From: Paragordius varius
Lineage: Eukaryota; Animalia; Nematomorpha
DNA length: 64,000 nucleotides
Reading direction: 5' to 3'
NCBI GenBank assembly: GCA_964247055.1
Contig: OZ176051.1
Span: 11,098,001 to 11,162,000 of the forward strand
Shown here piece after piece: positions 1-64,000 of this stretch (position 1 is its first letter; each line of letters starts with the position of its first letter). Position numbers and translations under genes: made by a program. The notes beneath the pieces were generated by a model. The model did not search any database. It saw only the letters and a list, made by a program, of their open reading frames with translations, and was not told where the DNA came from.

Positions 1-711
1 CATTTAATAAAAACAACTTTTTTCTAAAATTATTAACATTTTTGTTTAAAAAAACCTAGTTTTAAAAATAATAATAATCTTTTTCAAGAGCTTTTTAGAC
101 TTACTATCGTTTTTAACGAGAGATCAAATTCATAACTTAATTTAGTCCTAACCTTATATTTATCTTTTAAAATATTTTTGAAAAACGTTCGTATTGAAGA
201 AAAGTCTATATTGATTATAAATATGTTAAAAATAATAGGATAGATGAATGAGTCATAGCTTATTAATTATTGTTATAATCAAAATAAAAAAAGGGAACTT
301 GAAAATGGTTAATGAGCAACTTGAAGTACGAAAGTCATATATTTGATTTTTGACCAGTCAAAAAATTACAACCAATTACCGATGTATATGAACCGTAATT
401 ATTGCCACAAATACGTAAAATAATCTTACCCAAACTAATGATTGTAATAATCACAATACAATAAAAAAATTACTCAAATGTGAAAAAATTGTATTAAATA
501 AATGAGGCACGTGATAGACATTTTAGTTAGCAGCCACTATTAAGGTCATAAATATTTTCAAAACCAAAAACTTGTTAAAAAAATTAGACAAGCATACTTT
601 TTTATTACAGATTTTGACACATGATACTTACAAAAAAATTCAACTTTTATATCTTTTAATGCAAAAAAACTTGCTTGCTTCATTTTTTTCCGTCTACTAT
701 AATTATTTTAG

Positions 712-3700
712 GATCAAGAACTTTTCTTTTTCCACGAACTCAGTCCCGGGTCCTGCTTTTTTTATCCGAAGGGAGCGCATATTTACAACACTTTGGTCGA
801 TTTTATCAGGGGTGAATATAAACGCCGTGATTTCACGGAAGTCATTACACCCAACATGTACAACGCTAAACTTTGGCAAATATCTGGACATTGGCAACAC
901 TATGCGGTATATATAAAGCATTTACAGTTTAAATTCACCCTTGAACAATTCAATTTCACCCTAATAATAAATTATGTGTTTTCGAACTAATATAAATCAT
1001 TAATAATATGAAATTTATCTTTATGGCATAGTTGATTTTTTCAGTATTATTTTAATTTAAAACATTTTTTATTTTTTAAAAAATATAAAATTATAGGTAA
1101 TTTTTAATCTCAAAAAAATATATTTGATTTGAGGGTGAATTCGAATGTATATATAAAAGATGAAACTTTTTTTCTCGATTAAAGGCAATAGTTTTTTACT
1201 TTTTTTAAAAAAAATGTAAGGTAAACATATTCAGTAATTTACAATTACAACTATTTTGAATAAAGATGTTTCTTAAATATTAATAGATGAAATGGTTTTG
1301 AAACTAAAAGTATTTTTTGACAATATGGATATCTTTGGATGTTTTCACATATTTGCCATTTTTGAAAAATATTACGTTTTATTCAGATATTCAAATTACT
1401 TTCTCATACGTTACATATATCATTTTTTTAAATAGTTGTTTGTCGGTCAAATTTAGCATTTAATATTTTTAACACCGACCAATTTTTAAATATTTTTGAT
1501 TATAAATTATGCTTATATTATTTATTTATAGAATAAAATTTTACAAATTTGCCGTTTTTTCACACTAATATAAAACATATCAATATTTTTTTGAAGAATG
1601 TCAATTTTAAAGTAAAATACCCCCTATTTTTAGGATAACATGTTTATTATTGATGAAAATTGTCCGGGCTCTAATAAAAATCAATCATCCATGAATGATA
1701 CACAAACTGAAAACCCGACAAATATATTTGCTAATGGTGCCTCCACCAAAAATACTGATGATAGCAACACTGCAACGATTGAAGCATCATTTTCTCATTC
1801 GTTAAATTTAGCTCCTACAAGTATACAAATCAAAACATTTAATAAACCATATTATATAAATATTATTTACAATTCGAATAAACTTCTAATCTCTTACAAT
1901 TCAAAAATACCCTCAAATAAAATATATATGTTTTTAAGATTGAAAATTACCTATATTTTTATATATTTTTAAAAAATAAAAATTTTGTTTTAGAATAAAA
2001 TTTTATTTATAAAGATATATTTCATATTAATTGAGTTATATAAGTTCAAAAACACATAATCCATTTTTAGGGTGAATTTGAATAGTTCAAGGGTGGATTT
2101 GAATCAAGTGTGAATTCGAACTGTAAATGGTATATTTGAAAAAGCATGGTTAGTTTTATAATTAAAATTTAAAAAATAGATTAAAAAACGTTTATCACAT
2201 TATGACATCTTAGACGATAGCGGTTGTTTTCTCTTTATAAATTTTAATCGATCGCATAGATTATTTAAAAGATAATTTTTGAATCATAAGATCATCCATT
2301 GATAACAATAATTAGATATAGAGTGTGTTTGTCACCTTATTTTTTTTTCAAACAAAAAACATTGATAATCTGAAAATTTATAAAACCAGTTGTTTTTTTT
2401 TACTAAAAGCGAATTAGTTTACGTTGAATCAATTTCAATAGTTTTTGGAAAATCATATATCTATTAATTTAAATATACCATCAGTTCAAATTCACCCTCA
2501 AACAATTCAAATTCACCCTAAAAATAAATTATGTTTTTTCGAACTAATATAATTCATTATTAATATAAAATATATGTTTATGGTATAGTTTATTATTTTT
2601 TCAGTATTATTTTAATTTAAAATATTTTATTTTTTAAAAATATATAAAATATAGGTAATTTTTAATTTTAAAAAACATATATTTTATTGAGGGTGAATTT
2701 GAATTGTTCGAGGGTGAATTTGAATTGTTCGAGGGTGAATTTGAATTGTTCAAGGGTGAATTTGAATTGTTTAAGGGTGAAATTGAATTGTAAATGGTAT
2801 ATATCAAAGTTTAAGCCGTAGTTTCAAAAAATTAACGTATATTTTTACCCAATTAAATATTATTATAATAATTGTGTTATCTTTTAATTGCAATAACAAA
2901 ATCCACCTATCTAAACTCTATATAAAAAGAATATGATTATCGTTGTCAGTTTTTGTAATTTGATTATCACACATATTTATTTAAAGCATATAGAATCCTT
3001 ATTTTACACATTAACTTCGCAGCAAATAACTTCTACTAACTTTACATATTTAATAAATAAAAATATTTTGCAACACATCAGCAAGTTTTAAGCTTGCAAA
3101 TTTAATTATATATTATATATTTTTTATAAAAATTATCATCCAATTTAATTCAAAAATTAATAAAGGTGAAACGTATGCCCTAAAACCTATGAATTGTCCT
3201 GGGCATTGTCTTATGTTTCGACAGCGAAATCCGCGGAGTTGGCGTGAGTTACCTATGCGTTTAGCCGATTTTGGCGTCCTACATCGCAATGAATTACGTG
3301 GCGCTTTAACTGGTCTTACTCGGGTCCGGAGATTTGTACAGGATGATGCACACATTTTTTGTGCCGTTGAACAGGTATGTGTATTAGAATAAAAATATAA
3401 AAATGTAAAAAGTTTTAGAGAGGTCCGCGTGGTACACCATATTACAGTCATGTATGTTTTATTTTAACGAAAAAATTCATTTTTTTTCGTTAAATGGGTA
3501 TAAAAATATTTGGTGAAGAATGGAAAAAAACAAGAGCTCTATGGTATTACAGTCATGTATGTTTAGAATTGGCAAACATACGTTTTTAATTGATTTTACT
3601 TTGTTTTCAATTGTAATGATGTTTGATATGTCAACTTTTAACATGCGCATTTTTAAGCCTAAAATAATAATAGCCTATTTATTGCAAACCATTAAAACAA

Positions 3701-6700
3701 AGTAAAATTATTTAAAAACTTATGTTTGACAATTCTAAACATACATGACTGTAACAATATCACATTCATCGAAAAAGTATATAATAATTACCATAGAGCT
3801 CTTGTTTTTTCCATTCTTTACCAAATATTTATATACCCATTTAATGAAAAAAAATTAATTTTTGATAAAAATAAAGGAGACATGACTGTATACTGATAAA
3901 AATGATGTTAACTGTTTGACACATTTGCACATATTTATGCGCCAAACAAGTACATCAAAATATTTAATAAATAGTTCTTAGGGCCGCATGCGGCTTATGG
4001 GCTGTGGTTTGAATACCACTGATCCATGTATTAAAATTTAAAATAAAAATACGAATGGACAAAGTTAAAATTCTTGTAATTTTGCTTGTATGATGCGAGC
4101 CATATTAACAGATCATATTCTAATGCCCGCTTTAATACTTATTGGGGTTGTTGACGACCCTAGGCCTCTTAAAATTAGAAATACATTGAATGTATTGAAT
4201 CCTATTTAAAAGTTTGCTTTTATACATATCACATTGATTCACCAAAATCAAATTGACCTGTTATTTAATATTTTAGTTAAAAACTAGACCAAATGGCCAC
4301 ATGCGGCCCCTGAAATTTTCAGCAGCTCGCGAGACATGTGATAAAGACCGATTAAATAAGTTTTAATCATAATTTTATTGACTTAAAATTTGAAGTAAAA
4401 TAAATATCTTTATTTATTTTTGTCTAATATAAAAATGGATATTCAAAAATTTTGCAGTTTTTTAAACATGATATATAATTGGCACAACGCTTATAAATAT
4501 AAAGGGAAATTTTTCATATTTCATATATAGTCATATAAAGTAAATTTAATACCATTTACAGTTCGAATTCATCCTTGAACAAATTCAAATTTACTCTAAA
4601 AATAAATTATGTATTTTCGAACTAATATAACTCCTTATTAATATAAAATATATTTTTATGGCATAGTTTATTATTTTAATTTAAAACATATTTTTATTTT
4701 TCAAAAGTATAGGTAAATTTTAATTTTAAAAAACATATAATTTATTTGAGGGTGAATTTGAATTGTTCAAGGGTATTTTAATTGTTTAAGGGTGAATTTA
4801 TCTTTTGTGTCCTTAGATTGAAGATGAAATTAAATCGTGTTTAGAATTCCTTTCAGACGTTTATTCTGTGCTGGGATTCAGTTTTAAACTTTATCTCTCT
4901 ACCAGGCCTGAAAAATTTATGGGAGATCCCAAGAAGTGGGATTTAGCTGAAAAGGTTGTTTTTTTCGATTGAAATACTTTTTTAACTTTAACTTTTATAG
5001 ATTTTAGGGAACTAATAAATTTGTTATATATCAATTTTCATTAAAATTATTAAAACATATTTTAAACCAAATAATAAAATTTAAATCATCAATTTATATA
5101 GGTTATTTATATACTTATTAATATAATAAACGATATTTTCAATATTCATAACCAAATAGGGCATTTTACGCAAAAATTATTCGTGGAAAAAAATTTAATT
5201 ATGTATATTAAAATTTATTATTTTCATTTCCTATTATTATTATCATTATTAATATGAAATATCTTATTAACCATTTTTTAATTTTTATGGAATGACATAG
5301 CAATTGGCAACCAGTTTAGACAATTTTGGGAAACCCTGGACCCTAAACCCAGGTGATGGAGCTTTCTATGGACCTAAAGTAATTTTTCCATACTATATTT
5401 GTTTTAAAATAAAAAATTTTTGAAATTTATGTTAATATGAATTTATTTCCACCCTTTTTATCATATATTTTTATAAAATGTTAACACGGAGCTACTTTTT
5501 GCTGTTTTCCAGAGATTTTTACAAATAAATATTTGGTTCTCTTGTTTTGATATTAATGATTTTGATCAAGTTCCAAATTTTTTTTCATTACTTGATATTT
5601 AATCACAAATGTATGGAAAAATCAATATTATAAAAATGAAAATAATTTTATCAAAAAAAAGACAAATATTTTTTTTATAAAGTCTGCCATAGTCTTATAA
5701 AATTAATTTTTTTTTATAATACCCTTTGGATTAGGCTAGTAAAATATTTTATTACCAATATAAATTTTTATGTTATTTTACAACCCAAATATATTATTTT
5801 AAAAAAAGAGTCAACGTTAAAATGGTATGGTTGTCTTTATACAAAACAAGTTGTATTTTAGTTTTACGTATAATTTAATTTTAAATTTTTACTGCAAATA
5901 ACATACAACATGGTTTTGGTTTCAAACTTTTATTTTACTCTTATTATATAAAATATATAAATTTCAAAATATTTTTATTCTCAATAAAAAACGTTCAATT
6001 AAGGCTAATACCTTACATATTTTACACATAAATTCTTTCACGGACCAATATAGATTGATATTATATTAATGGATGCACTACAAAGGCAACATCAATGTGC
6101 AACGATTCAACTCGATTTCCAACTCCCTGAACGATTTGACCTAACTTATGAAACGTAAATTAATTCAATTTTTCCCTAAAAATTCGAATAAAATTATATT
6201 TAAGCTTAATGTTTTCGCAGAGAATGTAAATTAGTCATATATATATAATTAAAAATAAAACCAGCCAAAAGAATTTTTTTTATAAAAACCATGATCTTTA
6301 ACCGTCATTTTTAGTTTAACCTATTGTTTTGGGGAGTAACACATTTAATTTTATATGCAATTACTCAAATATAAGGTTTAAAAAACCGGGATATTAATAT
6401 ATGGGCCATTTTATGAAAATATTAGTTTTTTACGTTTTATATTTTAATTTTTTAATGAATTTATTTATAATAACTTTGATACAATTATTATGTGAATTTA
6501 TAAATTCAATTTTACTATTTTTTTCTCTCTCAAAAAATTTTGATTATAATTTCACATAGAGGAAATGTCCAGGCTAATGAATCAAATAATACATCAAATT
6601 TGGCCCGACCTGTAATAATACATCGTGCTATTTTGGGTTCTTTAGAAAGAATGATTGCAATCCTAACTGAAAATTACGGGGGGAAATGGTAATAATATTT

Positions 6701-7941
6701 TTTACTTATATGTGATTTGTCAGAAAAGATTTAATATACGAATAAACTGAAAAATCTGTTTTAATTTTCGTGATACCCACTAGAAATTGTGAATAATTAT
6801 TAAAAGTTTTAATGAATTTTTGCTTTTATGTTTGTAATTAGATGTTAAATTAACACTATTTAATCTATGGTGCTCTGATTAGAACGGATTGTTTCTGTTT
6901 TTTACTAATAATCAGCTGTTCGGTTCCATTTTTGAATTATTTTTACCCGTAAATCTATAAAAGTAACGCTATTCTCTATTAATTTATATTTTTTATAGGC
7001 CATTTTGGTTGTCACCCAATCAGATTGCCATTTTACCCATCAGTGAAAAGTTTGATTCATATGCCGAAGAATTATTGCACACCTTAAAGCATAAACACGG
7101 TTATCAAGTACATGCTGTATGTGATTCGGGTGAAACGTTAAACAAAAAAATACGGAATGCTCAATTGGAACAAACTAATTTTATTTTGGGTAAGAAACAT
7201 ATAACTTTATAAAATGGATAAATAAATTTTTAACTATTTTACCCTGCTTACTTATCATAAATGAAAATGTGTTGTAATGTTTTTTAATTACAATAGCTAC
7301 GATGCCCGCATTTTTACCTATTTGGGGGGGCGTAAAAAAATGCGAATTAATCAATGTTAACATATTTAACCAATTGTTGCAAGTTCATTGCCAAAAACTT
7401 GCTAAATATCATTTTTACCAACACTTATAAAATTAAATAAAATATTTATATTTGAAAGTTTTGCGAATTTTTAATAGGCCCCAAAAACTATCTCGAAGGG
7501 TCGCACGCGGATGCGGTGTTTTAATATAAACTTTCTAACTTTTCTTAATCTGTTTAAAGTATTATTATTATTATTGATGTAGATACATATATGTTTTTAT
7601 GCGTTTGCATGCAAAATTAATTTAGGTATATCAAAATCAATTATTTTGTACAATATAATTGATTTTTGAGTATAAAACTATTTTCCTTATACCATTAATT
7701 CACGGACACACAAAATAGTGTTAAAAATATCTTAGTAAATTTAATATATATATATTCTCCACTTGCATATAATTTAAATATTTTTATAGTTGTGGGAGAA
7801 AAAGAAACTGCTAATCGTACAGTTAATGTACGGACCAGAGAAAATAAAATTTTGGGTGAAATGACACTTGAACGATTTATCCAAGGTTGTCAATCCTTAG
7901 TTTCAACAAAAAGTCCAGATAACGAATTATTTATTGAATAA
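712..7941 (+). CDS. TARS1: Cytoplasmic threonyl-tRNA synthetase, 3' part (5' exons lie upstream of the window). Exons 712-906, 1634-1820, 3166-3374, 4817-4954, 5301-5378, 6054-6154, 6560-6688, 6999-7189, 7790-7941
   Basis: All introns are GT-AG with matching phases (1380 nt, 460 codons). The translation gives the class II ThrRS motifs [121 protein letters not shown] and the anticodon domain VVGEKE..VNVRTR. Stop is TAA at 7939-7941. Confidence 0.96.
919..1150. mobile_element. MITE family A copy (termini CCATTTACAGTTC, 21-bp subterminal repeats), TARS1 intron
   Basis: Inverted ends CATTTACAGTTTAAATTCACCC / GGGTGAATTCGAATG; the internal sequence is shared with other copies. Confidence 0.7.
1960..2130. 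mobile_element. MITE family A partial copy, opposite orientation
   Basis: Ends GGGTGAATTTGAA...GAACTGTAAATGG followed by TA. The left boundary is approximate. Confidence 0.6.
2478..2797. mobile_element. MITE family A copy with an expanded right-arm array (about 5 units of GGGTGAATTTGAATTGTTCGA)
   Basis: TA-flanked inverted termini CCA..CAGTTCAAATTCACCC / GGGTGAAATTGAATTGTAAATGG. Confidence 0.8.
3445..3888. mobile_element. Tc1/mariner-like foldback MITE containing a nested MITE (3550-3751)
   Basis: Outer arms 3445-3547 and about 3790-3888 are inverted copies. The inner element has TIR CAGTCATGTATGTTTAGAATT. Both are TA-flanked. Confidence 0.75.
4552..4800. mobile_element. MITE family A copy ending about 16 nt before the TARS1 acceptor at 4816
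   Basis: Starts CCATTTACAGTTCGAATTC with the same internal sequence as 919-1150. Confidence 0.75.
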
Positions 7942-9841
7942 CCAACAACCGAGATTGAACTTGATTAGTTAAATTCTCACTACTCTTAATCATATAATTT
8001 TTTCTCTATATAAATATAAATTGCTTTGAATGGTTAATGATCCCTTGTGATTTAGCATTAATTTTCACGCCTCTCTTAGTGACATAAAACACAATTAAAC
8101 TAATTGATACACGCAATACATAATATGGAATATAATTTTTGGATAAAATTTTATAAATCAATTTCCACTACTGCATAATTGTCCTTTTTTATGATTTAGT
8201 TTGTTACTATTATCTGGCAATTTCTCTAACATATTCCATTATAATAAATTATATATATATATATATATGGTATAATTATTTTATGACCACATGATCGTTG
8301 ATTGTAGAGGCATGAGAATATGCGTGGTAAAAAGTAAATATTTCTATTTTTTAGATAATATTTAAATAATACATTTGTTTTAATATGAATATAAAATCGA
8401 TTTTTTTACAATTTTCAATAATTTTAGTGTTTTAATCTACAATCAAATAGCATAATAAAAACGGGTACAAAAATGACAAATTTACCACCATTCCTTTTAA
8501 CAAAATAATATTTACACTATAGTAAATTTAAAATTGCCCATGGTTTTCCTAGAATAGAATTACAACCGTTTTGATTTATATTTATTGTTTGCCTAATTAA
8601 ATGGTTACGATTCTATTATTATAATTACTTCATTATTTTAATGTTTGATTATCAAACATAAACTTATCTGTTTATAAATAAAAATGTAGAGTAATGGCTG
8701 AGAAAAAATTTCCAAAAAATGCCAATTGGTTTAACCTAAAATCAAAAATTATATTTTGTTATTTTATTAAAAAAGTTGGTGTTCAAGACTCCGACCCTTG
8801 AAAAAGACGCCACCTTAAAAAATAACGTGGTGAATGGTTTGTTTTTCCAAAAGGGGGTATCTTCAAAAACATTTATAAATATCTAAAAAGGTTTTTAAAT
8901 AAAAAATACATTTTAAAAGTTTTTTAAATTTCTACAATCAACGATCTTTCCTGGAATCATACATAAGACCTTATGAAGGTTTGAATTTGCAGCCAAAAGA
9001 TAAGACTTGGGTTAAGAATCAAATATAATATAATACAAGATTTAAGTTATTAATAGCGAAAAGAAAAAATTGCCGAATATGGTATTCTATAAAATGCTAT
9101 TTCCTTTCATTGATCCATAACTCTAAAGAAATCATTACAAATTCAAAAAAATACAATTTTACATGTTCATCTCTTGTATGTCAACATCATACAGTCCATT
9201 TATTTGTTTAAACGATTTTCATTTTTATGTAAATTGTATAACGTTTAAAATGTTAAAAAAATTAAAATGACCTAGGGCTCCAAGGTCTTTGTGGTCGGTA
9301 GAATTCTTTTACGTATTTAATAAAGGCATGATGCCCAGGGAGAGTTATATTAGTGCTACCAAATAAATAGCTTGTCCTAAAAATAACTTTCCAGAAACCC
9401 CATGCATACTATAAATTCTATACTAAAACAAAAACAAATCCGATTTTAAAAACGTTACAGTAAAATATGCCTGAAAACAAAGAAATAATTAAATTCAAAT
9501 ATTAATATCAGTTATTTGGTCAAATAATTACAATGAATATTTTTTGGGCCATCTTTACATTGTTGACATTAGAAAATAATAATGTTTTTAAAGATAACTT
9601 TTTTACAAATCCCCTGCAACAATTTCTTTATAATGTTTTGTTTAAAAAATATGTTTTGATATAATAAGCATATATGGTTGTTGTAAGAAACATCCACCGC
9701 TAATTCAAATATATTATATCATTAGCCCGTAATTTCTAGCTTTTAATCACAATTGATCTTATAAAGAATCGTCCAATAAATGCATAATAATAAATAGTAA
9801 TTAAATATAAATAATTTATTGAGCCAAATATGTAAAATATT

Positions 9842-10273
9842 TCATCTTTTTTGATCAGTTTCATTTTTCGGTAATTGCAACATTGGGTTTTTAGCTAAAA
9901 TAATAATAATAAAATATACCTTTCCCATCACAAGCGACTACTTTGACTTTAGAAACTTTAAGTAAATCAGACATTTCACGAAATTCAACATCATTTAAAA
10001 GGAATGTCCAAACATTATCACAAAAACGATAAGTGTTTAGGTGACCAGCCTAAAATAAAATTTCAGATACTCTGAAGTTTATGCGAGATCGGACGCGGCT
10101 TGTCAAAGCAGTATTAATGACCTTATCATATTGCACCAAGATCTTGTACTTAATTTGCGGTGTTATTTGACCAGCCTTAATAGAATAAGAATAAAAACTA
10201 CTTCAAGCATTTCATCAAGCGTTTCTTGCAACGCAAGTCCCAATGTAGTGTTTCGGTATATTTGATAATTCAT
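9842..10273 (-). CDS. GTF2A2: Transcription initiation factor IIA gamma subunit, 119 aa. Exons 10273-10202, 10175-10071, 10049-9920, 9894-9842; introns of 26, 21 and 25 nt
   Basis: Spliced translation [102 protein letters not shown] matches the highly conserved TFIIA-gamma sequence. It is absent from the ORF track because every exon is short. Confidence 0.95.
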
Positions 10274-10416
10274 TTAAATCAATTTTGAACCATGATAGAT
10301 TTTGATTGAATGGATGTTGCGCACACACAAAACCATGTGTTGCTCATTTTTGAAGGTGTGTGTTACATCACCTCAATATGTATTTTATTAATGTCATAAC
10401 TTTTTTATGATAAAAT
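10274..10416. promoter_or_regulatory. Putative bidirectional promoter of GTF2A2 and SLC25A42 (143 nt between ATGs)
   Basis: Divergent start codons at 10273 (-) and 10417 (+). It contains AACCATGTGTT at 10331-10341. Confidence 0.6.
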
Positions 10417-13400
10417 ATGGAAGGGCCTTCAGAATCCCACGAAAAAATTACGCATAATGAATTTAAATTATCCTTCATTACTCTTACGTCAGGGGCTTTG
10501 GCTGGCGCACTTGCGAAAACAGTCATAGCTCCACTCGACCGAACAAAAATAAACTTTCAATCATGTTCTCAAAAAGCTTCCCAACCATTTAGTATTCGAG
10601 CTGGAATTCGTTTTATGATCGATACTGTGCGCGATGAAAAAGCCAATATTTTGGCCGCCAACAATGCGAAATCCGGTGCTTCCCAATTACATTTATCATG
10701 GTGCAATATTAAAGCACTCAAATCTCTTTGGAGAGGGAATACGGCTACTTTGGTACGTATAAGTCCGTTTGCTGCGATTCAATTTACGGCTCATCGACAT
10801 TGGAAGAAGTTTTTGGGGATTGAATCGTTTGAGAAAATAAGCTCCGCTCCTCCTTTATTACCACAGGTTAAGGAGCCAAATGTAATTAGTTCTCCGGTTA
10901 TTGAACGTATACCTAACAAATATTCGTTTCATTCCGGCCCATCGAGGATGCCTTCACAATTAGCGGACAGTTTTAAACGGTTTTTGGCTGGCAGTTTAGC
11001 TGGGCTCACTGCATCATCTCTCACATATCCTTTGGATTTAGCCAGAGCCAGAATGGCCGTTACTCCTAAAAACAAGTTTTTTTATTTTTTTAACCTCAAA
11101 AAATATTTTTTATCAGTATTTTGGAAAAATATTTAAGTAGCTGCTTTGCCTTTTATTTAAGAATATATATATATATATATATATATATTGCTAAATTAAT
11201 CTTTTATTTCTTGGTCTCACTTTCGAAGTTGGCCTTTTAATGCAAGAATAATTTATCATTCAAAGTAAACATAGCATTTTTGCTCAAAAATGGTTAACCT
11301 TGAAATGAACGGATATTCAATCATGCTATATAAATTTTTGACATAATGTTGCATATTAGTTTAGTAGAGTTTTTGTTTACGGCTTAATAATTTTTAGATT
11401 TGTATTCCAAGTTTTCTTGTATGTCAAGGTTACAAATTTTAACAAAAAACGTTAAAATATTTATTTGTATTGTTTAATTTTTAATTATAATTTTAACTAC
11501 AGTATGAGTAAGTATACATTGCTAGAAAGTTAAATTATTGCCAAATAGTAAATACAACAATATACTTATTTTTTTGACTTTTTATTATTATTGGCCAATA
11601 ATACTGCCCTTTGTTGTATTCACTATTTGGCAAATTAATTACTTTCTAGCAATGTATACTTATTCATACTGTAATATGAATATGGTGATATTTGACCAGT
11701 TTTTCAGCGAGTTAACTTAATTGTGTGAAGAATAGATGAGACTGTAGTAAATTTTGTACGGCATTAATTATAATTTAAGTATTTTTGAGTTTTTTTAATT
11801 TTTTATATTGAAATTTGAAAATCATTCAAGCTTTAAATTGTTTCACATTTCTCAAAGATATTCAAATCTCAGTTCCGTTTTCCGTAAAATTGTACGGCTT
11901 GAAGGTTGGCCCGCACTATATCGAGGTGTCACACCTACCCTGCTTGGCTCAATCCCCTATTCTGGCACCAGTTTTTGCACATATGAAACACTCAAACGAA
12001 TCGATATTGGTAAAGAGTTTTATCATTCAGTTAATTACCATGTTTTTTAAAACAATGAAATAAGAAGTACTCAACACAAATAGCCAGTTCGCATATTCTT
12101 CGTAAAAACGGCGAACCATATTAGAAAAGATATATGGACCTTATTATTAAATATTTTTAAACGTACTGTTAATGTTTTCTAGTTCGTCGCCAAAATTTAA
12201 AATACTTGTATAAAAATTGTTTAAAAATTAATTTTACTAAAATCTATATAATAAAGGGAATTTTTGGGGGGATTATTTCATAATTATTGGTAAATTTTCG
12301 AATTCTTTGTGCACACAAAAACTTTGGAGGGCCGCTTTGCTTTTGAACTTATTTTTTGATCTGTAGTGAAAATATTGTTAAAATTATGATATTAAATTTT
12401 AGCAAATATTTTTTTTAAAATTTATGTATGCATGTTTTTAATGGTAGATTATCATAAATCTAAATTCAAAGCCGTTGTTTCGAACGAAAAGTTACCTTCG
12501 TCAGAATATCATATCCCTTCCCATCATAGATTACTGTATGGAGCTTTAGCTGGTTTAGCTGGTCAAACCTCGTCTTATCCATTAGATGTTATACGGAGAC
12601 GAATGCAAACATCACCAAAATACAGTATTTATTTTCTTAAAAGTATCTTACTATGTAACTTTGGGCGGGTGCAAAAATTGAAATTTTTGACCACTGAAAT
12701 CAGTTGTATTGAGTCATTTTATTTTCTTTTTTCTATTTTTCATTTTAATTAATATTTCAATGGTCTTCATGATTCTAAATCAGATAAAATTTTGTGTTTG
12801 CTAATATAGCTAATATCTTTATATTCGGTCAAAAAAGGAATTAGGCCATTTCAATTGAAATTATGTGATTGACAAACATATAACTAATTTTGCAGTTGAT
12901 CATGTAAAAAAATTCGTATAGCTTTTTATAATATCTCAGCATTATGGAATTATGCATTTAAATTTTGGGTATACTATTTTATTTTACATTAATGTTCTCT
13001 TTTCTGCCAGGATATCAATTCTATGAATTTTTTATCGTTTAATAACAAAAAATTAATACTGCCAGGATATCAATTCTATGATTTTTTTATCGTTTAATAA
13101 CAAATAGTCAATATTTTATATTAAAATCAAAATTAATGACCCATAAATTAAAATATATAAACGAATGAAGAAAAAATATTTTTTGTACTATCAAACCTAT
13201 TCCGAATTATATCGAATAAATATTGATGTTAAAAATTTATTTAGGTTAGATATACCATTTTTCAATCGAAAGCAACATTTTTTTAACCAAACGCAAATTT
13301 TTTCAGTTGTCTCTGTTTGAAAAAATGTTGCATTTGACTGAATAATCATATATATATATATATTTAGCCTAATTTTTTTTATGTTTGGGCAATATAGAAC

Positions 13401-13636
13401 AATCCTTATTGCTGCAACACAATGTTTCCAACAATAACGCTAATGCCATGTATAAGGCTACACCGCAATACGATAGTATTATATCTACGGCCAAGTATAT
13501 AATTGGCCGTGAGGGCGTCATCAAAGGTTTGTACAAAGGACTCTCCATGAATTGGATTAAAGGTCCCATAGCTGTAGGCATTAGTTTTTCCACATTCGAT
13601 ACCCTACAAAGGCATTTAATCCATTGGTTTTCGTAA
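10417..13636 (+). CDS. SLC25A42: Mitochondrial carrier, coenzyme A transporter type (SLC25A42/Leu5-like), 408 aa. Exons 10417-11075, 11858-12009, 12448-12624, 13398-13636
   Basis: Three carrier signature motifs ([34 protein letters not shown]) plus subfamily-typical [13 protein letters not shown] and [21 protein letters not shown]. Splice phases 2, 1, 1 are consistent. Confidence 0.88.
13004..13104. repeat. Local tandem duplication with a 55-bp period in SLC25A42 intron 3
   Basis: CTGCCAGGATATCAATTCTATGA.TTTTTTATCGTTTAATAACAAA occurs at 13004 and 13059. Confidence 0.9.
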
Positions 13637-14049
13637 TACCCAACAAAAAAAATTGGGCGAGAACTGGTGAATAGTTTTGATTTTATCGTTATGTTGGACC
13701 TAAGGTAGGTGTGTACCTCAATTTATAAATGCCTCCATAAAATTTAATTTATAATAATTATTATCAGTCGTTATTGATAATAATACATGCGGATTTAATC
13801 ATTCATAAAAACACTACTCAAATAAATTTATTTTTATTTATCGATGTATGCTTGTATAAAAATTGGGTGATTTATATATTTTGAAATATGTCAAATAGTT
13901 AATTAAATTATTTTTGTTTAGATTCTTGGCATTAGAATAGAAAAGTGGAGCTATGGAATATTAAATAATAATAATAGAATAATGGCGAAATGTGAAAAAA
14001 ATCGGATCATCAGAGACGAGCTATTGTCATATAAATCAAACCTAATACC

Positions 14050-14620
14050 GCATTTATTAATAGGCCATATCTACACTATAAAAATTATTTGAATCTATAA
14101 AAGGCAATCATACAATTAGGATATAATAGAATTGATTGTTTGAGTGGTTTCCTAACAATGACTCTAACTATGTATACATTAATTCATAAAGAAATTTTTT
14201 ACACTGCTAAAAAGGGAAAAAAATTAGACTAAAATTGTTAAAATGGAATTGAATGCTAATTAATGTAATTGGTTATAAAAGGTTAAACTATGTAGACAAT
14301 AGATTTACCGATAGTCTTAATTAATATAGCCTTGTTTTTAAAGATTTCGATCGCCTCACTGATTTTCATATAAGTTACTTACAATTTTTATTGTAAGGAC
14401 GACTTTATATACCATGTAACTGTTATTTACTCTTACAGGCCTGAGACCTAATCGGCTTTCCTTATATATTGCTGATGTTCTTTGATCCGGGTGAATGTGA
14501 TTTTTCTAGATTTGTTAATAGAGATTTCTTTGCAGATCCATGAGTTTCTTATAATACTAGGAGTTTGTTATCATGCTTTTGTGTTTAAAGGGTGAAACCT
14601 ATTTTTAGTAATATATTAAT
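14050..14620 (-). mobile_element. Highly degenerate Penelope-like GIY-YIG remnant
   Basis: A minus-strand frame reads SRKITFTRIKEHQQYIRKAD, typical of Penelope endonucleases. Flanks are stop-ridden and boundaries approximate. Confidence 0.45.
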
Positions 14621-15929
14621 AATATAAACTAACTTTTGTTTATATAATATCATTCTTAAACAACTAGAAAATTACTTTAAAAGTTTTGTTTAACCATTGA
14701 TATTTAAACCAAGATAAGGGTATAGATTTTATGAAACGATGTATTTTCTCATGTGCTCAACCAAATTTTTTTTTCATTTCTCATAAAATGAAAAAAAAAG
14801 TGGAAAGGGGTTTTAATTATCCATGATTTTAAATTCAGAAACGGTTTCAAATTGCAGCCTAAGTTAAAAAAATAAAATTAAGATAAAATTGCCATTAATC
14901 AATTAACGTTATAATTTTTCTTAAAATTATTAATTTTAATCGCATATTATATCAGACAAATATAAATGGCATCGTTATTTAGGGGTTTCGTATTTAAATA
15001 AATAGCTAAATAAAATATTTAATGAACGCAGTTTTTCTATATAATTTTTTGGTTTTTTAAATAATGGGTTTGCTATTACGTATTTGCTAACCATAAAAGA
15101 TTATCATTTAAATTTTCAACGCACTGTTCACAAAACAAATAAAATATACTTATGATTATAAATAATTAAATCTGTGAACAGGCAGGTATCTTTAATACTT
15201 CTTGACCTTTTGAGCTTATGTCGAGCAATATAAAATTTAAATATATCATCTAAGGTTTAAGGCTGAATTTAAAAATTCGTCTTTTATGCATATAATACAA
15301 AAAAATTTTCATTGTAAAATTGGAAAACAACACACTTTTTCGCCCCCATTTTTTTCTTAAATTTTTTTTAAATCGCTAATAAAATGGACAAATAAATTTT
15401 ATTTTGATTAGAAAATGAATTTAAACCTTTCAGGCTATATTTTACCAGCAAAAATTTTAACATTTTAAATCAGCTGTTGATCAATCATTTGGAGCTGTCG
15501 CAATTTTAGACTCTAGAAGTTACAAAACTGTAAAAAATTTATTTTTGTCAAATACGGGAGAACAATGTTTGATAATAAAATTTTATAAATATTCAAAACA
15601 GTTTTTATTAATTTACAAGATTGGGCTTTAGGATTTAAAGCTTCCCCAATATATCATCGCGAACAAAGGAGTGAAAAAGCCAAGAAGTTTTAATTGATAA
15701 TTGTTTAATGTAATAATAAAAAAATATGCGCAGAAATTGGAGATACAAATTTATTCCGAGTATAATGTATACTATAAAAAATGGATATACGTCCGCTGAA
15801 TATTTTCCACCATCTTATATTTAAAAAAAAACTAGGAAATCGAAATCGTTTTTTAATTTTTTGGCTAAACAATCGACTTTATGAATAAAAAGAGAAATGG
15901 TAACAGCATTCTATTAATTTATTACTAAA

Positions 15930-16616
15930 CTAATCATATTTTTTGGGTGAGAAAGGCCAATCATAACGATATATTGGTTCCAATTCATCTTTTGACAAGA
16001 ATTTTCGGCGATTCAGCACATTCCGATTCTCAAAATGTATGCCGTCAGGGTCAAACCATTTAAGGTAGTTTCTAGCGCGTTTAGCTTGCAACATTAAATC
16101 GTTGGCATACTTCTCCGCATCAAATACTTCAGCCCGGGTCAAAGCAGTTTGTATTTTTTCGTTGATGGCCGCTTCTCTCCTGGCTTTTTGTTGTGAATAC
16201 ATATTCAAATAATAAACCCGATTTTTTCTCCACCGTTTATCACGTTTGTGCTTGTTCATTTTGGATTTGCGAATCTTTAAAGCTCCGTATGCACGATTAT
16301 TTCGAGCATGTATTACCACATTATTTGATGAAGAGTTGGGAGGTGTAGCAGGTAAGTTTTTTGGGGCATTTGGAAGTTTTATTGTAAGCAACGAAGGCAA
16401 GGATGGACAATAATATGTGGATGCAGCAGTAAAGTTGTTTTGCATAAAAATAAGAGCATCTTTCTTGATCGGTACCCATATTGGTTGAATATTAAATGGA
16501 GGTAACTTTACAGATCTAATATTTTTCGTTTGTTTTCCCAATAAAGAGCCTGATAAACGAATTGAATCGGTAAAACATGTTTTTGCGATTGTCCGAACAA
16601 CGTTTGGTAAGAACAT
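15930..16616 (-). CDS. AURKAIP1: Mitochondrial ribosomal protein mS38 (AURKAIP1/Cox24 family), single exon, 228 aa
   Basis: Basic core ALKIRKSKMNKHKRDKRWRKNR resembles the mS38 motif LKIRRRKMNHHK, and the upstream YCPS resembles YQCPP. The N-terminus MFLPNVVRTIAK is presequence-like. First ATG is 16616 (the track start at 16643 is GTG); stop is TAG. Confidence 0.8.
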   Translation of the reverse strand: MFLPNVVRTIAKTCFTDSIRLSGSLLGKQTKNIRSVKLPPFNIQPIWVPIKKDALIFMQNNFTAASTYYCPSLPSLLTIKLPNAPKNLPATPPNSSSNNVVIHARNNRAYGALKIRKSKMNKHKRDKRWRKNRVYYLNMYSQQKARREAAINEKIQTALTRAEVFDAEKYANDLMLQAKRARNYLKWFDPDGIHFENRNVLNRRKFLSKDELEPIYRYDWPFSPKKYD

Positions 16617-16643
16617 ATGTGCAATATGTAAGCTGTGAAACAC
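16617..16643. promoter_or_regulatory. 27-nt spacer between the divergent start codons of mS38 and SLC25A15
   Basis: ATG at 16616 (-) and ATG at 16644 (+). Confidence 0.6.
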
Positions 16644-19600
16644 ATGGTTGAAAAAGCTAACCTACCTCACTGGTTGGATGCATCTATAGATTTTATCGCA
16701 GGATCTTTAGGTTTTTACATTATATATGGTATATAAGGTGCTGTTGCAAGCGTTTATGTTGGCCAACCACTCGATACTATTAAAGTTAAAATGCAAACGT
16801 TTCCTGAAATATATAATAAAGGAGCTTTCGACTGTTTTCGCCAAACATGGTTGAAACAAGGCCTAGCAAAAGGTATTTTAATAATAATGTATTTATAAAT
16901 CGAAACGACATTCATTTATTTATTAAAATTCTCATATTTTTTAACCTTGATTTTCACAACTTTAGTTATATTGTTGATATATGTAATATTCAAACCAATT
17001 TATATATCCCTTTTATTTGTGACCCAAAACGATAACAAGATTATAGTTTCAATTTTATTTTAATATTTTTTATAAATTTAATATTTTTATTTCTTATACA
17101 GGCTTATACGCTGGTACCGGTCCAGCGCTAATTGCTAACATTGCCGAAAATTCCGTTTTATTTGCTGCTTACGGGGTTTGCCAAAAAATTATTTTATCCC
17201 TTCATGACTCTCTACATCCAAGTAATGTGGATAAAAAATATTCAACTTCAGTTTTTCTCAATGAAGTCATTCCTAATTCGTCAAACGCTACGACTACAAA
17301 GTACGTTATAAACTAAATATAAGTATTAGTATATAAAATTTACCACTATTTTATTATTCTGCAATATGCTGAATATAACCATTTTTTGATATTTTTATAT
17401 TATCATATTCGATATTTATTATTGCATGGATTGAATTAATCTGATTTTAGTTATAAGTAGTTTTCGATATATTCCTAAAAACGGTTTTTTTATATTTTGA
17501 TTTTTTATTTTAATAATCGATCAGTTTAATTATTTTTGCAATGTTTTAAGTCTAAAAAAAAATATAAAATAAACTCTAAAATATCTTGTATGCTACATTT
17601 ATAATGTCATATACTATTTTAATTAAAAAAAGAAAAAAATTGTTTTTGAACAGTTTTCAAAAACAGCGTTCTGTTGGTAAAATCTAAAACAGCTAAGTAG
17701 CTGTTTTTTTAATATAAGTCAATTTTTATAATATATGACTAAAAATTAAAGCCTGTCCGAAAAATTATCAGCTGTTGGAAATGCATCAGCTGGAGCCATG
17801 GCCGCCATTTTTTCTACACTGGTTCTTTGTCCGACCGAACTTATAAAGTGCAAGGTTCAAGCTTATCAGGAAAATTTAAACACAGTATGGACATTTATTT
17901 GATTTTAAATTTATATGGTTGATTTTAGGAATAAGAAAAATATATTTATAAGTATTATCATAAACAATATTAATTTAAAGTTTATTAGTATTAATTATAT
18001 TTAAGATTGATTAAATGGTGACAAAAAAATAAATTTTGTCACCCACGAAATTAAATCTCTTGGTGCATTGTTATGTAAAAATTATGATTATTATAAAAAT
18101 AAGGTTTTTTAATTAAAAAATAAGTCTTAAGAGGTCTCATTTGGGTCTAAGTCAAGAAAAAAATATTAATAATTTCCCAAACAAAAACCCATCATATTTT
18201 TTCATTAATAAATTTTTGGTTTTAATCATCTGGGATGAGTGCCAATTTATTCATTTTAATTTTTTTAATTTTTATTTATTTTATAGCAATTGAAATCTGA
18301 CTTGTTTGCACACCAACATAACGCATCCAAACCCCATATAATTAGAAAGTAAAAATTTTATCACTCTCATTGAATAACTTTTTATGATTAAATTTTTATT
18401 TAATATAATTTTAAAATGATTTGTCTTACTTATAATATGAAAATTTATTTATATCAGTATGCATATTAATGGTTGCTTGTTTCACACTATAGTTTGACAA
18501 TCTACAACAGAGTAGTGTATGAGATAAAGAGAGGAAAATTGTTTATTCAACATTTTGTTGTTTTTTCCATACACTATACTGTGTTGCGAATTGCCCAACT
18601 ATAGTATAAAATAAGCAACCATTAAATAGCATACTGTAATTTGTGGTTTAAATCATATTTCAATACTAAATATGGAATATAGGTTATAATCATTGAAAAA
18701 CCAAAAAAAATTTTATTTAAATAAAAATATTATTAATTGTTTCTGTATAACTTAAACTTAAAATTATGTTTTATATAGAATAGGTCCTTGGTATGTGACA
18801 AAAGAGATTTTTCGTACAGGTGGCTTTCCGGCCTTTTTTAAAGGCATTGGTCCAACGTTTGGGCGCGAGGTCCCAGGATATTTTTGTTTCTTTGGCGGTT
18901 ATGAAATCACTAGAAATTTGTTAACTCCGACAGGAAAAACTAAAGCGGATATTGGTATATATTTTATATATAATGTAGCTTTTAGAAATTATTTTTAACG
19001 TTTTTTTAACCATATTTTTTCAAAATTGCTTAATGGGATTGTGAAATTGTTCTCTTCGATGATTAATAGCTAGACATTGAGTTATTATTTAATATATTTA
19101 TTATGCACAATATTATAAATAAAATTTTGTCCGATTTTCAGAAACTTTTATAAATTATGAATTTTTTAATATAAATTCCATAAAATATAATGCGTAATTC
19201 CCTCAATTTTGCTATTTCAGAATTTATGTATGCAATATATAAATGTTCATTTTTACATTTTCACGTTTGATTTTAGGTGTTTTAGGGACCATAATTAGCG
19301 GTGGTATGGGCGGTGTATGTCTTTGGTTAGCCATTTTCCCGTTCGATGTTATCAAGAGTCGGATGCAAGTCCTAAGCGGGCAAAATAAATTTTGGCCTGT
19401 CGCAAAAGACGTTATAACACATCAAGGTTTTGTCTTTTTTTTGATTATTTGTAGTAAAAACTTCTATATGACTTATTTTAGCTTCTCTGTAAATATGTTT
19501 AAGATTTTTTACATATATACATATATAGATATTTGTTAAAAACTATGGCGTTTTTATATAATTGATAGTCGATGTAGCTTAATTTATGCTTTAGCCTTTT

Positions 19601-20253
19601 GGAGTGTGTCAGTTCTTCATAACAAAACTAATATAAATTCTTATTTTTAAGTAAACTCTATAAATTGGAACCGAAAGTGGTGGCTTTTTGGCGGTGGTTA
19701 TCGGAAAAGAAACTGGGGTTTTTTAACGCCAATATGTGCATTTTTTATTTTTTTACAATGTTAACCCTATTTTGATTTGTTTTAAATCACAAAAGTAGTT
19801 GATATATTTTTCGATTTGTTTTATAATAATATTATATTTATAACCAAAACATGTAATTAAGAAAATTGAAACCATTTTCCAAGAAAATACTAGAATCAGA
19901 TATAATCTGTTGATAAAAAAATATAACTTTATATCCTATCTGTCTGGTTGCAAAACGTATATTTGAAAAGTAAAGTAAATGTTTTAAATGTAACAATATT
20001 AATATAAATATATATAGGAAATAGCATGGAATCTAAAATATGGTTTTCTTTACAAAAAAAATTATATTAGTATCTTTATAATTTTAAATAATTACTGTAA
20101 AATTTATTTATTTTATTTTTTTGCACAGGTTTTTATGGATTATATAAGGGACTTGGCCCAACTCTCCTTCGAACTTTTCCAGCTAGTGGGGCGCTTTTTC
20201 TCACATATGAATACGTGCAAAATAAGCTCAAACAAACTGCTCAAACCATATAA
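16644..20253 (+). CDS. SLC25A15: Mitochondrial ornithine carrier (SLC25A15-like), about 331 aa. Exons 16644-16710, 16738-16872, 17102-17300, 17752-17884, inferred micro-exon 17936-17951, 18784-18954, 19277-19426, 20129-20253
   Basis: Motifs [95 protein letters not shown] and [17 protein letters not shown] align with ORNT1. Intron 1 is 27 nt. The junction between 17884 and 18784 is the least certain. Confidence 0.88.
18455..18636. mobile_element. MITE with TIR CAGTATGC..AATGGTTGC..CTATAGT in an SLC25A15 intron; second copy at about 51848-52025 in an XPO5 intron
   Basis: About 40-bp imperfect terminal inverted repeats; homologous internal sequence (ACTGTGTTGCGAAT) in both copies. Confidence 0.7.
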
Positions 20254-20271
20254 TAGAAGATGAAATTTGAA

Positions 20272-20310
<39 letters not shown>

Positions 20311-21400
20311 AAGTGAATAAAATTATACAATGTAGATTTTAGCATACTTTTTAAACATTCATTATTAAATTCCATATAACTGCAATAAATACTCATTTTT
20401 ATTTAAAATATTGATTGGCTATTCGAGGATGCTATTAGCAAAAAATGCAATTTAGAAACTCTGAGATTCAATAAAAACATTAACATCTAAACAATTGATT
20501 CTATTAAAACAGGTCATGTAAATTAAAATGTTTTATTAGAAAAATCACTTAAAGGACGAATACTTGGTTATTTATAATTTGAGATATTTTCATTTTTTAC
20601 CACCTTAATAGTCTATGTTGAATTAATTAATCTTATGATTTTATATATGTAAAATAAGATTTTGTCTCAAACTTAGTATTAAATTTTATTTGACTTTTAA
20701 TTCATGAATTCGTAGAATTGCCTAATTATCCTAGATTAAAAATAATTAGCTATTGATATTAAAATTTTTAATTCCATTAAACTATATCTTCCAATTAATG
20801 AGTTTCTTATAGTTTTTACAATAATCGAATCAAGATTAGTTTAGTGTTTCAAACCAATTATATGTCCAACAATCAAATAATTTAACAACATCAATTATTT
20901 AATCTATTATTAATGAATACATTATATTTTGGCAGTCATATCAATACGATTAACAATAGTGTCACAGTCATCGGGAGAAGACACAAAGCAAATGTAATAA
21001 AATATAACATGTATTTTCATCTGACCTTAAGCTTACACATATTTATCCTAACCATGCTTTAGGCCGCAGATAGTTGGAGCAGTAAGGAAACGTAAGAAAC
21101 CTTATCCGAATCATTTGGCAAGATAAGATTGAAAACACCCAATGACAAATATATTTTCGGCTTGACTTTAATTTAACTTTTTATTTTAGCCACTAAAGTC
21201 CTTATTTTACCAGCTCATCAAAAGAAAATGCAGAAAACGCGGTAGGTTTGAAACGCACTCGTTAATAATTTCAATCGAATCAACTCTCAATACAACAGTT
21301 GATATACCGCGCATATCAAGCATGGCGAAAATGCAACTACATAATAGCATTGACTTAATCTTATTAAATTATTTTTGCAAGCAAGTTATATCCATATATA

Positions 21401-22077
21401 CCATTTGCACTTCAAGAGTGTCCTTGAACACTTCAAGTTGGTCCTTGAATTCAAGTTGATCCTTGAACAGTTCAAGTTGGTCCTTGAACATTTCAAGTTG
21501 GTCCTTGAACAGTTCAAGTTGGTCCTTCAACATTTCAAGTTGGTCCTTGAACACTTCAAGTTGGTCCTTGAACACTTCAAGTTGGTCCTTTGACTTTTTT
21601 GTTTGGTTTTTAACTTTATCAATCAAATCGTAAATAATTCATCTATTTTATTGTTTTTAACCTATTTTCTATCATTTAACATAAATTTTAAATCGATATC
21701 AATTTCTAATCTTTGAGAAACCGTATAACTTTTAATTTCTTAAAATAATTTTGGATATTTATAAGATTTTAGCACGAAATAAAAAAATATATAAGTTTTC
21801 TTGGTTATTAATTAAAATTTTTTTATTAGAAACATTTAAAAGTCAATAATTTTGTTCATTGAAAAAAAATAGTTTTAAACAAAAAAATGGTTTTTCAATA
21901 AAGAATTTAAATGAATAAATATATAATAATTAAAAATTAGGTTAATAAATAACAAAATAAAAAAATAAATGCAAAAATTGTTAAATTAAAATTGACCAAC
22001 TTGAACTGTTCAAGGACCAATTGAAATGTTCAAGGACCAACTTGAAGTGTTCAAAGACACTTTTGAAGTGCAAATGG
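21401..22077. mobile_element. Foldback-type MITE family B (TIR CCATTTGCACTTCAA) with 21-bp tandem arrays in both arms
   Basis: TATA-flanked inverted termini. About 8.5 units of TTCAAGTTGGTCCTTGAACAN lie at 21411-21590 and about 3.5 inverted units at 21995-22065. Confidence 0.85.
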
Positions 22078-22920
22078 TATATTATAATCATTCCAACATT
22101 TATATTTCTAACAATCAAATTATGTACTTACAATTTATTTTTTAACCATATGTATCTAACAAACAAATATTTTTTAAACAATCAAATTACATCAGCCACT
22201 AACATAAGAATGTGTTTAACAATATTATATATTTTGCAACAATTAGTAAATAGTTTACAAATATACTTCTCACAACAATCAAATTATGTTATTAAAGATC
22301 TATTACTCTGGTATTAATTATAATTTTTAAAGGTAAATTTTAGATTTAATTATTTCAATGCACTATACTATAATATATATTTTAGCGATCATATCGGATA
22401 GAATTTTTTATCCATACTTTACCCGTAGAAATAGCTGTAATAAATTCATATTGAATTGATATTTTAAAAAATAAGGGACCCTTTACTGATGCGGAACCGC
22501 TAAACTGATAATTATTGGTTGCACTCTATCTATATACATTTCATAATATCAAATTTTTAGCTATGATACATTGTGGATATGTGTATTTTTCTCAAACAAT
22601 ACATATTTGATTTCAAATATTTTGGTGTAGCTTTTAAAAACACTGATATAAGTTACACATTACATTAGGGTTATTTTTAATTTATAATGTTAACATAACG
22701 AGGGAGGATTAAATTTTATATCGATTACTACAAAAAATGGTCTCAATTTTATCCAAAACTTTATTTTGTGTAAAATACCAAAACCTTCCATGTGATAATT
22801 AGGGAGTTTTTAAGAAATACTTCTAAACTTTGCAGTAGGATGGTTAAATATTATTTATAAAAGCAGAAAGTTTAGCTAAATTACCATTTTCGCAAATGAA
22901 ATAATTTTAAACCGTCTTAA

Positions 22921-23394
22921 CACGTTGACGGACAGTAGGAACAAGCGAAGTTCGAAAATTGACACTATATGTTTTTGTGATTTTTAGAATGTTAGAAGTA
23001 TAGTTTTACTTTAATTTTGTTTTTTTATTTCTGTTTAAAGTATAAAATGAATAATAAACAAATACATACCAGTATAGTTATAGAAATAATAATAAATATC
23101 GTTAAACGTATCAATAAAAACTGTAAATTCAATAGAAAACACGATCGCACTACTCCCTTCACAACCACGTGCATACTGAATCTGCAACTCGTATAACAGG
23201 TGAAATATGAACTTCAACCTAAAAAGATGTTTTCAAAACACGACACTATGCTTCTACGTATACGCCAGTAAGTGCACATTTGTGGTGCTATAGCCGTAGC
23301 TAAAAACGACCGTTTCGTTTTGGACGGCTATAGCAGTCATGCCACATTGTGAACTTCGCTTTGACGGCTATAGCCGCAATTGTCCGTCAACGTG
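22921..23394. mobile_element. piggyBac-like non-autonomous element
   Basis: TTAA on both sides (22917-20, 23395-98) and a perfect 14-bp TIR CACGTTGACGGACA. Confidence 0.85.
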
Positions 23395-23527
23395 TTAAGT
23401 GACAAAATATTACTTATTAATCAAAATTCTCTTTTAATATAAAAATTTTAAGTGATATTTTATGTATATAATAGCCATAAAAAGAAAATATGGGAATTTG
23501 AAATGAAATAATAGTAATCCATTAATA

Positions 23528-24110
23528 CTTCGATTCAAAATAGGGCATCTAAATACCCCAGACTAAAAATAAGTAGGTTTTTTAAAAAAACTATTGATGG
23601 AAACGGTTCCATTTTAAATTAATGCTTCTAATCTAATAACAATTATATAAATATGCACAAATATTAAATAAAATTTTGTTTTGAAAAAAAGTTCCATGTC
23701 AAACTACTTCGACGCCTTTTTTATTTCACAAAACTTTTGCAAAATATCTTTATTTAATTTTAAGGGTAAAATTAAAGCTAATTTTAAATTACATCTAACA
23801 TTGATAAAAATAGAAAAAGCGGTTTATATTGTATTATTTTATAATTTTAACATTACACACATGTCACGTTAGCTAAACTTTTACCATTCGGTTTTAGCTT
23901 TAAATAAGTAATATCAAGTTTTTTTGAATAAAATTTTTATATATTTCGGTTTATTAATGTTATTAAGTGCAAAATTTTGCCATGGTTTCGAACGCTTCGA
24001 TATATTTTTGAGAATTTAATTTTAAACAGGCCTGGGTTATCCAACTACCCCAATTTGAATCAAAGCACTGAAATGAATGTGTTGTATTTGTGTTAATGAT
24101 ATCTAAAGAA
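23528..24110. repeat. Interspersed repeat with inverted ends; a second copy at 29599-34630 is split by the gypsy insertion
   Basis: CTTCGATTCAAA..GGG..TCTAAATACCCCAG at the left end, its inverse at about 24030-24065, then about 45 bp of shared tail. It is colinear with 29599-29704 plus 34171-34630. Confidence 0.8.
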
Positions 24111-25556
24111 AAAAAATCGGCCTCAAAATTAAGATTAAAATTGTTGACATTTAAAATCCATAGAATATGGATATAATATGTCCGAAGTTGGGTTTTATTT
24201 TGCTCATCTTGTGGAAAATTTAATTATTTATATTAACATGGCAAAACAAATTATGTTAAATGACTATGAATAGATAAATTGTCCTCAATTTATACTGTTT
24301 TCTCCTTTACACCATGCGAGCGAACGATCGAAAATGGTACACTATGAAATTGATTATAATCGCCGAATGCCCATATAAACGACGTGTTAGGTGACCGTGA
24401 GCCCAACCGGATTTATAAATATTGAATACATATATATATGTCAAATTGTCCGATTTATGTAATATAGGGTGCCCTTCAGATAAAAAATATTTTTGCCCCG
24501 TCAAAATAAAATTATTAACAAGTTAATCTACAGTTGCTGTCATATTAAAAAACTGCTTTTATTAGGTGGGCTTATGGGGCTAACGTATAATAAACTAAAT
24601 AAATACAAAACCTCTAACATTTTCATAGACCGTTTTTCAAGTATTAATTAATAATTTTAAGGGTCGGTGGCTGAATATGTTTTTAACATGCAAACACAAA
24701 GTAAATAGAGCTATGGTCGTATCTATTTAAAAACGTTTCCCGAGGTAAATATGAGTTAATTTACCTCATAGATGTAAGTTTTACAAGTGAAAACATTTCT
24801 CACCAAATCCTTTATATCTCAAGGGCCATGTGCCATAATACAGGGAAATAGTGCACTTCTGTTTTATACCATCATAACACCGAAATTGCGAGACGCACAA
24901 AATTGCGGCTAAAATGCACCTTATGCCATTATTTCGCTTAAAATTATTTTGATATAACGGTTTAACAATCAGGTAAGTGAGCATTGATTAACGCTTCCGT
25001 ATCGAAAATTTAATTTTTTTTGATGCCGTATTAACAGTTTGTTCTCTTTTATTTTTTTTGTTAATGATTATATTTTACATATTTTAATATTCCAGACAAT
25101 CTTGTCATAAACTATTGTTTGATGATTCGTATTGTGTACTATATAAGATAAAAAATCTTATTCGTTTTTTCAATATCTATAGTCCCGAATCGGGACAAAC
25201 AACGATTGAAACAAACAGCTGATTTTAAGATCAATAATAAATTATTTGTTGAATTCCAGGCGAAAGTTATTTATTTACATTGTGAACCATATACATTTAT
25301 TGTGTGTTGCATTAGGGATGTAAAAAAATAAGGCGGAAAAAATTTAAGATTATGATTTTTTTACAATTTTACATTTTTTAACTATTGAGCAGCGCTAAAG
25401 GCTAAATGTTTTTAAAATTTGACCAAATACATTAAACTTATATTAAAATATTAAATCCTTTGGGATATAAAATTACCTCAACAGTTATGAAGTGAAAAAG
25501 CGATTTTTAACCGATAATTTCTGTTTTTAGCGTTTGGTATTCTTCTTTTGTTTATA

Positions 25557-25749
25557 CAGTCATGTATATGGAGAATTGACAAACATTCGTTTTTAAATGA
25601 TTATAATTTTTTTTTAATTGTTTTGATGTTTGTTCAACATGCGCATTTTTAAGCCTTATGTTGAAAGTTGACATAAACATCAAAACAATTAAAAACAAAT
25701 TTTAATCATTTAAAAACGAATGTTTGTCAATTCTACATATACATGACTG
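25557..25749. mobile_element. Stand-alone copy of the inner Tc1/mariner-like MITE (TIR CAGTCATGTAT)
   Basis: TA flanks, long inverted arms and the core CATGCGCATTTTTAAGCCT shared with 3550-3751. Confidence 0.8.
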
Positions 25750-26303
25750 TAATATTGATTACGTTCCTGACTAATTGAAACAAGAATATTTAATAAATTT
25801 ATCAACGTAAATAACGGGAATACAGATAAAAATATCAAAATCGGAAAATATTTAGACAATGAAAAATAAATAAATATTGAAAATTTAATATTTATCAGTC
25901 GATGTATCTTTAAAATGGTTATAATACAGTAAAAATTAAAATTAATGGATAAAAACGTAAAAATATAAAAAACTTTCTTTTCTAAAGAAAACCATATTTT
26001 TTTTTAAACCTTAATTTATCCTATAAAAATGAGTTAATTACTATCGCAAACTATATAATTGATTGTGTTATCAATATAATTCTCTATCATATACTTTGTT
26101 AAAACAATGAATTTTATTTAAAAAATCAAGATTAAAAGTATGGTTGCTTTTTAAAAATACATTTGTCTTTATATTTTTACCTTTTGTCCGTATAATTTTA
26201 ATTTTTACAGTAAATAAAGGTATGAATAATCAGGGTCATAATGAGAACCACTGATTTATAGCAATCGCTTTTATTGTTATTAGCGTATATCTTGAACCCC
26301 ACA

Positions 26304-26544
26304 CAGGCGTAGCTTGCATTTATGGGGCGCAGTGCCTGAATCCGTACGCCCTTTCCACATCCGGGCACCCCCTTGCATTTTAAAAAAATAATCAAATTCA
26401 AACCGTGATATGGGTGATTTTTTTATGTATTATTAAAAATAATAACTTTTAAAAACCTATTTTTTTGAAATAAAATTAAAATTTATTTAAATCCGGTGCC
26501 CCTTTAACTATGGAGCCCGGCAGCTCCCCTTAATTACGCCACTG
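26304..26544. mobile_element. hAT-type MITE
   Basis: Imperfect TIR CAG(TG)GCGTA and an 8-bp TSD ACCCCACA/ATCCCACA (7/8). Confidence 0.65.
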
Positions 26545-27719
26545 ATCCCACAATCATGATCGCTAATTACGATTTAATTAGATCAGTAATAATCAAACCG
26601 CGGCGCTAAAAATGCTTTTTGTTGCGCTGAATTATTCATTTAATTTTTTAATGTGCTCCGAAAAAGATATGCAATATTTGTAGGTATTTTATGGTCCACG
26701 GCAGTTGAGATATAAATTTTTATGCCCCCTTCAATTTTTTAACAAGTTACTAACTCAGAGCTGGTCTCGATCACATCTTTTACGATAATGTGAACAGATA
26801 TATTGAACCCTGATGCAGTACAAAATTAAAACTAATTAATGTTACCTGTCTTTTAGATTCGTTAATTTTCCGTTTGATTTAACTGAAACTTAATTGATCA
26901 AAAATTGAAGTTTCAAAAGAGATTAAATATATTTTTGTAATTTTATAATTAGAGGCCTCTTTTGCGGATGCGTTGACCGAAAGGGCCATTAGCCTAAATC
27001 TTGCGCTAGAGTCTGAGATTTACAGTTCGGCCACTGCGCGAATAAGCAGTTTGATCGGTCCGAAATCCAACACCATGTATTCGAGCAGAAAATAAAATAT
27101 TAAGCAATAAAAATGAATCAATTTTACCGCAAAAAACACCATTTATTTTTTAGAAATTGGTGTTATTTCAACAATGGGTACTCTATCAAATTCAACAATA
27201 TTTTTGTAAAATAAAGGGCTCATATATAAAAAATATAATTTGTTTAATTTCAAAAAGTAGTACAGGGGCAGTTTTTATTATTCAAAAACTCACTACTGTT
27301 TTCGAAAAACAACCTATCTGGTCACATTATTTTACGATATACAATAAAAAAACGCGATGAGTGACAAAACTAAGAAAAAGTTTTCTATTATAACAATGAT
27401 ATAAAAAAGAAAATTGGCATTTAAGAAACGGAATTGCACGTTTTATTTTGTGATGGGTACTATCTAAAAACAAAGCTTCTCTTGTCATAATGATTTAGGT
27501 GAGTGGTACTCACCAAAATAATTTGACGGGCCAAATAAAATACATTTTTTTTTCGAGGGCCATGAACCTTTTTATGGCAAATATTCCACAGCTATTTGAC
27601 ACATATGCACATTTTTATACTCTAAATCACAACGAATTTTTTGTGGATCCTATGTAAATCCTAAAACTCGTTTGGACCATTTAGTTTAAAAAATTATATT
27701 TTTATACAAAATTTTTGAT

Positions 27720-29430
27720 ATCAACCAATAATTATTGACAAATTTGTTTTCGCCTCATGAGAGGCCAATCTTAATACGTTATCCACATGATCATCGGTTA
27801 AGCGACTTCTTTATGTATTGTACGCATACTTCATTTTTGAATGTGCCGTCTCACACGTGTTAGTTGAGGAAAAAACAGTTAGGATAACTTGAGCACAATC
27901 TTTTATATTTTCATATTTATTTGGCAAATCTTGTCAAAAATCTACATACCTTTCTTTTCTACGATTCTCCATAATTATAGCCCAAATTGGAATCATTTTT
28001 AAAATCTACGAATTCTTCAATGATATGCGCCTGATCAAAACCGAAATGCATAAGTTGCTCAATATTTGATATATCCATAAGCCATGGATTCTACACCAAT
28101 TTTAAGCAATTTTTAATTTTTCTTAATTCTTGAAATCTGAATTTCATCTTATTAGATAAAAATGTTTAATAATTGTCCATTATTAAATTAATCTCCGCGG
28201 TAAATCCATATTTTCCTCATGAATCGTTTTAAGTGTAGGAAAATATAGTAAGTAAATCTTGTTTATATTTTATTATTTTTTCTTCAAAAGCAAATATTTA
28301 ATTAGCAAATTGGGTTATTATTTTGCTCCCTTAAAGACTTGTATTAAAAATACTATAAGGAATGTCGCAAAGGTAGGCTAATAAAACGCACCATTTGTCA
28401 CTATTAATTTCCTCGTCAAACTTTTTATCATCTTTTACAAATAACATAATTTCATGTTGTAAAAAATCTATTTGATACCTTGCTAAGGCTTAGCCATCTC
28501 ACAGCGGTACACAAAAGAATATAATCAAACTCATTGTGGATATCTTTCAGGGGTTTTTATTTACGGCGGTTGAATTCTCTGCCACGGATGTGGTTATAAT
28601 CACAACCGTTTTAATTACTGAATTGAGTAATTCATCTTCACGCGAAGCCAAGTTATGCTGATGAATAAAGCAGTGAAAGGATAATTTTTTTGAATATTAT
28701 ATTTATTTTTCAATAGAAGAATAAATCCTTTATTTATTCCAATCATAGAGGGACAGCCATCTGTGCAGATCGAAACCAGATTTTTCACAGATATACCATT
28801 AAGTGTTTATTATTTCGAGAAAATCAAATTCTTTCGTGGTATTTTTCATTGGTAATTTTAAATATTCCTCGTTGATTATGTTGTCGTTGCAAAATCTTAC
28901 GAAGAGTGCACATTGAGGGGTTGAACTAATAGTGCTAGAATCATTAGCAATATTAAAATATTTGCAGTTTTTTAGATCCAAATAATTGTTAAAAATATAT
29001 TTAAACATATCTTCAATGCGTGGAGCACATGTTGAATCAGAAAAATAAATTTTTTAGTTTACCTCATGATTTAATCCTTATTATGCAATTTATCAAAAAA
29101 AGTGCAACCATTTATTAGACATTCTTTTATTAGTTGGGAATTTAGTATACGGTTTCATGGTTCAGCTTTTTCCTGGGGGAAAGCTATGGACATAATAGAC
29201 TTTTTTCTGGCATGATTCCTTGATCTTTTTATATTTTTCGTTTCTTTCCTCATGATTTTCTGGGAATTTATGAGAATGATGGATTGTAAAATATCTTGTT
29301 GTATTTTTTTAAAATTATGTTGTCCTTAAGGCAGGTAACAACATTTTTTTTAAAACGACAAAGAATTTTTCTTCCATTCTTTTTCAAAAGAGCGATTTTC
29401 CTCGGATAATTTTTAGCATTAGATGTCATC
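27720..29430 (-). mobile_element. Degenerate hAT transposase (Buster/Charlie, GTF2IRD2-like)
   Basis: Fragmentary frames give FNIANDSST..QCALFVRF..EEYL..MKNTT, NLVSICTDGCPSMIG, HCFIHQ and RSRLTDDHVDNVLRLA, with many stops and frameshifts. Confidence 0.8.
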
Positions 29431-29704
29431 CTTTGAATTTATGTTTAATATGTAATAATATAATATGAACTATGCTATAAAAAACAGGTCGAAATCTAAT
29501 AATGTTGATTTGAAAAATATTTTATGGGAATGCATAAAAGATGCAGGATCGCTATGAAAAGATGTATATGCAAGTTTGGGCGAAAGGCTTGGTAAACACT
29601 TCGATTCAAATTGGGGTATCTAAATACCCCAGACTAAATTTGAGTTACGATTTTAAAACCACTGAAAAAAACGGTCCAAATTTAAATTTATGCTTCTATC
29701 CCAA

Positions 29705-30037
29705 ATAATGCGTTTAGAATAGAGACGACATATGAATTAATAACTCAAATTAAGTACATTTATTAACTGATTGTTCAGTGTTGGTATAGGTGTATTTATA
29801 TATTTTAGCAAGGATAAATTACAATAATAAATTAGAATACTATTTGTATCAAATACAATGTCATATAAAATATCCATATATATAATAGTCATTAGATTAC
29901 TTATTAAATACAATGTCGTATAATTTAACTTAAGGTTATAAAGTTGGCAACTATAATTAGAATACTTGTACATACAATGTCATATAAATTATATAATAAA
30001 TAATAATGATATAACTTAAGGTTATAACCAATTAACA
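29705..30037 (-). repeat. 3' LTR of the gypsy element
   Basis: 331/333 identical to the 5' LTR by eye, and preceded by the polypurine tract. Confidence 0.93.
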
Positions 30038-30052
30038 TTATCTTCCCCCTAT
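30038..30052 (-). promoter_or_regulatory. Polypurine tract ATAGGGGGAAGATAA
   Basis: Purine run abutting the 3' LTR on the element strand. Confidence 0.85.
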
Positions 30053-33000
30053 AGTAAAGCGGTCTGGGGGTTTTCGCTGGCGTTGTGGGTACCTGGGTTT
30101 AGGCATGTCTATATTCGTTGTTGGAGCTACGTTATTATCCTGTGTGGTTATGCCTATCGGCGATGGTTGTATATTATTGTTTATGGCTTCGAGATCTGGT
30201 GGAGTAGAGGTATATTCTTCGGAATCAATTGGTGTTTCGGGCGCTGGCGTGGTTGTTCTCGGACATTCCATTCTTTGTTTTAATTGATCAGCGTGTTTTC
30301 TAAGAACTCTGTCTGTTTCGTCTGTTACCGTATATGATAATGGACCCCGGCGTTCTAATATTTCCCCTGCCCTCCATCCTTTTTCTATTTCATTTTTTAT
30401 AAAAACCTTCTCTCTTGGAACGAACTGGCGAGTCGGTTCTATTTCATTATCGATAAACTCAGTTGTTTGTGTTTTGAGCCATGACATCGGACCATTTGGG
30501 TGTCTCTTCAGAAAGACTTGTGATGGTGTATTCATAATGGCACTGTGTGTTGAATTTCGATAGCCATATAAAATCGTGTTGATTGCCTCGTGGGCATGCA
30601 TTGTTTGCGTTTTCGTAGCTCTATATCTGAATTTGAGGGTTGCACATCTTTCAACCAATCCATTGGACTTGGGATGGTATGGACTCACTAAAATATGTTT
30701 TATATTAAGATTATGTAAGGTACTTCTGAATTCATGGGATGTAAAGTATGGCCCATTATCAGTGACTATCTGTCTCGGAAAACCAAATCTGGCCATGTGT
30801 TTTTCTAAACAATTCAATAATTGTTGTGAGGTTATCGATTTGAGTAGATCCACCTCAACCCATCTTGAAGCGCTATCAATGGTAACTAACCAAAAATAAC
30901 CATCTATGGGGCCGGCTATGTCGATGTGAATTCTCTCCCACAACGCGGTGTTGAAATTCCATTTCCACGTTGGATTTTCCTTTATATTAGGCTTGTTTCT
31001 TTGACACGGTTCACATGTTTCTACAAAATTTTCTAAATCTTTTTCTAAGTTTGGCCAATATATGGATTGTCTTGCTTGTTGTTTCATCGATTGCGCTCCG
31101 TTATGTCCAGTATGTAGGAATTTCAATACGTCCCGCTGCAAGGATGTGGGTATTAGTAATCTGTCATTTACAAATAAAAGATTATAGTATATTTGAATCT
31201 CATTTTTTACTTTCAGAAATTCCTTTATACTTGGATCACTCCAATCATTTGTTCTTATTGCTGATTTAAGTTTGTTTGCCAATGGATCTAACCTTATCTC
31301 CTCCTCCACTAACTCTTTACTTAGATTAAATTTATTCATAGTTAAAAATTTTACCGTGTGTGATACCTCATCATCTTCATTTTGCACCTCCATGGTATTA
31401 TCATTATTTGGTAATCTGGATAGAGCGTCGGCTAAGTTGTTTTGCCCTTTTTTATACTCGAGTTCATAGTCGTATCCCGATGTTTTATAGATCCATCTAT
31501 AATATTTTGTAAATTTCGAGTTCGACCAAATAACCCGATTAGTGGTTTGTGGTCGGTTATAATTTTGAATTTTCTACCATATATAAATGGTTTAAATTTT
31601 TCTATAGCATACGTGATAGCTTTTGCTTCTTTCTCTATTGTTGAATAATTGGTTTCGGCATCGGTGCATTTGCGTGAAGCGTATGATATGGGACGCTTTC
31701 CTTCCGGGGTAATATGTAGTAAGATCGCTCCAAATCCCTTGTTTGATGCGTCTGTTTCTATTAGTATTGGCCAATTTGGGTTATACGGTATTAATGTATT
31801 GTAATTTATCATTAGTTGTTTTGCGGATTGGAACTCCTCTTCTTCTATCTCGGTCCAGGCCCATGGTCTAATTGAACCTGTGTTTCTGTGGAGGTTGCAT
31901 ATCGCTTGATGGAGATTTGGTATGAATCGTTCATGAAAGTTTAGCAGTCCTAAAAATGATCTTAGTTCTGTCTTATTGGTGGGTCTCGGACAATTGATCA
32001 AAGCTTGAATTTTGTCATTGGTGGGACGAATTCCATTCTTTGAAATTTCATATCCCATGTAATTGACAGATGAAACGGCAAGTTGCAATTTGTCTCTGCT
32101 CAGTTTCAACCCTGCAGCTTCCAATCGTTGCAATACCCTGGTCAATGTGGCGTCATGTTCGGTTCTTGTTTTACCTGATATTAATATGTCATCTAAATAG
32201 ATACATATACCTGGTATATCACCAATCAAATTATCCATGATTCGTTGAAATATATGAGGGGCCGTAGTCAACCCAAATGGAAGTCGTTGGTAACAATAAA
32301 AACCTTGATGGGTAGTTATGGTCAGTAGTGGTTGTGATGATTGTTTTATGGGAATTCGCAGGTAAGCATCCTTCAGGTCTAGTGACGTAAAAACTGTCCC
32401 TTAAGCTGTTCTTGAGATTAGTTCATCAAAGGTGGGGATTACGTGGGAATCGGGTAGCAAATGAGGATTGAGGCTGATTCGAAAATCCGCACATATCCTT
32501 ATTTGGCCATTTGGTTTTAATATATTTACTGTTGGTGTGGCCCACGATATTCGCTCCCTATTTGGGTCAATTTTTCTCAAGATACCTAGGTTTATCAATC
32601 TATCTAGTTCCTTTTCCACACGTTCTTGGAGGGGTAGGGGAACTCTCCTGCAGGGATATATTTTGGGTGTTGCATTATTTTTTATCGCAATCGATACCTC
32701 CATATCCTTAAGACAGCCTAACCCGTGCGAGAACAACCTATTATACTGGTTATATATAGATTTATTAGTTATATTATTGATCATCACATTATCTGGTAAA
32801 TTTAAAGCAAATGCATGGATCCAAGGGAGACCAAAAATTAATGGCCGATCTCCCTCGGTTACAAAACATTCAAGTGTTTTTGTCATACCGTTCATTGTTA
32901 CGCGCAATTCTGTTTTACCCATGGTCGGGATAGTTTCATTATTTTATGTGGATAGTCTTTGTCCTACCTCCAGTCGTGGTTGTCCTGTTGATTTCCAGCA

Positions 33001-33822
33001 TCTCTCATTGATAACTGTCACATCCGCACCGGTGTCAAACAACATTGATGTTTCTATTCCGTTAAGTTGCACTGTTATCGTTGGGCCCATCCCCGTTGAA
33101 TTTGTCACTGCCCGAATACCTGGTTTGGTGGGATATTTGGTTCGGCAATACTTTGCAAAATGGTTGTATTTTCCGCACTTATAGCATCGTTGACCCTTTG
33201 CACTGCATTTATCGATTGCATGACATTTCCCACATCTTTGGCAGTCTCTTTGGTGTATGGTTCTTTCTTGGCGGATTTTCAGCACCTTCGGTTCAATCAC
33301 TTCGAGGGAATGTGCCATATCAATTACCATTTGTAGTGACACTGGTTCGCCTTCATTTTGACCCGTGGGGAATCTTATATGTAATTCCCGTTCTAGGATT
33401 GGCATATTTAGTCCTATCAAGAAAACATCTCTTAATAAGTATGAGATATTGCCTTCAAAATCACAATCGTCAGCTAGTACTTTTAATCTTTCCATATAAC
33501 TCATGATTGGTTCGCCTTCTTGTCTGGTTGTTTTAAAGAATTCTTTACGACTCAGCCATATGCTTTTGTCCGGGGCAAAGATTTGCATTGCCAATTTTTG
33601 AATTTGAGCCCATGTCATCTCCTCTATTTTCGTAGGAAACGCTTGGTTTTCCAGTTTAGAGATTGTGCGTAGTCCTGCATAGGCCAGGAATAAGTTTTTT
33701 AATATTTCATCATTTGGATTAATGTTTTTAGCGATTAAGATACGATTCACGTGCTTTAAGTATTGTTTAAAATTAGTGTTTGGATCGTATTCGTTAATAC
33801 TGATTTTGGAAATTTCGTCCAT
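30038..33822 (-). pseudogene. Disrupted gag-pol of the gypsy element
   Basis: One frame from ATG 33822 is broken by in-frame TAA at 32946-32944 (LST*NNETIP) and 32403-32401 (RTA*GTVFTSLDLKDAY), and by a frameshift near 31500 between RNase H and integrase. Confidence 0.9.
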
Positions 33823-33824
33823 TA

Positions 33825-33833
33825 ACGGCACCA
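33825..33833 (-). promoter_or_regulatory. Primer-binding site TGGTGCCGT, complementary to the 3' end of tRNA-His
   Basis: It lies immediately inside the 5' LTR. Animal tRNA-His ends ...ACGGCACCA, giving a 9-nt match. Confidence 0.7.
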
Positions 33834-34166
33834 ATAATGCGTTTAGAATAGAGACGACATATGAATTAATAACTCAAATTAAGTACATTTATTAACTGAT
33901 TGTTCAGTGTTGGTATAGGTGTATTTATATATTTTAGCAAGGATAAATTACAATAATAAATTAGAATACTATTTGTATCAAATACAATGTCATATAAAAT
34001 ATCCATATATATAATAGTCATTAGATTACTTATTAAATACAATGTCGTATAATTAAACTTAAGGTTATAAAGTTGGCAACTATAATTAGAATACTTGTAC
34101 ATACAATGTCATATAAATTATATAATAAATAATAATAATATAACTTAAGGTTATAACCAATTAACA
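33834..34166 (-). repeat. 5' LTR of the gypsy element
   Basis: On the minus strand it starts TGTTAATTGG and ends CGCATTAT, followed directly by the PBS. Confidence 0.93.
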
Positions 34167-34968
34167 CCAATAATAATTATATAAATATGCCAAAATATCT
34201 AAATAAAATTTTGTTTTGAAAAAAAAGTTCAATGTCAAACTACTTGGACGCCATTTTTAGTTTACAAAATTTTGCAGAATATCGTCTTCATTTAATTTTG
34301 GTAAAATTAAAGCTAATATTTTTTAAATTACATCTGATATTAATGGAAATAGAAAAAGCGGTTTATTTTGTATTATTTTTCAATTTTACCATTGCACACA
34401 TGTCACGGTGACTAATTTTTTACCTTTAGATTTTAGCTTAAAATGCGTAATATCAAGTTTTCGGTTTATTTATGTTATATAAGTGCAAAATTTTGCCATG
34501 GTTTTGATTCCTTCCATATTTTTTAAAGAATTTAATTTTAAACCTGGGGTTTTTAACTACCCCAATTCGAATCGAAGGACTAAAATGAATGTGTTGTATC
34601 CAAGTGTTAAATACAAAAAAGGAATGCAATAAAAATTTCAAAATAAAACAGAAAATAGAATACAGAAACAGAAACATCGTGTGCCAAAATTTTGTATTTA
34701 AATGTAGGAAAATTTTTTAAATTTCAAATTCGGTAAAAAATAATAATTACCAAAAAATCTAAAGAAAAATTAAAAATAAGCGAAAATCGTTTATGTGTAT
34801 TTAAAAATTCATCAATTAATTTAATATCAATATGGTCATAGGGCAATTTATAAGTACTCTTAGGGCCGCATGCGGCCCGCGGTTTGAGTATCACTGATTT
34901 AGGTAAATGCCAAAGCAGTTTTTTTTATCACCCGATCAAATATATTATTTTTTAAATGTAATAATTTA

Positions 34969-35286
34969 TTAATTTTCAGCAAGTTCCATTTGTAACTCCT
35001 TCTTCAAAGATTTTGATTTTTGTTTGCTTTTTTGTAATGATTTTTTTATATTTTTAATCTTGCTCGATTGCGGCGTATTAATTAAAGATGTATCAATGGA
35101 CAGGCGTGATTTTTCATTCTGCAATATAGAATCCGTAAATTCAGTAGAATAATCAATTTCGCCATCTAATTCCATGTTCTGTTCTTCATTTATATCCAAA
35201 GCTAGATTAAGCAAGTTATATATATATATATATCAAATATATATATATCAAATATATATATATCAAATATATATATATATATATAT

Positions 35287-35327
<41 letters not shown>

Positions 35328-35843
35328 ATATTTGAGAAGACAATGTCTTTTCAAAAATAAAATATAACTCTTTTACCAACAGGTGCTTTGATAAGGTTTA
35401 TATTTTGTTCCACGTCTTTAATAGCTATTTTCTTGCGCTGTTTAACTCCAACTTTCATTCTTTCTTTTATAAATTGTGCTTGACGTTTTGACTTTATTTC
35501 TTGTACCTTTTTAATCGTCTCAACTAAAAGATTTATAAATAAAAATACGTGTTTGAGTCCATGTTTCTCTATTGTATTTGACTGCTACATTACGTCTTTT
35601 TTCAAATTCCAATGATAAATCTTCCTTAAGTTCCTTATTATTAGCCATTCTTGCAGCTTTTGTCCATTTCGTTTTACGAGGATTGCGCTTATGTTTAAAT
35701 AATTTATGACATTTTGATCTACAAAATCTAAATATCTATATAATTAGAATATAAGGAAAAACTTTGCAATCATTCCTTACAAATACAATACCATGCCCTG
35801 GATAAATGGTAGATGAACAGAAATAGCACTTTTCGAGCCGCAT
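34969..35843 (-). CDS. RSL24D1: Ribosome biogenesis protein RLP24 (L24e-like), 215 aa. Exons 35843-35763, 35735-35549, 35523-35377, 35201-34969; introns of 27, 25 and 175 nt
   Basis: Spliced translation [54 protein letters not shown]...[29 protein letters not shown] matches RSL24D1/Rlp24. Confidence 0.95.
35216..35325. repeat. Compound (TA)n microsatellite with recurring TCAAA interruptions in RSL24D1 intron 3
   Basis: (TA)n-TCAAA units repeat four times, followed by a pure TA run. Other TA runs lie at about 8250, 11165, 20275, 40566, 42238 and 61257. Confidence 0.95.
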
Positions 35844-35976
35844 GGTTCTACTATAAAATAACTCAAAAAAGTTACTTATAAATTTAAAAAATTTATTTTA
35901 TAAAATAAAATTTTACAAATCTTTTTGCGGAAGTGAGCTTTCAATTTTATACAAAAATTACATCATATAAAATCAC
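35844..35976. promoter_or_regulatory. Putative bidirectional promoter of RSL24D1 and NARS1 (133 nt) with an ETS/GABP-type site GCGGAAGTG at 35927-35935
   Basis: Divergent ATGs at 35843 and 35977. The GC-rich ETS consensus stands out in an otherwise nearly pure AT spacer. Confidence 0.6.
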
Positions 35977-38900
35977 ATGGCTGAAATAAACGGGATTCAA
36001 AATTTAACACTCAGTAATTTTTAAACTAAACATAGGTGAATTATACACATCTGAAAGCCGTGGAAACGACGATGAAGGCGATGGTACATTTAAAAAGCCC
36101 TTTAAAACCGTATTAAAGGTAAATTTTATATGTTTTACTCATATCTCTAAATACTGATAGATAGTTTTTAAGAGCATACTAACAACTATGCTTTCGAATT
36201 TACAATTTTTATATTAATATACCACTTTTTTATCTTTGACACAACCAAAATGTTAAAAAACATCACGATGCCGACATCGTTAGACCCGTCATGCCATTTA
36301 ATTATTTATTTGCTCCTGAAGTTAATTTATTTAAATGATTAATTTTTATTGAGTTTGATGTTACAATGATCATTGATGCAACAGCAAACTTTTGTTGTTC
36401 TAATTTACCTTATTTGGTTTAAATATTTTTTTTGAATTTTAAAAAATATAATACTTTTTCCGCGTTGGATAAAATGCGGCTTCTTGCGGGTTTAATATTT
36501 TCAAACCATGGCCTACAGGGATGAGGCCCAAACTGATATTTTCTGGAGATTTTGCAAAAATAATGCTTTTATATATATTAGGTTATAGTGGTATTTACCT
36601 CACTATGAATAAATTACGAATATTATAAAACAAGGGTCAAGCCATTTTTTTATACTAATCTAACCTCTTTATATATGTATAACAGCCAAGTATCTGGCAT
36701 TAATATACGTTAATGCTCGCACTGTGGAAATTTTTTTTAAATGGGCTCGAGAAATTTTTTAGTACCAGTGAGGTAGATGCATTATATAAAATAGCGGTTA
36801 AAGACATTCCAGGACAACGCGACTTGCCTACTCTTGATAAATTTTTTATATTAACTTGAGATCTTAGGCACTGTTGGTACCCAATATAATTCCTTAACAA
36901 TTTGTGTAGCAGCCGAGTCAGATTCGAGGTGAAAACAATTATAAAATTCTTTTCCTACCTCCACCTCCACGTGGTGATGTCCGGAAACTTACACGATGTG
37001 TAAGGCCAACGGAGGAGGTCGATTTGAGAAAATCGTAGTCTTTTTAGACATTCTCTAGCCTGGTGCAGCGAATAAGGTACCCTCACCTCTGAGTTAAAGG
37101 GGTTGGTTTATAAGGGCATATAATCCGTAAAACCTTGCCTCAAATTACAAAACCATGAAGAAACGACTTACAAAAATGATTGATGATAATAAAACCTCTA
37201 TTTCAAAACGAAATTTTAATTTTAATATAAATGATAATATATATTATGATAATGCTAGTATACCTATAAATACAAATTACATAAATAATAGAAATAAAAA
37301 TAATTCTAAAACAATAATAAATAAACCAGGTACAAATGAACAACCAAAAATAAAAATAAGATACAATAATCTAAATAAAAACTTCAAATCTATATCGGAA
37401 CCATTTAAAATTGGCTCTTGGAATGTTGGAACAATGGTTAATAAGCAATGGCTGGTAATAGATACGGTGCGAAACTTAGATTTAAACATATGCTGTTTAC
37501 AAGAAACTCGATATAAAAATGCAGGTATAAAACACTTTGATGGTTATTCATTACTATACCAAGGTGGGAACAAAGGACAATCTGGCGTCGCTATAATGAT
37601 GAAAGAAACACACCGACAAAACCTAATTACCGTGACCCGGCACAGTGATAGAATTATTTAAGCTAGAATGATATACAACAAATTGATCCTCAATGTTATT
37701 TCCGTATATGCACCCCAAAAAGGCTTGCCCGATAAATGCAAGCTGGATTTTTGGGATCAGCTCTATCAAATATGTTCCAATATACCCGAAACAGACTGTA
37801 TAATGATTGGAGGAGATTTAAATGCACATGTTGGAAGCAGCGAAGGTTTTTCTGGTATACATGGAGGATACAACTTTGATAATCGGGACAAAGAAGGAGA
37901 AAATGTCTTAGAATTCTGTGCAGCTCAGCGACTACAGTTAGCAAACACTTTATTCACCAAAAGCAAAAATAAACTGATTACATACACTTCTGGCAATAAT
38001 AATACAACAATAGACTACATCCTAACTAGCCAACACATTCGAAAATATCTGGTAAATACAACCACTTATAACTCTGAAACACAGCATAAAGTTTTAACAT
38101 CAATTTTCAAATTTAACTCAAGGCCTTTCAATCATAGAACCAAACCTAAACTTAATATACACAAGTTTAAAAAACCTGATATAATGAATAATTTCAAAAA
38201 GTCGCTTAACTTAAACATTGATAATCTTGACGTTGAAGACTCCTGGCAAAGTCTAAGAAGCAATACGATTGAAAATGTAGAAAAATGGTGTGGTAGAAGA
38301 AAGAGCAAAGCCCAAAAGAAATGGTGGTGGGACGATGCAATTAAGCCATTACTTAAAGAAAAGGCGCGTTTGTATAAAAAATGGAAGAAATCGAAAACAG
38401 AAAACGACAAATCTGAGTATTATAAATACAACAAAAAGGTTCAAAAGGAAATAAATAAATTAATGAATGAAAAGGCTAAAGATACTGCCGATAAATTGGA
38501 AAAGGAAATCCAAAATAATAAAATTTTTAAACATATGAAACTTTACAATAATAACAAAAAAGATATACCAACGATTAAATGTATAAAAGATAATAATAAT
38601 AATTTACAAATACAACCAGAATTAATTAAATCCATATGGCAAAAATATATGGAGCAAAATCTAAACAACCCTTTAACACCCATAATAAATTCTGACCGAG
38701 ATCCCTGTTGTGGCCCATTAAATACATTCACAATACAAGAAATTGAGATTGCTTTAGACCAAATGAAATCAAACAAGGCTTCGGGCCCTAGTGAACTATG
38801 TTTTGATATCATTAAATTAATACCCAATATAACCATGCTTCTAACAAATTTTTTTAACAAAATAATAGTTGAAATGAAAATACCCAAAGACTGGGAAAAA

Positions 38901-40562
38901 AGCATTATATTTCCCATTTTCAAAAATAAAGGAGATATCCTAACCTGTTCCTCATACAGGCCCTTAAAACTTCTTGAACATGGGTTAAAAATTTTTGAAA
39001 TGTGCCTCAAAAATCGTATCGTCCAGCTCATATCAATTAATCCAATGCAATTCGCCTTTTCAGCGGGCAAAAGCACAATCGATCCAATTTTCCTACTCAG
39101 ACAATTACAAGATAAATACCGAGCAAAAGGTCGTAAACTATTCCACCTTTTTGTCGATTTAGAAAAGGCTTACGACTCAGTACCTAGAGCACTAATAATA
39201 GAATCACTGCGCTACAACAACGTAGATGAATATACCATTAAGTTAATTATGTTAATCTACACTAACTCAATCAGTTGTGTTCTTACTCCTGTTGGGAATT
39301 CAGAGTATTTTAGTATAAATACTGGGCTGCATCAGGGATCTGTCCTTAGCCCACTTCTTTTTATAGCTATAATTGATTACATAACAAAAGATATGAGAGA
39401 AGGTCTGCCTTATGAAATTCTTTATGCAGACGACCTCATAATTACTGCAGAAGATATTTCAATACTCGAAAATAAATATCTTATATGGTCAAAACAATTA
39501 CATAAATACGGTCTTAAAATCAATACAAACAAAACTAAAATTCTAATCACAGGAGATGAACATAAAACTATAAAGTTCCCATGCCCAGTGTGCACCACTG
39601 AGGTAAAACTAAACTCACTTTGTTGTACAAAATGCAGAAATTGGGTCCATAAAAAATGTTCCAACATAAAAGGAAAGTTAATTAATAATAATAATTTCAT
39701 CTGCACACCATGTGCTTCATCAATACCACTGCCAATACCGAATTCCCGTACTTTAAACTTTAATGGAGATAAACTAGAAGTGGTAACATCGTTTCCATAT
39801 CTGGGCGATTATATAGCATCTGATGGTTCTTTGAGGGATGCCATTTCTCATAGAATCAGACAAGGATGGGCCAAATTCAATCAATTAAAATATATTTTAA
39901 CTAATAAAAATATCAAATCAAATCACAAGATAAAGATTTACAAAATGGGAATAAGACCAGCTATGACATACGCTACAGAAACCTGGGCCCTTACAGCAAC
40001 AGACCTAAATAGACTTACTAGAGCTGAAAATCACATGCTCAAAATCTGCAACAATAATTTTGATAATACCATAGAAGAAGATGAACCCATAGCTCTATTC
40101 ATCCAGCGCAATCGATTGCGATATTACGGACATATTCAACGTATGAATTCCGATAACTGGGTCCAAAAAATACAACATTTAAATATACCCGGCCCAAACA
40201 GAAAAGGCCGCCCTAAGCTCACATGGTCCAAACAGCTGACCCAAGATCTATCACACTTCAATATTGAACACGAACAAGTCTTTGATAGGACATTGTTCAG
40301 GAAGTTGGTGCATGGAAACCCCAGATACCCTGGGACCTAAAATGAATGGATGGATCTTTAGAAATGTCTAAGTTTATTGAGAAACACAGCCCTTAAAAAT
40401 TATAAATTTACACTATTTATTGGTCTATATGTTAGCCATTTTCGTTCAAGAAAAAATTTTATAACGACAATTTTCACCTAATCAACTCATTGCATCAATT
40501 CAGTCTAAGTTCATTTTATGCAACAAAATCATAACTACATTTCTAAACTTGACACACTATGA

Positions 40563-40597
<35 letters not shown>

Positions 40598-42235
40598 CAT
40601 AATTATTTAGGCAATGTTATGGGCCGGAGATGAGCCCTTCCCCTCAATCTATGTCGATGGAAAAAAAGATGGAACGGAATCGGTTAATTTTTAATAATTT
40701 ATGATATTTAAATGTTAATTAAATAATATTTTTATTACGGTAAAAATTGAAATTTTAATATTAAGTATTTATTAAAAGTAATATTAAAATATGATAGAAT
40801 TTAACTAAAAAAAATATATAAAATGGTTTTATATATATAAATTGTTAATAACTCATGTAATATAAATAAATTTATTAAAATAAAATATTTCGGATCTTAC
40901 TGATTCCTTATTGATTATCTAAAATAATTTTAAATTTACTGTTAATTTTTACGTTAAACCAATGTTGTTATTGGTTTCCCTCTAAGGAAATTTTTTGAAA
41001 TGGGGTTAATATGAGGTATTTCCTCTCTTTTGTTAAAAAGCTCTTCTGTGTTATGCGATTGGATGTAGAACGCCTCTTCTATGGATTTTTAGAAAAAATC
41101 TTTTTGCTTAGCGTGTATTTTATAGACCATTTTATGTTGTGTCAATTGTATGTGCTGATATACTGTTGACTTTGTAAGCTTGATATCTGTTCGTTTACTC
41201 GTATTTGTATTGGCCTTTTTGTTTAAACTATATGACATTTTTTGTTTTATCCATTGCACGGGATTTCATATATGACATTTTTATCTATACCTTTGGGGTG
41301 TTTGGTTAAGAGGGTTAATAGATTGATGCATGGTTTGTATGTTACTAATATGTCTTTACTTGTGAAGCTTTTGTTAGACAGAGTTTTTTTTGTTAGCGTG
41401 TTCGTTTTTTGTTTTTGAAAAAAGATTTTATTAATGCTATCGGTTATCATGTTTTGTGAATAACATTGCTCTAACAAATGTCTTACTTTAAACGTTGTTG
41501 GTTTTATTTGTTTCTTTTCACTCGGGAAAATTAGAGTTTTTTTTATGGGAAGGATGGTTAAAATATGGAGAAAGAAACTGAAAGTTGAATAAGCTTTTTA
41601 AGGTCAGGTTTAAAAAGTTTTTTTTTAATCTTTTGTTCAATTTGTGTTAATAGGCGGTTTTCATTGATATTGTGGACAATTTTGTGATATTGTTATCATC
41701 TATGACCATTACGTAATCTAAGCATCTACAGTAAAGTTTGGCTTGTTGAAATTTAAATTCTGCTCTATTCTCCAATTCTCTAAGACACAATTCGCCTAAT
41801 ATAAGTTAGACCAAAAAGCCTATACAAATACGAATAAACGAACATATAATACCAGCACATAGAGCAGACATTATTGGGCTTCTATAAGTACTCGCCACGC
41901 AAACAGATTTTTTTTTAAGATCCATAGGAGAGGCGCTCTATATCACAGAAGACACCTTAACAAAAGAGAAAAATTACCTTATATCAGTTTCATTACAAAA
42001 AAGTTCTTTAGAGGGAATCCAATATACACTGGTATAATTTAAACAATCAATGGCAGCAAATACGGAAAAAATATTATTTTATTATTATTGTTTATTTTAT
42101 TTCCATTTTTAATATTTTTATATATTTGATAAAGGATCAGTAAAATCCGAAATATTATATTATTTTAATAAGTCCATTTATTTTACACAAGTTATTAACA
42201 ATTTATCCATAAATTAATTCGTCCTCAATCCTAAG

Positions 42236-42278
<43 letters not shown>

Positions 42279-45200
42279 CTTGGTTTACAAATTTTTAATA
42301 CAATTTATAATTAATTTTTTTACAGTTGTATGAACCAGCATCAGCGAGTCAATTGAAAAAAGTTAAGAAACTTTGGCAAACGGAAGTCAAAAAACAAATA
42401 AAACGCAAGGAAAAGGAGGTTATTCCAAAAATATACAATATATTAATTTTTTTAGAAGTTTTCTGTTGGTATCAAAACAAATTACAACTGTATTATGCAG
42501 GAATAACTAGGGTTGTGCTGACCAAATTATGACCCGGTCATGACCATGCCCAGGTCAGTGACTAGTATTTTTTGACCATGGTCATTTAAATAAATAGTAA
42601 AATTGTATTGTTTTTTAATAATTATTAAAAAAATATAAATTAAATATTTTAATATGCTTATTTAACAATATAAAATTGTTAAACATGCATCGTTATAACA
42701 TTAGCATTCTAGTTATTTCGAAAAACAACACAATCAAGCACTTTGCTAGATATGCAATTATTCTATATATGTCAGTATGGTCATGACCATGGTTTCACTG
42801 GGTCTGACCGGACTTTTTTAAAAAATCAGTCAAATGCACAACCCTAGAAATAACTATAAGTCAATTTCATAAGTTTATCATTTTTTTGTGATAATTTAAA
42901 TTGAGACGATATCATGTATTGTATTTTAGGATAATTCTATTAATATTTTTAAGCTATTCAAAATTTTTAATGCATATTTTATTTTTTTGTTTGTAGTCTG
43001 ATGATTCTGAAAAACGTGAAAAAAATTTGGAGGAAGCCAAGAAAATTAGTATTAGTCTTGATACTTCCTTACCTGAACCTACAAAAGTTAACATATTTTC
43101 CCTATATAAATTTCATTTATTATACTATAATTTACTTAGCTATACAATGTTTATATAGATAAAAATTAGAGACGCTACTCAACATCGCAATACCCGTGTC
43201 TTAGTTTATGGATGGATACATCGATTACGTAGGCAAGGTACTTTTGCATAAAAAAACTTTTGTTAATAAATCCGAAAATTTAGATTTCTGTCTATATTCA
43301 CTTAAAATATCATTTAAATTATCAATCATCCCTAATAGGTAAATCACTTATGTTTGTTACGTTGAGAGATGGGACTGGATTCCTCCAATGCGTTTTTACA
43401 GATAAATTGGTATTAATTTTTATATTATACACAAAGTAAACGGTTATTTATATATTTATGTTTGATAAAAAAATTTATTTATTAACTTTTTTTTCAAAAT
43501 CATGCACAAATTTTGTATTATGTTTAGTGTCAAACGTATGATTCACTCCTGCTGAATCCAGAAGCTACGATCGCAGTATATGGAAAAATAGAAGTGGTCC
43601 CTGAAGGCAAAATTGTAAAATTAACTATATATACATTTTATATGTTACTTTCTCCTATTTATAATCAATTTTTTTTATAATTGCAGGCCCCAGACGGACA
43701 TGAATTAATTGTTGATTATTTTCAAGTTATTGGACATTCTCCCCCAGGAGGCGTTGAAAACTTGATTAATGAAGTATGCATATGCATATTATAGGGATAA
43801 GGTTTACTTATAATACTAAATAAGATGCTTTTTTATTTTCAGATTGCATGATATTAAGCTTTAGGATTTTTTTAAACGCCGCCAATATGCACTTATGGGT
43901 GTTTATCAAGTTGATAATTTTACTCTAGAAGAAAAAATAATAATTTTTAGGGATTAATTTCGAAATGCCACAAAAATATGGCCCGAAAAAACACGATAAT
44001 ATATTTAAGGTCTAAAATATAATATGTAAGGTTTAAAAACGATAATCATTAAACAAAATCATTGCAACAACATTGAAATAAGTTTTAAATTACGACTTTT
44101 TGCTATATATGGAGAAGTCAATATAATTTATATTACTCGTAAGGATAAATCACATTATATTAATCTATCAGAATATAAAAAATTTAATTTTCTATGTGTT
44201 AACAATACATATATATTATCGTCAAAAAGCGAAAACTTATAGGGTATTGGAAATTTTCAATCCTTTATGAATTGTCATGCATTATTTTTGATTGTCCTTA
44301 TATTTTAAATGGTTGGCTATTTTATTTGTTTTGCGAATAGCCTTTGTTAGATTCTGGGAATCCTTGTGAAATTTTTTACTACCGCTTGAACAAATTCATC
44401 TTATATATCTCGTTATTATCAATAAAATATATATTTTCATCCATGCTTATATCAGAGATTACTTTTTTATTTTTAAAATAGGAATCACATGTAGATGTCC
44501 AGCTAGATAATAGACATATGTTATTAAGGGGCGAAACGTTTCCCAAAATTTTGCTAATTCGTTCAACTGTTATGCAATGTTTCAGGGATCATTTTTTTAA
44601 CCGGGGATATGTTGAGGTATTATAAACAATAATATATCGATTATTATTAATGTTAATATTGTTCTATCCTATTTACATTTTCTAATTTTTTGCGTATTAA
44701 TTAATTTGTGAATGGAGAAAATATATTTTATAAGTATTTTTGTATTCATATTAATTAGACTCTTTTTTATAAATTTTTCATTCTACGAATATCTATAACC
44801 CTTTTAGCATAGCTTTTCAAGTTTTTTTCTACAATGTTTTATAGGTAACACCACCAACCCTGGTACAAACCCAAGTAGAGGGCGGTTCCACACTTTTCAA
44901 ATTTAATTATTTCAATGAAGAGGTAAAATTTGATGAATAAATATATCCCCGAATGCAATTTATTTTTAATAATTTTTTATTATAAAAGAGAGTTATAGTT
45001 TAGGTTTAATAAATTTTTGATTTAAGCAAGTATTGAAATAGGTGTATATATGCTCAAGCCTTTTTAATCTATCATAATTATTGTTAATGGATATTAGTTA
45101 GCTTAGACGCTTGCATCTGTCATTTTAGTTAGTTAGCTATATTATTTGTAAATTTCTTTGCCTATGTATTTTTATGTTCAAATATCAAAATTAGATAAAA

Positions 45201-48086
45201 ACTGCAAGTTACCAAATTAATTTAAATTAACGATATTTATATTTTTCTAAACTTTTAGGCTTATTTAACGCAATCCTCACAGTTGTATCTGGAAACGTGC
45301 TGTCCTGGTTTGGGTGACGTTTTTTGCATTATTTCATCTTACCGGGCTGAAAATTCAAAAACACGTCGACATTTAGCTGAGTAACTAATTTAAAAACTAT
45401 TTTCCCTCTATTTTTGTTATCAAAATTTTTAGTAGATAATTTTATTTTTTTGAATATCATCGTTTTAAATTTTTACAAGTATGATAAATATTTTTGCATA
45501 TTTTTTTTTACAAGGTATACTCATATTGAAGCCGAATGCCCGTTCATATCATTCAATGATTTGTTGGATAAATTGGAGGATTTGGTTTGTGATGTGGTGG
45601 ATAGAGTGCTAGCCTCTCCTATCAAAGATATTTTCTATCAAATTAATCCAGTATTTGCGATTAATATTTTTGTTTTCGATTTGTGAAAAAAATTACGTTT
45701 TTATAAAAATTTCTAGATATTATCATAAATTGTAGATAAAACTAAATAGCTTTATAAGTCATATAATTGTATATTGAAACTATAGATAATGAAAATTTTA
45801 CAAAGTTAATTGAAATACGCAATAGGTTTGCTTGCAATTTTTTTCCATAAATCTTAAAATTAATTTAATTGGAGTTACTGGAATTGTGTTTTAATTCAAA
45901 AAAACTATATTATAAAAAAGTAACTATTTGTATAAATACATAGAATTTTGTTCCACCAAAGAGGCCCTTTAAACGCATGAATTATACCGATGCTATAACA
46001 TTCCTTAGGGAACATAATATAACTAAGGATGATGGATCCTACTATGAAATTGGCGAGGTTTTATTGTAGAATTATTTTAAATTTTTTTGACAATAATGTT
46101 ATCACAAACTATTTTTATTAATACAAATTTGATTTAGATAACAGTATTTTGAACACCCTAGTGAAATAATTGTTAACTGGGTCAAATTGCATTAAATTTT
46201 TTGATTATTAGAAAAATTTTTAATGTTATTAGATTATTAATAACATTCATTCTATTCGATGTTAATTAAAATACACTGTATGGTGATCTTGATATGTTTA
46301 CTTGTATAAATTTATTATTTGTTTGCGTATTTTTTGCTTTGATAAAGTTAGGAATTTATAATTTTATACGTGTTAGTCATATATGGTTATTTCAGATTTT
46401 AAGATTATTAAATCAACACTACTGAGATAATAAAAATGTTATTTATATTTGTGAAAGGCGAGCCTATATACTGGACACCATGCTGCAAAAATTTGCATTA
46501 ATCACTATTACTTAGGCGCTTATGTAGTAAATCCATATTTGCTTAATTTATTAGTTTTGTTGGGGCAAATTCATTTAACGGGATTATATTTTTTACATAT
46601 TATATATACATAAATCTATATGCTTTTCTTACAATTTTACTAAGATTTTTGCAAAATTTATCGAATATTGTGTTTTATCATTAAAACCAAATATTGCCAT
46701 AAAGTATATTATATATATTTTCGTGTTAAAAGAGGTTTGAATTATATAGCCGCGTGCCTAAACACAAATTTATTAAACATTATTATAAATTGAAATGATA
46801 AACCTTTGTTACCATGATCCTGTGAATAAATGTTAAGCCACTTGCAAAACCGTTATTTTGAGCAAACACACAACTTTTACAAACTTAAATTTTTTTAACC
46901 ATAAAAAAGCTTTTGGAATTTTATTAGTCCTAGAGATAACAAAAACATAAATGTGATATATAATATTTTTTATGGTGAGTGTAGCTAAGGTAGATGTACA
47001 TAAAATGGTTTTTTAATATAATTTTTATTTTATTATGTTTATAAACTTTTTGTAGGATATTCCTGAAATGCCAGAACGTAAAATGACAGATTTGATAAAT
47101 GAAGTATGTGGTCTTTTATATATTTTAAATTTTTTCATTTATATTTTTGATTTTATGATATTTATTTACAGCCAATACTGTTGTGCCGCTTCCCAGCAAA
47201 CATAAAAGCTTTTTATATGCAAAAATGTCCAGAAGATCCGACCTTTACCGAATCCGTAATAAATTTATATTATACATAAAATAGATCAATTTTGGGATCT
47301 TTTCTACGTTTTGAGACGCTCAATAACAACTGAGTTTTAATTTTTCTTATATGTCGCTTGGCTCGAATTGTATCGATTTTTTGAGCTAATTATCAACTCT
47401 CTCTAAAATATATGTCTTAATAAGAGTTATCCAAGTTTTTCTCAAAATCTTTAAAAATTATTTTTCCCTTTCCATTATTGGGTAAGGAATTTAATTGTGT
47501 TAAGGATTCATTGATTAGTTAATTTTATTTGTCAACTTAACATTAGGTTGATGTATTGATTCCGGGTGTGGGTGAAATTGTGGGCGGTTCTATGAGGATT
47601 TACAATTTTGATGAACTCCTTGCAGGTTATGCTAGGGAAGGGATTGATCCCACACCATATTATTGGTACACTGATCAGGTAAAAAATTCCAAGTATTTTA
47701 ATCATTGCTTACTTTAATTTTTTGAATCATTTTTTTGTAAATATGGAATTAGGAAATTTTATGATAATATTGCATACGTGCAGAAAACTAATTTTGAATA
47801 GCAGCTACCTTTTAACCTTTAAACTTTTAAGTTACGAAATAAGGAATCGATAAAATTGTTCTCAATTTTAATTTAAAACCTGCAAATCTAATGAAATAAA
47901 AAATTTGTTCTATAATTTTATTATTACTATACTATACTGTAATATTCAATATAGAGAAAGTATGGAACTTGCCCCCATGGAGGATATGGTTTAGGTTTTG
48001 AACGTTTCTTAACTTGGCTCCTCAATAGATATCACATTAGAGATGTTACCCTTTATCCAAGGTATGTAGGAAGATGTAAACCCTGA
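35977..48086 (+). CDS. NARS1: Cytoplasmic asparaginyl-tRNA synthetase, 559 aa, 18 exons: 35977-36013, 36036-36118, 40611-40682, 42326-42418, 42997-43086, 43159-43237, 43339-43409, 43528-43614, 43687-43773, 44482-44616, 44845-44922, 45259-45380, 45515-45650, 45944-46057, 47056-47103, 47172-47255, 47547-47678, 47955-48086
   Basis: Continuous phase-consistent frame of 1680 nt. It includes the N-terminal extension ([24 protein letters not shown]), OB fold ([21 protein letters not shown]) and motifs [59 protein letters not shown] and [11 protein letters not shown]. Confidence 0.97.
36802..37015 (+). ncRNA. HDV-like self-cleaving ribozyme in the RTE 5' UTR
   Basis: Nested double pseudoknot: P2 CCTCC 36958-62 / GGAGG 37011-15; P3 ACC 36963-65 / GGT 36973-75; L3 TCCACGT; P1 3' strand GATGTCC 36976-82; P1.1 GG 36983-84 with L3 CC; P4 CTTACAC-GAT-GTGTAAG; J4/2 GCCAAC carrying the expected catalytic C. 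The P1 5' strand is GACATT 36803-08 or GGACAAC 36812-18. Confidence 0.75.
37155..40340 (+). pseudogene. RTE APE-RT ORF (1062 codons) with one in-frame stop
   Basis: Track ORFs 37155-37661 and 37668-40340 are in the same frame and separated only by TAA at 37659-37661 (DRII*ARMIY). Confidence 0.88.
40930..41830 (-). mobile_element. Degenerate Penelope-like element (RT end plus GIY-YIG), antisense in NARS1 intron 3
   Basis: [13 protein letters not shown] resembles the RT YVDD region; KNVIYEIPC and [11 protein letters not shown] resemble the GIY-YIG domain. Confidence 0.6.
42508..42846. mobile_element. hAT-type MITE in NARS1 intron 4
   Basis: TIR TAGGGTTGTGC and an 8-bp TSD GGAATAAC/GAAATAAC (7/8). 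Confidence 0.8.
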
Positions 48087-48574
48087 ACACTTTACTTTAC
48101 ACACCATACAATATTCTTTGACAATTATTTTTATCATTACAAATTTTTTCGAGATCACCTCATTTAAGAATTGAGCCATTTTATAGCGCATAAAAATTTT
48201 GCCTAACCATTTTATTTTATTTATGTTTCTGTGATATATTTATTAATGATGATAACTGGTTATATTTGGAAGCTTTTTTTAATCATTCATAATTTTAGAC
48301 GCATTTATTAAATGATGGTTATACCAATAAGTCCAAATCAAATAACAGTCATTAAATGCATGCATGTATGTTTGTAACCAATTTATATCATCACATTTTT
48401 TTTCGTCTTTATAACAATATTTTAACGCTTTTATCTAATCAATGTTATATATGGGAATAGTCGAATATTGATTAATTTTTCATTTCCAAACAAGGTTTCA
48501 AAGGATAGGATACAGTTACAATCTATTACGATTAACATAACGCTGAATAAATGTTGAATATAAATTTATTTATA

Positions 48575-51500
48575 TTATATGTTATCGGGTTCAAATAATT
48601 TAGTTAAATCGGGTGCTGTGTTATCATTGCAATTTTCATTCATCATTTTGTTTGTCAAAGTTTCTAAACCTATGTTCGCATCAAAATGACGTGATATACT
48701 TTGAAGCCTTGTTGTCTCAGAATTATTTTTTGTAATAGTTGCCGTTTCAGATTTTATGGTTAGATAAGAGGAATTATGCTATCAAAAAAATTGTTAAAAT
48801 AAATTGTCAGTAATAATTAATATCGTTAATCATTAATACTTATTTGATATTTGAAATTACAATTGCTAAAATTTTGTGTTTTAAATTAAGATAGTTTATC
48901 CTTTTTTTCGGTATTATGTTAAACATAAAAGTTTACAAAATATAGGTAATATTGAATTTTCCAAATAATTTATTTTTAGGGTAAGTTTGAAACGTTCAGG
49001 ATTTAATTTTGAATGTTTATGGGTTAATTTAAGGTGTAAAAACTATTCGGAAAAAACTGAAAATAGGAAAATGCGCTTTAATATTTGAAAAGTCCTTTTA
49101 ACATTTAACATTTTTTTAAAAACAAACCTTAATAGAATTATTGATAGCTTGAGTTGCAGGAGTTTCTCCATGTTGACGTTTTAAATGGTATGGAGAATCA
49201 CGGACTATGTTTCGTGATCCTTTGTGAACCATTTTATTGCGATGACCACCTTTTAGAAAAAAATTTATGTTAAATAAATGGTTCATAATTGGAAATTTAA
49301 AAATATATAAAAAACACAAAATCTTACAAAAGAAAACAAGTTTTAAAAAAAATATTGGGTATAACAATACAAATAGCTTTTCTTGACGCAAAAGCACCAA
49401 AAAAACACATTTTTTTATATAAAAACTTTAATTAATATCAAAATATCTTATACTCACATTAAAACACCAATTAAATAAAAAACAACTTAAATTTAAATAT
49501 ATAAAGTACGATTTTTTCCTTTGGCCTGTTGATGTGAATTCGCCGCTGTATTTGGTTGCGAATTATCATTTTCCATACCATCATCTTGTATACTACTGCC
49601 CGCTTTAGAAGGGGAACTAAGAGTAGGTGTTGTGAACAATAATTCCTTCAAAACATCTCGACGATACTTGAAATTGGTTTGAAGCATATAATTTGGTTTC
49701 ATTAAATTTTCCAAATACGATTGAAACTTATGAGTGGCTATGGCTTCACGTTTTCCACTCATATCGTCTTTAAAAAATAAAATGAAAAAAAAATAAATTT
49801 CCGAAAAATAAAATCTAATTTTTTAAACATTTCTTTTTGATACAACCTACAGTTTTGTTAGCAAAATAAGAAATGATATACATTGGTAATACAAAAACTT
49901 TCATATAATGAGGATACAAAAACATGGATGTTTGATTTTAAATTTTCATAATTATAATGTTAACTATATATGTTTATAAACATTTTGCAGTTAATTTTTT
50001 ATATATTATAAAATTGAATTTTAAAAGTTTTACTGGATATTTTAGCCCATTTTAATTTATTGGTTTATATATCGTTTTTATATTTTTTATGGAAAAAAAA
50101 TATCTGACTATGTATATTTTGCATTTCATGCGGGGTATTTTAGAAATGGAAATAATTAAACATAATCTAAAAATAAATATTTATTATTTTTATAGCTTAG
50201 ACAATAAAATAATTAAAGCCATAAAACACAATTTAAATAGTAATAAATTAACTATTAATCATGAAACGTTTAATTCCGCGAAAACAAATTTAAAAGTTGG
50301 AGAAAATTAATAGGGAGGTTGAAAAAAATAGATTGATTACGTTATTAAATCACCGATCACCTATAGCTTAATAATGTAGTATTTTTATCAGTAATCAGAC
50401 TCGTAAAACAGATTTAGGTAGAAAGTCTTTTGTGACAAAAATCAACATGAAAATTTTTAATGTGAAAAAAATAAGGCAAAAATGACTATTATAACGATAA
50501 ACAAAATTTATATTACCTAAACAATCAACCAGCACTTTTTGACACAAAGTTGAGACTCGATTTCGTATTTGATTTATTAATGCATTTGATTCTTCCGCGG
50601 TCGATATATCTAATAATAATATGAATTGCAAATTTTCATGGATAGTAATGTTAAATAGCTAATATTTTTATAAAAAAAAATACAATTAGATATGACTTTT
50701 TATAATTTTTTTCTTAAAAAAACTATAACCGTAAATTAGAATTTTAAAATAAACTAATTATTTAGGAATCTTATTAGCGTTTCTTGTCATTTGTATTTAC
50801 TATATATTTAAAATGCGATTACATTTTTGGGACTAATTTATTTTTGATATAAACTTCACGATTGTTAGCAAATGAAATATTTTTATTGATAAACACTAAA
50901 TTATCCTAGATCCGTGACTTACTATGGAATGTTAATATGGCATTGACTATCAAAGATACTAATGACTCGGGATTCGTAGGGTAAAAAGCTTGAAGGCAAA
51001 CTAAACAAAGCGCTAAAAGATTCGTATCTACCTGTTCAAGATCTAAATGCAGACCTAAAATATTTGCATAAAAATCGTTTTTTTTGCATATTAGTATTGT
51101 ATTTTTGTTACATATGCAAATTTTAAATATATATTTTGTTTGTATGCTATCGTTTTTTTGTAAGATTTGCATTGTCTTATTTTTATATATTTGTACTATG
51201 CAAAAATCATATTCGTTTGTTACTCGAAATTTTATTGTTTTATGCAAATTATGTTCCCTTGAAAATAGTATATATAAAGGACAAAAAAACCCGAATAAAT
51301 ATCTTTCAAGCTTTACGACTTATACTTTTGTTAGTAATTTTATTGTGCCAAAATGAAAAAAATATTGTGATATAAAAATCTAACTTATATCCTCAGTGGT
51401 AGCGGTATCAAACAATAAAGGTTTGACCGAATAACTCAGAGCTAAGAGACATTTTTCCAATAAGAAATGGCCCACGTATTCATTGTCGAACAATAATGAT

Positions 51501-54500
51501 GTGGTGTTGTTTTGCGACTCATTAGGATTCATCGTATTATTCATTTTATGACATTCGTCAATCTTTCGCCGTATAATCTGCAAACAAACATTTTTTTTCA
51601 AATTAAATCAAAGAATTAATATGTTTATATAAATTTCCTGGGCAAAACCTTTCAATTTTGTATAAATCGGAAAATTATTGATCTATGAAAAGAAACTAGG
51701 ATCTGTTACCCTTTTAAGTAACAGTTTAAATATATCAAAATTTTTTAATTTATGGTATGGCAAAAAGTAATTTATGTTTTCATATTTTAAGGCATGATTG
51801 ATAGGTATCAGTATGCCGTAAGTAAAGACCCAATAAATTACGAAATACAGTATACATTTTAATGGTTGCCTTTTTCACACTATAGTAGGGTAATTCGCAA
51901 CACAGTAGTGTATGATGAGAAAAAACGAGGAAATCATGAATAAACAATTTTTTTCTTTCTTTTTTCCATACACTACTGTGTTGCGAATCGCCCTATGAGT
52001 TGAGCAACCATTAAAATTTATATGTATAACTTTTATATGTTTTTTATTTGCAGCAAATCAAAAAGTTTATCAGCCAGGTTTTTCATACATAATAACACCT
52101 TCCATTGTAAATATTCTTTTGAAAATGTCATCCAAATTAAATTAACAAAAATTATGATGGATTCAGAAAAAAATTACTATTTTATTTTTTTGTTATTCCC
52201 AACCCTTTTATAACAATACTTTTAAGATGAAGGGTTATTTATTAGCGTAAAAGACATTTTACCATTGAATATTTTCGACGCCTTTCCCCCACACACTTTT
52301 TTGATAAAAAATACATAGTTAATACCATAGAGCTCTTGTTTTTTCCATTCTTTAACAAATATTAATACCTATCAAACAAAACTTTGAAAAAGGAAACATA
52401 ACTGCAAATACATAATTTATACTGTCAGTTAAAAATGTTAAAAATTTAGAAATTTACTTTACAATATATATAACATAAGGCTTAATGAATTACCTCAAAA
52501 ACTATCATTTTAGCCAACGATAAAGCTTTGGAATATATAATTTTTTCACGGGCCGTAAGTAGATTGAATATGGTCGGTAAAAGAATATCATGAATTCGCT
52601 ATAAAATGTTAAAATTAAGCATTATACTTATACAGTAAAAGGTATTTTAAGAAAAAATGATTCAGAACTATATACAGGCATTGCATTTTGAAAAGGCGTA
52701 AATATACGCGATATTATATCCCTCTACTTGGAAACATTTGCCATATTAAGAATTTATTCATATTTAGGATCATCGAGCCTGAATAAAAATTTTACAAGTT
52801 ATAACACAAATTAATAAAGAAATTTAAAATGTTTTTAATAAATAGAAGACATACTGCATTGTTAAAAAATCTTTAGGGATGATGTATAGTATTATTAATA
52901 TTTTTATTTACATTAATTAATGTTGTAAAAAAACACAATGAAGAGAAATTATAATAATCTGGTATATATATAAAGTCAATTTGTCTAAAGTAATTATAAC
53001 CGCTAATAGGACATAAATAAAATTTAAGTAATAATAAAAACAATGATCTCATTATATAAAATGGTAATATTATACTTTCAATTAAATAAAATAAAAATTT
53101 CATATTAATTATTTATTATGTCAAGATGTATTTAGGGTTAACTTGCTATTCGACTTTTTTAAAGTAGTATAGATAAATCTCATTCTGATTTCTACCCAAT
53201 AGCTAAAGTCTTATTACAATGCCATTACAAAAAAACTTTTATTTTGATTTTTCTTATTTTCACTTTACTTTATATCATATTTGATCAAAAAATTTTGGAG
53301 ATAAAAATTTTCAGAAAAAATAAATATAAAAAACTTGTTGACTCATGATTGCCTTGCCAATCTGATTCATTTCCACAATATTTTCTGCATTTGGCTTCCT
53401 TACGGTGTTGTTATTATTGGTTTCAGAATAACTGTCTGTAGATAGATATCATTATAATATAGTGTAATGGTATCTAAATTTATCAAAAGTTAAATTACTA
53501 AAAACCTTTCATATCACATTGTCCACAAAAAATGTATATTGTTACAATATATATGTATGAAAAAAATTAATACACCATAAAAAATATTATAATTATGAAA
53601 GTTTATAAAATATTTTTTCAACATTCTACGTATTAAAGCGATAGGCATATAGTTATAGATTAGTCTGTAAAATTTTACCCACAAAATGAACCCATCATTA
53701 AAAGCTTTTTTTAAATACAGTATGGTGCTATGGTATATATTTTATTTTTTGTCTCAAAAATCACCTGGAACAGTGAACAAAAAATGAAGAAAATCTAGCA
53801 TTTCTTTCACAAACGTCCGGACTAAGTATTCATCAATGGCGTTTGCTTCCTCGTTTTTAGGTATATAATACCTACAAAAGAGAATGAATAAAATACCATA
53901 TTATGGTAAAATTTATGTACACTCTAAAGGCAAAAATTATTTAACCTTTCTGAAACAAAATAGTAATTTAATATTAATTAACAAAAGTGTACCAAGCGCC
54001 TGATAGAGTGAAGTAAAAATTGTTTTGTTGATCAATAATTTTCTTTGAGATGTGGATTGGGAACCAAGAGGTAATGTTTGATTCCTTTCATACGCATAAT
54101 CAATACTGTCTTCCTCAATTTTACAGCGTCGTGCCCAGTTAAAAGCACACATTTCAAGCCAGCTACTTAGGCAACATGATGAATTTGTCACCACAAATAA
54201 ATTGTACAATGTAATATCATACATGTTTTTATTGTGATGATGAGATGATAGAGATTTTACCATTGGTTTTAACATATTTGTTATAAAATTTTTGCTGTAA
54301 AACAAAAGTGACATTGGATTAGAAACATATATGTTGGAGGGTATATTCGACGGTATTGCTTCTATTGATGGACCCGATAATAAAGGGCTAAAAATGTTAA
54401 TAATTGCACTAATAGGTTGATTGTATTTAAAAAATGGACCATGTATAAGTCTTAGAGTAATAGGTATTTGATGATTCGTATTACTAAAAGACCATAAGGA

Positions 54501-57500
54501 CACGGACAAAGCAGAAGTCATTTCAACGATTTTACTATCATACTGTTTGGCAAGACGCAAAATCGTTAACATATCCCCGTTTTTTTGAACAAGGGACGTT
54601 ATGATACGAAAACATCGATCCAAATTAACACTAAAAAAACGATTTAAATCGCCCTTGATGGTTGTTTGTATGTCAAGGGTTTTAGGAACTACTAAATTTA
54701 TTGTTGGAAAAGTGTCAATTTCACTATCATTGTCCTCCGTTTCTTGATTAATTCTTAATTCTTCTGGCGATGATGTATCTTGCGGTGTGGAGGAAGACAC
54801 AATGGTAGAATTGTTGATTATGTTACGTTTTTCACTTATTGGTATGTCCATGATTGCGCATGATAAAACTAGCGTAGGACAAGGATTGGTGGTATTCGAA
54901 GCACTCTCAGCCATAATGTATGCCGCATTAAGTGACTGATGTTTTAACCAGCGTATTTTTTCCTTTACCCCCATTGTGTTAGTGGGAATGTGATAAATCT
55001 CATTAGGCATTATAATCGTAGGTCCTAAAAGGGTCATAACGTGCTCCGCAAAAGCTAAAATTACCGGTAAAAGTTGAACGTATGTGTTTGCTATAAATTG
55101 GTCAATCTCCAATTTGGTTAGACTTGATTGTTGATGCATACGAAATTCCTTTTGATTATCATCGACTGATGCAAATACGAATTCATATCGATGTATGATA
55201 GTTTGAAGTGCCAACAAGGAATATCCAAGCTAAAGCAAAAAACATAAAGACGTTTGGGTAACAAAAATTTACTACTTAAATAATGTCAAAGGATGTCGTT
55301 AATACATTATGTATAACTTTTTTTAACAAAATAAATCCAACATTATAAGCAAAATGCATCTCTATATGGTTAGTTAATATGATATTTCATTTAATATATT
55401 AAGAACCAATTAATTTTTTTGATTAACGATATTTTTATACAAATAAATCATCACCAATTAATATATTAACGACAATAAAAATATTTATTATAAAAACAAA
55501 CAATTTGGTTATACTTTGTGATATAAATTGTTAGGATCGTTACGCGTTAAGTTTAGGGTTTCTGGATTTTGATCTAAACCAAAAAAAGTGACAAAAGTCG
55601 GAAAATCGGATAATAGTCCGTCTTTGAGAGATGCTGACCCAAAAAAATTGCAAGGTTCCACCAAAATTTCCTAAGTTTTTTTGGGATTAAATATGAATTT
55701 ATTTTAAAATTAAAAGTAATATTAACGTACCTTTAGCAGGGATAATTTTAAATCTAAATCTTCATATCTTTCATTCCATAACATAATCAATGTTTCCAAA
55801 AGCGTGAATTTGTGTGAATATGATAATTCTGTATTTCTAATACGGATGAAATATAAAGTTGATAAATAAATTAAAGTTTGAACAACTTAAAATTAATTAA
55901 AATGTATTATAGTATATGCATTAAACAATAAATTTAAAAGAAGAATAAATTTTCCTTATAATACCGTACTTATGTGAAATTTCAAGTGATCACATTCAAT
56001 ATTTTCAACAAAGGACATATATATATATATATACACCATTTTCAATTCGAATTCACCCTTATTCAAATTCATTATTAAACAAATAAAATTCATTCCTTGA
56101 ACAATTCAAATTTACCCTAAAATAAATTATGTATTTTTTAAGATTAAAGATTACCTATTTTTTTTTGTTTTAAATTTAAATAATACTGAAAAGATAATAA
56201 ACTATGCCATTAAGATATATTTTATATTAATAATGAGTTATATTAGTTCGAAAATACATAAATTATTTTTAGGGTGAATTCGAATTGTTAAAGGGTGAAT
56301 TTGAACTGTAAATAACCAGTCTGGTTAAATAATATATAATAGTAAAATAATTCTTACTGTTGAAAATTTTGTAAAATTTGTTGTTTTACAAATGGGAAAT
56401 GTGGTATGATGTGTGCTTTATTGTTAGTTACCAATAAGATAAGTAGGGAACAGCAATGACGAATCAATTCTTTCAGGGATAATGATAAGCTGCCATAAAT
56501 GCTACTGTTACTATTGTTATCTATTTTATCCATATTTAAGTTATTTACCATGGTAGGTATTTGAAGGTATCCAAAGATCTACGCATAAAAAAATTGGTTC
56601 TCAAAATCGTTTAAGTGTAAATTGTATTAAAAAAAAATTTTATTATGAAAACCCCAATTACTTATATATATATATATATATACCAATTACAGTTCAAATT
56701 TACCCTTGAACAATTTAAAATCACCCTTGAACAATTTAAATTCACCCTTAAACAAATCAAATTCCCTTAAACAATTCAAATTCACCCTTAAACATTGCCC
56801 TCGAACAATACAAATTCACCCTCGAACATATGTTTATTAATATTAAAAATTATCTTTATTTTATAATATTTTTATAATATAAAATTCTGGTTAAAATTAA
56901 TATAATTCTGAAAAACTAATAAACTATGTCGTAAAAATATATTTCATATTAATGATGAGTTATATTATCTCGAAAACACATTAATGTAAGGTTGCAAAAA
57001 GTTCTGTAATCGTATCGTATATATATAGGAATTATCCAATAATAAAAGCTAACCTTTTCAATCAAGCATTTATATAAGTTGTAACATGTATTTTCCTCCT
57101 GAAAGATGTGAAAGAATGTTTTAAGATTCGATATAGTACTCAATATCATGGATAAAGTCGATATTATATATGAGATTGATTGATAGGGACCAAAATTTTG
57201 ATTCGGATTATTATTGTTTTTTGCAGTTTCAATCAGCGCATTCAAATAAACCTTATCTGCTTCGGTTAGTAATTTATGTAAGAGTGTTTGCAGTGAGGCT
57301 TTTGTCTAAAAATTTGTTTTGTAATTTAATTATATATAATTCTTAAACTTTTCTTGACAATAGTATAATTATAATCTGCAAAGGCCATATAACAAATTCA
57401 AATTCCTAAAGATTTCAATGTATTTAATCAAACTAAGAACATAAACTGCTACATAGTAACCTGGTCAGTATAAAAATTAATTTAATTTTAACATTCGACA

Positions 57501-60500
57501 CTAATTAAATCCGTAATTACTGTCGATGATTAATATAATATAGCTGATAATATAAAATCTCCTAAGGAAAATCTTAAGGAAAGTGAAATAATTGGATCGT
57601 AATGAATATTCTAGGCAAAAAAAATTACTTGCGATGGCAATGCACTGCGGCCTTGGAATGAATTGGTAAAATCAATCTTTTTGTAAATGTATGTAATAAA
57701 AGTTAAAGCTTCCCAACTAACATATTCATCCCCAACAGATGTAATAAATGATCCCTGGATACAGTAAATGGAAATAACTTATTGTAAATATAATTTTTTT
57801 TCAAAATAATTATATAAAATAAATTTCCTGAATCTCTTAAACCAGTGGTTCCCAAAAGGCGGGCGTAGAAAAATCCAAGGGGGGAGGGTGGCGCAAAAAA
57901 TTTTGAGAATTCAATTTAAAAATAAATCTAAAAACAAGGATTAATGAGGATCTTAAGGGCAAATTATCAAAACTTTTCACGATAGGAAAAAATATTTTAA
58001 CGATTGCATATACAAGAATCTTATTTTTATGATTGTTTTAATATTATAATAAATTTTTTATTTTTATCGTTGTTTTTTGGGGTAAGGGAGGGACAATACT
58101 TTTTTTTCAATTTAGTGGGGGGCGTAAACAAAAATTGGGAACCACTGTTTTAAACAATTTGATAATAAAAAACTGGAACCTGTATATTGGTTGAGGATGT
58201 CATTAATTGGCTAAGCTTGGGAGCTAACATACGATCCAAAATGAATGTTAAAACTGTCATGGGGTAAGTTTTTTGTAAATCACCCAAAAATATACGTGCT
58301 TCCTGTTTTAATCCATTATGAAAGGTTTTAAAAGCCGGATTTTCACTTATAACTTCTAAACGAGATTTATCTGATGTCTCTAAAACATTGGGCGAGTATA
58401 AACATTTTCCAACAGTGTAACACCAAATGAAATGTAAAATAAATGATTTTCGACTCTCGCTACCAACTTCAATAAAACATGCATCATTTATTATGTGGCT
58501 TTTCATTTCAAAATTTAGCATCTGTTTATGGTCACGTTCAATTTGACTGATTGCGAATCGGGGTTGTTCAACATACACGGGTAGGAAAGTATTATTCAGA
58601 AATTGTGTTAATGCATTCTGGATACCTTTGCTAAATATATCATACCATTTGGTCATGAGGTAAAGTATATTAGATTCATTATTATTACTATCTTTAATTC
58701 GAATGTGTTTGGCATTTGTTTGCGAAATTTGAGCAAGGGTTTCAGCCCCAAACTCCGTAACATTTTTGGGTAAAAGACCAACAAACATACAACCACCCAA
58801 GTTAGTAATTGATGTTGTATCATTCTCAGAAAATATAGATGCAAAATCTATTTTAAGCTCATCATTATTGGTAATGATATAGCCTTGCTCTAATACGTTT
58901 GTAAATGTCCGTACAATATTTTCGGCTAAGTTCGGTTGTTTTTCAAACACAAATGTCCATGTGACTAGGAATTTGGGTATATCACGTATATTGTGATAAA
59001 CTATATCTTTACTATCAATATTGGCACGTGTAAAAAAAGACGATTGGAAAAAGGTAAAAATTTCAGTCATATACAGGGATAAAATATGTTGGAGAAAATA
59101 TTTGCAAACTTCGTGACACTTGTAAACCTCTTGAGCGAAATCGTTATTTATAAAGTGTGTTAAACAACAATTTTGGGCTGATGATTTGCAGCCGTGTGAT
59201 ATTTGTTGAAAAACGGTTTGATAAGAACATATATCCGTCATAACGGAAAAATATGAAAAGAGTGCAGATAATTGTCCATTTTCAGCCAAAACAGTTAGGA
59301 AGGATGAAACATTCTATTATAAAACATATATTGCAGGTGTAATTATATCAAGAGATAATATTGGATCATTGGATTTCATTCAACATCTATACAAACATGT
59401 AATTTCAATAGTTGCAAAAATATTGATAAAAAATCGTTGGATTTAATTATCATTATAAATTAAACGTTAAATATGAAAATTTAACAAATATTCTAAGAGA
59501 AATTAAGTTTGAATGTAAGACTTTTTATAAATATGAAACGTTTTGATACTTATTTAAAAAAGAAATATAAAAATAGGGTTGAAATTTCAAAAACTTTTGT
59601 AAAAAACGGTTATAAATAGTCAGAGTATTATTTTTGATAATATTAAACCCTAATATATGATGCAGAATTTTTTAATGTAAAAGGATGTAATAATTCTTAA
59701 GGACATATTGAATTGTAGTAGGAGCATCTTTCATTTTTAAAAAAATTAGACTCTATAAAATTCATTCATTTGATATCTGATTTCAATATAAAGCCGCCCC
59801 GTTTAAATTGTTAAACTAAATTTCTAATATCCATATCGATATTAGCGTAAGAATTGTGAAGATTGTACTACCTTATTTAAAACGATTTCCTTTAGAAGGG
59901 ACAGCATCCTTAAACGCTTTTTACTAAGTCCATTTTCTGAAAAAAGCTTGATATATGATTGCGAATCAGGTGTAAAATTGCAAAGACCTGTCGGAAGAAC
60001 ATATTGTGTCAATATTTGTCCCATAGATGTTTGAAGTTGAAAATCAATCGGACTCCCAAAATTATACCAGGTACAAAAAGATTTCAAGGTTTGATAAGCT
60101 CCATTTTCCACTTGATCGATGATATTTGATTGATCAGAATTATTTAGGTTATTGCAAATTTTGAGCAATTTAAACATACATTTATAGATGTGTTCTAAAG
60201 CATCGGCCATCCGCATGTGATATTTATGAGATAAAATATATTGCTTATTAAATCGCTTAAGTGTTTCATTAAGTTGAGAAGCTAATATATATTCAGGATC
60301 ATAAATAGTGTCAGATATTTCCAAAAGTATATTTAAAACAACTTTTAATTTAATTCCATCGGTTTGAATGGAATCATTGGTGTAGTCCAATGACTTGCAC
60401 GTTTCATCTATGTATGTCATAAAAACGGGGTAAAATTTAGCCATATCAATTTGCAAAAAATCGACTAAATTTTTTAAAAATTGTCGTTGAACATTATGCA

Positions 60501-60866
60501 TACTAGGTTCGCTAAATAATTTTAACAAATAACGATTTTTATCAGAAAACAACTATATATTAAATAAATAAATATACCATATTATGCAGCATATAATTTT
60601 TTATTTTAGGTATATGATGATTAAGTTCATTCTTGCGAATAATGTTTGAGATCATATGATATCCATACAATGAAATATCTGACTCGTCTTCATTTTTCAA
60701 TAAATTCTCGATAACCGTTGTTAAATTCGTATCCAAATAGGTTTCTTCTAATATCTAAAACAATCAAATAATAAACAACCTTCGTATATCTTATTCTATC
60801 GGATTGCGGCAATATCGGGTTCGATAAAGCCGATAAAGCATTTTTAATTTGGACTGATCTTTCCAT
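48575..60866 (-). CDS. XPO5: Exportin-5-like karyopherin, about 1833 aa, 19 exons: 60866-60780, 60754-60578, 60552-59872, 59313-58180, 57754-57629, 57305-57054, 56578-56358, 55836-55731, 55670-55515, 55229-53983, 53871-53765, 53435-53335, 52598-52494, 51577-51385, 51054-50923, 50609-50517, 49767-49510, 49249-49128, 48778-48575
   Basis: The phase-consistent chain totals 5502 nt. Colinear blocks resemble recalled XPO5: YVSWEALTF (cf. FVQWEAMTL), LIRHCCSLLI..IIPHF (cf. VRRHACSSII..VLPNF), LLETLIMLWN (cf. LMEALVLISN), IDEYLVRTFVKEMLDF (cf. EEQLVRMLTREVMDL), EMNQIGKAIM (cf. ELTDLGKCLM), KYRRDVLKELL (cf. KRRKDQFKRLI) and C-terminal DLTKLFEP (cf. GLATIFEP). Divergence is high, so some junctions may shift. 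Confidence 0.78.
56036..56313. mobile_element. MITE family A copy in an XPO5 intron
   Basis: Same termini and 21-bp units (GGGTGAATTTGAACTGTAAAT). Confidence 0.7.
56683..56990. mobile_element. MITE family A copy with an expanded left-arm array, XPO5 intron
   Basis: Starts CCAATTACAGTTCAAATT with about 6 degenerate TTCACCCTTGAACAATTYAAA units. The right end is decayed. Confidence 0.65.
57843..58147. mobile_element. hAT (Buster-type) MITE in XPO5 intron 4
   Basis: TIR CAGTGGTTCCCAA and an 8-bp TSD TCTTAAAC/TTTTAAAC with central TA. Confidence 0.85.
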
Positions 60867-61254
60867 ACCACGCGCTTTTTTTGCATTCAAGAAAACAGCA
60901 GTAGTAATATATTAAAATTTCAATGAATAGAGGAAATCAAAATATTTATAAAAGCATTTAAAATTATTTTACGGGGTCTTTATTACAAATTTTGCCATAT
61001 TAAAGCTCTCTCAGCATAGTTATTATTAAAATATTGTATTTATTAATATTATTTTTATATGGTCAATTGTTTTATCATAATTTTGCGATTGGGTTCTTTC
61101 ATAGGTTGAGACTGAATTTAGGGGGTATAAAATAGATTAAGCGTTTATAATTTAGTAAACCCCAGCCAGGTGTTTACGCGGTCTCATTTAGTAGTATAGA
61201 AAAAGGGCAGACCAATGTTTATCACCCTACAAATAAGTAGGATCCGTAAAAAAA

Positions 61255-61269
<15 letters not shown>

Positions 61270-61286
<17 letters not shown>

Positions 61287-62140
61287 CCGAAATCCTTTAT
61301 CAGGGCTTTGCGCAATGATAAGTTAAATATTAATGTTGAACATTGTGGGGCAAATGTAATGAAAGATTCTGTCCGGACTAGTTTTTGGCCAGGTATAAAC
61401 CAGGACATTCAAAATTATGTGGGATCTTGTATGAAATGTCAGTTGAATTGGTTAATAGTAAAGGCAATCCCATGATGAAATTTCCTAAGCGTATATGGGA
61501 ATGGATACATCTAGATATATCCGGTGCTAAAGAAGGGTTTTATTTGTTGGTAACTATCAATAGTAGCTCTAGATCGGTTGAAGAAGAGTTAAAATCTGCA
61601 AACATATTGCATTAGTTAGAAATTCGGTGCGTAAGATAGGGATTTCACGCATGATCTACCGATAATTCATATTTTGCATCAAAAGACTTTGATGATACCT
61701 CACAACAGGCAAACATTAAACATGTCACCCGTGCCTTCTATAATCCAAGAACAAATGGGTTGTTTGAACCTATTTACCTGCTTAGAGACGAACATATGTA
61801 TGGGGTTATCGCTTTGCCTTCAGGGCGTCATTTTTGATAAATATTACCACCCCTTTCTTATCAGTTAGAGGTACACCCTACAACAAGTAAACAAAACATC
61901 ATACACAATCAAATTCTAACATCAAACGTGGAGGTGTAAGTAAATAAAAAATAAAATCAATACCGGGTGGAGAAAAGTTCAATCTTGGAAAGAACTGGGG
62001 TACTCTCGCACATTGTAAAAGTTAGACGGTACTTACGAGTTTAGTGGGTCAACCAATAATCTGAAGGTGGTGAAGAAGCAACGGAAAAGTAAACGATAAA
62101 GGCACCCAGGTAGAAATATAAACTGAAAGGAGAAAGATCC
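61270..62140 (+). mobile_element. Decayed Ty3/gypsy integrase fragment with polypurine tract
   Basis: EHCGANVMKDSVRTSFWPGINQDIQNYVGSCMKCQ and WEWIHLDISG parallel the integrase at 31393-30038. A purine tract GAAAGGAGAAAGA lies near 62125-62137. Confidence 0.75.
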
Positions 62141-64000
62141 AGAAAGCACAAGATCGGCTCGGATAAGGATATGTTAAATTATTTGACATCTAGTAATATA
62201 TTATTTAATAGGTAACCTTAGTTTACACAAATTTATTATTTGATTATAGATATGTTTAACCTTTTATTAAATATCCATTGTATTATACATAATTTTTAAA
62301 CAGCAAATGTGATATTATTTATATATATTTAGTTTTTTGTTAACATAAAAAATTCTTGTTCTATAGATTATCTGTACCACAGAAATCCAAGTTTATTTCA
62401 TCAGGAGTCGGAACATATTACATGTATTACATAAATCGTAAGTTTACCATTGTTGGGAAAGATCAATAACCTCGGTAAGTGGTGTTACAAATTTTAAATG
62501 AACGAAAATTCGAAATCATAAAGTGAGTTGTGAAGGCATGCTCCAATGTCAATGAAGTAAATCATTTTATTTAATGGTAAGTGAAGGTTTTATCTTATTC
62601 TTAAGCGTTAGAAATCGTTTTTTAATTTTGTCAAGCCGGTCCATCAATAGCAAGACCAAATCTCTTTGACAAGAAATTATGTCTAGTGAAATCATAGCGA
62701 TGGTCTATTAATATGAACTTTTAAATCCAATGGTTATAAAACGTTCTCGCTAACAAATGATTTATCTAAAGCATATAACTATTGAAAAACGACCATAATA
62801 AACCAAAATACTGGTTTTTACTCGGTATTTGCCTCTTCTACAGCAACAGTAAAAAAGCTTGAAACAACTTTAATAGGAAATTCTTTTGCATCCGTTGAAC
62901 TCTTCCGACTTGGCGCCATGTGACTAATACATCTTCGCATGCAGAGGGTACATCCTCGCAGAGGAATCCTTCAATAACTTTGATAACATTGGAAAACAGC
63001 TTGTATAATGGTTCGCAAAAGACAATTAGTTTTACGGAAGTTTGATATATTACCCGAGATGAGAGAAATGTGTGGCCAATATTTTAAATATAATAAATAA
63101 TTGTTTCTCTATAAAATTACATTTATTAGAAAAAAACGGAAACAACGCTTTATAAAAAATTTGACTAAACAACTTAAATTAATATAAATTCTAAGATTTA
63201 GTCAATAAAATATTTTAAAATTATTAATTTAATTAAAAACAAGTATTGAGTTTAAATAAAAAATGTATGATTGGAATAATGTTTGAAAAATTGGTTCAAT
63301 TTTTATGCTATTTACCGATATCATTTTTCATTTTGCTCTTTAAATATATAGTTGTGAAAAACGCTTCAGTTTAATTTTTCGCATTATCCAAGCTTGGGAT
63401 TGTTTTAACCAAAAATATTAAAGGTTTTATCAGTGACTAAAATAATTACAATTTAATCCGGTTTTAGTGATATATTTGAAAGTAAAATATTTAATATATT
63501 ATCATCAATACCCTTTCAACACTTAATTTAAGAATGTATAATAGGCATGTACCCGAGTTTGGAGAGCGCAAGCCAAATAACAGATAATGGTAAAATATAA
63601 ATGTAAACCTTTGATTTATCAGTGTTCAAGCTATTAATATCCAAATATATACAGAGGCTTTTATTCTATATTTAATTAAAAAACTTTTAAATTATTTACA
63701 AAAAAAGCGAGGGTTTTATAATTTATAGGATTAAAAATATCACTAAGGCGGGTGGCATTGCAATTAAGACATTAGGTTTGGACACTAAGCATGTCCAAGT
63801 GTGAATCCCAAAACTTTGTAATTTTTCTGTTGCAGTCAGGACCAGAAAGGCGGGTCTTTAATACATTATAAGTCATATTTATTTGTTTCAAAGAGACACC
63901 AGCTGTCCGTAAAATAAACGAAGGACGAAATCAATTTTTCCAGGTCCTACCACATTTAAACGCCTAATATGTATAATATTGCCAATTTATTTGCATTATC

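Follow-up and report, generated by a model that had tools for sequence, protein, structure and literature searches.

A 5′-truncated RTE-like retrotransposon with a most likely inert HDV-like ribozyme core in an AsnRS intron of Paragordius varius

We find that the HDV-like ribozyme motif in intron 2 of a cytoplasmic AsnRS (NARS1-like) gene of Paragordius varius belongs to a retrotransposon copy that has lost its 5′ end. This copy, at 36953-40355 of the window (the whole 64-kb stretch of DNA that was analysed), is very probably a recent, dead, 5′-truncated member of an RTE-like family whose elements are headed by a ribozyme, and the motif in the copy itself is most likely inert. A truncation of 11 nt, at integration or afterwards, took away J1/2 together with the P1 5′ strand and the scissile phosphate and left the catalytic core in place. 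An earlier note on this DNA had taken the motif for a self-cleaving ribozyme that acts on the pre-mRNA of an essential synthetase, a claim that is not supported.

The element and its host gene

The features of the region are listed in Table 1. The position of the insertion in sense within intron 2 of a NARS1-like gene, as originally described, is well supported, both by the putative exon-intron structure, for which exons 1 and 2 were joined in a script to test the reading frame, and by the exons downstream. PF00152 matches lie at 45256-45381 and 47952-48062 (both +), single exons, searched one by one, also match PF00152, and the best structural matches of the downstream exons are to cytoplasmic asparagine-tRNA ligase (8tc7, 5xix and 8tc8; E 5e-16 and 1e-20). 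The retrotransposon takes up 3,403 nt of the intron and begins 835 nt past the donor.

Table 1. Features of the AsnRS intron 2 region and of the retrotransposon copy within it (window coordinates)
Feature	Position	Strand	Basis or remark
AsnRS exon 1, ATG at 35977	35977-36013	+	Inferred gene model
GT..AG micro-intron, 22 nt	36014-36035	+	Frame stays open across it
AsnRS exon 2	36036-36118	+	GTAAAT donor at 36119
Intron 2, 4,492 nt	36119-40610	+	Inferred gene model
Candidate P1 5′ strands AGACAUU (36802) and GGACAAC (36812)	36802-36818	+	In unique intron sequence; chance matches
Retrotransposon copy, 5′-truncated (nt 12 to end), of a 3.4-kb single-ORF APE+RT(+PHD-like) non-LTR element, RTE-like by architecture	36953-40355	+	Near-identical to about 15 copies in the genome
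HDV-like (drz-Agam-1-type) ribozyme core without P1 5′ strand and J1/2	36953-37018	+	RF01787, 30.2 bits
P2 5′ strand CCU-A-CCUCC, bulged A36957	36954-36962	+	Pairs with 37011-37018
P3, ACC (36963-36965) / GGU (36973-36975)	36963-36975	+	Aligns to P3/L3 of the Rfam model
L3 UCCACGU, inside P3	36966-36972	+	P1.1 pairs with C36967 and C36968
P1 3′ strand GAUGUCC, orphaned in this copy	36976-36982	+	Perfect partner heads the full-length copies (nt 1-7)
P1.1 GG	36983-36984	+	GG at the same position in 20/20 parsed ribozymes
P4 hairpin CUUACAC-GAU-GUGUAAG, 7 bp	36988-37004	+	Read directly off the sequence
J4/2 GCCAAC	37005-37010	+	C37006 aligns to the conserved C of RF01787 J4/2 'CuaA'
P2 3′ strand GGAGGAGG	37011-37018	+	Complementary to 36954-36962
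Element ORF (APE-RT-PHD-like), one frame	37155-40340	+	ORFs 37155-37661 and 37668-40340 in the same frame
3′ UTR, 15 nt, ending in ATGG/GGAT tetranucleotide repeats	40341-40355	+	In other copies further GGAT units follow, variable in number, up to the point where flanks diverge
AsnRS exon 3, 3′ end approximate	40611-40682	+	AG acceptor, then open frame

The limits of the element are set by its relatives. In searches of the same genome the homology among copies begins at the equivalent of window position 36953 and stops at 40355, the genomic copies reaching 100% identity over their common 5′ part, and the window copy is 99.7% identical to two of them (L004 and L007) over 1.7 kb. The element frame carries Exo_endo_phos / Exo_endo_phos_2, RVT_1 and PHD matches in Pfam, so that an N-terminal APE endonuclease and an RT are encoded in a single ORF, and with its missing nucleotides the full-length element measures about 3,414 nt and ends in a very short, repeat-tailed 3′ UTR. 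A length of about 3.3 kb and a short 3′ UTR ending in tandem repeats, not poly(A), are reportedly typical of RTE elements, and by this architecture (size, single APE+RT ORF, repeat-tailed 3′ end) the element fits an RTE-type LINE. Its nearest proteins are about 35% identical, some 1,000-1,100 aa long, and lie on 3-4-kb contigs; four contigs encoding such homologues (L090-L093) gave no HDV-like ribozyme match at E<=1. One of these contigs gave a twister match.

An in-frame stop at 37662-37664 interrupts the ORF of the window copy, at a site where both other copies compared (L007 and L011) have a sense codon. Young, 5′-truncated and stop-bearing, the window copy is an ordinary dead LINE insertion.

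The ribozyme core and its missing 5′ end

All of the core elements that had been described in the earlier note are present and in the right order: P2, P3, L3, the P1 3′ strand, P1.1, P4, and a J4/2 with a candidate catalytic C, together spanning 36954-37018. The assignment of an HDV-like motif, here of the drz-Agam-1 type, to the 5′ end of a LINE holds, the motif heading the 3.4-kb APE+RT retrotransposon, and the choice of C37006 as the putative catalytic cytosine agrees with its alignment under the conserved C of RF01787. A permissive Rfam scan of 36400-37400 returned RF01787 (drz-agam-1) at 36936-37018 (+) with E 8e-4 as the sole meaningful match, and the score of 30.2 bits lies below the gathering score of that model, which is 37 bits; at gathering thresholds there are no Rfam matches anywhere in the window. 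The alignment shows where the model departs from the copy, in that model positions 1-12, which represent the P1 5′ strand and J1/2, fall on unrelated AU-rich sequence.

The reason becomes apparent when the sequence 5′ of the shared core is printed for all copies. Five young copies (L004, L006, L007, L008 and L010) and an older one (L018) run 11 nt further than the window copy, reading GGACATCAAAA, and the flanks of these full-length copies diverge immediately 5′ of the 11 nt; among the copies examined none shares sequence beyond G1. Directly before the equivalent of 36953 the full-length copies thus begin GGACAUC-AAAA, and GGACAUC is the perfect 7-bp Watson-Crick partner of GAUGUCC, the P1 3′ strand. 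Other copies are short by 1-11 nt at the 5′ end (AGACATC.., ACATC.., CAAAA, AAAA), and in the window copy, which begins at element nt 12, all 11 terminal nucleotides are missing. Three of the full copies (L006, L007 and L008), which start GGACAUCAAAA, align to RF01787 from model position 1 with 39.6, 41.2 and 44.7 bits, and the family accordingly exceeds the gathering score that the window copy misses. A P1 helix of 6-7 bp with its 5′ strand starting at the cleavage site G1 can be drawn for the full copies and is absent from the window copy.

The integration events mark G1 as well: the target-site duplications of three full copies, 12, 12 and 15 bp long, abut it exactly. The transposed RNA therefore starts with the base that lies immediately 3′ of the predicted scissile bond, and the predicted cleavage site coincides with element nt 1 in the full copies of this family (family A) and of a second family in the genome (family B, see below).

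We also considered whether the truncation might be an artefact of assembly, the copy really being full-length with GGACAUCAAAA present and its 5′ junction having been mis-assembled or collapsed within the repeat. The element is indeed a multi-copy repeat at 99-100% identity, and when assembled contigs of DNA runs are aligned to the window, loose ends that read ...GGACATCAAAA accumulate at 36953. These loose ends are, however, explained by the other genomic copies, and one contig (run X1) covers 36705-36973 with zero differences and joins the unique flank directly to TCCTACC. Variable truncation by 1-11 nt at the 5′ end is moreover seen in many independent copies, and we regard an artefact as extremely unlikely. 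The truncated junction is nonetheless supported and not proven, because the contig that crosses it enters the repeat by only 21 nt, under our 31-nt rule for bridging. The same contigs showed no empty-site allele.

Candidate P1 strands upstream of the element

The earlier note had supplied the missing half of P1 from 36802-36818, with a J1/2 of 140-150 nt. Both AGACAUU at 36802 and GGACAAC at 36812 pair at six of seven positions with GAUGUCC, in the latter case by Watson-Crick pairs, and a further heptamer, CGACAUC at 36272, would form a helix of 6 bp. Such a surrogate P1 is possible in principle, because in the silkmoth R2 ribozymes function although their J1/2 loops measure 216-498 nt and their P1 strand is drawn from the 28S flank (PMC3774820). 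The core in the window copy might then recruit AGACAUU or GGACAAC and cut a fraction of the AsnRS pre-mRNAs in competition with splicing, a reading with which the intact core, the presence of C37006, the two 6/7 sites upstream and the R2 precedent are all compatible.

Partial matches of this quality are nevertheless expected by chance. The 253 nt upstream contain three sites that pair 6/7 with GAUGUCC, and 2,000 dinucleotide-preserving shuffles contain 2.7 on average, 79% of the shuffles having at least two; the rest of the window has 2.2 such sites per 253 nt. A perfect 7-mer partner is absent from the 830 nt back to exon 2. Both candidates are mismatched, by an A-C first pair or by an internal A-A, and their duplexes, at -5.5 and -6.2 kcal/mol, are 3-4 kcal/mol less stable than that with the native strand, at -9.4 kcal/mol. 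When 36795-37020 is folded to minimum free energy, GAUGUCC finds a local partner within 36915-36962 and leaves the candidates unpaired to it. HDV-like ribozymes seldom have even one mismatch in P1, and in the R2 ribozyme of the horseshoe crab and the ribozymes of sunflower and Anopheles funestus a P1 mismatch is linked to absent cleavage in vitro (PMC3774820). The likeness to R2 is also limited. In both arrangements the P1 5′ strand lies outside the element and J1/2 would be long, hundreds of nucleotides in R2, but R2 invariably has one conserved 28S site as its flank, with which pairing has co-evolved, whereas the flank here is random intron and its pairing imperfect and at chance level. Since the candidate sites lie in unique flank, outside the element, selection has not shaped them.

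We therefore find a P1 5′ strand at 36802-36818 unsupported, given the chance frequency of such sites, the weaker duplexes and the loss of the native GGACAUC, and because the native strand and its AAAA are absent and the upstream candidates are at chance level we place the start of the feature at 36953, not at 36802. Neither the upstream strand nor its 140-150-nt J1/2 could be confirmed, cleavage of the host pre-mRNA through them lacks support, and the 'imperfect P1' is better regarded as a chance match. The suggestion that its imperfection is an attenuation making the insertion tolerable is likewise better read as plain loss of the substrate strand by an 11-nt truncation. That the core recruits one of the two nearer strands and competes with splicing we consider very unlikely; equally improbable in our view is that the orphan core captures any one of the three imperfect heptamers, at 36812, 36802 or 36272, and cuts a small fraction of AsnRS pre-mRNA, and measurable cleavage of any degree through a surrogate P1 in this copy would come as a considerable surprise. 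Were it to occur, nature would have turned a beheaded LINE ribozyme against host sequence, where it would tune the output of an essential gene.

Ribozyme families and covariation

The genome contains many relatives of the window motif. A genome-wide RF01787 search yielded at least 53 matches with a score, of which 19 exceed the gathering score, and these ribozymes fall into three groups, namely family A (that of the window copy), family B, and a variant, B2. Because a MAFFT alignment of families A and B misaligned the 3′ half, helices were parsed by position in a script, for a set of 20 distinct ribozyme sequences. The family A ribozyme is a compact 77 nt, with P1 GGACAUC/GAUGUCC, J1/2 AAAAU, a P2 with a bulged A, P3 ACC/GGU, L3 UCCACGU, P1.1, a 7-bp P4 and J4/2 GCCAAC. 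Family B is an abundant 70-nt form with P1 GGCCAAC/GUUGGCY, P2 CCU-A-UUGCC/GGCAAAGG, P4 GCAU-GAAA-AUGC and J4/2 GCUAAC; its flanks, too, diverge exactly 5′ of G1, and an APE-like frame lies downstream of one copy. Variant B2 has P2 CCU-A-CUGCU/AGCAGAGG and P4 UCACC-UUU-GGUGA.

Comparison of A, B and B2 reveals compensatory changes in P1 (pair 3, C-G/A-U; pair 6, A-U/U-A) and changes on both sides of P2 pairs 1, 4, 5, 6 and 8, the bulged A of P2 being conserved in all three. P3 is canonically paired in all 20 sequences and reads ACC/GGU in 19 of them, the P1.1 GG is invariant, and P4 has been swapped for unrelated hairpins among the three groups. Covariation among family copies, whose absence would have counted against a ribozyme, is thus found in P1, P2 and P4, and because of these compensatory changes the fold is sound at the level of the family. 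This covariation is support for the family and not for the window copy.

Discussion

Judged from their sequences, full-length members of the family would be catalytically active and the window copy inactive. Elements of the family, without a promoter of their own, would be transcribed by read-through from the host, and in a full-length copy the ribozyme at the 5′ end would cut just 5′ of G1, freeing the element RNA from the read-through transcript; we favor this for the family because the G1 start is defined by target-site duplications in this genome. Ribozyme release of element RNA is a known role in RTE, baggins, R2 and L1Tc elements. In the window copy P1 is gone and the nested double pseudoknot would be unable to form around a substrate, and since both the P1 5′ strand and the scissile site are missing the motif is most likely inert in the AsnRS pre-mRNA. 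Intron 2 would simply be spliced out along with its 3.4-kb passenger.

The truncated core could in principle have kept another function, either a non-catalytic one as a structured or IRES-like RNA, or as a ribozyme acting in trans on RNAs that carry GGACAUC. P2, P3 and P4 are intact, and a part in translation initiation has been suggested for HDV-like folds that head LINEs (PMC6765202), but the ORF behind this core is broken by an in-frame stop, and nothing shows selection on the window copy, a young insertion within an intron that is still 99.7% identical to its relatives. We would give such a retained role hardly any weight, and favor an inert motif.

Among known ribozymes a close counterpart is drz-Agam-1 of Anopheles gambiae (RF01787), which shares the nested double-pseudoknot layout and has nearly the same letters in its core; family A resembles it in its J1/2 AAAAU, a P2 that starts CCU, P3 ACC/GGU, L3 UCCnCGU, and the GG that comes after the P1 3′ strand. 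It differs in P1, where paired changes set it apart from the model consensus GGCUGAC/GUCGGCC (in an alignment read by eye), in the unrelated sequence of P4, in the bulged A of the family A P2 and in the host animal, and the window copy differs further in being without P1 and under the threshold. The mammalian CPEB3 ribozyme offers a likeness of position, as it is also an HDV-like motif in sense within a host-gene intron. The CPEB3 ribozyme is described in the literature as complete, conserved and single-copy, whereas the window motif belongs to a repeat, of which it is a young and beheaded copy.

At the level of the element, an analogy is provided by the RTE and baggins ribozymes. In what PMC6765202 relates of Ruminski et al. 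2011, the ribozyme is the first part of a promoter-less LINE, the cleavage site is element nt 1, and intronic elements rely on host read-through; the same review describes RTE and baggins elements with HDV-like ribozymes as transcribed from host introns. The window insertion is also in sense and intronic, but because it is 5′-truncated the release mechanism cannot operate in it, and membership in the RTE clade is judged here from architecture only. The element is a ribozyme-headed, RTE-like LINE of a known kind, represented in this intron by a 5′-truncated, probably inert copy.

For the AsnRS gene the result is mainly a correction, and the picture of an essential synthetase gene in which splicing races self-cleavage is unsupported here. 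More generally, finding a ribozyme-like core in a host intron does not by itself argue for cleavage of the host transcript; the P1 strand and the cleavage site must be present too, and comparing the 5′ ends of sister copies quickly settles whether they are. At the level of the family, the 5′ ends bounded by target-site duplications, the covariation and the Rfam scores above the gathering threshold make these elements a well-supported example of LINE RNAs that would be cut free by their own ribozyme, and they show a drz-Agam-1-type core outside the insects.

Other ribozymes and partly matching loci in the genome

Ribozymes of a second HDV-like family (family B, 70 nt) are commoner than those of the window's own family, are present at locus L056 and at about 20 other loci (L047-L075), and occupy the precise 5′ end of a different APE-encoding element of the same genome. 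In a variant, B2 (L069 and L074), P4 is unlike that of family B and P2 is compensated. At L060 the incomplete 5′ portion of a second ribozyme (..CCAAAGTCCTATTGCCACCTCCC) lies directly 5′ of a complete family B ribozyme, an arrangement that may represent a tandem or nested insertion.

At least eight loci (L023-L030, e.g. G000:C10:2791634-2791740) match only window positions 37024-37132, the 5′ UTR immediately downstream of the ribozyme, with 85–86% identity. For the four copies examined, the upstream sequence is unlike that of the window yet conserved between them, and neither of the two loci tested, L023 and L028, contains an HDV-like match at E≤0.1. A relative that is chimeric or non-autonomous is one possible explanation for these loci.

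Locations of additional features
Feature	Location	Strand	Details
Putative AsnRS micro-intron	window 36014-36035		22 nt, GT..AG, between exons 1 and 2; from reading frame only
Family B ribozyme	L056:1501-1570	+	P1 GGCCAAC/GUUGGCY; P4 GCAU-GAAA-AUGC
Full family B ribozyme with a partial second ribozyme directly 5′ of it	G000:C2:12934742-12934811 (L060)	-	
Type-P1 twister match (RF03160)	L091:76-144	+	51 bits, under gathering score of 67.2; E 4.6e-9

Synthetase genes

Codon 13 of the AsnRS gene appears, from the reading frame, to be split by the micro-intron. Elsewhere in the genome, about 18 separate exon-sized class II aaRS (PF00152) matches extend across 150 kb (G000:C9:4362872-4508799, minus strand), and because the same profile segments recur among them, they suggest that copies or fragments of synthetase genes are arranged here in tandem.

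A possible twister ribozyme in a related LINE

The marine metagenome contig ERZ908267 (L091) encodes a LINE protein 34% identical to that of the window, and its twister match lies 5′ of the LINE ORF; the class of self-cleaving ribozyme at this position may therefore differ between related elements.
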